From a virus, in the IMG/VR virus record IMGVR_UViG_3300020430_000008, positions 77,218 to 141,217 of that record: 64,000 nucleotides of DNA; one strand, written 5' to 3'. Positions 1 through 64,000 of the stretch are shown in pieces; positions within the stretch are counted from its first letter, which is position 1; each line of letters opens with the position of its first letter. Both the position numbers and the translations under genes were made by a program. The notes under the pieces were generated by a model. That model saw nothing but the letters and a program-made list of their open reading frames with translations. It searched no databases and was not told where the DNA came from.

Positions 1-3000
1 GTCAGCCGCCTCAAACAAAGCACACGGTGAGAAGCCTGCGGAAAAGTCAAAATCTTTCAGAGTATTGATTGCATCTTTAACGCTTGCAGCGCTCGATTGT
101 GCAAGTGCCGGTAAATCTTCTATCTGGGTAATCAGAGACTCGAAGTTGGGCAGCGAAACGACCGAATCGATACCGGAGCCGTCAACAGAAGCCTGCCACC
201 ATTCTCTTGGCATTGTGGCAAGAGTTTGCCAGCCAATGCCGCTAGTCTCTGTAACGCTAGCATCAAGAGTACAAGTCCCAGCGGGAGTTTGCATACCTGA
301 TGCGTTCCACTCGGGAATGTTTGGCAGGGTGGAGTTAGGAATAGATGTGCCGACCTCGCCGATATCCATAGACGCGCCTTCTGAGCCCCAACTGAATCCT
401 TCCATTCTGTTTCTAAGCATGCTAAAAGGTCTTCCACCTCCGGCAATCGCAAATACAAAGTTGCTCAATAAGAAACCAGAAAATGCTTCAACAAATACTC
501 TTCGCCAATCGTCAAGCAGTTCGCCAAATCTAACATCACTAATGTCCGATAAGTTAGCAGCACCAGATGGTCCCAAGCCGTCTAAAGAAATGCCGGGAAT
601 CGCACCGTCTGCCAAGCCGCCGATTGCTTCAATCAATGTCTCCATGCCACCGGGCATTTCAATGTCAGAAAATGCTTCTGTAAATCTAATATTTGGAAAT
701 TGTAATCCACCGGGTGAAGCTGATAAATCTCCTGTGCTGGCGTCAACGCCTCCTAGCGCAAACTGAGGGAAGTTCAAGTCAGGCGCAACAACACCGGGAC
801 TAAATCCTCCACTTGGCAGATGGAAACCCGGCAACTCAGCTAAGTCAGCAGCCTGAACGTCCCAGTCTTGAATATGAATAAACTCGCCGTCTGGTGTCAT
901 CAATTGAATGTCGGGCATGTCAGGGGCAAGTCCCGACCAATCGATCTCGCCTAAACGTGTAACGTCAAGAGGGAAGCCGGTAAGCGGAATCATAAATGGC
1001 ATCAAAGCTGCGCCCATTGCCAGTTCAATATCCTTCACAAAGCAACTCAAATCAATACTAGGAGGCTCGAAATCAAACGAAGGAACACCAACTGTAGCGA
1101 TTTTTTGGATAATGAGCTTGAGATCATCGCAGGTTAACTCTGCCAAGATGTTCTCTAAAGAATTTGTCATGTCATCTGCTGCATCAGCAACAATATCATC
1201 AGCATCTGTATCTGCTTCGACACTGACATCGGTGCCGCAAACGGACGGAATCATTGAGTTTACAGCATCGATTTGATCTTGCAGAGCGCTGATTTCATCG
1301 CCAATCTGATCTGCAATACCTTGCAAATGATCCGTCGAAATGCCCATATCAATCATAAGCTGAATCAGATCGTCACAGCTAACATCCAACATGTCCATTA
1401 ACTGCTGTAACAAATCAGATAATAAGTCCTCTGGGAGTTGTAGCATGAACTGTTTGATTAGTGCGTCCACAGAGAATTGGCTTAAAGCTGCTTCAAGCAA
1501 AGCTGCATAAATATTGTCCAGTCCTAACTCAGCCATAAGCTTCGCCATGGCTTGCTCAATCAGTTTAGGAATAGAAATCTTTTGCAACAACTCAGCATAT
1601 ACATCATCGAGCGAGTTGATTTTATCAAGCACAATTGGTATGTTTGCAACGATATTATCGCCAGCCGGTATCGCAACGTCAAAGCGCGCTGCAGCCATGT
1701 TAGACAAGAAGTCTGGATCTTCCAGCTTGAGATTTTCAAAAGCAATATCCTTCGGCGTTTTGATAGGCAAAGCATTCATCTTGTTTGCAATGCTGCCCAT
1801 ATCTGCAAGCTTGGGAACATTAAGCCCACTAGGTGGCGTGGGTCTGATTTCCAGTGGCGGATATGTGTATTGTGTAAGGTACGTCATCCATGGCGGCGAC
1901 AAAGAAATCATCTCTGGCTTCTTCGCGTCACTGAACATGTTATTGCCTTGCAGAATGTAGTGCATCAAACGCGCAGACGACGCAGGAATTTGTGAGGCAA
2001 AGTTATTAAATCCGATAGTTTGAGGCATGCCAATGCCGGTGTCGTCTGGATATACAATTACGTGCGTTGGGTTGAACTCTCCATCTGTACCGATTTCGAT
2101 TATGTCTTCGTGGTCTTTTCTCAAATCATAGCCATTTGCCTTGAACAGCTTCTTTAATGCCGGAACGAACGACTTGATCGATTGACCCCATTTTTTGGGT
2201 GAGAAATCTTGCGAACCTCTGATGGTGCCGGGAAACATATCGACAGAAGCTTGCAAGTTCTCCATAGTGTTTCCGACCTTGTTGAGCTTTTTTTGGATTG
2301 TATCTGACTGGTACATGACACTGCGATGCCCTGTTCTGACCTCTGTTGCAGACGCAAAAGTCCGAACCATTCGCGGAACAGCCATCAAGTGAGAGTAGTT
2401 TACAGAAATTAATGCCTTAATAGACTCGCCGGGGCGCTCGGGTAAAAATGTTTTTTCTAACTTGGCAAAGTTATACAAGTCTTTATTTAAGTGTGCAACG
2501 CCATTGTCGAGCGTGTGTACGTCATAACCAGTTGGCAAGCGGTCGTAATAAACACAAAGCTGTTTGATACCAATACGCTTAGCCTGCTCCGCGAGCATGT
2601 CCATAAGCTCACGGTCTTTGTGCCCTGTGTTCACTGTTGTCATGAACTTCAATTCTTTTTCGTCAAGCCATGGTTCACATGCAAGCATTTCATACCACGG
2701 CGAACCCAATGACCATGACGATATCTTGCGCTTCTTATGCTTGACATATTTGGGAGAAGGCAATGTTGATGGACCTTGCCAACAAAGAACGCCGTACTTT
2801 AAACCACGAAGATGGACGCGCTCGCAATAGCCGACAACGTTATAAAAGTCAACTGACCGGTCGAGATCCTGAACTCTGATCTTGCACCACTTAGAACCGG
2901 GACCGATGCCTTCGTCAAGTAGCGTAATAATAGTAAGGTGCTCAGCTTCTGCAACAGTTTGAGATCTGGGGTTTGCGAACTTTTTAATCTTTATCTTCTT

Positions 3001-3324
3001 GTTACCCGGCTCACCTTCAAATGTAATAGGCTCGGTGTAAAAATAGTGCGTACCTAAGCTGCTTTCAAAAGAGCCCGGTATCGCGTCACCCGCATCCCAC
3101 TGAGCGGTAAGGCACTCTTCCTGTGGACAATCTCGTAACTCTTCATCAGTATACCTTTGCATGATTGGCGCAGTCGGAACAGCAGACTGACCCGTGGCAG
3201 AGCCGTGCGCCATTTCTCTTGATTCAGTGTTGACAGACGCATAGAAAGGGTTGGCGGCGATAGAGATCGTCAAACCCGATTCGTCAGTTTCTGTCGTAAA
3301 TGTTACTGCTTCTAAATTAATCAT
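1..3324 (-). CDS. Large virion/tail-associated protein (>1100 aa), runs off the left edge; N-terminal SH3b-like segment
   Basis: ATG at 3324 (MINLEAVTF...). Both ends of the frame read as sensible protein (...FSPCALFEAAD at position 1); it is absent from the ORF track because no stop falls in the window. SH3b-like pattern KIKKFANPRSQTVAE...KWCKI...GYCERVHL; lies next to baseplate genes. Confidence 0.7.
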   Translation of the reverse strand, partial: MINLEAVTFTTETDESGLTISIAANPFYASVNTESREMAHGSATGQSAVPTAPIMQRYTDEELRDCPQEECLTAQWDAGDAIPGSFESSLGTHYFYTEPITFEGEPGNKKIKIKKFANPRSQTVAEAEHLTIITLLDEGIGPGSKWCKIRVQDLDRSVDFYNVVGYCERVHLRGLKYGVLCWQGPSTLPSPKYVKHKKRKISSWSLGSPWYEMLACEPWLDEKELKFMTTVNTGHKDRELMDMLAEQAKRIGIKQLCVYYDRLPTGYDVHTLDNGVAHLNKDLYNFAKLEKTFLPERPGESIKALISVNYSHLMAVPRMVRTFASATEVRTGHRSVMYQSDTIQKKLNKVGNTMENLQASVDMFPGTIRGSQDFSPKKWGQSIKSFVPALKKLFKANGYDLRKDHEDIIEIGTDGEFNPTHVIVYPDDTGIGMPQTIGFNNFASQIPASSARLMHYILQGNNMFSDAKKPEMISLSPPWMTYLTQYTYPPLEIRPTPPSGLNVPKLADMGSIANKMNALPIKTPKDIAFENLKLEDPDFLSNMAAARFDVAIPAGDNIVANIPIVLDKINSLDDVYAELLQKISIPKLIEQAMAKLMAELGLDNIYAALLEAALSQFSVDALIKQFMLQLPEDLLSDLLQQLMDMLDVSCDDLIQLMIDMGISTDHLQGIADQIGDEISALQDQIDAVNSMIPSVCGTDVSVEADTDADDIVADAADDMTNSLENILAELTCDDLKLIIQKIATVGVPSFDFEPPSIDLSCFVKDIELAMGAALMPFMIPLTGFPLDVTRLGEIDWSGLAPDMPDIQLMTPDGEFIHIQDWDVQAADLAELPGFHLPSGGFSPGVVAPDLNFPQFALGGVDASTGDLSASPGGLQFPNIRFTEAFSDIEMPGGMETLIEAIGGLADGAIPGISLDGLGPSGAANLSDISDVRFGELLDDWRRVFVEAFSGFLLSNFVFAIAGGGRPFSMLRNRMEGFSWGSEGASMDIGEVGTSIPNSTLPNIPEWNASGMQTPAGTCTLDASVTETSGIGWQTLATMPREWWQASVDGSGIDSVVSLPNFESLITQIEDLPALAQSSAASVKDAINTLKDFDFSAGFSPCALFEAAD

Positions 3325-3348
3325 TTATTAGTAATGCCTTCGCATATG

Positions 3349-4281
3349 TTAGTTGGTGTTGTTGTACCTACTATTAATATACTTTCCACCCGCAACACTG
3401 AAATATGTTTGCTTGAACATAATCAAGTTTGCGCGTTGTGTCATCAATGATCTTTTTGTATCAGCCAGAAGATCAATGACGTTTTGAATACCGCTAGCCA
3501 TAGCAGGCGGTGAAGGAGATGTGGGGGCTCCAAAGAATGGAGAATGGTGAAAGTGAGTTGCTAATGCTGTGTTATATTTCATTTGGTACATCAAGAAGTT
3601 GTCTGTAATACCGATTAGTTTATCAACATGATCTGTAAGTCTAACTAGAGCTTCCTCAAGGTTGTTACCCAAAGGAATAGGTTGTAAATCTTCATCATCA
3701 TTTCCAGCAATAAGGTCAATACCGCTGATTTGGTCAACTGCACCGCCTTGTGAATTCTTTTTGTCTGTCTTAGTAACAAGTTTAATACCTTCACGGGCAA
3801 CAATTCTGACACCATCGGCTTTCAAGCCAATAGCTGATTTGGCAGAAGCATTGCCGACATTTCCATCAGCCAAACCAAAGTTTGTGTCAACGTCAGTCTT
3901 TTGGCTGATGTGAATCCTTGCAGCATCAAGCTTAAAGTTTGGATCCGTACTAACCGGGTCGCCTTCTGTTGTAGCAGTTGCGGCGAGGTTAGCCATTCTA
4001 CCAGCAACCATGTCAATTGATGCACAGTGGGTGTCACCAGAGCCGCCGTAACCACTCAAGCGGCTACCGGGTCTATCGCGACCTAAAACAATATTTGCAT
4101 TAGATGCGCACGTTAAAACATTCTCGGTTTCCGACTGAATAAATCGTGGGTTAGGTTCTGCAATTTTCGTTCCACCAATACCTCGACCAAGACCTCTTGA
4201 TTGCGCAGAATTACTTTCAGCAAGTGCTCTCTTTTGTGTCGGAGATAGGTTTGCGGTATCTACCGCCTTTCTTTTTCCCAT
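3349..4281 (-). CDS. Baseplate spike / gp5-like C-terminal beta-helix protein
   Basis: Beta-strand repeats (ARIHISQKTDVD, IGLKADGVRIVAREGIKL), PIPLGNNL and an HxH (THFHH) tip motif; adjacent to an OB-fold lysin. Confidence 0.6.
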   Translation of the reverse strand: MGKRKAVDTANLSPTQKRALAESNSAQSRGLGRGIGGTKIAEPNPRFIQSETENVLTCASNANIVLGRDRPGSRLSGYGGSGDTHCASIDMVAGRMANLAATATTEGDPVSTDPNFKLDAARIHISQKTDVDTNFGLADGNVGNASAKSAIGLKADGVRIVAREGIKLVTKTDKKNSQGGAVDQISGIDLIAGNDDEDLQPIPLGNNLEEALVRLTDHVDKLIGITDNFLMYQMKYNTALATHFHHSPFFGAPTSPSPPAMASGIQNVIDLLADTKRSLMTQRANLIMFKQTYFSVAGGKYINSRYNNTN

Positions 4282-4301
4282 ATTATTATCCTTTATCCGG
4301 G

Positions 4302-7300
4302 TTAACCGCCAGTGTAGGGTCCACCCGGTGTCATATTTTGATTACCTGCGGCACACAAGCGTCCGTATCTTGAGTGACCTTTGGCTTTCGCGTTACATTC
4401 AAGTCCTAATGCGGAGAACGGATCTACCTTACTGCTATTGTATGCATCCCCTGTCCACAAACTGTAGTGCAAATGCACACCGGTAGATTTACCGGTGGTG
4501 CCCATTGTCCCAACAACATCGCCGGCACTTACTCTCTGACCGCTAGTAACTTGAATTGTGTGCAGGTGCATATACTGTGAGGTCATGCCATCGTCATGCT
4601 TGACATTTACAATTTTACCGCCCGAGACTGAAGACGGATTGATGCTCGATACAACACCGTTAGCTATAGAAAAAATAGGAATAGTGCCGGGATTTCCACT
4701 AGAAACCGGGTCTAACGAAATAGTATCAATACCGGGATGGTTACTGGAACCAAAACCACCGGGTGGTGGGCGGGGTCCAAAATCTGACGAAATGGCGGGG
4801 GAGCCGCCCGATGGCCAGTCTCCTTGGAACTCGCCTAAAGCTGCAACCTGTGCTGCCGTCAAGGGCGCTCCACCAGCCGAACCTGCTCCACCTCCACCGC
4901 CTGCACCACCGCCACCGGGGGCACACTGTTCAGGCGCGTTAGCCGAGGCTGCAGCGCTGCCGGGGGCAACACTAGCACTTCCAACAGCAAGCGCGGTTGA
5001 CGGCGGTGTGGGCACGCCAGCGCCGGAAAAGAAGCCATTTACTAAGCCCATAAACTTCTCCCAGTCAAATGTCTCATTACCTGCAGCATTGGGCGAGTAT
5101 GAGTTAATCTGGAAGCGAGCGCCGGGAAAAGCCTCACCACCTGACGGTCCTTTGTTGGAGCCATCGCTGGCAATACCGCCGTAAGGATAAGAAATGCCTT
5201 GTGGGTGTGGGTTCTGCAAAAGTGTGCCGGGGTCAGACTTTCTCATTGTCATTTCGTCATGACCAAAAATGTGCGTTCTGTCTACGGCAATTTGATTTCT
5301 TTTGCAAATATTAGCAACTAAGAATGCAAGGTTTTCATACATAACTTGAGTGTACCACTTGCCGGGTTGCTCTGCCTCTTCCTTGGGAATACCTGTGATC
5401 TCAATGCTAATTCCAGTTCCGTTAGAGTTATTAACATATTTATCTGTTCCACCAGCAAGATTTCTGCGACCTCCTTGTGATGAAGGCGGGGATGCGTTAG
5501 AAAGAGCACCACCATTGCCGAATGCAACGTCGCTTTCTTTTACAAATTGATATACAAAACCACCCGTGTTAATACCGTAATGTGTTGAGACACCCGCACC
5601 GGTACGACAAAATACCTCACCACCTGCCAACTGGCTTGCGCCGGCTGTGGTGTGAATAACAATATGATCAATAGTTGCTGGTGATCGGCTGCTAGTCCGG
5701 AACGCAGATGAGACTGCAGGGAACCAGCCGCCTTGATTGCCGCCCGTAATAGGACTGCTGAAATTGATGTATCCAAATGCTGGGTATGCGTCTAAGCTAC
5801 CTGCACCAGAAGCTGTGCCTGACTCGGTGGCTTGCTCGTAACATTTCTTTATGATGTTGCCTTCCCAGACGCCGCCTTCTTGACGGCATTCCGCTTCCGA
5901 CAGGACGCCTCCAATCACCCTTCCTCGGTCAGAGCCGTAATACGCATCTGCGTCAGCAATCTCGTCTTCTAAGCCTGAGTCCATGTCTGTTCCATCGCCC
6001 GAGGCTGACCCTTCGCCATCATAACCTAACTCTGTTGCAGCGCTTTGCGCAACCGAAGAGGCTGCTTGACCGTAAGACTCCATGTCACTGCCATCAGCAA
6101 ATGTGGACATTGATTGGGCTTGTTGAATTGCCATCATGTATTGTTCCAAACTGATCTTGTGCATAGCAGGGTTAGTCTCTGCAATGCGATTGTATGCTTG
6201 AATCGCCTCCATAGCGAGGCGAATTTCAGCCGAAAAATGTTCAAAGTTGCCGGGATTAATAGCGCCACCCTCTTGTTGACGCTCATATGCAATGGGGCTG
6301 TATCTGTGAAAGTTTTTAATCATCTCCCAGCGTGTGCTTTTCCAACAAGGCACATTTTCTTCCGCGTTCAGCCAATCCCACCACATGACAGACCAAGCCA
6401 CCTGCGCTTTGATGGGCGGGTTAGGCTTAGGAAATGTGGGAAAGATTTGACTTGTAACCTCATCTGCCACATCAGCAACAGTGTCAAGGATCTCATCAAT
6501 CACTTCAACTTCTTGCTCAACAAACGTAGACTCGGGACGAAGCGCAATGATTGCGTCATAACAATCGCCGGGACAGCCATCAGGGTACACGCTGGATGTA
6601 TTGCCCTCGTACACAGACACAACATCGCCGCTCGTTGGGCTGGTATACGTGATTACGTTGCTGGTGTCGATTGTATAGTCAGCCCATCCGTCAGACCATT
6701 CCATGACCGGGACTTCTACCAATTCAGTTTCAATTGTTGGCGGCGTAGCCTCTACCGGTGGAGGATCCTCGACCACTACAGGATCAGGCGGGAGTTCACA
6801 TCGACGATCAACTCCGATTTCCTCATCTGAACATTCGATAATAGAACCAAAATACCCTGTTGCCCAGTCTTTAACGTCTAATCCGGGGTTACCGGGACCG
6901 GGGCTTGGCAAGTGTGCAGGATCAGTTTCTTCATCTCTCACCTCGCCAATAACTGCAGGCTCTTCGATAGCGCCAAGGAAATCAAGCTCTTCTTTCATAC
7001 GAAATGGCGGCTTCTCGGAAGTGATTTGATAATCTTCCCAACCAGAACCCATAACGCCAAAGGCAGGAATGATAAACTTGAATCCAACATTCATATAATC
7101 GTTTAAAACTTGAACAAAATCTTCTTGCTTGAGAGCTTCCGAGCCCTTTTGAGAAACGATTTTGACTTCGCCAGTTGACTCGTTAACTTTAATAACTGAC
7201 ATTCCAGAAGTAGACAGGATTTGTGCAATCGACCAATCTACGTCGGAGAAACAATAATAAGGGAACGAGTCTTTGTATCTAATCGATACTTCCCCATCTT

Positions 7301-8570
7301 CACCGTCTACTGTTGTAACAGTATATTCTGCAGATGGCATCCATGGGTTTGAAAATCCAAGCTGTAGACTGTTTGCCAATGCTGCCTTCTTCATTTGGCT
7401 TGTGACGTACTTAGCTTGTCGGGCGTACTTGTCTTTGTTACCGGGAGACAGATAGCCCCACGATGGAGTCATGACCATGCCCTTACACGGCAAGTCAGTT
7501 GCCACCTCTGTCATGTACTCAACAAACTTAGATGCTTTGCCGGGGTAGGGTGTACCTGAAATATACACGTTGATGCCACCCATGGCGAACATGCGCGCAT
7601 AATCTTTTAATTTGTTACGATTGGCAAACCTTGTTTTGCCAGAACTTTGATGTATCGCCTCAAGAACTACATACCCCATGTCAGCCCACAGAGCGCGTGT
7701 CAGGGCAACCAACGGAGTTGGCATGTTTCTGCTTGTCAGCGATGTTCTGCTAATAAAAATACCCTTCATGTCCATAGGACTACCACAAGTTGTGATCTCG
7801 CCATGAGGATCACGACCGGGACACAAAGGTTGTGTTACGTTGATGCCAGAAAGGAACTCCATCATGCAGTCAAAATCACAATCGGCTGGCAAGCCAAACG
7901 GATTGACTGGTCCAGCGGAAACTGCTTCTCCGCCCATTGCATCGCCTGATGCTCCAGCAGCGGTCTGCGGCACATCTGTGGGGAACTGTTCTTGCGGCGG
8001 GCAAGAGCCTCCAAGTTTAACAGGATTGTTTTCGCGGGTCACAACATTCTTAATAATCAGCCCGCCGCCTGCTGCATCGCCACCACCGCTAGCATCGTCT
8101 GCGTTGACGCTTACGATAACGACATCTCCACACTCAGGCATCTCGATATCTTGAGATGAAGCATAGAATGTTGGGTGCATATTGATGTAAAACTGGTGTA
8201 TGCCAGATGTACCGTCGCATCCATATTTGTCAGGCTCGGGAATTCCTGCATGTAGTGCGGGAATACGCGCCTTGATTTTAATTGTCTCGGGCATGGCGAC
8301 ACCAAGAATGTCATCATACCATGCAGTCATCCAGCTAGAGCCGGCTGCAGCCATCAGGTTAACTTTGTCAACTCGCAGTACAATAGCAGCATAGTTGCCG
8401 CCCATTGCCTTCTTGGGGATCGCAGCTTCTTTAGCTTGCCCCATGAGTTGTCCCATCGCAGATGTGCGATAGCGACTATTAACACCGGGAGTCTTCTTCG
8501 GAGAACTGGGCTTTTTATTACCGCCGAGTTTACCCCAGCCTAAATCCTTGAACGGACCCTTTCTTGCCAT
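4302..8570 (-). CDS. Virion-associated multidomain lysin: gp5/Vgr-like OB fold, possible glycoside-hydrolase-like domain, Amidase_2, C-terminal M23 peptidase
   Basis: IKARIP...MPECGDVVIV (OB fold); IVIHTTAG, STHYGI, GISIE, IFGHDE, KSDPG (amidase); ISSDFGPR, HPGID, YMHL, STGVHLHY (M23). Confidence 0.85.
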   Translation of the reverse strand: MARKGPFKDLGWGKLGGNKKPSSPKKTPGVNSRYRTSAMGQLMGQAKEAAIPKKAMGGNYAAIVLRVDKVNLMAAAGSSWMTAWYDDILGVAMPETIKIKARIPALHAGIPEPDKYGCDGTSGIHQFYINMHPTFYASSQDIEMPECGDVVIVSVNADDASGGGDAAGGGLIIKNVVTRENNPVKLGGSCPPQEQFPTDVPQTAAGASGDAMGGEAVSAGPVNPFGLPADCDFDCMMEFLSGINVTQPLCPGRDPHGEITTCGSPMDMKGIFISRTSLTSRNMPTPLVALTRALWADMGYVVLEAIHQSSGKTRFANRNKLKDYARMFAMGGINVYISGTPYPGKASKFVEYMTEVATDLPCKGMVMTPSWGYLSPGNKDKYARQAKYVTSQMKKAALANSLQLGFSNPWMPSAEYTVTTVDGEDGEVSIRYKDSFPYYCFSDVDWSIAQILSTSGMSVIKVNESTGEVKIVSQKGSEALKQEDFVQVLNDYMNVGFKFIIPAFGVMGSGWEDYQITSEKPPFRMKEELDFLGAIEEPAVIGEVRDEETDPAHLPSPGPGNPGLDVKDWATGYFGSIIECSDEEIGVDRRCELPPDPVVVEDPPPVEATPPTIETELVEVPVMEWSDGWADYTIDTSNVITYTSPTSGDVVSVYEGNTSSVYPDGCPGDCYDAIIALRPESTFVEQEVEVIDEILDTVADVADEVTSQIFPTFPKPNPPIKAQVAWSVMWWDWLNAEENVPCWKSTRWEMIKNFHRYSPIAYERQQEGGAINPGNFEHFSAEIRLAMEAIQAYNRIAETNPAMHKISLEQYMMAIQQAQSMSTFADGSDMESYGQAASSVAQSAATELGYDGEGSASGDGTDMDSGLEDEIADADAYYGSDRGRVIGGVLSEAECRQEGGVWEGNIIKKCYEQATESGTASGAGSLDAYPAFGYINFSSPITGGNQGGWFPAVSSAFRTSSRSPATIDHIVIHTTAGASQLAGGEVFCRTGAGVSTHYGINTGGFVYQFVKESDVAFGNGGALSNASPPSSQGGRRNLAGGTDKYVNNSNGTGISIEITGIPKEEAEQPGKWYTQVMYENLAFLVANICKRNQIAVDRTHIFGHDEMTMRKSDPGTLLQNPHPQGISYPYGGIASDGSNKGPSGGEAFPGARFQINSYSPNAAGNETFDWEKFMGLVNGFFSGAGVPTPPSTALAVGSASVAPGSAAASANAPEQCAPGGGGAGGGGGAGSAGGAPLTAAQVAALGEFQGDWPSGGSPAISSDFGPRPPPGGFGSSNHPGIDTISLDPVSSGNPGTIPIFSIANGVVSSINPSSVSGGKIVNVKHDDGMTSQYMHLHTIQVTSGQRVSAGDVVGTMGTTGKSTGVHLHYSLWTGDAYNSSKVDPFSALGLECNAKAKGHSRYGRLCAAGNQNMTPGGPYTGG

Positions 8571-8574
8571 ATCA

Positions 8575-8871
8575 TTAAGACTCCTTGATCAGATCATAAA
8601 GCTGATCCTTGTCTGAATCAGAAAGCGAGATGCCGCCGTCTGCAGACTCTTTCTTTAGAAGAAGACCGGAAATCTTAACTAGTTGTTCGTTGGAGCGTTG
8701 GAGTGTTTCGACATACTTTGCAGCGGTCATGCCAACTTCGCGGTGAGTCGAGTCACCCTTCGCAAGAAACTGAATCACATCATCAAGAAGCTCTTTGGTC
8801 ACATCACGATCTTCTCGAATGTTCTCAACTGCTTCCTTTAAATAATCATCGATTTCTTGCTTTTTGCTCAT
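8575..8871 (-). CDS. Hypothetical helical protein
   Basis: 98-aa ORF coupled to the sigma-like gene by an ATGA overlap. Confidence 0.7.
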   Translation of the reverse strand: MSKKQEIDDYLKEAVENIREDRDVTKELLDDVIQFLAKGDSTHREVGMTAAKYVETLQRSNEQLVKISGLLLKKESADGGISLSDSDKDQLYDLIKES

Positions 8872-9554
8872 AATTTGCCCTCATTCCAATCTTTCTTAAA
8901 AGCCCTGTATTTAGCCCTCATTTTGTTGAGGTTGTTTACAATCTGCTTCGTATTAAGACCGGTGATCTCTCTAATGTATAAGTAAATAGCTTTCTTGTTA
9001 AAAATTTCAATTGAATCAGGGTGCTCAAGAAGCAGCTTTATAGCCTCCAAAACCTTTTGCTCGTTAGGCTTAAGGTTTCCCGTATCCCATGATTCCATTT
9101 CTTTCCAAAGTTGAGTCCAAAATTCTTTCTCTACGCGGTTAGCATAATATCCATGATCAACAATCAGCTTTTCATCAAGCACTGGCTTGATCATGATATC
9201 TTCGATTGGGATCTCAGTTCTCTTTGCTTTTGAGTTTTTCTTGACCTTGGCGATGAACCAGTTTTTAGTGATCACTGAAAAGTACGAGAAGGCTTTAGAA
9301 CCTTTGCTTGGATTATACTTTTGAATAACCGTAGTGAGCCAGATCTTACACTCATCTCGCAACGAGTCGATGTTTGGCAGTGTAGTAAAGCGATAAGTAA
9401 AAACAATCTTGTCAACCATCTCGCTGAACACTGGTCCAATCAATGTAGAGTACAAATGCTCTCTTTCTTCTAAGTTTGTGCTATTGTTGTAATCAATGAT
9501 AGCCTGTTCATGCACCTTGGTAAAATATGATGTCTTTCTACGCCTCTTCGCCAT
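8868..9554 (-). CDS. Phage sigma-factor-like protein (T4 gp55-like late sigma)
   Basis: Region-2-like KYNPSKGSKAFSYFSVITKNW, similar to the gp55 family; C-terminal HTH-like IREITGLNTKQI. Confidence 0.7.
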   Translation of the reverse strand: MAKRRRKTSYFTKVHEQAIIDYNNSTNLEEREHLYSTLIGPVFSEMVDKIVFTYRFTTLPNIDSLRDECKIWLTTVIQKYNPSKGSKAFSYFSVITKNWFIAKVKKNSKAKRTEIPIEDIMIKPVLDEKLIVDHGYYANRVEKEFWTQLWKEMESWDTGNLKPNEQKVLEAIKLLLEHPDSIEIFNKKAIYLYIREITGLNTKQIVNNLNKMRAKYRAFKKDWNEGKL

Positions 9555-9882
9555 CTACGGCTTCTCCTTCTTCATCAGCTTCTGCTCCTAAATTCTCATA
9601 TCCCTCAGCAACTTTATAAATGTCATCAAACTCAGAAAGCATTTGCACAACAAGTTCAGAATGTTGCAGCAAACCTTGCAAAGTTTGATCCCCATAGAAG
9701 GTTTCCATGGAGTGGACCGCCTCAAGGTGTTCTGAAAATCTCAGCATTACCTCGTTGACTTCTCCTAAGTTGTTTGAAACAAAAAACAGTTTCGTTAATA
9801 AATTTCTAATGAACCAAAAAGCGACTGCATTAAGTGCAACAGAAATCACGAGTAAGGTTATTAATATTTGTACTGTTGTCAT
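9538..9882 (-). CDS. Single-pass membrane protein
   Basis: N-terminal hydrophobic helix, acidic tail. Confidence 0.65.
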   Translation of the reverse strand: MTTVQILITLLVISVALNAVAFWFIRNLLTKLFFVSNNLGEVNEVMLRFSEHLEAVHSMETFYGDQTLQGLLQHSELVVQMLSEFDDIYKVAEGYENLGAEADEEGEAVDGEEA

Positions 9883-10151
9883 TTACTTTCCTCGTAATCA
9901 GCAGTTTGCAGATCAGACTTTTCTCTATTCAGTTCTTCTCTTGCCTCCCTGATGTGCTGCTCGACAAGCGCACCAACCTTGTTTCCCGTGGGGGCAGGGG
10001 AAGCGTTGGTCTTGATGAATGTCATTGCAGGTACGCGGACTAGTGTTTCTTGCTCTTCACATTTAATGCAATCAGTCAAACACTCTTTCATCGAGTGGAC
10101 TGTCTCAAACACGTCTTCGCACTGCTCGCAGCGGTAAGTGTATCTGGGCAT
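9879..10151 (-). CDS. FmdB-family zinc ribbon protein
   Basis: MPRYTYRCEQC...FE...CIKC. Confidence 0.85.
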   Translation of the reverse strand: MPRYTYRCEQCEDVFETVHSMKECLTDCIKCEEQETLVRVPAMTFIKTNASPAPTGNKVGALVEQHIREAREELNREKSDLQTADYEESK

Positions 10152-10153
10152 GT

Positions 10154-10360
10154 CTATTCCGTATCTGGAGTAGACTCCCCATCATTTGCGCGCAGAATGG
10201 GCGGGTTGGTAACAACCAATCCATCATTGTCATCGAATACAAAATTGAATCCCTTCAATACTGGTACGATGTCGGTTTGCGTTAGCAGTGAGTTCTGTAG
10301 CGCCAGCATAACTGCTCCAAGCGCCTGATCAGATAAAGTAATATTCTTAGGTGTAGGCAT
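10154..10360 (-). CDS. Hypothetical protein
   Basis: 68-aa ORF with an AGGAG RBS, packed between neighbours. Confidence 0.65.
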   Translation of the reverse strand: MPTPKNITLSDQALGAVMLALQNSLLTQTDIVPVLKGFNFVFDDNDGLVVTNPPILRANDGESTPDTE

Positions 10361-10370
10361 TTCGATCTCC

Positions 10371-11342
10371 TTATAGTTCCTTTTCCCAACGTTGAATCAT
10401 GTCATCCAGAAGAGTTTCAAAAGTATATTCTGGCTCCCATCCAAGCACTTCTCTTGCCTTGGAAGAATCGCCCTTGAGGTACTTAAGCTCTTCGGGTCGC
10501 ATATACTTTGGATTCTGTACGACATAATCCTTGTAGTTCATTCCCAACTTAGTAAACACAATATCTACAAGATCTCTTACAGAATGTGTTTGACCAGTTG
10601 CAACAATAAATTCGTCTGGCTCATGATGATTTACAATCATGTGCATAGCACGAACATAATCTTTTGAGTGACCCCAATCTCGATACGAGTCAAGGTTACC
10701 CAACTCCAGCTTGTCTCTTAAGCCCTTCTTGATTTGCACTGCGGTCTTTACAACCTTATTAGTGACAAAGTTAGAACCGCGCCGTGGAGACTCATGGTTA
10801 AACAGAATACCGTTGCAGGCATGAAGCCCGTAGGCATGGCGGTAGTGCCTAACCAGATTGTACCCCATGACCTTGGCGCAGCCGTAAGGACTGACAGGGT
10901 TCATAGGGGTTGTGAGGCGTTGTACACCGTCTGCGTCCACTGAGTTGCCGAACATCTCGGACGAGCTAGCCTGATAGAAGCCAGCGTGAGGGCAGACAGA
11001 GCGGTACACCTCTAGCATATTCAACACACCCAAAGCATTTGTTTGGATAGTGAATGACGGCATGTCGAAACTGATTCGGACATGACTCATTGCGCCAAGG
11101 TTATAGATCTCATCAGGTCTAACCTCAGAAACAATACGGACTAAAGATGGATAGTCCAACAAGTCTCCGTAGTGTGTAGTGATTTGACCTTGAAGATGCT
11201 GGATACGGCTATCTTGGTTCTCCGCAACCGAAGAGCGCCGAATGATACCATGGACTTCGTAGTTGTTCTCTAACAGGTACTCAGACAGATAGCTACCGTC
11301 TTGTCCTGCGATTCCTGTGATTAGTGCTTTCTTTTTGCTCAT
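10371..11342 (-). CDS. gmd: GDP-mannose 4,6-dehydratase
   Basis: ALITGIAGQDGSYL, YQASSSEMFG, SPYGCAK, GILFNHESPRRG, RDWGH. Confidence 0.97.
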   Translation of the reverse strand: MSKKKALITGIAGQDGSYLSEYLLENNYEVHGIIRRSSVAENQDSRIQHLQGQITTHYGDLLDYPSLVRIVSEVRPDEIYNLGAMSHVRISFDMPSFTIQTNALGVLNMLEVYRSVCPHAGFYQASSSEMFGNSVDADGVQRLTTPMNPVSPYGCAKVMGYNLVRHYRHAYGLHACNGILFNHESPRRGSNFVTNKVVKTAVQIKKGLRDKLELGNLDSYRDWGHSKDYVRAMHMIVNHHEPDEFIVATGQTHSVRDLVDIVFTKLGMNYKDYVVQNPKYMRPEELKYLKGDSSKAREVLGWEPEYTFETLLDDMIQRWEKEL

Positions 11343-11986
11343 TTAAGTTCCTTGTAATATCCACCAACTGTGAATGAAGTTCCGCGAGTAGCAGACTTCT
11401 TCGCCTTTGATGGGTCGTATTTGCTAAGTGGTAAAATCCTGAAATCAAACGATACGCGGGTCTGATCCGTATCATTGATCATGTTGCCATGGCGACACTT
11501 GTTGCCATTAAAAATTGTAAACTCGCCTTGCGTCATTTCCATCGGCGCATAGTCGCCAAGACCCGGCACAGACTCTGCCCATGTTGCATTTGTGCCAAAC
11601 ATATCTGTCACAGCAATCTGAAAGTTAATCTCCCACTCGGGATGATTGTATACGGGCTGTGAATCATAATGAAACTCTGGCACTACCCAGTTGCCTACAA
11701 GGTGTACCCTAAATGTAGGTAGCGCTTGGTAGATGAAATCTCTGCTTCCAAAGATGGGCGCAACAATGTCAGAAACAAAACGGTCATATGTGTCAGTGAA
11801 GTCTTGCCACCCGCCACGAAGTTTATTATAAAAGCGATCATGCAACTCAGTATTAGAATTGTTGTCCATGGTAAACGGCTCATAAACATACTGCTCATGA
11901 AGCTTTTCTAAATCGCTATGACCAAGCGCTTGCTCAACTAACTCACGAAAATCATAAGAATGAGCATCGTACTTCTCTACTCTCAC
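11339..11986 (-). CDS. StrG-like 2OG-Fe(II) oxygenase-fold protein
   Basis: PTFRVHL, HxD (FHYD), HGN, TRVSFDFR. Confidence 0.7.
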   Translation of the reverse strand: MRVEKYDAHSYDFRELVEQALGHSDLEKLHEQYVYEPFTMDNNSNTELHDRFYNKLRGGWQDFTDTYDRFVSDIVAPIFGSRDFIYQALPTFRVHLVGNWVVPEFHYDSQPVYNHPEWEINFQIAVTDMFGTNATWAESVPGLGDYAPMEMTQGEFTIFNGNKCRHGNMINDTDQTRVSFDFRILPLSKYDPSKAKKSATRGTSFTVGGYYKELK

Positions 11987-12405
11987 TCAGGTTCCTCAAT
12001 ATAGGTCTTGTCTTTCTCAACACCGAAGTAGGGTCCAGTCTTGAACTCGTACAGTACAGTGTCGTCCTCAAGAACCTCAAAACTGTGTCCACCGCGAAAT
12101 ACAATTGCTGCATCTCCTGCGCCTAGCTCTGTTTCGTAAATCAGTCTGTCGTCAATGTCCCAGAAACGCGCAGCCACACGACCACTGAGAAACACCCACG
12201 CTTCCTGAGTAATGTCAGTGGTCCTCACAAGTTCATTGTGTCTGTGTGGAGCGAACGTAGTGCCCTTTGTAAGCTTCTTGGTCGCGCACTGCAGGTATTG
12301 ATCGTCAGGACTAAGATCAGCGCGGTTGGTGCCAATCTCATTAGCTCTGTTAATGACCAGAAGCATAACGCTCGGGTCTACTGCAGAATAAACATGCGTC
12401 ATCAT
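11983..12405 (-). CDS. WbuC-like cupin
   Basis: PHRH, TQE, GGHSF, EFKTGPY. Confidence 0.75.
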   Translation of the reverse strand: MMTHVYSAVDPSVMLLVINRANEIGTNRADLSPDDQYLQCATKKLTKGTTFAPHRHNELVRTTDITQEAWVFLSGRVAARFWDIDDRLIYETELGAGDAAIVFRGGHSFEVLEDDTVLYEFKTGPYFGVEKDKTYIEEPE

Positions 12406-13523
12406 TTTCTCCTGTAAAACTCTTTAATCACATCGCAAACATAATGAATCTGGTCTTGAGTCAATGCTGCGAATGAAGGCAAGCAAACACCATGGTCATA
12501 AGCATGCTCAGACACGTCAAAGTGTTCGCGGTTATGTCGAGGATCGTCAGCCCAAATGTCAAAGCATGGCTGCAAATGCAGCGGATAGAAAAAAGATCTT
12601 GGCTCAACGCCGTTCATCTTCATGAAACCCATCAAGTTTCTGCTGGGGTCTGACTTCTGTGTAGTTCTGAGTACTACGCGAAACGGAACGTAAGGCTCTA
12701 CGTTTTCCGCAGGACTAAGTAGCTCAATCTCTTCAACATCAGCCAACGCTTCCTTATAAAGATTATAATTTGTCTGCTTTTTTTGCACAATCTCTGGCAA
12801 CTTCTTCAACTGTGCCAGCCCGATTGCTGCTTGAATATCATTGATTCTAAAGTTGTAACCAATCGCTGGGTGTGTGAATGTTCCTCGATGCAGCCGACCT
12901 TGGTTTCTCAAAAGCAGAAGCTTGTTATATACCTCTTCATCATCAGTAGTGACAAACCCACCTTCACATGTAGTTAGAGTCTTATCAGCAAAGAAAGAGA
13001 ACGAACCAGTAGTACCAAAGCTGCCGCAACCCTTGCCATCCCAGTTGATGCTAAGAGCTTGTGCGGCATCCTCGATAACCATAAGGTCATGCTCTTTGGC
13101 ATACGCCATGATCTCGGTCATGTTAGCGGCAAAGCCAAAGATGTGTACGGGCATAATAGCCCTTGTCTTGTCGGTGCGTACACGCTCACATTCATCAATC
13201 TTCATTTGTAAGTCGTGACATCCAACGTCAGCAAATACGGGGCGGGCACCGACCATTTCGACGGCGTTAGCGGAGGCAATAAATGTGAAATCTGGCACAA
13301 TGACTTCATCGCCGGGACCAATGCCCATCGCCCGTAAAGCGAGATAAAGCGACAAAGTGCCGTTTGGAGCGAAAACACCGTATTTACTTCCAATTATTTC
13401 TAGCAATTTATCGCTAAACTCTGCTGCCTTCGGACCTTCTGTAATCCAGTTGTCCTCAAAACAGCTTCTAATAGCTTCATATTCTTCCATACCAACGTAT
13501 GGCATAAACTGTGGTACTCTCAT
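12402..13523 (-). CDS. DegT/DnrJ/EryC1/StrS PLP aminotransferase (perosamine-synthase-like)
   Basis: NGTLSL, TFIASAN, IEDAAQ, SFFADKTLTTCEGG, GYNFR. Confidence 0.93.
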   Translation of the reverse strand: MRVPQFMPYVGMEEYEAIRSCFEDNWITEGPKAAEFSDKLLEIIGSKYGVFAPNGTLSLYLALRAMGIGPGDEVIVPDFTFIASANAVEMVGARPVFADVGCHDLQMKIDECERVRTDKTRAIMPVHIFGFAANMTEIMAYAKEHDLMVIEDAAQALSINWDGKGCGSFGTTGSFSFFADKTLTTCEGGFVTTDDEEVYNKLLLLRNQGRLHRGTFTHPAIGYNFRINDIQAAIGLAQLKKLPEIVQKKQTNYNLYKEALADVEEIELLSPAENVEPYVPFRVVLRTTQKSDPSRNLMGFMKMNGVEPRSFFYPLHLQPCFDIWADDPRHNREHFDVSEHAYDHGVCLPSFAALTQDQIHYVCDVIKEFYRRK

Positions 13524-13984
13524 GTGCCGAACTCGTATCTATAGTTTGAAACAAAATCGCTGCAAACACCAAAGCAGCGCGATAACTCTACTTTAGAGTA
13601 TAACACGTTTTCTGGCATAACGCAAATAGTTTTCTCATTTAATGCGCTGCCGGGGTAAGCCCAGATGTGACCTGCAGAGGTTAATGTATAATCATCCTCT
13701 TGGTGCCAGAAGACTGTAAAGTCTTTTTGACCAACAAAATAGGAGTATGTAGCCAAGTCTTTTGCATGAATAAATAAACGGTCTTTTCTCTCTTCAAACC
13801 ATTCAATCGGCAACTTGTGTTCGCCATAGTCGTGACCCATGATGAACTCTCCAAGCATATTGCCATTTCTAACGTCTATTTCGGCGTAGAAGCCTTCTGA
13901 CAGGGCTTTGTCGATGTACTCGGGGCTATTCTCCAGTTCCGGCTTAGGACCGTCTGTATTGCCTCTGTGTGCGATATAAATCAT
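13520..13984 (-). CDS. GDPD/PLC-like phosphodiesterase-fold protein
   Basis: Start refined to MIYIAHRGN; EN, EIDV, GHD, GVCSD motifs. Confidence 0.75.
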   Translation of the reverse strand: MIYIAHRGNTDGPKPELENSPEYIDKALSEGFYAEIDVRNGNMLGEFIMGHDYGEHKLPIEWFEERKDRLFIHAKDLATYSYFVGQKDFTVFWHQEDDYTLTSAGHIWAYPGSALNEKTICVMPENVLYSKVELSRCFGVCSDFVSNYRYEFGT

Positions 13985-13985
13985 A

Positions 13986-14240
13986 TTACCTCTGTGGTAG
14001 GACAAATAGGTCAGGGTTGTAGCTTTCGGGTGGCAAACACTCGCAACTTGTAGCGGTGACCTCTTTAATACCCCGTGACGAACATGCAGCTTCGCATTCT
14101 TGAATAGTTTTTGCGTCGATGGTACAAGTAGAGAATAACATACCTGCAGCAATTGTTAAACAAATAAATGCTATTGACTTGCCAATAGCGTTAGCGACAG
14201 TCTGAATGAGCATTTTATCTTCGGGATGAGGCTCACTCAT
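13986..14240 (-). CDS. Small Cys-rich membrane protein or lipoprotein
   Basis: Hydrophobic helix, then CEAAC...SCEC; fills the gap between neighbours. Confidence 0.6.
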   Translation of the reverse strand: MSEPHPEDKMLIQTVANAIGKSIAFICLTIAAGMLFSTCTIDAKTIQECEAACSSRGIKEVTATSCECLPPESYNPDLFVLPQR

Positions 14241-14974
14241 TGAGTCAAGCCCCCGTGCAGACGGCGCACAAGTTGAAAATCTTCAATCTCCCAAAAATGA
14301 AACTTAAATTGGTCAAGCATGTTTTCCTTCTCGATGTGATATGGAATGACATCATGATTTGACATGCGACAGTTACCAACATAAATATATTCAGGCACTT
14401 TGCGAACAATCTCTCTTGTGCGATCCATAACTTCCGAGCCACCGAAGAGCCAGTATTCCAATACGCCCTCGACAGGCATGCCCTTATCGTTAAAAGTGTC
14501 AAAGATGGTGCCTTTCTCATGACGACCGCACCAAATAGAATCGCGATCAAACTGGCTAAAGTCCAATGGTCGTAACCATGCAACGTCAAACCTGCTAGTC
14601 ATGACGTAATCGTACTTGAAGCCGTGCTCCTTCTCGTAGTCACTCTTGAGGCGCAACACTTTATCATTAGAATACCATCGACTCATAATAGAATGAAAGT
14701 GACGCGGAACATCAGAATGCACCTTCTTATTGAATTTATTCGCCAAAGAATCAAAGTCAATCTGTTTCTGCACCATGTACTTCTTGGGATCATAAAATTC
14801 TACCAGTTCTTCCTCAGCCTCAGTGCTCCATGTGTGAAAAAACACATCGACGTTTTGACTAGGAAGGTTAATAATATTCTCCTTGAAGTGCGGCACAGCC
14901 AATTGCCAATCGACGGGAAAGCCCTTATCGTTCTTCCCACCAGCTAGTCCGTTGAAACACAATGCTATTCTCAT
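14237..14974 (-). CDS. Putative glycosyltransferase-like protein (MRIALC / DVFFHTW / YDYV..SRFD family)
   Basis: Motifs typical of polysaccharide-locus and viral proteins. Confidence 0.6.
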   Translation of the reverse strand: MRIALCFNGLAGGKNDKGFPVDWQLAVPHFKENIINLPSQNVDVFFHTWSTEAEEELVEFYDPKKYMVQKQIDFDSLANKFNKKVHSDVPRHFHSIMSRWYSNDKVLRLKSDYEKEHGFKYDYVMTSRFDVAWLRPLDFSQFDRDSIWCGRHEKGTIFDTFNDKGMPVEGVLEYWLFGGSEVMDRTREIVRKVPEYIYVGNCRMSNHDVIPYHIEKENMLDQFKFHFWEIEDFQLVRRLHGGLTQ

Positions 14975-15603
14975 CCTGCCCTCCTAATCAAGTCTGCAAC
15001 CAAACCATAGTTTACGTCTTGCCATCTCTTCACCTCATGCACAGAAGCGCCAGTTGCACGCGCTGCTTCCAAGCCGACCGCTGAGTCTTCAAAAATAATA
15101 CACTCTTCTAAATCACAACCAATGCGCGCCAACTGCATCAAAGCGCGGATATACGGCTCGGGGTGTGGCTTGGGGTTGACAACATCGCTATTGGTCACAA
15201 GCACGTCAAGATACTTCATGAAGTCCAGATGATCCAACAACATCCTTGTAGACTCGCCGTTTGCATTTGTGACGATGGCAATTTTCTTGCCGGCAGAAAC
15301 AAGAGAGTCAAACATTTGTCGCTTGTCAAAATAGTGTTGCGGATTCATTTGCAACATCAGTTCGTTGGCAACGCGCTTTTTCTCTTCGTAAATGCTCTCG
15401 ACCTGATCCATCGAGATGTGACCCTTATCGCAAAACTTGATAAGCTTAGCCTTGGTAGTGATAGTAGAATGCACAATGTCCAAGTCGCTAGGATGCCTAA
15501 CGTCGAAACCAAAGCGCCCAAGCGCACGTACAACAGAACGCACTTGGATGTCTGTGGTGTCTACAAGAACGCCGTCAAAGTCGAAGATGAAAGCCTTGTA
15601 CAT
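14971..15603 (-). CDS. HAD-family phosphatase (beta-PGM-like)
   Basis: FDFDGVL, VTN, KPHPEPY, FEDS..G; start refined to MYKAF. Confidence 0.9.
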   Translation of the reverse strand: MYKAFIFDFDGVLVDTTDIQVRSVVRALGRFGFDVRHPSDLDIVHSTITTKAKLIKFCDKGHISMDQVESIYEEKKRVANELMLQMNPQHYFDKRQMFDSLVSAGKKIAIVTNANGESTRMLLDHLDFMKYLDVLVTNSDVVNPKPHPEPYIRALMQLARIGCDLEECIIFEDSAVGLEAARATGASVHEVKRWQDVNYGLVADLIRRAG

Positions 15604-15604
15604 G

Positions 15605-16993
15605 CTACTCCTTTGGATGATGAGCCAAGTAGTGATTAAGATCCTCGGGCGTCCCAAGACCCCACATTCTGTCAATGTGGAATACCTTAATCTTTTGGTT
15701 GTCCTCACAAGCCTGATTATAAACAGGGCAAACGTAAAACTCGTTATTGGTGCGAATGTCGCGCTCGATCATTTCCTCAGCGTACTTGACATAATCAGAA
15801 CCCTTACGGAAGTAGTAAACTCCAGCAGTAGCAATGTTGCTGATTGGGTTTTTCTCTGCAACCTCTGTGACAAACCCATCCTCGCCCAGCTTCGCAAAGC
15901 TCCACTTAGGGTGAGTTGCCTCGAAAGTGAGAATACCGCCATCGACCTCATCAGCCACCATAGAGTACATAAACTCGTTGCTATCCCACTCAAAAACCTG
16001 ATCGGAGTTTGAGATAACCAAAGGCTCATCGTTATTGATAAACTCCTTTGCCAACAACGTAGTACATGCTGCACCCTCAGTGATGCCGTCTACTTGTACG
16101 ATAACACACTCTGGTGAGATGAGGTTTAATAACTGTTGTAGGTTATACTTCTCGTAGTGTGATTTCTGTACGATGTAAATGTGACGAGCCTCGATGTTTA
16201 GGTTCTCCGTCACCAGTTGAATCATTGGTTTGCCGTTAACATCGATAAGCGGCTTGGGGAAAGTATACCCCGCCTTCTCAAATCGACTTCCAGCACCAGC
16301 CATTGGAATTAATACATTCATTTTGCCTCCTTGCCATGGTGTAATAATTTTTTGAGATTTAAAGTTATGCTCAATAGCACCCTTGACCTTTTCGTATGTC
16401 ACATCGTCTGGGTTTCTCACAGCACACAAAGAAGCGCCTGAGCTTAGCGCAGCCTTGCGACCAATATGTGAGTCCTCAACGATGAGGGTGTACTTGGGAC
16501 CAATGCCAGCCTTAATCATGCACTTCAAGTACATCTCTGGGCTTGGCTTGGGATGCTTCACATCCTGATTGGAATAAATAAACTCAATGTATTCCAGCAG
16601 ACCCTTTTTAAGAAGCATCATCTTTACTGATTCTCTGATAGAGTTAGATGCACAGCAAATCCTGTGTCCGTCCTCTCTCAGCCTGCGCAGCACACTTCGC
16701 ATACGCTCGTCATATTCCATTTCTTCTGAAATGATCTTGTACGTCATTTCTTGCTTACGCTTCCACACAGTGTTGTGCAGTTCCTTGGGCAAGCCCTTAT
16801 TCTTTGTAAGCATGTTCAGCTTCTTTGACGTTGGCAATCCATCGTACGTTGACAGATGCTCTTGACGCTGCACGATGTACTTCTCATCGACTGTCGCAAG
16901 GGCACGGTTAAGCGCCTCATAGTGTAGCTCGCGAGCGTCAACAAGAACGCCGTCCAAATCAAAGATAACTAAGATTTCACTGTTATCTACCAT
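15605..16993 (-). CDS. HAD phosphatase fused to an NDP-sugar nucleotidyltransferase-like domain
   Basis: FDLDGVL, KPSPEMY, VEDS; then IPMAGAGSRF...PKPLI, EK..IS, EFYV, LGTPED. Confidence 0.9.
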   Translation of the reverse strand: MVDNSEILVIFDLDGVLVDARELHYEALNRALATVDEKYIVQRQEHLSTYDGLPTSKKLNMLTKNKGLPKELHNTVWKRKQEMTYKIISEEMEYDERMRSVLRRLREDGHRICCASNSIRESVKMMLLKKGLLEYIEFIYSNQDVKHPKPSPEMYLKCMIKAGIGPKYTLIVEDSHIGRKAALSSGASLCAVRNPDDVTYEKVKGAIEHNFKSQKIITPWQGGKMNVLIPMAGAGSRFEKAGYTFPKPLIDVNGKPMIQLVTENLNIEARHIYIVQKSHYEKYNLQQLLNLISPECVIVQVDGITEGAACTTLLAKEFINNDEPLVISNSDQVFEWDSNEFMYSMVADEVDGGILTFEATHPKWSFAKLGEDGFVTEVAEKNPISNIATAGVYYFRKGSDYVKYAEEMIERDIRTNNEFYVCPVYNQACEDNQKIKVFHIDRMWGLGTPEDLNHYLAHHPKE

Positions 16994-17706
16994 TATTGTC
17001 TTCCTAAAAATATTTTTTCAAGCCTGTGATTCTCTCGGTAACCCGGATCATAACAGTACCCTTGTAGGGAAAGCTTCGACAAGTCGTAGCCCTCCAAGTT
17101 TAAAACCATTCCCCAAACGCGCTCCATGGCTTCTGACTGCCTCTTGGTCGTCGGGCGCACCTTGTCGAAGCCTGCCGCCTTAAGCTTGTCCAGAACGCTT
17201 CTCTTGCACATAATCATGGGACCAAACAGTGCAGCGAAACGCATACCCATTTCTGGTCTGTATGTAGTCTTGGACAGCAACTGACTATTAGCCCAGTTGA
17301 GAGTTTCTGAAAATACGAAGCCATTGTCGCCGCTTGGGTGCTCTTGCGGTGTCCAGCCAAGACCATTCCACGAACGGAAGTAGCGAAGCGCAGTCACATC
17401 TGTCTCCATAAGATCAAGGATTCCGTCTTTAATCAGCATAGAATCATGAAGAAAATAATAAAAATCGTAATCAGGATACTTTTCGTAGGTATGCCAAATA
17501 TTTCCAGTTGTGAGGCTTTGATTGCCGATGTCCTCAACTTTTGCGCCAAACTTTTCGACTTGCTCATAATATGATTTATCCTCCGATGCACTGTCAACAA
17601 CATGAATAGGAGATTCAGGATGGTGCGCACGAATACTTTGCACGCACGGAATCACTACCGGGTTTGCCGGGTCGAATCTGCAAGTTATTGAAAAGAGATG
17701 CTTCAT
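16993..17706 (-). CDS. Putative glycosyltransferase-like (GT-A) protein
   Basis: IHVVDS, YYFLHDS, MERVWG; glycan-island context. Confidence 0.55.
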   Translation of the reverse strand: MKHLFSITCRFDPANPVVIPCVQSIRAHHPESPIHVVDSASEDKSYYEQVEKFGAKVEDIGNQSLTTGNIWHTYEKYPDYDFYYFLHDSMLIKDGILDLMETDVTALRYFRSWNGLGWTPQEHPSGDNGFVFSETLNWANSQLLSKTTYRPEMGMRFAALFGPMIMCKRSVLDKLKAAGFDKVRPTTKRQSEAMERVWGMVLNLEGYDLSKLSLQGYCYDPGYRENHRLEKIFLGRQ

Positions 17707-18614
17707 TTGTATTCGGGTGGTGCCGTGACTTCGATCAATTTGTTATAAAGTGCAGTTGCCTTGTCAGGACCAACGTTCATGATCTTAGTCAACATTGGGC
17801 GGTAGCGAGAACCATAAAATCCGTCGTTGCGCCATACACGCATAAGAATGCTGCCATCACGATCACGATAGATGCGCATCTGGTCTGGCATTCCGATACC
17901 CCAGCCGCGATTAGCACGACCAAGATCGTTGTCGTTATCCCACACATCGTTGACCTGTAGCTCATAACCGGCTCTGTTCGCCGTCAGACCCCACAGAGAC
18001 TGCTCGTTCAAGCCCTGTTCCATCATTGGGTTCTGGATAGTCTCAGCGTCTTGTGACACCTCGTAGATGTCCTCAATAACCTGCTGGTATGGACCGCCGG
18101 CTTGCCAACCAAGGATAGCAGCAAACACTTGAAACTTACCTCGCTCTTCCTCGGTCATGTTGATGCCCTTCCAGTAGTTCTCGCTGGTACGCCAATCATT
18201 TCGCCAGCGCTGATCAGAAGAGAAGAAAAGACCGTCGCGCTTGATGACCTCAAAAACCTTGCCAACGTTAGTAAACGGTGCAATCCCAGAATCAATCCAC
18301 AGAATGTTCTTGCCGTAGTCTTGAGCGTGCCTCACAGCGCCACACTTCCACACATGATTGCGGCTTTGGCTTGTTTGCTCATCAGTCATGCAGTCGGTAT
18401 AACCCTCGTACGGAACTTCGGGAAACTCAACCACCTGTGTCTTGGGGTAATCATTGATGATAGACTTTTCTTCATCAGTGAGCCCAAGATTGAAAACAAT
18501 AATCTGATCCACAACGTCATCTGAGAACGTCAGGATGTGTTCAATCATCGTGCGACCGGAAATAAAATATTCGCCCGAATTGTTGAATGCTGTTGCAATA
18601 ATATTTTCGTGCAT
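17703..18614 (-). CDS. Putative nucleotide-diphospho-sugar transferase (DUF1647/GT77-like)
   Basis: IATA, FNLGL, WK, ILWIDSG, EQSL; start refined to MHENII. Confidence 0.6.
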   Translation of the reverse strand: MHENIIATAFNNSGEYFISGRTMIEHILTFSDDVVDQIIVFNLGLTDEEKSIINDYPKTQVVEFPEVPYEGYTDCMTDEQTSQSRNHVWKCGAVRHAQDYGKNILWIDSGIAPFTNVGKVFEVIKRDGLFFSSDQRWRNDWRTSENYWKGINMTEEERGKFQVFAAILGWQAGGPYQQVIEDIYEVSQDAETIQNPMMEQGLNEQSLWGLTANRAGYELQVNDVWDNDNDLGRANRGWGIGMPDQMRIYRDRDGSILMRVWRNDGFYGSRYRPMLTKIMNVGPDKATALYNKLIEVTAPPEYK

Positions 18615-18615
18615 G

Positions 18616-18951
18616 TTACCCCTTGTATGCGCGGATAGAACTGATAAGTCCTTCCGAGTTAAATTCAATAATGTCAACAACCAGCAGCGGGTCTGACTCG
18701 GGAATCATAATCTCGATTTCTGCTGCAATCGTACGTGCATCTTCGTCGCAATGGAGCGCAATGATGCGTACAGCCAGAGCATCTACGTTATCAAATAACT
18801 GCTTGTTGGCATCTAGAACGACCATAGAGCCAACATAGGTGCCCTCCCAGTCGCGCAAATAAATGTTATTAGCGTACAACTCACGCAACGCATCCAGATC
18901 GCCTTCGCTGAATGCCTGAAAGTACGCAACGGTCTGATTGTATAAATCCAT
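18616..18951 (-). CDS. SnoaL/NTF2-like protein
   Basis: YFQAF..GDLDAL, VVDIIEF..EG.I..IRAY. Confidence 0.8.
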   Translation of the reverse strand: MDLYNQTVAYFQAFSEGDLDALRELYANNIYLRDWEGTYVGSMVVLDANKQLFDNVDALAVRIIALHCDEDARTIAAEIEIMIPESDPLLVVDIIEFNSEGLISSIRAYKG

Positions 18952-18952
18952 G

Positions 18953-19840
18953 TTAATACCTTTGACCCATTACGGTCTTGTTATCGTCTTCCCTTGGCTC
19001 CTTTCGGTTTGGTCCGACGATGGAATGAAATAAGTGTACCACAAAAGCACCCGGTGTGTCAACAAAGGGAATATTTTGAATACGTTGGGCTGCTTGTATG
19101 CCCCAGAAACTCAGATTCCAAGTGCGCTCTGGGTTTGAGCCTTTGAAATCAATCTCTGCAAAAGTCTTGCCATCCATATAGTGGCAGTTGAAATCAGAAC
19201 GGATAGTGTGCGACACAAACCTAACCCTAGGGTCAGTAGGCTTCTCGCAAATGCGAAGAGATTTGCCTAAGTCTTCGGGATCGCCATGCCAAACATTCTC
19301 AAGATATCTAAATTCATTAGTACCAAGCGAATCAGAATAATCACTTCCAAAATACCAAGTCTCTTCACACCTTGGAGTAAAACTTGCACGCATCAAATAT
19401 CTCATAATCTCATCTTTCTCAATATATTCTTTTGCGTTTGCTGTGGGTGCGGTAAAAATAAACTGACTATTTTCGTCTGTTGAGTTGTCAATGATGCCAA
19501 GACCTTGCATGAAGTTTCGTGATACTCCGTAATCTGACTTGAGCATCAACACTCTGCTTGGCTTTACCTCGGCGCAGTGGCTAGTTAGATACAGCATATC
19601 CTGCCCAAGAGTCTTTCCATCGCTCTTGGGCAGGATCTCAATCTTATCAAAATGGTGTCGAAGCCTATATTTGTCGATGAGACTGAGCAGTGTGTCATTG
19701 GATAGCTCATGTGGGTGCGTGTTGTAGATGTACATCACGTCAAACTTGTAATCGATGCTCTGGTTCGCCAAAGAGTCGAAACAAATATCAGCATGCCAAT
19801 GATCTAATGTTGCATGTGTGTTGAAATAACAGATTCTCAA
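18953..19840 (-). CDS. Hypothetical protein, possibly GT-A-like
   Basis: 295-aa ORF inside the glycan island. Confidence 0.55.
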   Translation of the reverse strand: MRICYFNTHATLDHWHADICFDSLANQSIDYKFDVMYIYNTHPHELSNDTLLSLIDKYRLRHHFDKIEILPKSDGKTLGQDMLYLTSHCAEVKPSRVLMLKSDYGVSRNFMQGLGIIDNSTDENSQFIFTAPTANAKEYIEKDEIMRYLMRASFTPRCEETWYFGSDYSDSLGTNEFRYLENVWHGDPEDLGKSLRICEKPTDPRVRFVSHTIRSDFNCHYMDGKTFAEIDFKGSNPERTWNLSFWGIQAAQRIQNIPFVDTPGAFVVHLFHSIVGPNRKEPREDDNKTVMGQRY

Positions 19841-20601
19841 AGTACCACCTCGTAGTAGTGTCCTTTAGGAGCGATAATCTTGTGGTCAAGCATTTCCTGA
19901 ATCGTTCCCTCGTCAAGAGGAAGCTGGAATGAGCTACGTTCAGGGTGCAGGCGAGCGCGAAGGTCGAGGATGTTGGGGCGTTTACCGCCCGTCATCGCAA
20001 CACCATCCATAATGTGCATGACATAGCGACGGTCAGTTGCCATGATTTGATAGCCGTCATTCTTTGACCGCTCGATACCCTTGACCTCATACTCCCAACA
20101 GTCTTCGCCGGGGATGAGGTACTTCATCAGGTAGTCCTTGTTCCAGATGTTAAAACGCAGAGCCAGCCTATAGCTTGCGTCTTGAGTTAATTCAATTATA
20201 TCATATCTGCCACAGTTTTCAACTAAATTATTGCTGCGCTGTGAAGGACCGGGAGTCAAGTCAACACGACCGATAGTAGGGCTCAGTCGAGCAACCAAAT
20301 CATCATATATCTCAGTGTCAAGAGGCTTCAAGAAAAACTCATTTTCCAGCATGTGAACAAAGTACTGATCCTCGATACCTTGAAAATAATCAATGTGATC
20401 GTTTGTCCAATACTTAAGACCGCGCTGTTCGCCAAGCGACACAAATTCATAGTTGTCTGGCAAATCAAAGTCGGGGTGATTGAATCCAATGATCTTCACT
20501 TGCTGTTCTGGTGACCAGAACTTGTTTAACAGAAAACTGAATGGTCGCAGAATGTGCAGATAATCATTTGATGTAAAAACATATACGTTAAGATTTGACA
20601 T
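19837..20601 (-). CDS. Putative glycosyltransferase-like protein
   Basis: KFW, W, LENEFF, IWNK.YL, WEYE pattern; start refined to MSNLN. Confidence 0.55.
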   Translation of the reverse strand: MSNLNVYVFTSNDYLHILRPFSFLLNKFWSPEQQVKIIGFNHPDFDLPDNYEFVSLGEQRGLKYWTNDHIDYFQGIEDQYFVHMLENEFFLKPLDTEIYDDLVARLSPTIGRVDLTPGPSQRSNNLVENCGRYDIIELTQDASYRLALRFNIWNKDYLMKYLIPGEDCWEYEVKGIERSKNDGYQIMATDRRYVMHIMDGVAMTGGKRPNILDLRARLHPERSSFQLPLDEGTIQEMLDHKIIAPKGHYYEVVL

Positions 20602-20602
20602 G

Positions 20603-21421
20603 TCAAGCTCCCCTAATAAAATACGTGACGATAGAATTCTCAATCGGCTTAGCATGCCAGAATGCGCGCATGCCGTACTTCTCACCTAAGCGACTGAGGC
20701 TGTCTTTACTGAAATAGTACAAATGCTCTGCTGGCTTGATATGCTTCCAATCGACACCTTCGTCCAAATAGTTCTGACACTCGATATCATGAGTGCCAAT
20801 GACAATAATACCCTTGGGAGAAAGTCGCTTAGTCATCTCATGCATAAGCACGTCAGGACGAGACACATGTTCAATAGTGTTGAAGCACATAATCACATCA
20901 AAGTCGCTTTCGCCGTAATCATTGATGTAGCCTTGAGAAAGCTGTACATTGTAACGTGCCATGCCTTCGTCAACATCTTGCTGGTTTGGGTCAATACCGA
21001 AAGCCTCGTAGCCCGCGTCCTCTGCAGCCTTGACCAAGAAGCCCATAGAACATCCGACATCAAGGAAGCGACCATTGTTCTTGAAACGAAGTGCGGGAGG
21101 CAGCAAGCCGTAGAAACTCTTTAGATATTGTATGCGCTCAGCAGAAATCATCTCGAACTCTTCAAAGCGCTCGTCGATACGCTTCTCTCCGATGCTGGTC
21201 TGGTACTCTCTCCAATAGTCACCTTCGTATTTGTCAACCCAGTGGTCGTTGGGTTGTGGAGGGTGAGTGGCAATAAAGCCGCACTTCGAGCACTGCTTAA
21301 TGTCAAGCTTTTGCTTACCACGACGAGACTTAGGCAAGCTCTCAAACTTATGTACTATTTTGCTGCGCTTAGCACCACAGAGCAAGCAGCCGCTGTTCTT
21401 TGTTCTATTCTTCATTGCCAT
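20603..21421 (-). CDS. Class I SAM methyltransferase with N-terminal zinc ribbon
   Basis: CLLC...CSKC, LDVGCSMG, FDVI, IEH, EHLYYF. Confidence 0.9.
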   Translation of the reverse strand: MAMKNRTKNSGCLLCGAKRSKIVHKFESLPKSRRGKQKLDIKQCSKCGFIATHPPQPNDHWVDKYEGDYWREYQTSIGEKRIDERFEEFEMISAERIQYLKSFYGLLPPALRFKNNGRFLDVGCSMGFLVKAAEDAGYEAFGIDPNQQDVDEGMARYNVQLSQGYINDYGESDFDVIMCFNTIEHVSRPDVLMHEMTKRLSPKGIIVIGTHDIECQNYLDEGVDWKHIKPAEHLYYFSKDSLSRLGEKYGMRAFWHAKPIENSIVTYFIRGA

Positions 21422-22319
21422 ACCAAGTGTTTTTTCCTTCCGTAATCGCTTCGTAGATTGTGTTCCACAAGTTATACTTTTCAAGAATCAGCTTTCTAGC
21501 TTCTGTCATGGCAGGAAGATGATCTTCAAAGTTGTCGTTTTCTAGAAGCTTAATAATGCGTTCTATTTCATTATGATCTCTAGCATCGAACGGAATGTAA
21601 GATCCCTCGGGAAAGAATTCATGAGTGTTTGAAATTCCGGGTGCAACATTGTAAACAGGCAGAGTCCAAGAAAGTAATGTATCTGTGAGTTGAGTTGCAA
21701 AGTAGTTTGGGTAAGTTCCATTGTCAAAAGCCAAGCAGTATTTATAGTTCTTTAGTGTATTATACTTGTCATCGTCTTTAATTTCAAGCACAAAATCAGA
21801 TAATTCTGGTAATCTGCTGATGCGCCCAAACAGATCAAACTTGTCTCCGTGTTGTTGTTGAAAAGCCTTTACGAAATCAACGCGAGCGCGCATGCCGGGA
21901 AGCCATGTCTTCTCAGAAACTGTACACGACATATGCTTTGTTTTCTTCTGTGGCTTCAAGTTAAGTAAGTCGTCGTAAGTCTTTGTATAGCCCGAACGCT
22001 CACAATACCAAAACGTGGAGAAGTATGATTCGCCAGTCAAAAAGGAAAAGCGACGGATGCGGGGATCCATCGGACCCATGCCGCCACCGACACCGCGTGG
22101 TTCTCTGCTAAAATAGAAAGTCTTGCTTGGGTCAGGGGTCTTGACATCTGTAGCTTCTAGGATAATATAGTAGTCGGCATCCTCGATGTTTGGAGTGCCC
22201 TCCATATCTTTCCAGATGCCCTTGTTGCCGGGTGTTTGCCGTCGTGCGCGGTGCAGCAACTCGTTCTGATTCATGTTGTCCATGCCCTTCGATGGCATGA
22301 AGTAAATCTTAAAACTCAT
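21405..22319 (-). CDS. GT10 (alpha-1,3-fucosyltransferase)-like protein
   Basis: REP, R..F, DLFGR, DK...L..YKYCLAFDN, LPVY. Confidence 0.7.
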   Translation of the reverse strand: MSFKIYFMPSKGMDNMNQNELLHRARRQTPGNKGIWKDMEGTPNIEDADYYIILEATDVKTPDPSKTFYFSREPRGVGGGMGPMDPRIRRFSFLTGESYFSTFWYCERSGYTKTYDDLLNLKPQKKTKHMSCTVSEKTWLPGMRARVDFVKAFQQQHGDKFDLFGRISRLPELSDFVLEIKDDDKYNTLKNYKYCLAFDNGTYPNYFATQLTDTLLSWTLPVYNVAPGISNTHEFFPEGSYIPFDARDHNEIERIIKLLENDNFEDHLPAMTEARKLILEKYNLWNTIYEAITEGKNTWYGNEE

Positions 22320-23089
22320 TTTGTTCCTCCGAAATGATAACCAAACGTTTCTAGTATATTATGCCAGCGTTTTTCGAGCAAATATTTTTGCAATGGTGTA
22401 TACATCTCTCTATAATCTTCTTTGTTTGGGTTGATGTTTGCGTCCTTACTTGGTACGTCATCATATTCGATGTTATTCTTTTCGCACCACTTGATAATAT
22501 CGACTTTTAAGTTTTCACACCTCAACACATTCTCAAGCTTAGGCACCAGTCTACCGTCTTTAGTGTACAATTGGGCGAATAGATTCTGCTTCAATGGTGG
22601 TATATGCCATGTTGCCTCGTCATCCAGATATCGGTCAACGAACTCTGGGAATGTCTTTGTATTCATCAGCGTGTTGCAGTTAGCCCAGCCGCCGTATTTG
22701 ACACTGTTTGCGGTCCAATCTTCATGAGCGCGAGGCTGATATCTCCAGTAAGAATAGAACAGGCTAAATGGGTTCCTGACTATTGTGACGTATTCAACAT
22801 TGTCGCTTTCCATGGAATAGATCGGCTTGTACACTCTATGGTATGCCATGTCTTTTAAGAAAGGCATATGCGAATATTTAGCCGCTTTTGGATTCCAACC
22901 ATCAACCGTAAAGTTGTAAGGAAACGCATGTGCTAAATTTTCAACATGGCTTCCCAACATCTCGACACCACCTCTTGGACTTGGCACATGCATAGTGCTT
23001 CCACACTTCAACATGTTTTTAAAATAAGTGCCGCCTGTCTTGGGAACATGAATGAAAAGCCACTTCGGAACATTAATAATCATACTCAA
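22316..23089 (-). CDS. Sulfotransferase family 2 protein
   Basis: FIHVPKTGGT (5'-PSB), IVRNPF...S (3'-PB). Confidence 0.85.
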   Translation of the reverse strand: MSMIINVPKWLFIHVPKTGGTYFKNMLKCGSTMHVPSPRGGVEMLGSHVENLAHAFPYNFTVDGWNPKAAKYSHMPFLKDMAYHRVYKPIYSMESDNVEYVTIVRNPFSLFYSYWRYQPRAHEDWTANSVKYGGWANCNTLMNTKTFPEFVDRYLDDEATWHIPPLKQNLFAQLYTKDGRLVPKLENVLRCENLKVDIIKWCEKNNIEYDDVPSKDANINPNKEDYREMYTPLQKYLLEKRWHNILETFGYHFGGTK

Positions 23090-24530
23090 ACATTTCGATA
23101 TCTTTACGATACCTCTCCGCTACTTTGTCACGCAACTCGTCAGAGTAGTAATCCTTGTAGGCACGCTTTGTGCCGGAGTTCGAGGAAACGTTAATATTCT
23201 CAAGCTTATTATCAATATTAATATTGGCACAGATGTATGCCCACTCATCATCAATGTTTTCCAACTTTCCAATGTGGTTCACAATCAACTGACCCCTGTG
23301 TGTGACGAAGGTATGCTGTGAGCGGAAATGGTCTTCCGCGATCTCGTCAGGTATATCACACACGGCATTAGCAAATTCTTCAAACGTCATTGATTGATGA
23401 AACAAATCTCCGTAGTTTCTGACCAGAGCGCGGTGGACGCCATTCTCATAAAACTCGTTTGTCTCGCCAGATGAAAGAATCTTGTTTTTGTAGCAAGAAA
23501 CAAGTCGATCCCATGGATTGCGAACTATTGCAAACTTTAGAAAATCCCATGTCTGGTCTGATAGCAGTAAATGCTTCGGGACGATTGGCCAGTTTGCAGC
23601 GTGCATAGCCTCAAATGACTTGAGATCGTTGAACACGTTGTCCTTGGCAGCGTCACTGATACTTACATCGACACCAAAATGTGGTGCCAACGCCATCTTG
23701 AGACTGCTGCATGCAACCTTCGGTATATACGTGTACACAAATCGATTGTTAGGCGATACAATGCACGTAGATGGGTGAGAGTCCGTAGGCGATGTTAGCG
23801 TGGCATACGGAGGCTTCTGACGAATCTCTGTCTCGGTACGAACCTGTAAGCCATTGTCTATCTTATGATCGTTAAGTGGGTTAGACATGTTGTATACATA
23901 CAGCGGGTCGGCAATGTGAACGCTGCGAGGACCAGCCATCTCAAGCATTGGAAACATGAATGCCAAATCCCACGCCATACGATAGAAGTTTCCATCCTTA
24001 TCTTGCAAATCCTCGACCTTGATTCTGCTCCACAAGTCGTACTTAAAGGTGCGCAAGTGAGATGCCTGCCATGGGGCTTGACGCAACAAGCGTTGAGAAA
24101 TCCATTCTGGTGGGATTTGCTTGGCGAACTTGCCCTTCTTGCCGCTTGGGTACTCCGCATAGCTACCGTAGGTCATGCGACAATCGCTGTTGCGGTACAC
24201 CATGTCGAGAAATGTCAAGACATCACGTCGTGAGAACCAATCATCACCGTCAAGAGTTACAATAATATCTTCGGGGTCAGGACTTGACAACGCAATACCA
24301 TCATAAATATTCTTCAAAGCAAATGCTTTTTCCTGCACTTCAACAAAGGTAAAGCGAGGGTCGTTTCCGATTTCCTCGCGTACAATGTTTACCGTGTTGT
24401 CTGTTGACATGTCATCCAGTAGGATGCATTGAAAATCTTTATAATCTTGCGCCTTGATAGAGCGAATGCAAATCTTGATCCACTTCTCTACATTGTAGAA
24501 CGGAACAATGATCTTGAAATGACTAGCCAT
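23073..24530 (-). CDS. GT2 glycosyltransferase fused to sulfotransferase family 2
   Basis: IIVPFYN, DDMSTD, LDGDD; then YIPKVACSS, VRNPWDRLVSCY, HFRSQ. Confidence 0.9.
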   Translation of the reverse strand: MASHFKIIVPFYNVEKWIKICIRSIKAQDYKDFQCILLDDMSTDNTVNIVREEIGNDPRFTFVEVQEKAFALKNIYDGIALSSPDPEDIIVTLDGDDWFSRRDVLTFLDMVYRNSDCRMTYGSYAEYPSGKKGKFAKQIPPEWISQRLLRQAPWQASHLRTFKYDLWSRIKVEDLQDKDGNFYRMAWDLAFMFPMLEMAGPRSVHIADPLYVYNMSNPLNDHKIDNGLQVRTETEIRQKPPYATLTSPTDSHPSTCIVSPNNRFVYTYIPKVACSSLKMALAPHFGVDVSISDAAKDNVFNDLKSFEAMHAANWPIVPKHLLLSDQTWDFLKFAIVRNPWDRLVSCYKNKILSSGETNEFYENGVHRALVRNYGDLFHQSMTFEEFANAVCDIPDEIAEDHFRSQHTFVTHRGQLIVNHIGKLENIDDEWAYICANINIDNKLENINVSSNSGTKRAYKDYYSDELRDKVAERYRKDIEMFEYDY

Positions 24531-25371
24531 TAATAATATCCCTTACAATTTGTGGTATCTCTTCTCTCTTGTTACGCATAACTTCAATCAGTTCTTCGCC
24601 CTTAAGGTGAAACCATGGCTCTTTAGTAGCGCCGACGTTTTGATTTGTAACGACAGCCATGCCCATCATCCGTGCCTCGACAGCAATGCGCGAAAGCGTT
24701 TCAGGAGTCTGCGGGAAAAACACAAGTCTTTTATACGTCCCTAACTGTGAGAGAAAGTCATGATAATCGCTGGGTGGTATCAGCGCGTGTGGTAGGTTCT
24801 TGACCTTACAATACCTGACAGCGCCAATAGTGTTCTTATGCCAGTTGTCGCTTTGCATAATAGCACACATGTCAAGCTTCTCTTGCTTTGCCAAGCTGCT
24901 CATAAGCTCAAGACTGTCAGAAGACCACAGATTACCACCCAAGCTTTTAATAGTGTCGAGTCCAAGATTTTTACGAACAATGTTTGCATGAAAATCAGAC
25001 TGACATAAGATAGCCTTTGCGTTTTGGTAGAACTTTTGATTGACCAGTTCTGACTCTGGTACTTCAAAGTTTTCATACTGCGCAGGGTTTCTGTTTCTTA
25101 CATACTTGTGGTCGTGCTCGTAAATGATGTAGTTAGCACGCTCAGTGAGAAAAGTGTAGCTCTGGTAAGATAGCTCAAGAAAGTTTGAAATGATGTAAAA
25201 ATCTACCAACTCATTTTGAATTGCAGCAGGGTCAAGGTTTCTGCTCTTGACCTTCATCACCGTGTAATCTGCAGATAAAAGTTTAATAAGTTCGTCATTG
25301 TTGACTTCCCCACCACCGGGGATTTCATCTGCAAAATAATCAGCTACGAACGCTATCGTCTTTTTGCTCAC
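24523..25371 (-). CDS. GT-B/GT4-like glycosyltransferase
   Basis: GGGE, HDHK, ETLSRIAVEARMMG; GTG start VSKKT. Confidence 0.7.
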   Translation of the reverse strand: MSKKTIAFVADYFADEIPGGGEVNNDELIKLLSADYTVMKVKSRNLDPAAIQNELVDFYIISNFLELSYQSYTFLTERANYIIYEHDHKYVRNRNPAQYENFEVPESELVNQKFYQNAKAILCQSDFHANIVRKNLGLDTIKSLGGNLWSSDSLELMSSLAKQEKLDMCAIMQSDNWHKNTIGAVRYCKVKNLPHALIPPSDYHDFLSQLGTYKRLVFFPQTPETLSRIAVEARMMGMAVVTNQNVGATKEPWFHLKGEELIEVMRNKREEIPQIVRDIING

Positions 25372-25642
25372 GCTTCTTTTTCTCCGTTTTCTTTCTTTCT
25401 TCAAACTCTTGTTTAGACTCAAGATAATCTTCTGCAAAAGTCATAACATCTCCGTGTTTATTTCGCAACACACCATAGTTGATATAATCACCAAAATATG
25501 TGTGCTGTTTTACACTCTGAACAACGCCCCAGCCAGCATCGCGACCAAGAAAGCCATCGGCATATGCCTCATACCATCTTACAAAATCACCAACTTTGAA
25601 TTTTGCAGATACTTTTGGGGTGGCTTTATTCGTGTTCTTCAA
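25340..25642 (-). CDS. Small SH3/KOW-like protein
   Basis: FKVGDFVRW...GWGVV. Confidence 0.55.
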   Translation of the reverse strand: MKNTNKATPKVSAKFKVGDFVRWYEAYADGFLGRDAGWGVVQSVKQHTYFGDYINYGVLRNKHGDVMTFAEDYLESKQEFEERKKTEKKKREQKDDSVRS

Positions 25643-26915
25643 CGCCTGCCTCCAACTCTGTAAGCCATGCGTCGATATCTAAGTTTTGTTCGCCTGCGAA
25701 AGCTTCGCAGAATTGAGAATACATGTTCTCAGGTGTGAAGTTATTAAGAATGTGCTTCTTAAGCCTGTTAGCAGTTCCTTGGTGACGAGAATGATTCTTG
25801 TGCAAATCACGAATCTGCTTCTTAAAGCTGCCCTCTTCTGGCTCACACCACTGAGAACCTTGCTGAATCACTCCCTCCCACAACGTTTCCTGCGGGACCG
25901 GTCCCAGCTTGTAATCTACCTTCAAAAAATGAGGGCGAAGCTTGTCAGTCTTCTTGCTGTTGCTGGGAGCCATGAGAAAGTCCATGTGACCGCTCCAAGC
26001 AGGAGCAACAACAGGCAGTCCACAATATGCTGCCTCAAAAATAGGTAACCCATAGCCCTCGCCATGTGTTAAAGTAACAAGACCCTTAATCTTAGGGTGC
26101 TGATACAAGCTGTGGATTTCGTTCTCTGACATATGCCCGTGGATTAAATGAATCTTGCACTTACGATCAGGATACGCTTCAAGCATATTAGCAAGCTGCT
26201 TCTTAATAAACACTCGGTCAATGTTGGAAGTGTTCATGTGAAAAACCTTAAGAGCTAATCCAACATCCTCATCATCATGAAACTCTTCGATAAACCATTC
26301 GATGGTGTTGTGTACATTCTTGCGCGGACCCCACTGGGCTACACAGAGAAAGTTAAAATCTGTACTCAAGTCAAGACCCAGATCATCAGGGTTTGAGTTT
26401 GACGTGTCCTTTACAGGATAGTTAACAGTGGTAATCGGAGTCTCGCACTTGAGAGTTCCAATGCGCTCGTTTGTTCCCTGCTTCATGATACCATAAGATG
26501 TGGACTCATACACTTCTTTAGAGTGATTGGACACAACGATAATACGATCCATTTCGCGAGACTTCTCAATCCACTGTGGGGCTACCATGGTAGTCTCGAT
26601 ACCAGCAGTGTAGCCGACATTGACAGGCGCAATCTTCTTCCACTCGTTAGGAATAGTAACTTGCAGAGAGATGTCATATTGCCCACCATTCTGTTGGTGG
26701 ATCACAGTCTTGTGAAGCATACGGTCAATCCACTCGCGCTCTTCATCATCATCGTGAATCCAGCCGGTATTACCCCAGTTGGTTGCGTGCAGATAAATAT
26801 CGTACTGGTCTTCCAGAGTACGCAAGGAGCGCAGAGCAAATCTACATTGCTCCCCGTATCCTGATAGTGTAAGTGCAGGTCCAATCACAATGACCTTTTG
26901 TCTATTATCATTCAT
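25626..26915 (-). CDS. GT4 glycosyltransferase
   Basis: SGYG, RKN, HGEGYGLPIFEAAYCGLPVV. Confidence 0.92.
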   Translation of the reverse strand: MNDNRQKVIVIGPALTLSGYGEQCRFALRSLRTLEDQYDIYLHATNWGNTGWIHDDDEEREWIDRMLHKTVIHQQNGGQYDISLQVTIPNEWKKIAPVNVGYTAGIETTMVAPQWIEKSREMDRIIVVSNHSKEVYESTSYGIMKQGTNERIGTLKCETPITTVNYPVKDTSNSNPDDLGLDLSTDFNFLCVAQWGPRKNVHNTIEWFIEEFHDDEDVGLALKVFHMNTSNIDRVFIKKQLANMLEAYPDRKCKIHLIHGHMSENEIHSLYQHPKIKGLVTLTHGEGYGLPIFEAAYCGLPVVAPAWSGHMDFLMAPSNSKKTDKLRPHFLKVDYKLGPVPQETLWEGVIQQGSQWCEPEEGSFKKQIRDLHKNHSRHQGTANRLKKHILNNFTPENMYSQFCEAFAGEQNLDIDAWLTELEAGVEEHE

Positions 26916-28186
26916 AGCTCAGTATGCTCCCATCCCTTATAGTTTTTGCGACCCTCGGGGTGATTCCAAGAGCCAAAGTTTTCGTGTGCCTCTTCCAACA
27001 GGCTGACCCAGCGCTGACCAAAGTTTTGGAAGTTGAAATTATTCAGCGTGAACTCTCGACCGGAAAGACCTAAAGCAGAGCGGTCTGCGGCAGACATGTT
27101 ATACATTTCCTTCAAGGCGTTGATAAAGTCTTCCTTAGAAATGCGGTCCTCGTAGATGTACGGAACGTCCTGAGAGCCAATAATAGCCTTAGACGAGGGT
27201 TCAATGCCAATACCAAACCACTTTGTTCCGTCCGTTACTTGGTCCTGCAAGCCACCAGTCATGTTGACAATAATAGGTGTACCGCAAGAAAGAGACTCAA
27301 GAGTTGCAAGCCCAAAACCTTCGGCGTCACTGACATTGATTGTGCAATCAACAGCGTTGTACATCTTGGCTAACTGCTGTGGCGGGATCTTTTGCGTTGA
27401 CAACAGAATCTGCCCCTCAGTCATGCCAGTGCGCTCCATAATGGCGATCATGTCTTGACCATGCTGGTCCTTTGGATCTGTATGCATCAGCAGACGTGCC
27501 TTGTCATGACCGACTTCATCAAGAAAGTCCTTGAACCACCACATAATGCTGCCTGTTTGCTTACGGCGGGCATTGCGATTGTTCCAGAAGAAAGTAAATT
27601 TGTTATCTTCCTCGCCCTCGGGGATTTTGAAAAACACTCTTCTAAAAGCATTGATTTCATCTTGCGCCATCGGCGCGAAGACGCTGCCATCGACAGCGTG
27701 AGGCAGATATTCTCTCGCAACTGTAGGAGAGACATTCGCAACGATATCGTCAGTGACCTTAGAAATCGTAACAACCATATCATTTGAATCATAGAACTTC
27801 TGATTAAACATAGGGTACGGCTTGTTGTCCCACACATGATAATAAATCAGCGGAACCAAGGGGCGAACCTCTTGCTCAATCATCCACAACCAGCCGAAAA
27901 AGCGCGGGTCGGTCATAAACCACAGAATGTCAGGACGCTCAGTGCGCAGAATAGAGCGTACAGCGTCAGGAGTACCATACCCATCGACCGGATAGATAGT
28001 CCAAAGGTCGCCCCATTCCTCAGTCTTCTGTGGCTGATGGTCTGGATGGCGAATAGCGCCGCCAAGACTGACAACTTCAAACTTGCCAGACCTAAGTAGC
28101 GCTTCAATCACATACTTTGTTTGTGTACCGACACCCGATGGAGATAACGGATGGTCGGAGATGGTTAATACTTTAATTTTTCTCAC
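26912..28186 (-). CDS. GT4 glycosyltransferase
   Basis: SGVG, RNARRKQ, EGFGLATLESLSCGTPII. Confidence 0.92.
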   Translation of the reverse strand: MRKIKVLTISDHPLSPSGVGTQTKYVIEALLRSGKFEVVSLGGAIRHPDHQPQKTEEWGDLWTIYPVDGYGTPDAVRSILRTERPDILWFMTDPRFFGWLWMIEQEVRPLVPLIYYHVWDNKPYPMFNQKFYDSNDMVVTISKVTDDIVANVSPTVAREYLPHAVDGSVFAPMAQDEINAFRRVFFKIPEGEEDNKFTFFWNNRNARRKQTGSIMWWFKDFLDEVGHDKARLLMHTDPKDQHGQDMIAIMERTGMTEGQILLSTQKIPPQQLAKMYNAVDCTINVSDAEGFGLATLESLSCGTPIIVNMTGGLQDQVTDGTKWFGIGIEPSSKAIIGSQDVPYIYEDRISKEDFINALKEMYNMSAADRSALGLSGREFTLNNFNFQNFGQRWVSLLEEAHENFGSWNHPEGRKNYKGWEHTEL

Positions 28187-28196
28187 TTATTTTTCC

Positions 28197-28958
28197 TCAT
28201 GGGCAATCCGCAGTCTTATAGAATGCACACCGTTGACACGACAAGCGATTCTTGATGTGGTTGCCCTTAATAATATTTTGTAGTGCTTTGTCTAGCAAAG
28301 CTAGAGCATTGTCGGTCTTTCTTGGACCGCTTGTTACTCTAAAAATCTCGACCCTGTTCTTCTTAGCTGTGCGCTTGAGAAGTGCGAAGTGAGTCTCAAT
28401 CATCTTCGGGTCAATGCCATGCTTAATGGCATAAAAATGTTTGTACAAAGTCAACTGGTAAGTCGTCATGGGTTCGCTGCGACGTTTTGCATCCCAGCCC
28501 CATGAACACGACTTCCAGTCAACAATGTGAATCTTCTCATCGGAAGTCTTGATCACCGCGTCGATAAAACCCTTGAAGTTATAATCGGCATAACCGGTGA
28601 TTGGTTCAAATATTTGTTCCTCAGTAGAAACTACTTCATAATCCTCACCAAAATAATCCTCGACCGCATCTTCGATCTCAGGCATAATGTTCTTTCCCTG
28701 TGTTGCCATGTCAACAACAAGCTTCTGGTTAATCTCAACGTCATCGTCAAGACTTGCAATGTTGTTTCGTAGCTCATCAATGAAGAGCTTTGGAGACACA
28801 GCTTCGCGGAGCAGCATCTTCTCACAAATTGTGTGAATAGCTGTTCCAAAAGCCGTGTATTCGTTGCCCTTGAAACCAGCAAGCTTGTCAATGTGAACAA
28901 GCTTGTGATAAAAAGCGCAGGTATTCCAGTTCTTAAGTTCAGAAAAAGAAATATGCAC
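28197..28958 (-). CDS. PD-(D/E)XK nuclease (Cas4/RecB-like exonuclease)
   Basis: ISFSE..C, FGTAIH, GFIDA, IVDWKS, QLTLY, C-terminal CxxC...C. Confidence 0.88.
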   Translation of the reverse strand: MHISFSELKNWNTCAFYHKLVHIDKLAGFKGNEYTAFGTAIHTICEKMLLREAVSPKLFIDELRNNIASLDDDVEINQKLVVDMATQGKNIMPEIEDAVEDYFGEDYEVVSTEEQIFEPITGYADYNFKGFIDAVIKTSDEKIHIVDWKSCSWGWDAKRRSEPMTTYQLTLYKHFYAIKHGIDPKMIETHFALLKRTAKKNRVEIFRVTSGPRKTDNALALLDKALQNIIKGNHIKNRLSCQRCAFYKTADCP

Positions 28959-28965
28959 AGTTACC

Positions 28966-29304
28966 TCAGTTGGTAGTAGTTGTTTTCTTAGCGGTAGTCT
29001 TTCTAGTGGTCGTCTTCTTGGTGGTGGTCTTCTTGGCGGTCGTCTTTACAACCTTCTCAAAGATCCAAACACCAGAACGGTTACCACCCTTGCCTTCGCG
29101 ACTGACCCAATTAGACAAAGCGCCACAGGTTTGAACCATTCTGTAGTTGCCGTAACCGTCTTGCTTAATAATGTCAAGAGCATTGGTGTCGGTACATTCC
29201 AGAATAGGTTCGCGAGCCAAGTGACGTTCAGGCAACTCAACCTTGAGAGTGAGGTGCTTCTTGTCTTTACTGAGTTCGATATCGTAAGCGTAATCAGTAG
29301 CCAT
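28966..29304 (-). CDS. Hypothetical protein with K/T-rich histone-like tail
   Basis: KTTAKKTTTKKTTTRKTTAKK; start refined to MATDY. Confidence 0.65.
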   Translation of the reverse strand: MATDYAYDIELSKDKKHLTLKVELPERHLAREPILECTDTNALDIIKQDGYGNYRMVQTCGALSNWVSREGKGGNRSGVWIFEKVVKTTAKKTTTKKTTTRKTTAKKTTTTN

Positions 29305-30070
29305 CGTTAATCCATCCTTCTTGTTCTTCTTTTTCCATTTCGTCCGCAGGTTGGAACTGACCTGCCTGTACAATCGCCATAAGCTTCTCATGGAGAACAG
29401 GACAAATTTGTTTTATGTACTTGGGATCCTCACCAGTGAAAATCGCCTCAAACCCATTTGCCCAGTACTCGGACACAGAGGTTGCGGCATATGGCGACAG
29501 GAAAAGCCCGCTGACCATATGCCTTAGTCTATCATATCCTACAGTTTTATACAAGAATTTATCGAACTTTTTATCATATTCTGGATTGATGTAGTCATAC
29601 ATGCTGAGATTGTGAATGCCGTGGGCATTTAAAGTGCTGTAAAGTACACGGCGCTTGTTGATAAACTCAGTTTCAAGCTGTCCGTCGCCAAAGATTTCCA
29701 TTCCATAGTTTTTCTCAACCGCGTGCGCCACTTCATGTACAACGTCATCAAACATATCAGCTTCATCGTCTTGATCGTTTGTCAAATAGATAGCCCCGTC
29801 TTCGTACAGGGCGTCAATATCTCTAGCTTTAAACATTTCAAAATCACCGATAATGATTGCGTCAACATCCATCATCAAAAATGGTGGGATAAGTTGCTCG
29901 ATTTTAGTTAAAACATTTTCAAGATCAAAACCCTTTGGAAGAGGGTTTTTAATGTAAATATCAATGTGGTTGTGAAGCCTGACTTGTGCAGTCTTCATTT
30001 CATTAACAAAGTCGCTACTGCTAGACCTTGCAATATACTCTGTTAATCCGTCATTCCGTTTCTGTGTCAT
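29294..30070 (-). CDS. Zincin-like metallopeptidase
   Basis: HEVAHAVE plus downstream EYWA.GFE. Confidence 0.7.
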   Translation of the reverse strand: MTQKRNDGLTEYIARSSSSDFVNEMKTAQVRLHNHIDIYIKNPLPKGFDLENVLTKIEQLIPPFLMMDVDAIIIGDFEMFKARDIDALYEDGAIYLTNDQDDEADMFDDVVHEVAHAVEKNYGMEIFGDGQLETEFINKRRVLYSTLNAHGIHNLSMYDYINPEYDKKFDKFLYKTVGYDRLRHMVSGLFLSPYAATSVSEYWANGFEAIFTGEDPKYIKQICPVLHEKLMAIVQAGQFQPADEMEKEEQEGWINDGY

Positions 30071-30458
30071 TTTCTACAGGTACTTCGGTGCTGCCATTTG
30101 GAGCAGTGACGGCAGGCGTTTCGCCAAGCTCGATTGCACCTTCCTTAAGAAGCTCAAAGCCCTTCTCAGAGTCGTGCAGCGCCTGTGCATAGCCGCGCAT
30201 CCAATTCTCTTCTGCAATGGCAAGCATAAGCTCTGGAAACTCAACTCCAAAAGCGTGTACAATCATCTCGGTTGTCACATTGCCATCTGCAGGCTTGAGA
30301 ATGTTGCCGACATAATCAATAAGCCACTCCTTCATAGGGTTGACTGCCTCAACAGGTTCAGTCAATACAGGATTCTTCTCCTGTTGCGCTTCGGCAGGAA
30401 ACTCGCCAGTCTCGGTGCTGTCAACAAGCCCATTGGTGAGCCATTTAATTTCAGCCAT
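30051..30458 (-). CDS. Hypothetical protein
   Basis: 135-aa ORF with an AGGAG RBS behind a consensus promoter. Confidence 0.7.
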   Translation of the reverse strand: MAEIKWLTNGLVDSTETGEFPAEAQQEKNPVLTEPVEAVNPMKEWLIDYVGNILKPADGNVTTEMIVHAFGVEFPELMLAIAEENWMRGYAQALHDSEKGFELLKEGAIELGETPAVTAPNGSTEVPVENDTETE

Positions 30459-30481
30459 AGTATTATTTCTCCTTAGCTATC

Positions 30482-30510
30482 ATTATAACCGCTTAAGAAC
30501 GGTGTGTCAA
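30482..30510 (-). promoter_or_regulatory. Sigma70-type promoter
   Basis: TTGACA-17 nt-TATAAT, perfect consensus. Confidence 0.85.
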
Positions 30511-30517
30511 GTTTTTT

Positions 30518-31876
30518 TTATAAAATCTTTGCTGCTAATGTTGCAACTTTTGATCTCTCGCCCTTGGTCAACGTAATGTGACCAGCGATTGAGTGAGACT
30601 TAAACTTCTCAACAGCATATGCTAAGCCGTTTGTTGTCTCGTCAATATGCATATTGTCAATCTGTTCAATATCACCAGTCAATACAACCTTTGAATTCTC
30701 ACCAACACGGGTAATAATCGTCTTCAATTCGTGTACTGACAAATTCTGGGCTTCGTCAATAATTATAAAGGCGTTGGAAATTGAGCGTCCGCGAATGTAA
30801 GTAATCGCCTCGACCTCAATCTTGCCTTGCTCCATGTACTGCTCAAGCATCAGCTTGTCATTGCCCATAAGAAACTGTAGATTGTCCTGAATGGGCGCAA
30901 GCCATGGTAACATCTTTTCTTCCATTGTACCGGGCAGGAACCCAATGTCCTTACCCAGTGGCTGTACGGGTCTTGACACAATAAGCTTCTTATATGGGTT
31001 GTTCCGTTTACCGCCGCCTTGGTCATACATGCCGATAGTCTGCTCAATACCGGCTGCAATGGCGCACAGCGTCTTTCCAGAGCCAGCCTTGCCCACCAGC
31101 GTGATGATGGGGATGTCGGGGTTCATAAGCATGTCCAGAGCGAATGCTTGCTCCTTGTTGCGTGCGTTCACGTTCCAGACACCGTTCTTGTAACGAACAA
31201 CAGACTTAAGTGGAGATTGTTCATTAACGTATTTGCACAAAGCGGTCTTCTTGTCGTTTGTGGAAGACACAAGCATAATGTACTGGTTGGCATTAAAGTT
31301 GACTGCCTTCTCTTCTTGGTCTAAAAAGATTTCTTCACCTTCGTAGAAGCGATCAACAATCTCTTCATCAACCAAGTGCTCAACAAAACCAGTATACAGC
31401 TTCTCCCGATCCTCAACCACGTCGTTGACAACTTTATAATCAGAGCAGCGCAGACCAACCGAGTCGCTTATGACTCTCATGTTGATGTCGTTTGAAACGA
31501 GCGTGACTTGCGCCTTCTCATTGTTCTGTTGCTCTGCGAGCGCGCAGGCAATAATAATATGATCAGGAATGGTGGGGTCAAGGTCTTGAGGCAAAATGCC
31601 TAGATTAGACGACGAATAGCCACGCACATACAGCATGCCCTTGCCGCGTCCCAGACGGGCTCCTTTAAGCAGACTCTTTTTCTCGCGCAAACTGTCAAGC
31701 ATGCGAATGACACGGCGGGCATTAGAGCCGACTGTATCTTGTCGCTTCTTGTGTTTGTCGATCTCTTCAAGCACCTTGAGGGGCAAAACGATATCATTGT
31801 TGCCAAATGCGTGAAGCGAGCTAGCGTCCGTTAAAAGGACGCTTGTATCTAAAACTTTGATTTTCTTAATAGCCAT
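30518..31876 (-). CDS. phoH: PIN-PhoH family ATPase/RNase (PhoH2/YlaK-like)
   Basis: VLDTSVL (PIN), GKAGSGKT, GFLPG, YIRGRS, IIDEAQN, GD..QID. Confidence 0.93.
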   Translation of the reverse strand: MAIKKIKVLDTSVLLTDASSLHAFGNNDIVLPLKVLEEIDKHKKRQDTVGSNARRVIRMLDSLREKKSLLKGARLGRGKGMLYVRGYSSSNLGILPQDLDPTIPDHIIIACALAEQQNNEKAQVTLVSNDINMRVISDSVGLRCSDYKVVNDVVEDREKLYTGFVEHLVDEEIVDRFYEGEEIFLDQEEKAVNFNANQYIMLVSSTNDKKTALCKYVNEQSPLKSVVRYKNGVWNVNARNKEQAFALDMLMNPDIPIITLVGKAGSGKTLCAIAAGIEQTIGMYDQGGGKRNNPYKKLIVSRPVQPLGKDIGFLPGTMEEKMLPWLAPIQDNLQFLMGNDKLMLEQYMEQGKIEVEAITYIRGRSISNAFIIIDEAQNLSVHELKTIITRVGENSKVVLTGDIEQIDNMHIDETTNGLAYAVEKFKSHSIAGHITLTKGERSKVATLAAKIL

Positions 31877-31911
31877 GGTGACTCTACTATAAATATCTCT
31901 TTGTAATGTTT

Positions 31912-32151
31912 TTAACTCAACAACACGACCAAAGCAGCATAAAGTCTCATAAAAATTGTTGGGCGCTGGTACAGTATTCCTTTGGATGCTCGCTTACGGG
32001 CTTTTTTAAGCTCCAGTGGTGTGAGCGCTAGGTTTTCAATCTTGCCATCTTCGTTGACAACCGTAACCCTATAATATTCAACTTTCTTTCTACCTACATA
32101 CCGCCTTAATGCCTTGTGAGGCAAAAACTCTAATTTTCCTATAAACTTCAT
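31912..32151 (-). CDS. Hypothetical basic protein
   Basis: GGAGG RBS and upstream AACTATTTAC motif. Confidence 0.6.
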   Translation of the reverse strand: MKFIGKLEFLPHKALRRYVGRKKVEYYRVTVVNEDGKIENLALTPLELKKARKRASKGILYQRPTIFMRLYAALVVLLS

Positions 32152-32193
32152 CCATAACGCCCTCCCTTGCGGTTACAAATGCACAGTAAATAG

Positions 32194-32385
32194 TTATGAG
32201 ATCTTTACTAAGAGATGTTTTTGATACCATCGCATCCACTTTGGAGAGTATTGAGCAGGTGATGCCCATATGACTCGCGCCGTTCCGCGCTCATCGTCAA
32301 CCATCTCAATCAAGCCGACACATACAATACCTCTTTGAACATCATGAACATGCCTAACAGCATCCCCCACCTTCAATATGATCAT
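32194..32385 (-). CDS. Small SH3/KOW-like protein
   Basis: LKVGDAVRH...VGLI...ARVIW. Confidence 0.5.
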   Translation of the reverse strand: MIILKVGDAVRHVHDVQRGIVCVGLIEMVDDERGTARVIWASPAQYSPKWMRWYQKHLLVKIS

Positions 32386-32674
32386 GTTTTCCTTTTCCAC
32401 TTATTCTAATCCATGCTCCCCACATGATGGGTACTGCAAGCCAGTGGAGACAGAGAATCCAAGCGGCAGGTGCGCCGGCATAGAACGCGGGATGAACATA
32501 GTTTCCAAGAGCAATGAATAGAATAGGGAACAGTACATCTTCGATTATCTCCCACACGACTATAATAATAACTAGAGCCATGCCGTGCTCTTTGAGAGTT
32601 TGCTTTAGAGAATCCCATTTGAAATGTCCTAGCTTGTGTGACAGGCGTTCTTTCAACCATTTAAAAAACTTCAC
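32354..32674 (-). CDS. Membrane protein
   Basis: Two or three hydrophobic segments. Confidence 0.6.
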   Translation of the reverse strand: MKFFKWLKERLSHKLGHFKWDSLKQTLKEHGMALVIIIVVWEIIEDVLFPILFIALGNYVHPAFYAGAPAAWILCLHWLAVPIMWGAWIRISGKGKHDHIEGGGCC

Positions 32675-33156
32675 TGTGTTAAGTCATCCAATATTTGTAT
32701 GTATGTGTCTTCGACGCCAGCAACATAGCCAGTATGTGTGTGGACAATTCTCATCTCACGATCAATAATCAAAGTAAAAGGGATTGCTTTGGACGGGTTG
32801 TACTGCGAAACAACTGATGTCTCTGTGTCAAACAGTGCTGTGAACTGGTATTTGCGCGATTTGATATATGCCTTGGCTTTTGACACTTCTCTTGCCGCGT
32901 CAATACTAATCACAACAACGTCAACACCTTTATCTTCGTACTTCTTGTCGATAGCGTTTAAATGCGGTAACTCAACCAAACAAGGGCGGCACCATGTAGC
33001 CCAAAAGTTCATAACAATAATCTCGCCTTTATGTTCATGCAAATCATATGCATCACCAACAAGATCGCGCAAAGAAAAATCCGGCGCTTGCGGATTAGTA
33101 GCGAATGACGATGTGCTGGTTAGCGATAAAATGGCGGCTAATAAAAACTTCTTCAT
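32671..33156 (-). CDS. TlpA/ResA-like thioredoxin with signal peptide
   Basis: MKKFLLAA signal, APDFSL, NFWATWCRPC, IP. Confidence 0.9.
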   Translation of the reverse strand: MKKFLLAAILSLTSTSSFATNPQAPDFSLRDLVGDAYDLHEHKGEIIVMNFWATWCRPCLVELPHLNAIDKKYEDKGVDVVVISIDAAREVSKAKAYIKSRKYQFTALFDTETSVVSQYNPSKAIPFTLIIDREMRIVHTHTGYVAGVEDTYIQILDDLTQ

Positions 33157-33422
33157 GTTTTCTCCTTGCTTATTATACAATCATCGAACACAAATGTCAA
33201 ATCACCAACGTTAATCGGTATCTGGCACTTTCTCAAAGCGGCGGCTTCGTTTTCATACAAAACCTCGGCATGCCATCCAGCGTATCCGTCCCAGTTTTCA
33301 CTCTTTGGCACTTGAATGCGATTAGTGAGTTTAACGTGAGTGTGTGGTATACCAGAGCCAGCAGGAGATTGAACCAAAACAACATCGCCTTGCTTGTATT
33401 TCAATTTCCTATCTCCTGCCAT
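33153..33422 (-). CDS. Small SH3/KOW-like protein
   Basis: YKQGDVVLV. Confidence 0.5.
   Translation of the reverse strand: MAGDRKLKYKQGDVVLVQSPAGSGIPHTHVKLTNRIQVPKSENWDGYAGWHAEVLYENEAAALRKCQIPINVGDLTFVFDDCIISKEKT
33172..33200 (-). promoter_or_regulatory. Sigma70-type promoter for the TlpA-like gene
   Basis: TTGACA-17 nt-TATAAT. Confidence 0.8.
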
Positions 33423-34270
33423 GCGTCGTTTCCGTCAGAAATAAACGTCTTGAAGCTAGCTGGTGCCGGTAGAGCTACTGATGCGTCAATACCGTTGATC
33501 GTATCAGAGCCAGCGCGGGCAATAGTGATTGTATTGACATCAGCATAGCCTGCCGCATCTTTGACTGTAACAACCATACCGGGATTGTCGCTGGCATCAG
33601 GCAGAGTAAGCGTGATAGCGCTGTTAATACCACCCTGATTAGTTGGACGGGTATTTACAAGGATGACACATTCTGTGTCGGTAATTGTGTATGTCGTTCC
33701 GGGGTCATTTGATGCGCCAATGTTGGTAACCCTTAATGCCATTGACCCGCCAACAGTCAAAGTTGACTTTGGGGCAGAATGGTTAACTCCAACGTTATTA
33801 TTTCCACCGTCCACAAACAACATATGTGTGTTGCTATCGGATTCAACACGGAAATCAACAAGCGAGTCGGATTGTTCATTGACAACAACTTCCGGCACCA
33901 TACCATTTAGACGAATACCCTCTCTCACAGCCCCAGCATCGTTAATCTTTAAAACAATGTGCTTATTTGTCTGCTGCTGTTGAATTACAAGATTGTCGGA
34001 ATCATTAATGAAAACCTTGGCTCTGTCAGCACCACCCTCAGTGAATTGTACGCACGGCTCAGTTGATTCAATAGTAATCATTTCCGATGGCGTAGACGTG
34101 CCAAAACCGACACGACCAGAACTATCAATGATTACCCTTTCTGTACCGCCGGTTTGGATTCTAACACTGTCGTCATCACTGTTAAGCTCAACCATAACTT
34201 TGGTATCACCGTCTGCGTCCTGCAGTGTATCTTCGTTGACCTGATCTGGGTTAAGTTTGCTGCGTGACAT
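33401..34270 (-). CDS. Tail fibre / virion structural protein
   Basis: DADGDTK, GTERVIIDSSGRVGFGTSTP, DFRVES, ITLTLPDAS...VTVKD, motifs typical of phage fibres. Confidence 0.7.
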   Translation of the reverse strand: MSRSKLNPDQVNEDTLQDADGDTKVMVELNSDDDSVRIQTGGTERVIIDSSGRVGFGTSTPSEMITIESTEPCVQFTEGGADRAKVFINDSDNLVIQQQQTNKHIVLKINDAGAVREGIRLNGMVPEVVVNEQSDSLVDFRVESDSNTHMLFVDGGNNNVGVNHSAPKSTLTVGGSMALRVTNIGASNDPGTTYTITDTECVILVNTRPTNQGGINSAITLTLPDASDNPGMVVTVKDAAGYADVNTITIARAGSDTINGIDASVALPAPASFKTFISDGNDAWQEIGN

Positions 34271-34452
34271 TATTTCTTAATCCTATAAGAGTCCGAATCT
34301 TCTGCGTGCAGAAGCAAATCTTTGGTGCCAGTCCAGCGTGATTGTTCAACAAAAATCTTCATTGCCTCGTCCTTGCTATTAGCCAAGATTGCCCCCAAAT
34401 CACGGTACTTCTTAGTTCTTCTATTATACTCTTGAATGATAAAGTTCTTCAT
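34270..34452 (-). CDS. Hypothetical protein
   Basis: 60-aa ORF with a GAGG RBS. Confidence 0.55.
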   Translation of the reverse strand: MKNFIIQEYNRRTKKYRDLGAILANSKDEAMKIFVEQSRWTGTKDLLLHAEDSDSYRIKK

Positions 34453-34473
34453 TTTTTGTTACCTCGTTATCGA

Positions 34474-34570
34474 TGGCTGGAGGGGTAGGAGTCGAACCTA
34501 CAAGATGCGCTTTCGCGTACTCACCGCCCGAGAAACAGTCGGGTGCGTCTGCCAATTTCGCCACCCCCCA
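34474..34570 (-). tRNA. Atypical tRNA, anticodon GUU (Asn), long variable arm, encoded CCA
   Basis: Acceptor UGGGGGG/CCCUCCA, G73, CCA; D arm GCG..CGC; anticodon stem CCCGA/UCGGG with loop CUGUUUC; 25-nt variable region; T arm GUAGG-UUCGACU-CCUAC. Confidence 0.85.
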
Positions 34571-34575
34571 AAATA

Positions 34576-35070
34576 CTATTTTTCGCTGTGTCTGATTTTG
34601 CCGTATCCAGACATTGCCTCTTCGTCGGGTTGACCGGGCTTTGTCTTGGACCGCTCGGCGCGATTAACCAACTCGCTGCTGCTTTCGATCTTGCCGCCAC
34701 CAACATTCCAAATCATTTCAATGCCAAGTTCCTTGCACACCGCAACCTCTGGTACGTTATCGCCCTTCCGGTCGCCGCCGTTGGCAAAGTATGTAGGCTT
34801 AATGCGCCGTAGAGCCTCACAGACTGTCTCGTCGGTATCATCTACCCACTCTACCTTCACAACGCCCTTAAGCGCCTCCAGAATCTCTTTACGCTGGTCC
34901 CACGTCATAAACACAAAGCCCTTCTTTCGATACAACCATGAGTCACTGTTGGCAACAACGATAACGTCGCCGTATTCAGCCGCCGCCAAGATAAGGCGAA
35001 CGTGTCCGATGTGAACAGGGTCAAATCCTCCAGAAACAACTACGGTGTCGTATGGTGATTTTGCTGTCAT
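34576..35070 (-). CDS. Cytidylyltransferase-like protein (TagD/RfaE family)
   Basis: SGGFDPVHIGH, NSD, FANGGDR, SSS; start refined to MTAKS. Confidence 0.88.
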   Translation of the reverse strand: MTAKSPYDTVVVSGGFDPVHIGHVRLILAAAEYGDVIVVANSDSWLYRKKGFVFMTWDQRKEILEALKGVVKVEWVDDTDETVCEALRRIKPTYFANGGDRKGDNVPEVAVCKELGIEMIWNVGGGKIESSSELVNRAERSKTKPGQPDEEAMSGYGKIRHSEK

Positions 35071-35086
35071 TTTTTTTCTCCTATAG

Positions 35087-35163
35087 TGGCACACCCGATA
35101 GGACTCGAACCTATGACCCACAGCTTAGAAGGCTGTTGCTCTATCCAACTGAGCTACGGGTGC
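35087..35163 (-). tRNA. tRNA-Arg (UCU)
   Basis: Canonical cloverleaf GCACCCG...ACAGC-CUUCUAA-GCUGU...GGUUCGAGUCC...GCCA. Confidence 0.97.
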
Positions 35164-35415
35164 CTATTCAGCGCCGTAAACATCTTTAGCCTTTTTGTAG
35201 TAGGCTTTAGCAACGGCATAGTTATAATCAGGGTCTATCTCGTCCATCACTCTTACAATTTGCAGAATGAATCTTTTAGTTTTTTCGTATTCTTTGTCGT
35301 CATGTATGACTTGCTCAACAATATCAAACATCTCTTGCGCTGACTTTTCAACGTCTTCGTAAGAAAGCAAACGAGCGGCATAGGAGCGCGCTAATGATTC
35401 GGTGTCGTCCATCAC
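35164..35415 (-). CDS. Hypothetical protein
   Basis: 83-aa helical ORF; its stop abuts tRNA-Arg. Confidence 0.6.
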   Translation of the reverse strand: MMDDTESLARSYAARLLSYEDVEKSAQEMFDIVEQVIHDDKEYEKTKRFILQIVRVMDEIDPDYNYAVAKAYYKKAKDVYGAE

Positions 35416-35437
35416 ACATAATTAGAATATAACACGA

Positions 35438-36124
35438 TTATTCATCTTCGTCAAGCACTATTTTGTGAGACTTTAATCTTACAACACCATCAGTAATTTG
35501 TGCGTAAGTTGTGTGGTCCACCCAATCGCCTGTATTAACGTACGTTTTAATCTCTTCGTTCTGATCAACCCAGATAACCACCTCGGGGCGGTGTGAATGA
35601 CCCATGATTGTCACGTCAACGTCGTTATTGAAATCGATTATATCCCATAACCTTATTAGTTTGCGTTTTGCGAGCGCTCGATTAGCCCACCATGTTGCCA
35701 AGTCAACATCAAATGTGCGTTCCAGCCAGTCTTGACAAATTGAGACAATCTTTAATAATAGTCCCTCAGACCATTTCGCCCAAAAACCACTCTCATACCT
35801 ATCACCATGCTCAATGCGGAATGACCTTCCGTTGTCTTCAAACTCATACATTTCCATGAAGTTGATGTGATTGAATGACTTGCCGGCAAACGCATCAAAG
35901 CTGTAATCGTGGTTTCCAATAATATAAACGACTCTAGAAAACGAGGTAATCTTTTTTAGTATCTCTAATGATTGCTGAGAGAATATTGGAATTTTAACAA
36001 AGTCAACAATGTCGCCTGCTAAGATAAGTTCGTCGCACTCTAATCCATTGAGGAAATTTAACAGTTCCTCTTCTTTGCAATATGCACTTCCAAGATGTAG
36101 ATCAGAGATTATTACTCGCTTCAC
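35438..36124 (-). CDS. Calcineurin-like metallophosphoesterase (LpxH-like)
   Basis: ISDLHLG, GDIVD, GNHD, HGD, GHSH, NTGDW. Confidence 0.88.
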   Translation of the reverse strand: MKRVIISDLHLGSAYCKEEELLNFLNGLECDELILAGDIVDFVKIPIFSQQSLEILKKITSFSRVVYIIGNHDYSFDAFAGKSFNHINFMEMYEFEDNGRSFRIEHGDRYESGFWAKWSEGLLLKIVSICQDWLERTFDVDLATWWANRALAKRKLIRLWDIIDFNNDVDVTIMGHSHRPEVVIWVDQNEEIKTYVNTGDWVDHTTYAQITDGVVRLKSHKIVLDEDE

Positions 36125-36125
36125 T

Positions 36126-36548
36126 TTAATCGTCGTTATTCAATGCTGCTTTCACAGCTTTTACAAATTTAGCTCCTATGTTATAACTATCAATCTCATC
36201 AATAGTTACCCATTCATATTCGGTATGCTCTTCACTAAGTTTTATTGTACCACTATATGACCGAGTTTTGTAAAATTTCTTTCGACCATCGTGCAATATC
36301 ATTTCGGGACTTGTAATGTCAAGATCAGTCTCTTCCTTAACCTCACGTTTGAGCCCGTCGATGTCATCTTCGCCTTCATGAATATGTCCACCCGGCAAGT
36401 CCCATTCACCTGCGTGTTTCTCGTTTAAATCTGAACTCTTAAGGATGAGAGCTTTGTCTTCATCATTAATAAGCACGGCTTTTCTGACTTGTTCAGTGTC
36501 CATATCCTCTAGTAAGTAGTGTCGCCAATTTTCAAAAAGTTGTTTCAT
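36126..36548 (-). CDS. Nudix hydrolase with ENWR-type leader
   Basis: WDLPGG...E...GLKREVKEET Nudix box. Confidence 0.9.
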   Translation of the reverse strand: MKQLFENWRHYLLEDMDTEQVRKAVLINDEDKALILKSSDLNEKHAGEWDLPGGHIHEGEDDIDGLKREVKEETDLDITSPEMILHDGRKKFYKTRSYSGTIKLSEEHTEYEWVTIDEIDSYNIGAKFVKAVKAALNNDD

Positions 36549-37786
36549 TGTGTAAACAGCCCCACGTCTACCATAACTAGTTGTCCGCTGTCAGGACGCA
36601 TCATGACATTGCCTGTGTGCATATCTCTTGGTGAGAAGTTCTTCCCATGCAGATACTCCATCGCGTTCAGCAAGCCTTCTGCTTCGGAAAACGTTTCTTT
36701 CGTATACTTGTCTGCGCCCCCCAACTGAGCCTCGGGACCGTACTTATATGTCATAGGCACAACTTGTTTTTTTAAGTGGTAAAACAGCCTTTCGTCAAGC
36801 TCTTTTGATGTTGTTTCCATGACTGCTTGGCGGCGGGTTGCAAAATACTCTTTCATCCTAGGGTCTTTCTGTTTATCAAGCTCATATTTTTTTACAAAAT
36901 CAGGAAGCATCTTGTCAACTTTATCAAAAAAGATGTTTAATAATCTTGGTCCGTGAGGTTTGAACGATGGGGCGTGGTAGCGGCTCAACCTTCCATAGTC
37001 AACATACATGTTTTCTCTTGGATTCTCACCCGCAAAATAAGCGCCAGCAACTTGTTTGATCAACGTGTCAAGATGCCACTTGGACCATCTGTCAACAGCA
37101 GCGGTCATGTGCGGAGAAATCGATTTAGCCATGTTCGTAATCAACTCATTCATTGCACCTTCATTGGCAAATATACGTTTGATCTTGTTTGTTGGAATCT
37201 CTTCATCAGGATCATCCAAAAACAAAGTGCCCAAAACCTCTTTCGGTGCGGGCGTCAACAACTCCATAAGAATAACCAAAGCACCTTCTGCCATTTGATA
37301 CGGCTGCTCGTTTCTGTCAACAATATCTTTACCGGGCACACGATAAACAGCATACACGTTAACTAAGTGCTGTTTTACTTCATCTGGTAAGCTGGCTCTA
37401 TTCTCAAGAATCCACCTATAGTTCTTTTCTTCATTGTCTACCTGTTGACCGCCCAAAAGCACAGACACAACCTTGACAGCTAATCTGCGTCCGGTATTGC
37501 TGCCTTCTATTTCCCAGATTTTGCCGTATTGACCTTCATCAATAAAACGATTCACATAATAGCCATGCTCTTCAAGCATCTTTTCCAATCTACGAGGCAT
37601 GACGCGCTTGGGTTTTGCAGGTTTGGGTGCTGTTGCGGTTTCAGCGCCCATGCCTAAGTCTTTCATCGCTTGCTTAAGCCTATCTTCGGCTTTGCCTTGT
37701 TTCAACTTATTCAATAAGTCGTTCATTTCCGAGTCGGCAGTTTCGCCCTCAGTGAAACGTCTAAAATTTTCAAATAGATTCTTCAC
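36545..37786 (-). CDS. Ser/Thr protein-kinase-like protein with ENWR-type leader
   Basis: EGQYGKIW, AVKV, E, ILMELL, RDMHTGNVM, DVG; large insert between the lobes. Confidence 0.8.
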   Translation of the reverse strand: MKNLFENFRRFTEGETADSEMNDLLNKLKQGKAEDRLKQAMKDLGMGAETATAPKPAKPKRVMPRRLEKMLEEHGYYVNRFIDEGQYGKIWEIEGSNTGRRLAVKVVSVLLGGQQVDNEEKNYRWILENRASLPDEVKQHLVNVYAVYRVPGKDIVDRNEQPYQMAEGALVILMELLTPAPKEVLGTLFLDDPDEEIPTNKIKRIFANEGAMNELITNMAKSISPHMTAAVDRWSKWHLDTLIKQVAGAYFAGENPRENMYVDYGRLSRYHAPSFKPHGPRLLNIFFDKVDKMLPDFVKKYELDKQKDPRMKEYFATRRQAVMETTSKELDERLFYHLKKQVVPMTYKYGPEAQLGGADKYTKETFSEAEGLLNAMEYLHGKNFSPRDMHTGNVMMRPDSGQLVMVDVGLFTQ

Positions 37787-37997
37787 CCTCTTCCTCTTCT
37801 CCTGCTTCTGGCAGGTCATCTAAGTCATCTTCGTCAAGTTCTGGCAAGTCATAACGGTTGCTTCGATGTTCTAAGGGTTTATCATCTGATGTGCGCCACT
37901 TTTGCTCTGGCTCTACATGCTTCTTACACGATACCAATATGGATACCACAACTGCAGCCAAGAAAATATAATACAGTTGTCTAGTCGTTAACTTCAT
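37770..37997 (-). CDS. Small lipoprotein
   Basis: Signal ending LVSC; acidic tail. Confidence 0.6.
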   Translation of the reverse strand: MKLTTRQLYYIFLAAVVVSILVSCKKHVEPEQKWRTSDDKPLEHRSNRYDLPELDEDDLDDLPEAGEEEEGEESI

Positions 37998-38571
37998 TTT
38001 TCACTCCTGTCGATCTTAAACCGCCGTCAGACCATGCTCTGTGCATGATATGTCCGATTGAATTCATGTCCATCCAACCAAGGGCGTGACCTATTTCATG
38101 TTCTAGTATTCTTTCTGAGTCACCCCAAGCAGGAATGATCTCAATGCGGGCTTTGAAGATTTCGTTTGTTGCTGTCCATCTCCATGTGCGAGTCTGACCA
38201 AGATGAGTGCCGAACTTAAAATCTTGACTTGGAATGTCAATAGTTATTGAGCCGCCGACTGCATCACCTGTCATACACTTTTCATTACCTTGTTCTAATG
38301 TGGAGATAGGACCAAATGTATATCCTAATCTTTCCCAATACCTGACAGCATTCCTGACTCTATGTTCTGTAACAGGTCCATCATGACAAATAAAAACGTA
38401 TGGGCGTTGAATCCACTTTCCTTCGCGAATCGCTACATTTCCTTTAATGGGTATAACAGGGTGAATCCATATTTCTCTGTCTGGAATATCGTCAACAGTC
38501 AGACGAACAGCATCAGTGTGATGATCATGCACGCCACACAATAACATTGCTGAGAGCAATAAGGTTTTCAT
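37981..38571 (-). CDS. Secreted metzincin (matrixin-like) protease
   Basis: HEIGHALGWMD and Met-turn HIM. Confidence 0.8.
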   Translation of the reverse strand: MKTLLLSAMLLCGVHDHHTDAVRLTVDDIPDREIWIHPVIPIKGNVAIREGKWIQRPYVFICHDGPVTEHRVRNAVRYWERLGYTFGPISTLEQGNEKCMTGDAVGGSITIDIPSQDFKFGTHLGQTRTWRWTATNEIFKARIEIIPAWGDSERILEHEIGHALGWMDMNSIGHIMHRAWSDGGLRSTGVKNEVND

Positions 38572-38708
38572 TCATATTACCTCCACTATTATCAATAAAT
38601 AGTTAGCATGTTTCAGTTTCGCACTGTTCAGATTCTTTAGTTTTAGCATCTTTATCCAGTGTAACTGTAAATGCGACCAAACTTATGCAAGCAAACAAGA
38701 TAACCATA

Positions 38709-38978
38709 TCAATTGTCGTCTTCAAACTCTGGCACAAGTTTCAAACGTGGAGGCGGTAAAGGCTCTTTCATTCTTTCAGCCAATTCTTCTGCAGTGATAA
38801 ACTTTAATGTAATCACTGAGCTTTCTCTGTCGTAATGTAAACCTACAGCTTCTGTCATGTTAACTGCCAAGACATCATCTTCTGACAGTACAATCTCGCC
38901 ACCATCACGTTTCATGATTGCAGCTAATATTGTAAATAAAAAGTCAGGGTCTTTTAATATATTGTCGTAGTCGCTCAT
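38709..38978 (-). CDS. Hypothetical protein
   Basis: ATGA-coupled ORF, MSDYDN... Confidence 0.6.
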   Translation of the reverse strand: MSDYDNILKDPDFLFTILAAIMKRDGGEIVLSEDDVLAVNMTEAVGLHYDRESSVITLKFITAEELAERMKEPLPPPRLKLVPEFEDDN

Positions 38979-39562
38979 AACAACCCTTCGACCCATCCCT
39001 GTACGACGGATTCACTCCAGCCATTAAGACCATATCGCAATACCATTGACCGGTCAATAACAACAATCGTTGGCCAACTTGTGATAGGATAACCATCTTC
39101 AAGTGGGTCAGTTGTATCAATCAAATCTCGGGAACCAGCGAGGACCATTGCTTCGGTTGAGTGCATAGTTGCCCATGTCTGTAAGTCTGACACGTCAATA
39201 GGACCGCCAGCGCTATCTTCAATCAACACAGTAATCCAAATAAAATCATCAGAACCGTATTGTGCATTCCACTGATCAGCAATAGGTGCAATCATATTAC
39301 AAGGTCCACACCACATAACAGAAAAGTCTAAAACAATAACCTTTCCATGGTTTTGATACAACTCTTGTTCAATACCGTTCTGATCTGTCAAAGTCAAGTT
39401 ACATGGATTATCGCCAATATTATGAGCGCACGTTTCCCAAGTTGCCCATGGATATGGATCTTCTGGGATGTCAACAGCCGACGAATCAGTTGTTGCCTCC
39501 AATTCTGCGGGTCCGCAAGCGCCGCATGCAATCGCAAAAATGAGCGGTATAAATTTCAACAT
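38975..39562 (-). CDS. TlpA/redoxin-like lipoprotein
   Basis: Lipobox-like ACGAC, LDFSVMWCGPC, SWPT. Confidence 0.85.
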   Translation of the reverse strand: MLKFIPLIFAIACGACGPAELEATTDSSAVDIPEDPYPWATWETCAHNIGDNPCNLTLTDQNGIEQELYQNHGKVIVLDFSVMWCGPCNMIAPIADQWNAQYGSDDFIWITVLIEDSAGGPIDVSDLQTWATMHSTEAMVLAGSRDLIDTTDPLEDGYPITSWPTIVVIDRSMVLRYGLNGWSESVVQGWVEGLL

Positions 39563-39577
39563 ACATATGTCCTCCCT

Positions 39578-40288
39578 TTATCTGGGTGTACCCAGCATTA
39601 TCTTCATTTCATTTTCATTTCCAGAAATCGTTCTTGTGTACCATCCATCCACGCCGGGGTACTTACCCTCTGGGTGTGGTCCTAACCACTTGATGGGTTT
39701 ACTAGGTCCGAGCACTCTCTGGACAACCTCTGGGTCGTTCACATGTGGCACGTCGTGATATTTCAACATGACATGTGCAATACCTTTTGACATTTCAGCA
39801 TAAGTGCCGGGAGTTAGCAACATGTCTGCTGTCTTTTTCTTGTAAGCGTCAATAGCGGGACGAGAACCATCGTGTCCAGAAGCGGACAGTTTTAGACCGG
39901 AAGGTTTGCTTTTTGCAATGCGGACAGCATCTGGTTCTGGGTCGTCGTCGAGGTCAACTGCTGACCAATAATCTGCATCACCGGGAATGTCTGCGGCAGT
40001 TTTAAAATCAAAGTTACCGCCAATGTTTTTATATGCATTATTAATGAGTGCAATCAACTCATCTGTAATGTCAACATTGTCAGGGTCATTTTTTAAATCA
40101 CTTGCAGGAATCTCTTCCCACTTGCCCTTGTCATGTCCATAGTCAGCCCAGACTTCTTCTTCGAGTCCCATAGCTTTTCTGGCTTTCTTACTTCTTTTTT
40201 TGTTATCCTTCTCGACCTCATCATCATACTTGTCGCGTACTTCTGCCTCATTCAAGTACTTGCGCCAATTTTCCATGATGAGCTTCAT
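39578..40288 (-). CDS. Hypothetical protein with ENWR-type leader
   Basis: Start refined to MKLIMENWRKYLNE. Confidence 0.7.
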   Translation of the reverse strand: MKLIMENWRKYLNEAEVRDKYDDEVEKDNKKRSKKARKAMGLEEEVWADYGHDKGKWEEIPASDLKNDPDNVDITDELIALINNAYKNIGGNFDFKTAADIPGDADYWSAVDLDDDPEPDAVRIAKSKPSGLKLSASGHDGSRPAIDAYKKKTADMLLTPGTYAEMSKGIAHVMLKYHDVPHVNDPEVVQRVLGPSKPIKWLGPHPEGKYPGVDGWYTRTISGNENEMKIMLGTPR

Positions 40289-40389
40289 TCTTCTGCATTC
40301 CAGCATCCACAACCACTGCAGCACCTGCCTATTGTAAGGTCTGCTAGTTTTCTCGCATAATGCCTAATCTTTTGGATTAATGTTTTCAT
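40285..40389 (-). CDS. 34-aa Cys-rich peptide (not in ORF track)
   Basis: MKTLIQKIRHYARKLADLTIGRCCSGCGCWNAEE; fills the gap exactly, with ATGA coupling downstream. Confidence 0.5.
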   Translation of the reverse strand: MKTLIQKIRHYARKLADLTIGRCCSGCGCWNAEE

Positions 40390-41481
40390 TTAGCAATTAC
40401 AGTCCCATTTTCTTAAGGACTTGTTGATTCTGCTATCTGGATCTCTCTTACCCTTAGCGCCAGTATTCTTCTTTTTCATACCGCACATTCTTGCACAGAA
40501 CGACTTTCTACGCTTTGCAGCTTTACCGCCCTTGCTCTTCTTAGCTTGCTTGGCTGATACAGGAGCCTTTAAATCACTACCGGGATTTTCCTTCTCATAT
40601 GATTTACGACCCTTTGCGTTCAAGCCGCCTTCTTTATTCTTACCAGCCTTTCTTTGCCATGCTGCGCTCTTCTTCTTTTCTTCGATAGCCTCTTCCTCGT
40701 CAAGCATGTCAAGAGTTTCTTGCATTTCAAGCAGCATGTCAGCAACGATTCTATCAACCATTTCCTTTGTATGAGACTTGGTAACCTTACCTTTCTTGGT
40801 GGCAGAAACATATTGCTTACCAGCTTTGGTGCCAGCTTTCTTCTTAGCATTATCGGCTGCTTTTTCATCGGCATCCATTGTCTTCCACTTGGAAGCTGGC
40901 TTGCATCGAGATTGTGAGCCGTCACTACCGTCCTTGGGGTCACCGCAGGGTGAGCCGTCTGAGTGTGTCCAATTTTCCTTTTCCCAGTTGCCCAAGCCAC
41001 CGTCTTCTTCGCTTAGAGTACTCTCATTCTTCTTATCCTTGCCGCCCCTTCCGTAGTTCGGGTCTTTACAATACTTGGAAGCAATCTGTGCCGCTCTTGC
41101 AGACCAGTTGTTGAACTTACCGTCTTCGCCGCGCTTAACCAACTGCCCGCCGATTGTCTTACCGTCAACCCAGTCTTTTCCTGCCTTACAGATTTCGTCT
41201 TCGTTAAGAGCTTCTAAACCTTCGTCAGTCTTCTTACGACAAGAGCCGGGTTCGCCTTCTTTACTGCCCGGTACTCTCTCGTAGCCATCCCAACAATCTT
41301 CTTCAAGCTTCCCATCATCAGTCTGATCTAAAATCTTTTCAATGCGCTCGGCTTGTCCTTTGTGCATTTTTACAGCACCACGGAGTTCGTCTGCGATTTT
41401 CTTGAGTTCTGCTTCTTGTTCTTTGCTGTGTGACTCTGTAAGAAAGTTTCGCCAGTTTTCCATAATTCTTTTCTGTTTCAT
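40390..41481 (-). CDS. Modular basic protein with ENWR-type leader (C-terminal DUF6321-like module)
   Basis: Modules CWDGY...SCRKK, GLGNW.KENW...CG...C.P, AWQRKAGKN..GGLN...RRKSFCARM...LRKWDC. Confidence 0.7.
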   Translation of the reverse strand: MKQKRIMENWRNFLTESHSKEQEAELKKIADELRGAVKMHKGQAERIEKILDQTDDGKLEEDCWDGYERVPGSKEGEPGSCRKKTDEGLEALNEDEICKAGKDWVDGKTIGGQLVKRGEDGKFNNWSARAAQIASKYCKDPNYGRGGKDKKNESTLSEEDGGLGNWEKENWTHSDGSPCGDPKDGSDGSQSRCKPASKWKTMDADEKAADNAKKKAGTKAGKQYVSATKKGKVTKSHTKEMVDRIVADMLLEMQETLDMLDEEEAIEEKKKSAAWQRKAGKNKEGGLNAKGRKSYEKENPGSDLKAPVSAKQAKKSKGGKAAKRRKSFCARMCGMKKKNTGAKGKRDPDSRINKSLRKWDCNC

Positions 41482-42197
41482 TGTACTCTCCTGTGACATT
41501 GCTCTGGGTCAACGAATATTGAATCATCGATTGGTCCATCGATGGTATAACCTAGACTAAGTAGTTCGTTTCCCCAACGTGCTTCCATTTTTTCTATCAA
41601 TTTGTCGTTGTAGTATTTTTTATATCCTGATGTGTGGTGCCGGTTGACATTTACCCTGCCAAGTCTGACCTTTGCACCAGTATGTGTGTCTAAATCAAAC
41701 TCATCAATAATCTTATCCCAGCCTTCATTTACTTTCTCGTATCTGATTAAGATTTGCGGCATGCATTTGTTGCCAGAATATATCTGCTCATGAATCCAGT
41801 TATGCGGTTGCATAAAGTTTATTGTTTCGGTATCGCAAATCAAATCAACAAATTGCTCAAATGATTTCCACATTCCAATATTAACAACTTCTTTGCCGAT
41901 ACCGCGCCCTCTTGAGTGGTGTTCATAAAAACTGGTAATCCAGTCATAAGGATTTCTAATAACAGCAACCCAAGCCATATCATAATCCCGCGCACGCTCA
42001 GGCGGGGTGGTTTCGTCCGCTATGCCGTGCCAATCCCAATTCTCTACTAAGTGATCATAGTTTCTATGCGTAGTGGTGTAGCGAATCTTTAAACTGTTGA
42101 TTCTAATCATCTCGACAGCGCTGGTGCTCGCTGTTTTTGGCACGCGAATATAAGCTAACTGTTTGCCGGCAAGCTTTTCCCAATCCGGCTCAAACAT
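41478..42197 (-). CDS. Sulfotransferase family 2 protein
   Basis: YIRVPKTASTS, VIRNPYD...S. Confidence 0.8.
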   Translation of the reverse strand: MFEPDWEKLAGKQLAYIRVPKTASTSAVEMIRINSLKIRYTTTHRNYDHLVENWDWHGIADETTPPERARDYDMAWVAVIRNPYDWITSFYEHHSRGRGIGKEVVNIGMWKSFEQFVDLICDTETINFMQPHNWIHEQIYSGNKCMPQILIRYEKVNEGWDKIIDEFDLDTHTGAKVRLGRVNVNRHHTSGYKKYYNDKLIEKMEARWGNELLSLGYTIDGPIDDSIFVDPEQCHRRVQ

Positions 42198-42619
42198 TAT
42201 TCTTCCGAGATGGGGTCGCGAATGTATTTCACCCACGCATATCTAGGTCTATTGGGCAAGTAATCTTCATCCTTGTCGTTCGTATAGGCTTCACGTTCAA
42301 ACGGACTTTCATAATAAGCCTTTGCGCCATCGCGATATCTAACTAAACCAACAAGCCAAAAAAGACCATACAACAACCACTGAAACACAAACAGCAACTC
42401 AAGCTGTTGTTGGAAGTGGATTGTTTCATGACGCACAGTCTCCGCTGCTGCTGCCTTACGAGACTTGCCTGCAATCTTTTTCAAATCTAAGTTACCGGTA
42501 CACCACACCCAACAGCCAAAGCTGATTGCATAGATATTGATTGGTGATAATTTAGAAAGCCAAATCGGTACTTTACTGTTTGAATAAATAATTGGTTTCC
42601 ATTCTTTGATAGGTTTCAT
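42197..42619 (-). CDS. HExxH membrane-associated protein
   Basis: HETIHFQQQLE...PFEREAY. Confidence 0.7.
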   Translation of the reverse strand: MKPIKEWKPIIYSNSKVPIWLSKLSPINIYAISFGCWVWCTGNLDLKKIAGKSRKAAAAETVRHETIHFQQQLELLFVFQWLLYGLFWLVGLVRYRDGAKAYYESPFEREAYTNDKDEDYLPNRPRYAWVKYIRDPISEE

Positions 42620-42837
42620 AGTCCTTCGTCAACGCTCCTTATTGCTTCTTCAACGTTAGCTCCCTGAGATACAAGTTCAACAACCTGTTGAACAGCTTTC
42701 TCCAGTCAACCAGCGGCAAGACCCTCAGCAGAAAAGAATTCTCTTGCCTGTCTCGCAGCTTCTTCGGGGCTGGTAGGAATAGCATCTTTAAAATAACTTG
42801 ACTCTCGCCAAGCATCGAATATTTCATTCATTTTCAT
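42616..42837 (-). CDS. 73-aa ORF with an in-frame UGA at codon 44 (selenocysteine/readthrough candidate, or nonsense-disrupted gene)
   Basis: MKMNEIFDAWRE...GLAAG-UGA-LEKAVQQVVELVSQGANVEEAIRSVDEGL; final TGA overlaps the next ATG; hairpin directly 3' of the UGA. Confidence 0.55.
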
Positions 42838-42843
42838 ATCACT

Positions 42844-43002
42844 TTAATTAGTTTGGTTTAGTTTAAATCCCAAATAGCACAACAAACCTGAGCCAAGGGA
42901 CAGCCACATAATGTCTTTAGATCCGATGAAGGTACCAAACCCAAAGAGAGTTAAGTTAACGCCGATGGCGACCAACATTACAACTTGCAATGTGTCCTTC
43001 AT
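42844..43002 (-). CDS. 52-aa two-helix membrane protein (not in ORF track)
   Basis: MKDTLQVVMLVAIGVNLTLFGFG...; AACTATTTAT motif 3 nt upstream. Confidence 0.55.
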   Translation of the reverse strand: MKDTLQVVMLVAIGVNLTLFGFGTFIGSKDIMWLSLGSGLLCYLGFKLNQTN

Positions 43003-43070
43003 GTAATAAATAGTTTTATATGAATCTTATCGACTACTTATAGAGTAGTTACAGCACGGGAGGTACTGAT

Positions 43071-43250
43071 GTGGCTAGTAAGAACTGGAAGATTCTGGCA
43101 TACCTGAGAAATGCACTGGAAGAATCGAAAGAAGAAATTATTAAACCCAAGTCCAAGGAAGATTTGATTGACGATGTAATGAAAATCCGCGAGTTGAAGC
43201 GAGTTGAGTTGACATTGCAACACCTCCTTGACAAAGATGGGGATGAGTAA
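43071..43250 (+). CDS. 59-aa helical protein (rare plus-strand gene)
   Basis: GGAGG RBS, GTG start MASKNWKIL..., upstream GACTACTTAT motif. Confidence 0.6.
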   Translation: MASKNWKILAYLRNALEESKEEIIKPKSKEDLIDDVMKIRELKRVELTLQHLLDKDGDE

Positions 43251-43350
43251 AGAAGAAATAAAACAGATAATCTACGAAGTCGCAGCGATGAGCATCAAAT
43301 ACTTGATGCCTTTGTATGCGGCTCTTTTTATTTATATGCATGTAACATAA
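43243..43350 (+). CDS. 35-aa membrane peptide
   Basis: MSKEEIKQIIYEVAAMSIKYLMPLYAALFIYMHVT; overlaps the previous stop. Confidence 0.45.
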   Translation: MSKEEIKQIIYEVAAMSIKYLMPLYAALFIYMHVT

Positions 43351-43375
43351 AAAAACCCCCTTCCGAAGAAGGGGG
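43349..43375 (-). terminator. Rho-independent terminator
   Basis: CCCCCUUC-UUCG-GAAGGGGG followed by a U7 run; faces the converging plus-strand genes. Confidence 0.9.
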
Positions 43376-43382
43376 CTAGGTT

Positions 43383-43457
43383 GCGGTGAGTCTCAATTTA
43401 CTGTTTTATTTTAGGCATGCATGTCAACAGTAGGGATCGAGAATCGATTTTAGTCGC
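43383..43457 (-). ncRNA. Small structured RNA or 3'-UTR hairpin candidate
   Basis: UCUCGAU/AUUGAGA and UACUGUU/AACAGUA stems enclosing a 20-nt loop. Confidence 0.35.
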
Positions 43458-43460
43458 TGA

Positions 43461-44039
43461 TTACTCGGCGACAGGTGGCGGCTCATTATTTTGAGCAGGG
43501 TCAAAAGATGGACCCTCAGCGATAGTAGTCAACTCGATATCAAAGTTAAGAGACTTGCCTGCCAGTGGATGGTTCAAGTCGAGAGTAACATCGGTATCGG
43601 TAAACGATGCAATAGTAGCAAAGATGGGGCGACCATCTTCGGTTGCACCTTGGCAGGGAGCACCTTCAACAAAAACATATCCATCAGGAAATTGGTTTCG
43701 CTGTACCGTGCTAAATGCCTCTGGGTTTGTGGGACCATATGCTTCCTCGGGTGAGAGAGTAATGGACTTTGTTTGTCCAGCCTTCATTCCGATAAGCGCA
43801 TTCTCGAAACCCTTGATAAGTTGACCAGAGCCAACTTGAACTTTGATAGTCTCATTTCGATCATACGAACTATCGAACAGAGTTCCATCCGTGAACGTTC
43901 CCTTGTAATGCAACTCGACAAAGTTCCCCTCAGTCACAAGTGGTGTCTTCTTACGAGTTGTTTTCTTCTTGGCTGCGGTCTTCTTCGCAGTCGTCTTTTT
44001 TGCAGTTGATTTAGCTGCAGTCTTTTTGGTTGTTGCCAT
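43461..44039 (-). CDS. FKBP-type (SlyD/SlpA-like) peptidyl-prolyl isomerase with K/A/T-rich N-terminal tail
   Basis: HYKG..DG..FDSS, LIKGFE.AL.GM, PEEAYG, DLNHPLAGK.L.F. Confidence 0.93.
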   Translation of the reverse strand: MATTKKTAAKSTAKKTTAKKTAAKKKTTRKKTPLVTEGNFVELHYKGTFTDGTLFDSSYDRNETIKVQVGSGQLIKGFENALIGMKAGQTKSITLSPEEAYGPTNPEAFSTVQRNQFPDGYVFVEGAPCQGATEDGRPIFATIASFTDTDVTLDLNHPLAGKSLNFDIELTTIAEGPSFDPAQNNEPPPVAE

Positions 44040-44093
44040 TTGTTGTATATACTCCAATATTGGTTTTGCGCAATGCGACTTTTTATCTTCTCT

Positions 44094-44122
44094 AATTTAA
44101 CACACCATAAATGACATGTCAA
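44094..44122 (-). promoter_or_regulatory. Sigma70-type promoter
   Basis: TTGACA-17 nt-TAAATT upstream of the FKBP gene. Confidence 0.65.
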
Positions 44123-44136
44123 GTATTTTTTTTAAA

Positions 44137-44470
44137 TGGTGGAGATGGCGGGAGTCGAACCCGCGTCCAAGATAAATCCAATTCTAGTCATTCACAAGTT
44201 TAGTCAGTTTCTATCAGCCCCTGACAAAGTAGATGGCTATAAGATATCGCTTACCATCCTGTTGCGATAAATGATTTGATTTTTACAACTGCTCTGTTGT
44301 TTTGACCAGATTGGAAAGAAGGCTCTGGTCAGCCTCCCGATTAAGCCGCTAGGCGTGCAGAATCGAAGTGATTGTTGTTATTTGCAACTATTGTTTTTGA
44401 ACTGTTAAGGTCGTATCTAACCTACTTGCACTATTCCTCTTTATTACCCTGTCGAATCCTAGTCATCCCC
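44137..44470 (-). ncRNA. ssrA: tmRNA; tag (A)ANNNNHFDSARLAA at 44341-44385
   Basis: 5' GGGGAUGACUAGGAUUCGAC; 3' GCGGGUUCGACUCCCGCCAUCUCCACCA; G3-U70 Ala acceptor; tag ORF ends LAA-stop. Confidence 0.95.
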
Positions 44471-44686
44471 TTTCTTCTTTCTTTTTTTCTTGGTGATCAC
44501 GCCAAGTGGCTGACCGCTTTCTCCGTCCAGCCAAATGACGATCTCATCCTTACTTTCTTCTTTTACCGCATTGAGATACTGTATCTCTTTCTTTGCCTTC
44601 TTGAGCGCTGCTGATTCGCTGGAGTGACTACTAAGTAGTTCTCCTTGAATATAGTGCCCATCCCATTTCCAGACTTTCCAACTCAT
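44459..44686 (-). CDS. Hypothetical protein; last codons overlap the tmRNA 5' end
   Basis: 75-aa ORF ending GGG GAT GAC TAG. Confidence 0.6.
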   Translation of the reverse strand: MSWKVWKWDGHYIQGELLSSHSSESAALKKAKKEIQYLNAVKEESKDEIVIWLDGESGQPLGVITKKKRKKKGDD

Positions 44687-44712
44687 TTATCTTACTCATG
44701 ATACCCTATCAA

Positions 44713-44909
44713 AACTCTATAAAAGATTGCTAGCACTCCTTGCGTCTAGCTTGCCAGCCTATCTTCAACTACCATCCCTTCTTAACTGTCCTCAATGTCA
44801 TATGAGGCTTCATGCTCTCCGCATGGTCTGGATTCTACTCTGAGATGGTTAGGTTCGTTTTAGGCATTGAACCGACCCTTTGTTTAGTTGTTAAACCCTT
44901 TATAGAGCC
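44713..44909 (-). ncRNA. Unassigned ~195-nt multi-stem structured RNA candidate
   Basis: 14-bp closing stem, six internal helices and a potential pseudoknot; G-U pairs form on the minus strand. Confidence 0.55.
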
Positions 44910-44927
44910 ATGTAGCTTAATAGGCTC

Positions 44928-45272
44928 TCATCTACTATCCTCATTTATAAAAAAAGATTCTGTGTTATATTGCTTAAGGTTTTTATTCAACTCTGATACT
45001 GTGATTCCTAAGAATCTTGCTGCTTCTTTTTTTGAGCGCGTGGCTGACAATGCATATTTAAGAACAGCATCCCTAGTAATCTCTGGTAGTGATTTCCATA
45101 TGGGAAAACCATAGTATTTACCTCTGAGAGATCTAGTACAAAGTTCAAGCTTGAGTGCTATTACTTCTTCTAGTGTTAAAGAATTAATCATGACTTCAAA
45201 TTCGTCACTAATCTTCTTGTCTTTTTGTAGTTTCTTTGATATACTGTAGTATAAATTCTTTCCAGTTTTCAT
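44928..45272 (-). CDS. Protein with C-terminal Fis-like helix-turn-helix
   Basis: AVLKYALSATRSKKEAARFLGITVSEL matches the Fis/HTH_8 pattern. Confidence 0.65.
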   Translation of the reverse strand: MKTGKNLYYSISKKLQKDKKISDEFEVMINSLTLEEVIALKLELCTRSLRGKYYGFPIWKSLPEITRDAVLKYALSATRSKKEAARFLGITVSELNKNLKQYNTESFFINEDSR

Positions 45273-45315
45273 ATTGCCTTCTAGGAAAGAGTTAGTAGAA
45301 CTTAGTAGCAATTAT

Positions 45316-45344
45316 AATATACACTTTTTGGAAGGTCTTGTCAA
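45316..45344 (-). promoter_or_regulatory. Sigma70-type promoter heading the HTH-ncRNA-tmRNA unit
   Basis: TTGACA-17 nt-TATATT. Confidence 0.7.
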
Positions 45345-45383
45345 GCGAAAAATCAGAAAGATTTCGATCATTTGACATTTTCT

Positions 45384-45860
45384 TTACATACTGTGCTGAT
45401 CGTATTTTCTAATCTTGTCGTAAAGGCTCTTCAAAATTGGAAGGATTGATTGACCTTGATATTTCCCAGCAAGTCTTCCATCTGCTTTTAAAGTTTGAAT
45501 GGCTTGAGGAATGTTCTCTCTGCTGGTATTGTTAATAAATTGTTCCCAAGTGTTAGCGATTATAGCGAGGTCATTCGGTGTATCCCTCAGTCCACTAGAT
45601 ACGCGCGCGGGTTCTTGTTGTCTATAGAACTCATCTCTGTGGGGAGGGAACCCTTCCTTTTCTAATGCCTCAGCATCGTAGACATCCTCACGACTATACT
45701 TCTCAGGATTTGCCAGAACATCTCTTGCCCATTCTTCTTGAGTGCGCTCAGAGCCGTCAGGGTTTTTGCCAAACTGCGAATAGCTCCATGCTTCTTGGAT
45801 AAGATAAATATAAATCTCTTCCTGTACAATTTCGTTAAGTTGTGATTCACTAAGTTTCAT
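45384..45860 (-). CDS. Hypothetical protein with MKLSESQLNEIVQEE leader
   Basis: Leader motif shared with neighbours. Confidence 0.7.
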   Translation of the reverse strand: MKLSESQLNEIVQEEIYIYLIQEAWSYSQFGKNPDGSERTQEEWARDVLANPEKYSREDVYDAEALEKEGFPPHRDEFYRQQEPARVSSGLRDTPNDLAIIANTWEQFINNTSRENIPQAIQTLKADGRLAGKYQGQSILPILKSLYDKIRKYDQHSM

Positions 45861-45861
45861 T

Positions 45862-46938
45862 TTACAATCCTCCGAAGTCTAGCTCGTCATCGCCGCCTTC
45901 TTCTGGCATTGGCTCTTCCATTCCCATCTCTTCTTCTCCCCCGATATCAGTCTCAGCATCCTTCTCTTGTTCATACTCAGGAGTTGTAGGCTCTTCAGGT
46001 GTTCCTTCAAGTTGTGATTCCCATTGATCAAAATACAGCTTGAGGTTAGTAATCAAATAATCGTAATATTGTTTTCTGTCTGCTTCGTTGCCTAAGTTAG
46101 CATACGCCTCAGTAACATTCTTCTCGACCTTGTTCCAAGCATCGAGTGCATAGTTCCTACCGGTCTTGTCTTCGGTGTCGTCAATATCAACACCTGCAGC
46201 AAATTCTTCGCGCTCTGACTCAAGAGGGTCTTCGTCTTTCTCAGGCTCTTGACCGAGCATCGGTGCTGCAGCTTCGACCTCATCTTCGGGAGTGTCGCCT
46301 ACAGAAAGCTCAGCCTCAAACAAGGCTCTCACAGCCTCTTCAAGCGCGCCTAAAGCGTCAGCCTCACCGTCAGCCTCACCAGCACCGTCAGCGGCGTTAG
46401 GAAGCCCGCTAACGCGCTCAATGCCCAATGCCTTTACAACAGCGTTGATGATATGGGCGCGGAACGACTGTCTTTGCTCAGGAGCGGTGGTAAGCGTCTT
46501 ATAAGCTTTCTCCAACTCGGACAAAGTATTAGTGTTTAGCAGCATCTGGTCAAGAGCGTTGCCACCAGTATTCATTGTTGGGGCATCCGTCGCTGAATCG
46601 TCTTCGTTAATAAGGCTGCGAATAATATTACGCAGTTTAGTTTCTTCAAGGCTCATTTCTTGTTTGAGTTTAGCGATTGCTTTGTCAAGCTTATTATTGC
46701 GATCAAGTCTTGGGTTGTAATCGATTCGCACATGCACGCCATTGACTGGATCATAACGATAATTGGGAATCTTTTCGTCACGCCCGCCAGCCTTCACTAA
46801 TGGATTTCTTTGGGGTCCACCGACAGCACGACCCGGTACATAGCGCTCTTCGGCTAAGCGCTTCTTGCGTACAACACGGATTGCTTTGCGGATATTCTCA
46901 CGCAGCAGCATCTCGTTATAAAAATCTAAACGGTTCAT
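45862..46938 (-). CDS. Acidic hypothetical protein (putative head/core protein)
   Basis: LRENIRKAI and LRNIIRSLINE motifs; acidic tail. Confidence 0.7.
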   Translation of the reverse strand: MNRLDFYNEMLLRENIRKAIRVVRKKRLAEERYVPGRAVGGPQRNPLVKAGGRDEKIPNYRYDPVNGVHVRIDYNPRLDRNNKLDKAIAKLKQEMSLEETKLRNIIRSLINEDDSATDAPTMNTGGNALDQMLLNTNTLSELEKAYKTLTTAPEQRQSFRAHIINAVVKALGIERVSGLPNAADGAGEADGEADALGALEEAVRALFEAELSVGDTPEDEVEAAAPMLGQEPEKDEDPLESEREEFAAGVDIDDTEDKTGRNYALDAWNKVEKNVTEAYANLGNEADRKQYYDYLITNLKLYFDQWESQLEGTPEEPTTPEYEQEKDAETDIGGEEEMGMEEPMPEEGGDDELDFGGL

Positions 46939-46954
46939 GTTATTAAATAGTCTC

Positions 46955-49330
46955 CTATGCGCCGAAAGTATTCGGTCCCGGCTTAGCTTTATTTTTTATT
47001 GGATCGATCTCATCTTCTTCATCATAGTAAGGTGCGCGCTCAACTGGATCAACAGTAAAGTTTGCTGCACCCCAAGCTAAATCTGACAGTGCCTCATCAA
47101 TCTCTTCTTCGCTTTCATTTTGAGAACCGTATGTGATACAAGGGTCTTGCCCGCAACCACAGTTCTTCTTTTCTGATTCTTCAATTTCGTCGTCCTCTTC
47201 ACGAATCAAAGTGTCCACCTTTTTCTTCTTCTTCTTGTTGTATGCGCTAGCTGGTCCCTCAACAGCACCGCCAGCCATGGCTGACATTTCATCCATTGTT
47301 TCTTCAACAAGTCTTTGAAGAGTTTCAGCAACTTGTGCCTGCTCTGGGTCGCTCATTGCAACCTGTGCTCCCATCATATTAATAACTTCTTCCGCTTGAC
47401 CTCTGAGAGCTTGGGGCAAAAACTGTGCTACAGTTTCCTTGTCTCCTGCTTCAATGGCATTGCGAAAATCAGTCGCACTCAGTGGCACATTTGTCACTGT
47501 CTCTTCACCCGTTTCTTCATCGACTTTTACTACTTGACGTGTAAACTCTTTTCCGTCAATATCGATTGCAAATTGTTCACCAGCCAAAATGCGCACACCA
47601 TCTCTGGCGTACTTTTGTACGCTGCCAGCAAATCGTGAATGATCACCCCCTTTGGTGCTGACTCCAAGTATTACATGGTCGCCCGGTTGTGCTTTCTGTG
47701 GGTCGTTGTCTTCGTTGCCCACATAGTTATAGGTCATTTTGATTGGTGAATTATCTGTTGACACATAGACCTTGACTGTCTCGCTTAAGCCATATGCGTC
47801 GATATACTTTTTCCATAAATTCAAAGAATGTTCTGATGTAAAGTCAATAGGCTGGGCAAACTCACCATCACTTTGTCTGCTGAGGGGAGAAATGAAGATT
47901 TTGACTTCATCTGCCATGACGCTATATTGACGTACCATGGCGAAGTGCCCACGGTGTGGCAACTTAAACGCGCCGGGAACAATAGCAACGACTCTTCGCT
48001 GCCCTTGGTTCTCATCAAGTCTATCAATCGCTTCAACATCGCCACGACCGTATCGAAACAATCCTAGGATTTGATTGATAGGTGCAAAGTTACCAGTGAA
48101 CTTATACATCTGTCCATTGTAAGTAAACACAAAGCCCTCGACTGCAGTATTAACATTGTCGTGGCTCTTGAGCTTCTTAAGTTGTCTTATTAAAATATTG
48201 TGTGCTTCATCTCTGCCCGGTCCATCATAATTTTGGATCTTGTCAATAGCAGTAGCTACCTCGCTTCGCAGTCTCTCAAGTTCTCTTGCGTTGTCAAGAA
48301 TATAAGCACTTTCTAAACCTTTCAACATTTCAACTGCAAAATCGTGAATCGCATCCTCGATGGGTTCAATGATTTCACCCAGCAGTTTCTTTTTATTATT
48401 CTTTTCGAGCAACTGGGCAAGTGCTGCTACTTCGTTCTCGTCTTTTAACATCTTACGAACGAGTCGAATATTCTTTCTGCCCTTGGTTGCTTTGATGTGA
48501 TCAATAATGTGACCAACCACTTCCTTGTTTGCGCTCGGTACTGCTCTCTTGATAATAGGAGTCAGCTTCATATCAGTGTATTGACCAATTGTCATGTTGC
48601 CACTGAACCCTGCGTGATTCATACGACGCAAAGTGTCTTCTAATATACTTTTGTCTGCAAGCGCCTGTAGCTGCAGTACAGCCGTCTTGCGGACTGAGAA
48701 GGGCTCATCCCCTGTTGCTTCTTCAAAGCGGTCCAGAACGTCGTCGAGCGTCTGAGAAATGCGGTTGACTGCAGAGTCTGTCACATTCACAACTTGATCA
48801 GAATCTTCGATGTATTGCTTATGACCAGATGCATGGATTGACAAAACATTAGCATCATAGTTAACAACGTTAGATGCCCCCGGTCCTTGAATCTCCGTGT
48901 TCAAGAATACGGGAGCCTCTGCACCAAAGAGCATTGCCTGCTCATCCGGCGTCAAGCTTCTTGCAGCTTTTTCAAAAGCGCGGAAGGATGCGGTGTATAC
49001 TCTCTTGACACCCTCGCCGCCTTTGAATACACGCGCAGCGAGGTCAGCAGCGTTGCTGCCTCCCTTACGCATGTCGCTCTTGTTGCGAGCATAACGAGCT
49101 TCACCATCGACAAAACTGAGGTAGATATTATAGCCGTCTGTCTTCTCGGTCCCAACCAAATCACCACGCGCAGCGGTGCTAAGGATCTCTTCCATGTCTG
49201 AATAAGAGAGATCGGGATTATCGTACAGGTGTGCCAAATGCCCAGCAACGCCTCCTTCTAACAGGAGTCGCTTCCCGCGCCTTTCAGTTTCCTTCAATAG
49301 CTTTCTATAAAGTTCGTCATTCATTGTCAC
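46955..49330 (-). CDS. Ligase-like nucleotidyltransferase domain (DUF6267-like) fused to a HIGH-class cytidylyltransferase-like domain
   Basis: EGG..GHL.H, EKTDG, EGFVF, YKFTGNFAP.NQ; then PGAFKLPHRGH and SATDFR. Confidence 0.7.
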   Translation of the reverse strand: MTMNDELYRKLLKETERRGKRLLLEGGVAGHLAHLYDNPDLSYSDMEEILSTAARGDLVGTEKTDGYNIYLSFVDGEARYARNKSDMRKGGSNAADLAARVFKGGEGVKRVYTASFRAFEKAARSLTPDEQAMLFGAEAPVFLNTEIQGPGASNVVNYDANVLSIHASGHKQYIEDSDQVVNVTDSAVNRISQTLDDVLDRFEEATGDEPFSVRKTAVLQLQALADKSILEDTLRRMNHAGFSGNMTIGQYTDMKLTPIIKRAVPSANKEVVGHIIDHIKATKGRKNIRLVRKMLKDENEVAALAQLLEKNNKKKLLGEIIEPIEDAIHDFAVEMLKGLESAYILDNARELERLRSEVATAIDKIQNYDGPGRDEAHNILIRQLKKLKSHDNVNTAVEGFVFTYNGQMYKFTGNFAPINQILGLFRYGRGDVEAIDRLDENQGQRRVVAIVPGAFKLPHRGHFAMVRQYSVMADEVKIFISPLSRQSDGEFAQPIDFTSEHSLNLWKKYIDAYGLSETVKVYVSTDNSPIKMTYNYVGNEDNDPQKAQPGDHVILGVSTKGGDHSRFAGSVQKYARDGVRILAGEQFAIDIDGKEFTRQVVKVDEETGEETVTNVPLSATDFRNAIEAGDKETVAQFLPQALRGQAEEVINMMGAQVAMSDPEQAQVAETLQRLVEETMDEMSAMAGGAVEGPASAYNKKKKKKVDTLIREEDDEIEESEKKNCGCGQDPCITYGSQNESEEEIDEALSDLAWGAANFTVDPVERAPYYDEEDEIDPIKNKAKPGPNTFGA

Positions 49331-49583
49331 CCTTACCTTCTTCTAAAACTTGTAGTTTTTCTTGAAGAAGAGCAACTTCGTTTTGCAGACGCTTAACAGA
49401 TCTACGAATTTCTTTCAAATGAGACTTGGCGATTTCAATGCGACGTTCATCAGTTCTGCTGCCGGGACGGACTTGTGCCAGTACCTCTTCCAGAGATTGA
49501 ATAAAGCTCGCAACCGAGGGCAACTTGCCCTCGGTTAGAAACCTTCTTGTCATTTTGTCGAAATCAATCTGCTTTCGGTGCAT
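49317..49583 (-). CDS. Coiled-coil hypothetical protein
   Basis: Heptad-rich C-terminus. Confidence 0.6.
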   Translation of the reverse strand: MHRKQIDFDKMTRRFLTEGKLPSVASFIQSLEEVLAQVRPGSRTDERRIEIAKSHLKEIRRSVKRLQNEVALLQEKLQVLEEGKGDNE

Positions 49584-49758
49584 TCTTAGTTGCCTTCTTT
49601 GCTTTACTCTTTACGGCAGGCGCTGCTGGTGCAGCTTCCCCTGCAGGTTGTGCAACCTCGACAACTTCCTCAACAACTGGTGCTGGTTCTGGAGCCGGCG
49701 CTGCATTTCTTGCTGCAACTCTACGAGTCAGCAGTCTTTTCTTCCATACTTTGCCCAT
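49564..49758 (-). CDS. Small A/P/K-rich protein
   Basis: Fills the gap between coupled genes. Confidence 0.55.
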   Translation of the reverse strand: MGKVWKKRLLTRRVAARNAAPAPEPAPVVEEVVEVAQPAGEAAPAAPAVKSKAKKATKNAPKAD

Positions 49759-50841
49759 TTACTTCTTGCTCCATTCGGTTAATCTTTCAAACAACTTCTC
49801 TTGACGACGTTGGAAAGTCTCTTGAAGTGATTCGTTCTTCTCTTCATCTTCCTCATTGTCATCTTCGCCGTCCTTCTTGTCAGCCCAATCAGGTACACCG
49901 TCGCCGTCCTTGTCTGGCTTCTTGTTGTCATCACGCTTCATGCTACCGTGACCTTCCGCAAGGGATGCGTTAGTGACTTGAATATCTTCTGCAGCAACGT
50001 TCTCAAGAACTGTACCATCAGCAAGCTTCATGTCATAGTGCGTGACGCGCCCCAACTCTTCATTATAGTTGTGGCTAATAGCTTCTGCCATCGCGATTTG
50101 ACCATTGTGTTGCACTCCACCGTGATGGACGCAATAATGGTTAGGGGCGAAAATCTGCTCACCGTTCTCGTTGACGACTTCGCCGTGCTCGACTTCTTCG
50201 TCTTCGGTGGTGACCTCTGCATCGGCGTCGTCTTCGCCCTCAGTGGTGACCTCACCTTCTTCCTCTTCTGCTTCGGTTGTTACCTCAGCATCTTCTTCTT
50301 CTGCCTCGTTAGTGAGCGCAGCTTCCTTTAAGACCTCAGCGACAATGCGCTTGATCAGTTGTTCATGTTCAGACATGGTAGTATACTCCTTGTTACTATA
50401 AGTAGTTTCGTTCAAATTGTTACGCCTTTTTGATTTGTACTGGTCTTCCCAGTCTCTCATAACCATGGATGCGTAAGCTTCTTGTTCCATTTTTCTTAAG
50501 TGTCCGTCCGTCTGTGCGTAGCCATCTCCCATCTCTCCTAACTTCTCGGGTGTCAAATCACCTCGACAGTTTTGAGTGTGGTGTACAAGCTCATGCGCGA
50601 GCGAACGTAATAAATCTTTTGGGTGTCTTCCGTCAACATACAAAGTTACAGTGTAGTTGCCCGGTTGATAATGTGCTGTCTTTCCCAGCGGGTCTTGAGC
50701 GTTTGCAGGATCCGACTCATATACAATTGTAGCAGGCTTATCAAAGCCAAGATACTTTTGCGCATAAGGATAGAACCGCTTGACCATGTTGGTCAAAGCG
50801 GACATATCTTGATTAGAGTTATTGCGGATCTGACAACTCAT
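49759..50841 (-). CDS. HExxH zincin-like domain plus acidic C-terminal region; probable internal start at 50376
   Basis: LRSLAHELVHH.Q...ME.EAY; EVTTE repeats; DKDGDGVPD. Confidence 0.75.
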   Translation of the reverse strand: MSCQIRNNSNQDMSALTNMVKRFYPYAQKYLGFDKPATIVYESDPANAQDPLGKTAHYQPGNYTVTLYVDGRHPKDLLRSLAHELVHHTQNCRGDLTPEKLGEMGDGYAQTDGHLRKMEQEAYASMVMRDWEDQYKSKRRNNLNETTYSNKEYTTMSEHEQLIKRIVAEVLKEAALTNEAEEEDAEVTTEAEEEEGEVTTEGEDDADAEVTTEDEEVEHGEVVNENGEQIFAPNHYCVHHGGVQHNGQIAMAEAISHNYNEELGRVTHYDMKLADGTVLENVAAEDIQVTNASLAEGHGSMKRDDNKKPDKDGDGVPDWADKKDGEDDNEEDEEKNESLQETFQRRQEKLFERLTEWSKK

Positions 50842-52196
50842 GACTTAAGCTTATTAATTGTCTCCTGCAACTTACGTGCTTTGCGTTGAATTGCAATCTC
50901 TGAAACAATAGTATCCCAACCAGCATCGTCAATACTTTCAACTCGGATTTGGTTTGCTTGAGCCCATTGCTCGACAGACTTAATAATAACAGCAACAGTT
51001 TGCTGGTCAATACCAAGCTTATCTCTTGACCTTGCAAGAGCGCTCTGTAGTCCAACGCCATCCTTGCCTCGGAATACCTTAACAACAGGAGCATCAGCGG
51101 GAGCAGTGTTCTTGACTGTAGGCTTCACCGTCTTGATTTCTCCAGCGGCGGGCTCTTCCTTAGCAGCCGGCTTTTCCCTGCCGAGATTGCCAACGTCCTG
51201 ACCTTTAGCAGCTTTTCGATCTGCTTTCCCTTGTCGTTTTCGCTTGAGTTCTTTGCCTCTGTATTGTGCTGCTCGATTCGGCTGGAACTCGTTCAAGATA
51301 TCTTGAATAGTAATAGATGTACCAGTTTGTTCTTGCATCAGGTTCTCGACAAGACCGTACCAAATCCACCCTTGCACTTCGTCAAGAACACTTTCGTTGA
51401 CAGTCATGCCTTGCGCCTTAAGCTGCTTAGCAATGTGCTTGAGGACAGCACCCATGGCTGGTCCCTTGAGGCTCACACCGCCCTTAGATGCTCCACGCGC
51501 TAAGAAGCTCTGTAAGCCCTTTCCACCCTTGCCCTTGTAGACAAAGGCTTCCTTGCCCCCGCCTTCGACTCCGGCGTCTTCAAGGGCATCCTCGGCACCT
51601 TGCTCAAGCGAGTCTTGCGCTTGGTCTACCTTATCTTCAAGACCGGGCTGGATATCATCTAAGTTTACTGCTTGGTCTGCCTGCTGGAGAAGAGCGATTA
51701 ATTGCTTCATAAGCTTGCCAAGTTCTTCGGGGCTAGTCTTGGCAGTCTGTACAACTTCTTCCGGTTCCGGCAGCTTATCATCAATCTTGTCAAGAGTTTG
51801 TGCAGCCTTTTTCGCTTTAGGATCAGAGGCGTCTACAGCTTGTTGTGTAATATTAGTGAACGTCTGCCACATGTTTTGATATGGCTTCGCAACTGCTTTA
51901 AGGAACCCACCAATCTCGTTTAACTCTTGAGAATTCATAAGCTCAGTAGCTTCTGCGATCTCTGCATCAGACAAACCAAAAGCAGAAGCAGTTTCTGCAA
52001 TCCATTCGGGTGATGGCTGTTGCTCGGTGTTGCTTTCTTGCAACTTTTGATTCCATTCTAATGTAAGAATTTCTGCTCCGAGCCATGCTGTATATGTTGG
52101 AAACTTTGACTCTCTAAGCGACTTGGTAAGAGCGCGCTTAAGTAGCTCTTCGTTAACGGCTTGACGAATCTTAGCCTCTGATGTTTCGATTTTCAT
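50838..52196 (-). CDS. Hypothetical protein with KIRQAVNEE leader and duplicated GK.G.GLQS.LAR module
   Basis: YKGKGGKGLQSFLAR and FRGKDGVGLQSALAR. Confidence 0.7.
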   Translation of the reverse strand: MKIETSEAKIRQAVNEELLKRALTKSLRESKFPTYTAWLGAEILTLEWNQKLQESNTEQQPSPEWIAETASAFGLSDAEIAEATELMNSQELNEIGGFLKAVAKPYQNMWQTFTNITQQAVDASDPKAKKAAQTLDKIDDKLPEPEEVVQTAKTSPEELGKLMKQLIALLQQADQAVNLDDIQPGLEDKVDQAQDSLEQGAEDALEDAGVEGGGKEAFVYKGKGGKGLQSFLARGASKGGVSLKGPAMGAVLKHIAKQLKAQGMTVNESVLDEVQGWIWYGLVENLMQEQTGTSITIQDILNEFQPNRAAQYRGKELKRKRQGKADRKAAKGQDVGNLGREKPAAKEEPAAGEIKTVKPTVKNTAPADAPVVKVFRGKDGVGLQSALARSRDKLGIDQQTVAVIIKSVEQWAQANQIRVESIDDAGWDTIVSEIAIQRKARKLQETINKLKS

Positions 52197-52552
52197 TTTG
52201 ATCCCCTATACGATAAAAACTTATCTTTACACTCTTCGGTGTTGTAACAAATATATTCTAGATGATTGCCCCAAGGGTCAGTAACATAAACTCCATGTGT
52301 ACCGTCGCGGTGTTGGACGTATTGACCTTTCTCTTTCGGTAAGTCTTCTATGCATTCAACCAGTATCGCAGTGTGCGGTCTGTTTGGTGCGTGAGAAGAT
52401 AATAAAAGCGCAAGGCAAGTATTGTCAAGCTGCAAGCGATAATATGTATCTTGTTTATGAGTTACTTCACCTCCGCAATGGCTTATGTACCATTCCGCAG
52501 CTTCATCTAAATCATCTACAACTATTGCTATGTGATCTAAGGTAGAAGCCAT
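52193..52552 (-). CDS. VOC/glyoxalase family protein
   Basis: LDHIAIVV.D...A..WY, HTA, Y..DPWGN.LE. Confidence 0.88.
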   Translation of the reverse strand: MASTLDHIAIVVDDLDEAAEWYISHCGGEVTHKQDTYYRLQLDNTCLALLLSSHAPNRPHTAILVECIEDLPKEKGQYVQHRDGTHGVYVTDPWGNHLEYICYNTEECKDKFLSYRGSK

Positions 52553-52611
52553 GATACACTCCTAGGACACTATAAATAGTTAGCAAATCCCTAAAACAAC
52601 ATGATAAGTTG

Positions 52612-52866
52612 TTAGGTGTTTTCAGCCTGTGCAGTTGAGAGCACATGAAGCATGTGAGAGTCTTCCTTGGCAATGGATTGCGTACGGCTCCAGAAAACAT
52701 AACAATCACTTTCACCTATGCTTCTGTCGTACGGTCGTATCGTCGATATTACGATTCCAACCTCATCGTTTTTATGTATTCGCTCAGCATGCAAGTCTCT
52801 TTTCTCATAATGAAACAAAAGCTGTAATTGTGTGACTTTACGTCTTACTAAATCACCCTTACTCAC
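52612..52866 (-). CDS. Small SH3/KOW-like protein
   Basis: SKGDLVRR...VGIVI...YVFW. Confidence 0.55.
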   Translation of the reverse strand: MSKGDLVRRKVTQLQLLFHYEKRDLHAERIHKNDEVGIVISTIRPYDRSIGESDCYVFWSRTQSIAKEDSHMLHVLSTAQAENT

Positions 52867-53206
52867 TGACGACCCTGTTATTCTCTTTCCCACTAATAAA
52901 CCCACCGGCTGATACTAGTTTTAAAGAAGTAACAAGGAGTTTCTTTTCTCGGAGGCTTTTTTGCTGTTTATTATTCATAGGTACGACTTTTGCCATCGCA
53001 ACTCTTCTGATATCGCGATCTTCAATGTATAGATCACTAATGACGCCAATACACTTCGTACTTCGCTTACAAAGGGGCTCTGAGCCGTCTTGGGGCTCAT
53101 CGGAGGGTATTTCTATCATCCACTCCGTCCAAGTGACCAGATCGCCAATATTAAGGCTTTTTAACTGCTTACTGCCGAAGACAACTTCTTTATCCTTCAA
53201 AACCAT
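52859..53206 (-). CDS. Small SH3/KOW-like protein
   Basis: LNIGDLVTW...IGVI. Confidence 0.55.
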   Translation of the reverse strand: MVLKDKEVVFGSKQLKSLNIGDLVTWTEWMIEIPSDEPQDGSEPLCKRSTKCIGVISDLYIEDRDIRRVAMAKVVPMNNKQQKSLREKKLLVTSLKLVSAGGFISGKENNRVVSE

Positions 53207-53212
53207 CTTATT

Positions 53213-53665
53213 TTAACTAGTATGCTCGGAAATAACGCTCAAAAGCGTTTGTATTGCTTTTTCGTCGTTCATTCGATGATCTTTTCCGATTTCAATCAAT
53301 TTAGCGCCGGATGCTTCGGATAAAAGCTGAGAATCGGAAAATTTGACAATTCTGTCCTTCTTGGCGTGCAAAATAACGGAATTGCCGCGACACATGCTCC
53401 ATGGAGCGTATTTTCCCCACGCAGGGCAGATTAAGACCATTGGAACGGTCGTATTCGTTGCCATAGCCACTGCACCGCCTCTTGACGAGCCAATAACAAG
53501 GTCAGGCTGCACTTTTTCGATAATTTCACGCGCTGCGGCGACAGATTGAGCCCAGTCCGTCGATTTCAGCTTTGGGGCGAAGACTTCGTGCCCATTTTCA
53601 CGCAAAACCTTGCATTTTTGAGAATTTGGGCTTGACATACGACCATGAAGGTAAACAATGCGCAT
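53213..53665 (-). CDS. Alpha/beta hydrolase (YqiA/UPF0227-like esterase)
   Basis: YLHG..S, GSSRGG nucleophile, H..D, DH. Confidence 0.85.
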   Translation of the reverse strand: MRIVYLHGRMSSPNSQKCKVLRENGHEVFAPKLKSTDWAQSVAAAREIIEKVQPDLVIGSSRGGAVAMATNTTVPMVLICPAWGKYAPWSMCRGNSVILHAKKDRIVKFSDSQLLSEASGAKLIEIGKDHRMNDEKAIQTLLSVISEHTS

Positions 53666-53673
53666 TTTGACTC

Positions 53674-54141
53674 CTATTTTGAGTGTTTATCGGCAATTGC
53701 AGCCGCTGCCCATGCGTAGGGCTTGATTTGACAGTTAAAACCTGCACTTTTGGCGAATCCAGTCAGCGCATCAACGAATTTATGGGTTTTGGCAGTCTCT
53801 TTAGACGATATATCAATATGTAGCTCAATATTAGCCTTTGGAAAGCGCTCAGACAGCCTCATAGCAAGAGAAACCGACTTTGACACCTCAGAAAAGATGC
53901 GATATTGCAAATTGAGGTACTTTTCAGCGTCATAGTTCTCACGAACCCAAAAATAACGCCCGCCTGACTGGTTATCAGCCCCATGTAGGCATATAACAGA
54001 CGCGAAGATACACTTTCCACCTTTTAAGAAGCTATCGCACCCTAAAAAGATGTCACCATTGCCTGAAATGTGGGTACTAAGCTCTTCTTCGATATCTTTC
54101 ATCGAGATTTCATAACCAGAGCCTGTATGCCACCTTTTCAT
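53674..54141 (-). CDS. RNase H-like YkuK (DUF458) protein
   Basis: IFLGCDS, RIFSEV..S, ELHID, KPYAWAA...AD. Confidence 0.85.
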   Translation of the reverse strand: MKRWHTGSGYEISMKDIEEELSTHISGNGDIFLGCDSFLKGGKCIFASVICLHGADNQSGGRYFWVRENYDAEKYLNLQYRIFSEVSKSVSLAMRLSERFPKANIELHIDISSKETAKTHKFVDALTGFAKSAGFNCQIKPYAWAAAAIADKHSK

Positions 54142-54147
54142 ATATGA

Positions 54148-54176
54148 ATTCTAACCTATTTTGGTGGCTCTGTCAA
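54148..54176 (-). promoter_or_regulatory. Sigma70-type promoter, probably giving a leaderless mRNA
   Basis: TTGACA-17 nt-TAGAAT, then 6 nt, then ATG. Confidence 0.7.
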
Positions 54177-54183
54177 GCATTTA

Positions 54184-56127
54184 TTAGTGATGCCCCGGAA
54201 CTTCGCCTCGAAGCTTCTGTTTTTCTAAAGAATCCTCTTTACCGGTAACATGATCGCTCATTTTACGGAGCATTTTCTTCAAATCAGCGATTTGAGCGTC
54301 TGCTTCGTTCTTAATCTCTTGCATTGTCAAGTCAGAGTTAGCTAATGCCCATTTAAAGAACGATTCATGGTCATCTGCTTCTTTTTCAAGCCCGTTATCT
54401 CGCATTTCTGCAATAAGAGTCGGAATACTTTTAAAAACTCGTCGATTATCGCCTTCATTGACCCAGCCCTTGCCAATCGCTTGTGCCATTTGTGATGATG
54501 CACCCTTTGCAGGAGTTGAATGATACTCAATTGATTGAAGAGAACCTAACATGTCCTTGAGAAGTTTAATGATTTCAAGATCGCGCTCTTCTTCGCCTGC
54601 CATAACAGTATTCAAAACCATACCTTTAAGATCTTGAGCAGTGATGCCGGCTTGTTTGAGCTTTTCTGCTGGCGGGACAGACTGGCTGTCCTTTGCCTCA
54701 CCCCATTTGCGCTCAGACATAACTTGACGAACCATATTCTTGATCATTTCAGTCATGGGCTCTTCTTCTGAGCCTTCCGACTCTTTAGAATCCTTTTCAG
54801 AATCGGCTTTGTCTTGTGCTTCCTTGTCGGCAGCTTTTCTGTCAGCTTCTTTCTCTTTCTTTTCTCTTTCTTCGTCAGCCTTCTTAGCTTCTTCTTCGGC
54901 TTTCTTGGCTTCTTCATCTTCTTTCGCTCGCTCTTCCTCGTCTGAGGACACAGCGTCACCAAAGTCTGTTTCTTTTTCGCTTCGTTGTTGATCGGCATCT
55001 GCTGCAGCAGTATTAGAGTCAGACAATTCGTTCTCAGCTTCTTCTTCTGCCTTAGCCGCTTCTTCTGCCGCTGATGCCGCTTCCTTCTCTGCTTCCGCAG
55101 CTTGCTTGGCTACATCCAAATACTTCTCTTTCTCGCCTTGAGCCTTCTCAGCAGCATCTGTTGCCTTCTGTGCAGCATCCATTGCTTGCGATTGTGCATC
55201 TGTCGCTTTAGCCTCTTCTGCAGCGGCTTTCTCTGCAGCGTCAATAGCTTTAACTTGAGTAATCTTGGCATCCTTCCAAGCTTTGCTAGCATCCTGCCTT
55301 TGTTTAGCAGCTTGTGCCGCTCTTGTGTGTGCATCTGCAACTCCTTTGGCGGCTTCGCCTTGTTCTTTAGAAGCATCTCCCAATGCTTGCGCAGCTTCGG
55401 GAGTTTCGGCGTCAATTTCTTGTACAACTTCTTGCTTCTTATATATTTCTTCTTCGGGAGGATCGCCCTCGCCAAACCCGCGCTTTTTATTTTCAAAAAT
55501 ACTGCTTCTGCCTAACTCTTGTTTAAACTTTTCTTTAACGGCATCGATACTATCGGGACTACGAAGGAAGAGAATCTTACGAACGTTCAGTCCCAAATCT
55601 GCAGCAGCTTTTTTAACTTCTTCTTCAAAGTCCGATCCCGCTGCCACATCGCCATTTACAATCTTTTTCTTCAATTCAATCAAGACAACTTTCTCTTCTT
55701 TAGAAAGAGAGGTCATCCAGTCGCGATCATCTCGACCGCTAGCGGGACGTGTGCCATCGTAGTTCCAACTGGCTGGGCACGTGCCCTTTTTAACATGTCT
55801 AACTGCACGACCGTCGCCACCTTTGGCAACAACACTACACACATATTCTTTTGCAGTGTGCATATCGAACTTCAACAAATTCATAGGAACGCTTTTATGT
55901 CGTGCCATCATTTCTACAGTCTTTTCAAATGTTGTGCCTTCAAGACGACTATCTGAAGCTACTTGTGCAACGGCTCTGATTACTTTCTGTTCGGGCTTTG
56001 ACAGGTGTGCAAAAAAATCTTTGCCCTGCGACATACGACCAACATCATCTGCCACATCCACAACATCAGCTACGGATATTTCATTGATTAACTCAGTGAC
56101 GGCTTCTTTGAAATCTTCAAGTTTCAT
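54184..56127 (-). CDS. Large A/E/K-rich coiled-coil protein
   Basis: Long charged helical middle region; leader-like motifs. Confidence 0.75.
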   Translation of the reverse strand: MKLEDFKEAVTELINEISVADVVDVADDVGRMSQGKDFFAHLSKPEQKVIRAVAQVASDSRLEGTTFEKTVEMMARHKSVPMNLLKFDMHTAKEYVCSVVAKGGDGRAVRHVKKGTCPASWNYDGTRPASGRDDRDWMTSLSKEEKVVLIELKKKIVNGDVAAGSDFEEEVKKAAADLGLNVRKILFLRSPDSIDAVKEKFKQELGRSSIFENKKRGFGEGDPPEEEIYKKQEVVQEIDAETPEAAQALGDASKEQGEAAKGVADAHTRAAQAAKQRQDASKAWKDAKITQVKAIDAAEKAAAEEAKATDAQSQAMDAAQKATDAAEKAQGEKEKYLDVAKQAAEAEKEAASAAEEAAKAEEEAENELSDSNTAAADADQQRSEKETDFGDAVSSDEEERAKEDEEAKKAEEEAKKADEEREKKEKEADRKAADKEAQDKADSEKDSKESEGSEEEPMTEMIKNMVRQVMSERKWGEAKDSQSVPPAEKLKQAGITAQDLKGMVLNTVMAGEEERDLEIIKLLKDMLGSLQSIEYHSTPAKGASSQMAQAIGKGWVNEGDNRRVFKSIPTLIAEMRDNGLEKEADDHESFFKWALANSDLTMQEIKNEADAQIADLKKMLRKMSDHVTGKEDSLEKQKLRGEVPGHH

Positions 56128-56873
56128 AATAAGTTTCCGACGTTAACTCCTAAAACTTTATTAATTGCGTCTTTAAGTTCGGCGAGTTCTTGTGGTGTTA
56201 TAATACCATACTCTTGCTCCATAATCAAAAGATTGTAAAGCTTGTTCGCAGTGTTCCTGCGCATTGTGCTTTCACGCAACTTACCGGGACTGTAGCGTCT
56301 ACCCATCCCGCTTTGCTTGGCTTCTTCTTCTCCCTCTTCGGGCTCTCGCATTGCGTCAAGCTCTGCCGCTGCAGCATCATCAGCATCCTGTGCGTCATGC
56401 TGTGCTTGTCTGGAATCTGCCAAGTCATCTAAATCCATTTCGACTCGTTCTTGGTTCCACCAGTCGCTGTGTGCTTGAGAAGTTTGATCGTGTAATTGTT
56501 CTAACTCTTCTAGTGACATTGCACTAAAGTTGAGCCAGCGTGGTCGTATCCCATTGATATCCTTAAACATATCTGAAATATCAGAAGCAAGAGCATCCAG
56601 TAGCTCTTGACCTTCCAAGGGTTGACCCTGTGGAGGTTGCATGTCGTCCATTGCTTCTCTTACGAGTTGTTTAATTAATTCTTTCATTTCATTTTTCTCT
56701 TTCTTGTCAGGAAGTCCTTTATGTTTAGTGCTGGCGAAATCTTTAGCGTCTTTGGCTTTCATTCCCCTTGCTGTGTCCTCTACCTCTTTGGAGGCGCAAT
56801 CTTTATAATCACTTTTCTTGCATGCATGCACCATGCCCATGTAGCGTTGCTGCGCTTTACTTTTTGAGGGCAT
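56124..56873 (-). CDS. Modular hypothetical protein (N-terminal DUF3008-like SKAQQR...FASTKHKGLP)
   Basis: Module recognised by eye; internal MKELIKQLVRE. Confidence 0.65.
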   Translation of the reverse strand: MPSKSKAQQRYMGMVHACKKSDYKDCASKEVEDTARGMKAKDAKDFASTKHKGLPDKKEKNEMKELIKQLVREAMDDMQPPQGQPLEGQELLDALASDISDMFKDINGIRPRWLNFSAMSLEELEQLHDQTSQAHSDWWNQERVEMDLDDLADSRQAQHDAQDADDAAAAELDAMREPEEGEEEAKQSGMGRRYSPGKLRESTMRRNTANKLYNLLIMEQEYGIITPQELAELKDAINKVLGVNVGNLL

Positions 56874-58011
56874 TGGTAAGTGCTCTCTTTAAACTTTCTT
56901 CAAGCAACTTGTGACGAAGCGACTCTTCAAGGCTACGACGTTCGGGTCTTTGATAAGCCGCAGGATTTTTGAGACACTTCTTGTATTCGCCCATGGACGC
57001 ACCATCGGGAACCTTCTCGTCACACAGAGGATCTGCCTTAATGCCCTGCTCAAGCCAGTGCGGTGGCAAGCTCTTGCCTTCTCTAAATCCGATGGGTCGC
57101 TTGGGCTCTTCTTCTGGTGGCGCAAGACCAAGTGTCTCAGCAGCCAAGGTGAGAGCATCTACTGCATCGTTGTGTTCCACTCCTTGAAGTAGGTTAACGA
57201 TGTCCATAGCAAGGGACTCCACATCCACCATGCCGGCTTCTTCCTCACCGGGAAGGGGCTGACCCCAATTGCCACCGGGCTCCAGTTGTACGTCATCCTC
57301 GTTGAGTTGATTACGCACCTCGCCGATGAACTTTCTAAGACCAGCTTTCGTAATCTTGCCTTCGCCGTATGCTAGGTTGGCAGAACCTACAGCACTACTA
57401 GCCCTCCCGTGGGGAACTTTCTCTTTCTTGTCGCCGACCCATCGTGGACCGTCCACTTTGCCCTTGCCCCACCAAGACCTCGCGTCTGCCGCTGCTTGCT
57501 CTTTCTCATACGCTGCTTCGCGCTCCTTAGCCATCTTGTTCTTGTATCGAATGCTCAAAATTTCTTCGGCTTTCCCAATCTCTTCTCCAATGTCACGCAG
57601 CTTGTTGGCGATAATACCTCTAGCTTCATCGCCCTTGGGAGTTCGACGCATGCCTGTAAAATGTTGATACATGATATTAGCTCCTGCTTCGCCTCGCCCT
57701 TGCATCATTAACTCTTTTGCTTCTGCAAAGTCTTTCTCTGGCAATCCGGCTCTCATAAACAGTCCACCGATTCTGTCAACGAAATCGCTAACAGCCTGAA
57801 CCGGATCGTCTTCATAATCTAGATCTAGCCCGTAGTCGCCGGTTGCTTCTTCAAGCGCCCTTGCAACTTGCATTAGCAATGAGTCAATCCTCTTTGTCTC
57901 TCCGGTTTCAAAGCCCATCTTATGACCCATCTTTCCGAAGAAGCCTTCGTCAACCATCTGCTGGATTTCTTCGTTGACCATTTTTGTCAACTGTGTTTTA
58001 CTGATTTTCAT
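56857..58011 (-). CDS. Hypothetical protein with MKISKTQLTKMVNEE leader
   Basis: Start refined using the AGGAG RBS and upstream CTATTTAT motif. Confidence 0.7.
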   Translation of the reverse strand: MKISKTQLTKMVNEEIQQMVDEGFFGKMGHKMGFETGETKRIDSLLMQVARALEEATGDYGLDLDYEDDPVQAVSDFVDRIGGLFMRAGLPEKDFAEAKELMMQGRGEAGANIMYQHFTGMRRTPKGDEARGIIANKLRDIGEEIGKAEEILSIRYKNKMAKEREAAYEKEQAAADARSWWGKGKVDGPRWVGDKKEKVPHGRASSAVGSANLAYGEGKITKAGLRKFIGEVRNQLNEDDVQLEPGGNWGQPLPGEEEAGMVDVESLAMDIVNLLQGVEHNDAVDALTLAAETLGLAPPEEEPKRPIGFREGKSLPPHWLEQGIKADPLCDEKVPDGASMGEYKKCLKNPAAYQRPERRSLEESLRHKLLEESLKRALTNALKK

Positions 58012-58141
58012 GTGTGGTATTCTCCTATCGCGCAACACCTGTACCCTATAAATAGCTACGAGAATGGATAAAAGTATTGCTAGTTCGTAAAAATACAAAC
58101 TCGCTATTAAATGTCAAAAGTTTGTGACAAAGTTTAGCTAA

Positions 58142-58429
58142 TCAGTGATAAGGCAACCTAAGAATTCGTTTAGGATCTACTCGTATGACATCGCCATTGA
58201 TTGTTTGCACCACAACACGCCCCTGCTCGTCAGTGCCATATTTTGGCGCTTCCAAAATCTCTGTTCCGTTTGGTACTTTGATCATTGTTCTCTTGTTTAT
58301 CTCGTAGTACCATTCGCTGCCTTCGCCGTGAAGCGAACATGTTACTTGCGGTGCTGCTGCTCTAAGCGAACTAAGCAAAGTGTCTAAAGCTCCTGAAAGG
58401 CTCGACGATAAATTAGATGTACTTGTCAT
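58142..58429 (-). CDS. Hypothetical small beta-rich protein
   Basis: AAGGAG RBS. Confidence 0.55.
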   Translation of the reverse strand: MTSTSNLSSSLSGALDTLLSSLRAAAPQVTCSLHGEGSEWYYEINKRTMIKVPNGTEILEAPKYGTDEQGRVVVQTINGDVIRVDPKRILRLPYH

Positions 58430-58450
58430 GAGAAGTCTCCTTATAATGAA

Positions 58451-58777
58451 CTAGTCTGGTTCCACGATTTTAATATCAATCCGTTCAGGCACTTCTGGCG
58501 AGTTTATCAAAATCATTTCACTCTCTGAGTAAATATAATCGAGCCCTTCTATTCTCACAACATATGCTGGTTCTAAAAGATATCCGTCATCTTGTGTCTC
58601 ACGATACAACCAGTTTTCTATTATTGCTTGCGCCATAGAATCCAAGCGCCACGGATCAGCACCACTGATGATTAAACCAATCTTATCGTGGTTTTCATCA
58701 GCGCCGTATGTATTAATGCGAACTAGTGATCCTACTAAGAATACACCAATCTCGCTATCGAAATAGCGTGGACTCAT
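58451..58777 (-). CDS. Small SH3/KOW-like protein
   Basis: FLVGSLVRI...IGLII...YVV...YSESEM. Confidence 0.55.
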   Translation of the reverse strand: MSPRYFDSEIGVFLVGSLVRINTYGADENHDKIGLIISGADPWRLDSMAQAIIENWLYRETQDDGYLLEPAYVVRIEGLDYIYSESEMILINSPEVPERIDIKIVEPD

Positions 58778-58783
58778 TTTTTA

Positions 58784-59845
58784 TTACATACCTGTATCGC
58801 CAGTGTCCGCACCCGCACCACCATTTTGGTGAGGGTCGTCAGGGTCATAGTGGTATGCCACGTCTACATGATCGTGCGCTGCAGGAATCACAGTGAAGTG
58901 TACAGCATTGTCTGTAGAATCGTAGTGCCAGTCCCAGTTCAAGGCACCATTAATAAAGACACGCATGGTATCTTCTTGAACAGGGACATATGTTAACTCA
59001 ATCTTTTCAAAAGGCTCAACGTTTGATGTAGCATCAGTAACACCGGGAGCCCAATCCTCTGAACAAATATCGACAACGACACCGCCAAAGAAGTTTGTTG
59101 CTTCCATATATCTTTCCCCAATGTCAATGGGGTTGACTGTAAAGTCGCAGACAGACTCCGTAGAATCTACATTGACAATGCTGGACATAAAGGCAGACCC
59201 ACCGCGTTGGCTGGACAGCCAACTAGTCCAGTCCAATACGTCAATCATGTGCTGGTTGCTTTGCTCTTCCTCGTCAGATACGAACACGACCAGTAAAGCA
59301 GCGTCAGGGCGCAGCCACGTTGTGGCGTAGGGGTTATTGACCAAATATTCGTAAGCCGCGTCAAAGCCCTCTTCAAAGGGTCCACGATGCATGTTGTTGT
59401 ACATGTCCATTGCGTCAACAATGTCGTCACCCGGTACAAGAGGGAACTGTGCCTCTAGGACGGACTTTGCAGGGTCATTGCTCATCATAGCCAAGCGCCA
59501 GCCAGACTCAGGCAGAGCTTCAATCATTGCTTCAATGCCAAGCAGCAATTGCGCGTCATAACGATGCATGGACCCTGATGTGTCGATAACCCAAAGAATA
59601 TCAACACCATCCACAGAAGCAACCTGAGTGTCAGAGTCAACCCAGATCTCACCGTACTCAGTCTCACCCGGTACTTCTACTTCAATATATACAGGAACTT
59701 CTACTTCCTCTACTACAGTCTCAGTAATATAGACTGTTTCAGTCTCGCCTTCTCCTTGACCATGAACGACATAATCAATTCCATTGTGGCACGCACTCAA
59801 CGTTGTTGCGATTGCTGTGATTAAAACAAGTAACCTTTTCATCAC
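58784..59845 (-). CDS. vWA-domain lipoprotein
   Basis: Lipobox LSAC, MIDAS DILWVIDTSGSM, LR.DA.L.VVFVSDEEEQS, C-terminal DTGDTG. Confidence 0.85.
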   Translation of the reverse strand: MMKRLLVLITAIATTLSACHNGIDYVVHGQGEGETETVYITETVVEEVEVPVYIEVEVPGETEYGEIWVDSDTQVASVDGVDILWVIDTSGSMHRYDAQLLLGIEAMIEALPESGWRLAMMSNDPAKSVLEAQFPLVPGDDIVDAMDMYNNMHRGPFEEGFDAAYEYLVNNPYATTWLRPDAALLVVFVSDEEEQSNQHMIDVLDWTSWLSSQRGGSAFMSSIVNVDSTESVCDFTVNPIDIGERYMEATNFFGGVVVDICSEDWAPGVTDATSNVEPFEKIELTYVPVQEDTMRVFINGALNWDWHYDSTDNAVHFTVIPAAHDHVDVAYHYDPDDPHQNGGAGADTGDTGM

Positions 59846-59872
59846 CTGTCACCTCCCGTATATTATTTTATT

Positions 59873-60667
59873 TTATTCTTGCCCTCTCTCCCTGAGATGA
59901 CGTTTAATCTCTTTCTTGCTGATATCCCAAGCGGGTGCAATCCATACCATATCTTCGACCAACTGCGGTGGGACTTGATAACTCCAAACCCCAATGTCTA
60001 CAGCCTTGACGACCCCAATGAATCGTCCTCTCATGTCAAAGATACCTGAACCAGATGAACCTGGCCAAGCATATGAGTGCATAACGAGATTGCCTTCTTC
60101 TTCTGAGGCAATAACTCCGTCAATAGTTAATAAATCGTGGTGAGATGGGAATCCGGTATACGTGACTTCGGTTCCAACCATATCATCAATGTCTTCGTGT
60201 CCGCGTGGTCTGTACGGCATGGGCTCGCGTGAGTTCATTTCAGGCACAAGCACGATTGCCATGTCAACGTTTGTCGCTGTGAGGATAGTTGTACCAAACA
60301 CAGTCTCCCCATTGCGTCCAGCGACTTGGACAACAGGCATGCCATTAATGACATGCGCAGCAGTAAATACTAGGTAGTGACCGTCTACCTCAAATAGCGT
60401 ACCGGAGCCACGTCCCAATGGAGTGATAACCTCGACGGCAGCGTTACGGACTTGACGACGCACACGGGCGGCGCTTGTCTGAGCGATGGTAGCCTCAAGA
60501 CCTTCTTGCGAAGCATTTGCATTATGAAGGAATGGGCTTAGAAAACTTTGCGCTTGTTCAGGGACTTCAATGTCAGTGACATGAACCCCGTTATAAGCAC
60601 CGACGCCCAGCGCAACGGCGGTGATTGTTAAGGTGCCAGCCAACACCATCTTTAACTTGTTTAGCAT
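59873..60667 (-). CDS. Trypsin-like serine protease with signal anchor
   Basis: GSG, TAAHV, D, PGSSGSG. Confidence 0.9.
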   Translation of the reverse strand: MLNKLKMVLAGTLTITAVALGVGAYNGVHVTDIEVPEQAQSFLSPFLHNANASQEGLEATIAQTSAARVRRQVRNAAVEVITPLGRGSGTLFEVDGHYLVFTAAHVINGMPVVQVAGRNGETVFGTTILTATNVDMAIVLVPEMNSREPMPYRPRGHEDIDDMVGTEVTYTGFPSHHDLLTIDGVIASEEEGNLVMHSYAWPGSSGSGIFDMRGRFIGVVKAVDIGVWSYQVPPQLVEDMVWIAPAWDISKKEIKRHLRERGQE

Positions 60668-60790
60668 GCATAAGACCTCCCAGTAAAACTAACACCCTCA
60701 GTAGTAACTATGGGCGCGGGCAGGTAAACACGGCGAGGATCGAAATTTTTTTTATTTTTTCGCGAAAACTTTTCCCTAAATTTTCTCTTT

Positions 60791-61087
60791 CTATATTAAA
60801 GACTTTGACTTAGGACATTCGTAGTAAGTGAAGTCACCTTCCTCTATAGACATCATTAGTGTATGCTCGGGATACTCCCTTGGATGCCAAATCGACGAGA
60901 GTGAACGTGGGTCTATGGGAGGGAACCATACGATCTCCCACACAAACAAGGGAGAAGGGTTGTACATATCACCAATCATGCGACGACGGGAAAGCAATAT
61001 CCCACGTTCGCCAGATATTGCATCGATTACCATGTCACCCGGCGCAAAGTGGTACTTGTCTATCAGTCGTCGTACATCGGTACCCAT
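60791..61087 (-). CDS. Small SH3/KOW-like protein
   Basis: FAPGDMVID...GILL...WEIVW. Confidence 0.55.
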   Translation of the reverse strand: MGTDVRRLIDKYHFAPGDMVIDAISGERGILLSRRRMIGDMYNPSPLFVWEIVWFPPIDPRSLSSIWHPREYPEHTLMMSIEEGDFTYYECPKSKSLI

Positions 61088-61108
61088 GTGAATAAATAGA
61101 ATGAAAAT

Positions 61109-61402
61109 TCAAACTTTGCTAATCACAAATATATCGCAGTGCTGTTCGCGACGTAGCCCAATGCCACCAGTCCAGTAAACATCGTAGATAAATCGATGGG
61201 GCATATACATCTCAGAATCGATAACGTAGTCTTCTCCAGTGCGTACACGTACTATGATGCCAACCATCCATGGTTTCATACCAATGGCATAGTAAGCGGA
61301 ATGTGCGCCTGCCATAGAGAAAGCTTCATCCTTATCATAGCGATAGAATAAATCTTCACTAAGCTTTACCAAGTCTCCGACTGAAAAATAATCTATACCC
61401 AC
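61109..61402 (-). CDS. Small SH3/KOW-like protein
   Basis: FSVGDLVKL...VGIIV...YDVYW. Confidence 0.6.
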   Translation of the reverse strand: MGIDYFSVGDLVKLSEDLFYRYDKDEAFSMAGAHSAYYAIGMKPWMVGIIVRVRTGEDYVIDSEMYMPHRFIYDVYWTGGIGLRREQHCDIFVISKV

Positions 61403-61416
61403 ATAAGTACATAGAA

Positions 61417-61755
61417 CTACTCGGGGTGTAAAGACATGTCTCGATACGCGCGCGCCGCGTCGTTGGCATACATTCCGTCAGCACTACCGGTCATACGCAG
61501 CGACAAGTACCGGTATAGCTTGCGAATAAATGGCCATGACTGAGATTCATCCTCGAACTCCCATATGAGCGCTACGCTTGCCGCAGTCTTCGCCTCGTTC
61601 AAATATTGCAACTCCGTATCTACGTTTACCAACTTATATTTGTTGTGTATCTTCTTTCTATTAGCAAACCTCTCCGCTAGCTGCTTTATTTTTTCTACGT
61701 CTTCAATGTCTCCAGCATACTGTAGGGTGTGCTTGGTATTCTTTCTGGTACTCAT
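61417..61755 (-). CDS. Hypothetical protein
   Basis: GAGG RBS behind a sigma70-type promoter. Confidence 0.6.
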   Translation of the reverse strand: MSTRKNTKHTLQYAGDIEDVEKIKQLAERFANRKKIHNKYKLVNVDTELQYLNEAKTAASVALIWEFEDESQSWPFIRKLYRYLSLRMTGSADGMYANDAARAYRDMSLHPE

Positions 61756-61778
61756 GTGTCCTCGGCTATATATCGGCT

Positions 61779-61807
61779 ATCATATCGCACTATGCCGCTT
61801 GTGTCAA
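61779..61807 (-). promoter_or_regulatory. Sigma70-type promoter
   Basis: TTGACA-17 nt-TATGAT. Confidence 0.7.
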
Positions 61808-62004
61808 ATGTTTTTGCTCTTCGCCTCGCACCAGTAACTAGTTTTTTAGGTTTTTTAATTTGTGAAAATTTCGGAGCGATCACGAAAGCGTATCTAGCGC
61901 AGCGTATACAATAGTATACGGTGGTACATAGATCCCGGCGCAGGGGGGGAGGGGGGCAGTAGCCGTCTTTTTGTAACATTTAATGCGACAGCATAATGCA
62001 GGTT

Positions 62005-62202
62005 CTACCTACTCTTTCTCTTATTGTATACATTATAATGATACACTAACATGTTTGCATACAGTCCGCCGAGTAGTAGCAAGTACCCTGCGCATAAGGG
62101 AGGAACAAGCAGGACTTTCGCTGGGTTGTCCCTTACCTTGCGTAGTCTCTCCTTAATACTCTCTAACAATATATTTTCTTTATCCTCGTCCATGTTTCTC
62201 AT
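62005..62202 (-). CDS. Small membrane protein
   Basis: GAGG RBS, one hydrophobic helix. Confidence 0.5.
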   Translation of the reverse strand: MRNMDEDKENILLESIKERLRKVRDNPAKVLLVPPLCAGYLLLLGGLYANMLVYHYNVYNKRKSR

Positions 62203-62270
62203 TCCTCGGTAACGTAGGTTACACCTGCCATATCGTTGTCACATTAAATAGTATCACCCTCGGCACACAC

Positions 62271-62515
62271 TTATCCACCGCGCCGTATCAAAACATATAC
62301 GGACATAAAATGACTTGACAGCCTAACCGGACACATTCTGTCCTTGACAGCCATTGTCACACAATCGTTGCTTGACATACGCAGCGTACATACCCTTAGC
62401 ACACACGCCTAATAACCTACTTTCTTCCTCCTTTAATACAGACGTATCAAAATGTATACGTTACTAAACAGAACGATCCACTATGCACCACTATGATCCA
62501 CAATGATACACTTTG
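62271..62515. repeat. Non-coding repeat cluster (3 x ~28 bp, 4 x 10 bp, 2 x 18 bp)
   Basis: CTTGACA units at 62314, 62343, 62371; GATCCACTAT-like x4 at 62475-62514; CGTATCAAAAYRTATACG at 62284 and 62443. Confidence 0.7.
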
Positions 62516-62523
62516 TGCATACG

Positions 62524-62850
62524 TCACAATACATGTAGCCTTACATTAGGAACCTCTATACGTTTGAACCTCTGTAGCATACCCCTTGCATGCTTCTCGC
62601 ATGAAGGCAGTATCAAATGTTTCTCTTCAAACTTTATTATTCCATTCTCTAGTGTCGCATGAACACGTACGACAGAATGAGTAGGCTTGCGCTGACACTG
62701 ACCAGCAGTACACTGACGATAACTCCGCTTCTTACTGCTCTTTCGTCTTTTCTTTTTCTTAGCCTCAGCAGCAATCTGTTTAGCGAACGCCTCTGCTTCC
62801 TTCGCAGACAGTGTATCGTCAATCTCTTTTATTTCATCATCGTCAAACAT
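62524..62850 (-). CDS. Small zinc-finger-like protein
   Basis: CxxxxC ... CxxH. Confidence 0.55.
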   Translation of the reverse strand: MFDDDEIKEIDDTLSAKEAEAFAKQIAAEAKKKKRRKSSKKRSYRQCTAGQCQRKPTHSVVRVHATLENGIIKFEEKHLILPSCEKHARGMLQRFKRIEVPNVRLHVL

Positions 62851-63104
62851 TACTTATCTCCGTAGCCAAACAGTAGATCGGTGCGGTTCTCTGACAATGC
62901 GACCTTAATAATATTCGGACAAGTGACCTCATGACTACCGGGAACGATAGCGACGAGAAACCAGCTTGAAGGCAGCTTACGAGCAATCGACGTGAACGCC
63001 GGTCCTCTGTCATGCCCTGCCGTCACAACCTTACTCACTACATTCATACCAGTCTCGCCATGCTCAAAGGCTACAGCGGTCCAACACTTTTCTGACATTA
63101 CCAT
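62850..63104 (-). CDS. Hypothetical protein
   Basis: Coupled small ORF. Confidence 0.55.
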   Translation of the reverse strand: MVMSEKCWTAVAFEHGETGMNVVSKVVTAGHDRGPAFTSIARKLPSSWFLVAIVPGSHEVTCPNIIKVALSENRTDLLFGYGDK

Positions 63105-63232
63105 TTACTCCATACAAATAAAATACTAACTGACAATACGACACCTACATTACCCATCAACTGATAAGCAAGAAAGACCCCTGACAATGCGGCTATCGAG
63201 GTAAACAATTTATCCTTCTCTTTCCTCGTCAT
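63098..63232 (-). CDS. Small membrane protein
   Basis: MTRKEKDK... with a GGAGG RBS; two short hydrophobic segments. Confidence 0.5.
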   Translation of the reverse strand: MTRKEKDKLFTSIAALSGVFLAYQLMGNVGVVLSVSILFVWSKW

Positions 63233-63491
63233 TGTCCTCTTTCGCCTTACGCTTTGAAGGGTCGAACATTCTAACATTATCTTTTGGTCCCTCACCATTG
63301 AAGTACCAATCGTAAACCTCTGAGATGAAACCAAATGCCTCATCGAAAACGCACTTTGAAAGCGCAGGATTGTTGTCAATGGTTGCCATCATTTCGACAA
63401 CCTCTTCCCACGCTCCCTCATGATAATAATCTCTGATCGTCTGTACTATCATCGAGCACAACAGATCGTCAGTGACCTCGCTCATACTCAT
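63210..63491 (-). CDS. Acidic hypothetical protein
   Basis: ATGA-coupled 93-aa ORF. Confidence 0.55.
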   Translation of the reverse strand: MSMSEVTDDLLCSMIVQTIRDYYHEGAWEEVVEMMATIDNNPALSKCVFDEAFGFISEVYDWYFNGEGPKDNVRMFDPSKRKAKEDNDEEREG

Positions 63492-64000
63492 CGACGCACC
63501 TTAATATGACGTTCCTCCACAGTGATAGGCTTGACCGAGCCGATGGGCAGAACTTTATATGTACGGTTGCCCTTGCACGCAGACTTGATAATCTCGTCCG
63601 TCTTAAGGACCACACCGCCGACCTTGAGAGCGCGTCGGACGCTCATAGGCGTTGTGCCTCCGCGAGCCTGCACAGTCGCTCCAACGTCAAATGCGGGCGC
63701 TGTAGCATAGCCAGCGAGCACCTTGAGTGCATACTTGTTGTTGGTCAACGCATCGAATTGCTTCTTGGTAGGAATAAAATCGGTATCATTGAGCACACGA
63801 TCAACAAGATCGCCAAAGTATGACGTACCGTTGTAGTAGTTCGCCACCTGAATCATTCGGGCACGCTCGTCCTCGCCATAGCTAGAAGCGAAAGAACGAG
63901 CCGCCGCAAGTGCTGAATCACTATAACGCCCCTCGATCTTGGTAAGGATCTCAAGCTGACGCGGTGACAGCCGGTGACCGTTGGCGTTCTGACCTTGAAC
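63488..64000 (-). CDS. Hypothetical protein, 5' end outside the window; C-terminal SH3/KOW-like domain
   Basis: Frame is open to position 64000 (VQGQNANGHRLSPRQLEIL...); FDVGATV...GGVV...YKV. Confidence 0.65.
   Translation of the reverse strand, partial: VQGQNANGHRLSPRQLEILTKIEGRYSDSALAAARSFASSYGEDERARMIQVANYYNGTSYFGDLVDRVLNDTDFIPTKKQFDALTNNKYALKVLAGYATAPAFDVGATVQARGGTTPMSVRRALKVGGVVLKTDEIIKSACKGNRTYKVLPIGSVKPITVEERHIKVRR

Follow-up and report, generated by a model that had tools for sequence, protein, structure and literature searches.

A pseudoknotted RNA family absent from Rfam, carried by uncultured marine phages beside a Fis-type HTH gene and often before tmRNA or tRNA-Gly

The manA (RF01745) and wcaG (RF01761) motifs, said to have been described by Weinberg et al. 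in 2010, are reportedly structured RNAs of phages and metagenomes that contain pseudoknots and lie upstream of diverse genes, sometimes near tRNAs. The family described here is likewise pseudoknotted and phage- or metagenome-borne, but the element has no Rfam match to either motif, its architecture and conserved nucleotides differ, and the family, unlike manA and wcaG, is tied to a gene for a Fis-type HTH protein and to tmRNA or tRNA-Gly. A second point of comparison is provided by HK022 put, Bacillus EAR and nut/boxA, which, as is proposed for the family, are promoter-proximal, cis-acting and independent of the downstream gene, and can precede untranslated RNAs. There is no sequence or structure match to any of them, a boxA-like UUUAACAA is clade-specific, and no terminators to override were identified; a put- or EAR-like position fits those loci with a promoter 7-50 nt upstream, and such an activity here is a proposal only. 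In SAM-I-type aptamers, a multi-helix junction is closed by P1, and the last two helices are separated by a strand with which a hairpin loop pairs. This topology matches that of the family, which also has invariant junction nucleotides and one peripheral stem of varying length, whereas the family, unlike these aptamers, has no Rfam match, no common downstream pathway and no recognisable platform, and most of its copies precede tmRNA or tRNA. Finally, the marine myophage Melnitz (141,548 bp) has been reported to carry a two-piece tmRNA with a glutamine riboswitch (glnA RNA) in the ssrA 3' domain (PMC9004378). Melnitz and the phage studied here both have genomes of about 141 kb and an RNA element claimed to control the phage tmRNA. 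Unlike Melnitz, the group of our phage has one-piece tmRNAs (Rfam and ARAGORN), with the element upstream and no glnA match nearby: the glutamine riboswitch models (RF01739, RF01704) found nothing at E<=10, at E<=5 near the tmRNA, or at E<=1 in 14 relatives.

The locus lies in a window of 64,000 nucleotides (the whole stretch of DNA that was analysed) from a 141,217-bp IMG/VR virus record with PhoH and glycosyltransferase genes and many orphan genes, which has no close relative among 50,697 GenBank phages. The minus-strand order is promoter, HTH gene, RNA, 75-codon ORF, tmRNA, and then a second promoter with a gene for an FKBP-type isomerase:

45316-45344, minus strand: sigma-70-like promoter TTGACA-17-TATATT, 11 of 12 matches, preceding the HTH gene
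44928-45272, minus strand: gene for a 114-aa Fis-type HTH protein (Pfam HTH_8, E 3.9e-4, a weak match below the cut-off)
44909-44713, minus strand: the flagged RNA element, 197 nt
44459-44686, minus strand: ORF75, a conserved 75-aa gene with a basic C-terminal tail, between RNA and tmRNA, with homologues in 9 loci
44137-44470, minus strand: complete one-piece tmRNA, Rfam 127.6 bits, tag ANNNNHFDSARLAA

The promoter at 45316-45344 is the sole strong one upstream of the RNA within the window. The HTH gene, of which more than 170 loci have a homologue, constantly adjoins the RNA family on the upstream side, and tblastn found no homologue of its product in the 50,697 GenBank phages; together with the one-piece tmRNAs and the lack of glnA matches, this indicates a different element in a different uncultured group from that of Melnitz. 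Nor did near and distant searches with the DNA of the element find a relative among GenBank phages. The sequence-only reading had seen on the minus strand, between a Fis-like HTH gene and tmRNA, a multi-stem RNA with a pseudoknot that it could assign to no family; the position holds, but ORF75, which separates the RNA from the tmRNA, had been overlooked. ORF75 belongs to no Pfam or PHROG family and its Atlas matches are viral hypothetical proteins only, while the exact protein is indexed in 78 blocks of public assemblies, including one 150-kb Tara Oceans contig. Its 3' end (AAA GGG GAU GAC UAG) overlaps the tmRNA gene by 12 nt (44459-44470, minus strand, tmRNA positions 1-12), so that ribosomes finishing ORF75 would unwind the 5' strand of the tmRNA acceptor in the precursor. 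The end of the HTH gene also contains TATAAAT, a T4-type late promoter core, at 44943-44949 (minus strand), 34 nt before the RNA; three relatives (L094, L095 and L097) have an extended -10 at this site instead (TGTGTTATAAT or TATGTTATAAT).

The element folds far better than shuffled sequences, with a minimum free energy (MFE) of -58.3 kcal/mol against a shuffle mean of -43.6 (z -3.84, none of 200 shuffles as good), while its complementary strand reaches a z of only -1.19. The MFE fold includes the closing stem, the GGUUC/GAACC hairpin, the ACCAUCUC/GGGAUGGU stem with its two inner hairpins, CAACU/AGUUG and the 3' hairpin. From folding and comparison with relatives, the helix order is P1, Pa (with its loop), insert, pseudoknot strand, Pb and P1':

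44908-44894 / 44728-44714, minus strand: P1, the closing stem, 15 bp with 3 G-U, from folding and covariation
44901-44894, minus strand: 5' strand of the family-wide core P1, the inner 8 nt; 8 of 8 core pairs change on both sides
44852-44873, minus strand: Pa hairpin GGUUC-AAUGCCUAAAAC-GAACC (stem 44873-44869/44856-44852), from comparison of relatives
44865-44861 / 44761-44757, minus strand: pseudoknot between GCCUA of the Pa loop and UAGGC, from covariation
44754-44768, minus strand: conserved junction strand UUGAAG-AU-AGGC-UGG, containing the pseudoknot 3' strand UAGGC
44771-44849, minus strand: clade-specific three-way insert domain, occupying the single variable site of the family
44849-44842 / 44778-44771, minus strand: insert stem ACCAUCUC/GGGAUGGU
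44825-44811, minus strand: hairpin CAUGC/GCAUG in the insert, a variable element
44807-44790, minus strand: hairpin CCUCA-UAUGACAU-UGAGG in the insert
44729-44750, minus strand: Pb, the 3' hairpin GCUAG(ACGC-AAGGA-GUG)CUAGC, with a purine-rich GYGARR-type loop

Four further loci carry the entire element together with ORF75, one 99% identical to the window (L098) and three at 73-75% (L097, L095 and L094). Their alignment has 92.9% of its cells paired and double changes at 12 pairs, and pairing falls to 41-49% when the partner strand is slid by one column. The stem proposed to enclose two hairpins is paired in all cells (100%) and compensatory in 4 of its 8 pairs (CCAU/AUGG to CUGU/ACAG), and within the pseudoknot C-G is replaced by U-A or U-G. 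Other parts of the proposed fold survive in a reduced form. Both inner hairpins are present in the window and CCUCA/UGAGG covaries to CCC/GGG, but CAUGC is a variable stem, since it is absent in L094 and L095 and longer in L097. CAACU/AGUUG, although found in the MFE fold, is weak, with only 80% of cells paired and a single covarying pair, and we saw it only in the window's clade. The closing stem, first drawn with 14 bp and two G-U pairs, is present and has one pair more, but only its inner 8 bp and outer 4 bp are common to the relatives, in which the window-specific middle is an internal loop. The hairpin proposed to compete with it exists, at 44927-44905, but only in the window and L098, and the in-context MFE fold extends the closing helix instead.

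The insert stem has a further feature, in that CCAUCUC/GGGAUGG (44842-44849/44771-44778, minus strand) repeats six consecutive base pairs, including a G-U, of the phage's own tmRNA acceptor stem (44470-44464/44147-44141). Such a likeness would be expected if the element derived from or mimicked tmRNA, as a piece of a permuted two-piece tmRNA or as an acceptor-stem decoy, and alignments to the permuted tmRNA model RF04321 do start within Pb in relatives. The part upstream is, however, poorly aligned, and the score stems from the genuine tmRNA 5' part. No tmRNA model matches the element, all matches being confined to 44470-44137, where the tmRNA is a complete one-piece gene. In L094 and L097, moreover, the insert stem is unlike their own acceptor stem (GGGGGCG/CGCCUCC), and most family members have no insert. 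As the relatives do not track their own tmRNA, we reject acceptor mimicry, the likeness in the window being probably due to chance, and consider a tmRNA origin very improbable.

Ordinary one-piece phage tmRNAs, in the window (44341-44500, minus strand) and in L061, L073, L054 and L058, also reach RF04321 scores of 48.8-57.9 bits, above the gathering cut-off of 47, which could explain "two-piece tmRNA" calls for marine phages. Sub-threshold matches to the wcaG motif (30-33 bits against a cut-off of 42) fall inside the pseudoknot-rich tmRNA 3' domain of three relatives (L033 1419-1513, L136 2153-2249 and L073 3255-3351), which hints at a possible relationship between wcaG-like RNAs and the pseudoknots of phage tmRNAs.

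To what extent the element belongs to a known RNA class can be judged from Rfam 15 (4227 families), searched over the region 44400-45400. The element had no match even at E<=10, 6S RNA included, and at the gathering score the window contains tmRNA and tRNA only. Fourteen relatives likewise had no Rfam match on the element, and a minimal relative (L073 2945-3075) gave only a chance lncRNA match at E<=10. About 10,000 unnamed candidate RNAs from IMG/VR have been catalogued, and the motif may be among them (PMC10690425). The sequence-only reading had speculated on a group I-like topology, P3-P7-P8-P9 without P4-P6, and a core of this or of the lariat-capping kind would account for the presence of a pseudoknot and for the loose resemblance of two short strings to the R and S elements, but for nothing more. 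These strings are in fact the Pa hairpin and loop and the pseudoknot strand. No group I model (RF00028-type) matches at E<=10, helix and strand order differ, P4-P6 is missing, and we identified no G-binding pocket of the P7 kind. The element is also intergenic, without a host gene or exon contexts, and its core shrinks to about 110 nt in relatives; we regard a group I-like core as scarcely credible.

A new self-cleaving ribozyme, which would separate the HTH mRNA from the downstream tmRNA, tRNA or mRNA, deserves more attention. The size of the element, its pseudoknot, invariant junction purines and variable peripheral stem resemble small self-cleaving ribozymes, its position is intercistronic, and phages are known to carry ribozymes next to tRNAs, both theta/HDV-like ribozymes and hammerheads. 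On the other hand, models of hammerhead, twister, twister-sister, pistol, hatchet, HDV-like, hairpin and glmS ribozymes have no match at E<=10, the CUGANGA...GAAA core is absent from the conserved positions, and the strand order of pistol and HDV folds differs from that of the element. RNase P, furthermore, already cuts before tmRNA and tRNA. Self-cleavage thus appears improbable to us. A hammerhead-like CUGAUGA in one relative (L005) was dismissed as a coincidence, being confined to that sequence.

A wider set of relatives was gathered through searches with the HTH protein, giving 173 loci from IMG/VR and JGI/ENA metagenomes; from the metagenome collection, 80 of more than 479 HTH relatives were taken in. 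The spacers of the more distant loci revealed a small conserved core, which is widespread in contigs (about 140-205 kb) of uncultured marine phages and shrinks to minimal versions of about 110 nt. The core begins with P1 (8-15 bp), followed by a variable joiner usually starting UA and by Pa, with the pairs UUC...GAA and the loop AWUG-NCUCU-AAC. Between Pa and the pseudoknot strand lies a single variable site of 2-95 nt, often a hairpin. The junction strand U-U-R-A-A-R-(N)-GAGNC-URG comes next and leads, after 2-6 nt, to Pb, with its GYGARR-type purine-rich loop, and to P1'. The middle 84 nt of the window element, a three-way domain, are thus an optional insert at the variable site, another point that the first reading had missed, and the window copy, a large-insert variant, is the most elaborate member of the family.

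The covariance model R1 was built and used to align 32 distinct sequences, in which 87.2% of cells pair, compared with 64.6 +/- 1.2% in shuffles and at most 52% when the partner is slid; two-sided changes are seen at 21 of the 24 pairs. Collecting homologues, as had been suggested at the outset, therefore places compensatory changes behind most helices. The pseudoknot proposed between GCCUA and UAGGC is a 5-6-bp helix formed family-wide by the Pa loop and the downstream UGAAG-GAGNC-URG strand (94.8% of cells paired, 5 of 6 pairs covarying), and occurs as GACUC/GAGUC, GGCUC/GAGCC, GUCUC/GAGAC or GAGGC, GCCUA/UAGGC, GUCUA/UAGAC, GGCUU/AAGCC, GUCUU/AAGAC, GGUUC/GAACC and GUCAC/GUGGC. In the Pa stem, which corresponds to the proposed GGUUC/GAACC hairpin, the loop-closing U-A and C-G pairs never vary among the 32 sequences, and 29 of these also keep the next U-A. 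The proposed 3' hairpin GCUAG/CUAGC is present as Pb. Since U-G pairs are frequent, the transcribed strand is fixed. A subgroup of 11 sequences (L014, L042, L049, L076, L121, L124, L126, L133, L151, L164 and L166), aligned separately by MAFFT with no model fitting, is 94.9% paired with 18 covarying pairs. It also contains an extra 6-bp helix, P0, in which UUCUAG/CUAGAA changes to CCAAG/CUUGG or CCUGUG/CGCAGG, and which brackets the P1 5' strand and a conserved GCUAAA. P0 either forms a second pseudoknot or takes the place of P1; as both helices covary, they may coexist rather than alternate. Taken together, these data show the structured RNA family to be real and well supported; Rfam does not contain it, and its architecture is settled.

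Three other readings of the alignments were dropped. A family-wide CCUCA...UGAGG hairpin, taken from a MAFFT alignment, gave way to GGUUC...GAACC as the homologous hairpin; positions 57/58 of a T-loop read into UUCAAUG vary (UUCAUUG, UUCCAUG); and an alternative UUCA/UGAA pairing is contradicted by UAAAG in many members. A decamer of the Pa loop (AUGCCUAAAA, 44867-44858) recurs in a hairpin that follows the FKBP gene (43383-43457, minus strand, loop AUGCAUGCCUAAAA); the near-identical L098 keeps this loop while the stem differs. The second loop could be a rival for the pseudoknot strand UAGGC, could be bound by the same partner, or could have arisen by chance (about 0.1 expected).

With one exception, the family is found directly 3' of the Fis-type HTH gene on the same strand, and accepted model matches start within about 130 nt of the HTH stop codon. 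The exception is a second, divergent copy of 24 bits in a complete 185-kb relative (L180 1501-1659; G002:C1:181545-181703), which lies between small ORFs and precedes a 98-aa ORF, with no HTH gene or tRNA adjoining; the window's own 141-kb genome has no second copy. We found no evidence of the family outside phage contigs when bacterial genomes were searched with the exact 18-nt Pa pattern, which matched 27 times compared with about 70 expected by chance. These matches score about 17-33 bits on the covariance model, mostly from the 18-nt pattern itself, and we take them as chance because the four that were inspected (L187, L193, L194 and L202) have neither the pseudoknot strand nor P1. Downstream sequence was sufficient in 122 distinct HTH variants, of which about 65 carry the motif, 29 have a promoter and a 40-105-nt gap before the tmRNA and nothing else, and 28 have other inserts; in the motif-less loci, the promoter stands directly before the tmRNA. 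Presence of the motif clusters on the HTH tree (21 changes against 40.5 in shuffles) and extends over many deep clades, in keeping with inheritance that is mainly vertical and punctuated by repeated loss or gain.

What follows the RNA falls into two main arrangements. In about 30 loci tmRNA or tRNA-Gly starts 10-31 nt after P1, and in about 20, the window included, an ORF begins 8-120 nt after it. These ORFs represent at least seven unrelated families, among them ORF75 (nine loci, including the window), tubulin/FtsZ-like, redoxin-like lipoprotein, cytidylyltransferase, epimerase and small orphan proteins. Upstream, about 11 loci have a strong sigma-70-type promoter (11-12 of 12 matches) at a distance of 7-50 nt from P1. 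There are other loci, among them the window, in which no such promoter is present and P1 abuts or overlaps the HTH stop codon; in these the RNA must be made with the HTH mRNA. In the window, with no strong promoter between the HTH gene and the RNA, the element is probably an intercistronic segment of that mRNA.

The short and constant spacing of 10-31 nt to the mature 5' end of tmRNA or tRNA-Gly in about 30 loci would also be expected of a stable, stand-alone non-coding RNA, co-transcribed with the tmRNA or tRNA precursor, freed by RNase P, trimmed of its 10-31-nt tail as far as P1 and acting in trans, for example on a host or phage protein, perhaps the HTH protein, that it would bind or titrate. 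There is a precedent in the CI RNA of satellite phage P4, a small structured RNA that RNase P cuts from a leader and that acts on transcription, although it bears no likeness to the element in sequence or structure. A promoter close to P1 in many loci, the compact closed fold with invariant loops, the strict synteny with the HTH gene and a function that would be independent of the downstream gene are all in keeping with this possibility. It accounts less well for the approximately 20 loci, the window among them, in which an ORF lies downstream and no RNase P site would set the 3' end, for the absence of a terminator after P1, and for the many HTH genes without the RNA. We consider a stand-alone RNA possible but on the whole unlikely.

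We tentatively prefer, at somewhat less than an even chance, a cis-acting leader as the role suggested by the sequence comparisons. The RNA would be made as the 5' leader of the downstream transcript, and its pseudoknotted core would bind a ligand or protein. The moving parts would be 5' helices that compete with or bracket P1, namely P0 in one subgroup and the hairpin at 44927-44905 in the window, and whether P1 forms would set the polymerase read-through or RNA processing that reaches the downstream RNA. The element would in this way act as a gene-independent leader switch, with a logic analogous to that of riboswitch or antitermination leaders. Several features are aptamer-like, namely the invariant junction and loop nucleotides, the single insertion site of variable length, the covarying P1 and, in the subgroup, the P0 that brackets the P1 5' strand. 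Of what is generally looked for in a riboswitch, the family thus has an aptamer-like core with covarying stems and invariant junction nucleotides, but not downstream genes of one pathway, since what follows is tmRNA, tRNA-Gly or an ORF from one of at least seven unrelated families. Downstream of P1 we found no conserved terminator or anti-terminator and no RBS-sequestering platform; competing or bracketing 5' helices do exist. Since RNase P would cut the leader from tmRNA or tRNA, translational or stability control would make no sense there, leaving control of transcription or processing. The irrelevance of the downstream gene's identity, and the fact that it is usually an untranslated RNA, also argue against translational control and against a pathway-specific metabolite riboswitch. 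Against a cis-acting leader stands the finding that about half of the related loci do without the element.

Two simpler leader devices were rejected. P1 with a U-tract could be read as an intrinsic terminator, but the U-rich linker is found in motif-less loci as well and is therefore part of the tmRNA leader. Leader peptides, for which short ORFs before or over P1 in several clades were considered, show no common sequence or position. The window has an ATGA-coupled mini-ORF, MRAY*, at 44917-44931 (minus strand) before P1; short ORFs with a Shine-Dalgarno sequence just before P1 occur in L094, L095 and L097 (MSREYWS*, MWVCQHFYWS* and MRKLNIYWS*), and in L154, L157 and L138 mini-ORFs extend into the P1 5' strand. 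Directly after P1, at 44887-44894 (minus strand), the window's clade has UUUAACAA, which we take to resemble the 3' half of the rrn boxA consensus and which is not conserved across the family as a whole.

Covariation of this strength, together with so many invariant nucleotides, usually marks an RNA that binds a ligand or a protein or acts as a catalyst. tmRNAs encoded by phages are a rarity, and in a large group of uncultured marine phages about half have an elaborate, strongly conserved pseudoknotted RNA immediately ahead of tmRNA or tRNA-Gly. The family is well defined and could be proposed to Rfam, and its minimal versions of about 110 nt suit biochemistry. If the element were a stand-alone RNA, it would be a new phage ncRNA with a built-in RNase P maturation route. 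If it were a switch, it would reveal how phages set the timing or dose of their interference with ribosome rescue in the host. That it constitutes a new functional RNA class of abundant ocean phages, be it a ligand-sensing riboswitch, a polymerase-modifying antitermination RNA or a self-cleaving ribozyme, which gates production of tmRNA and tRNA-Gly, is in our estimation a doubtful prospect, perhaps one chance among several; were it true, this would be the first RNA switch known to control a ribosome-rescue RNA.
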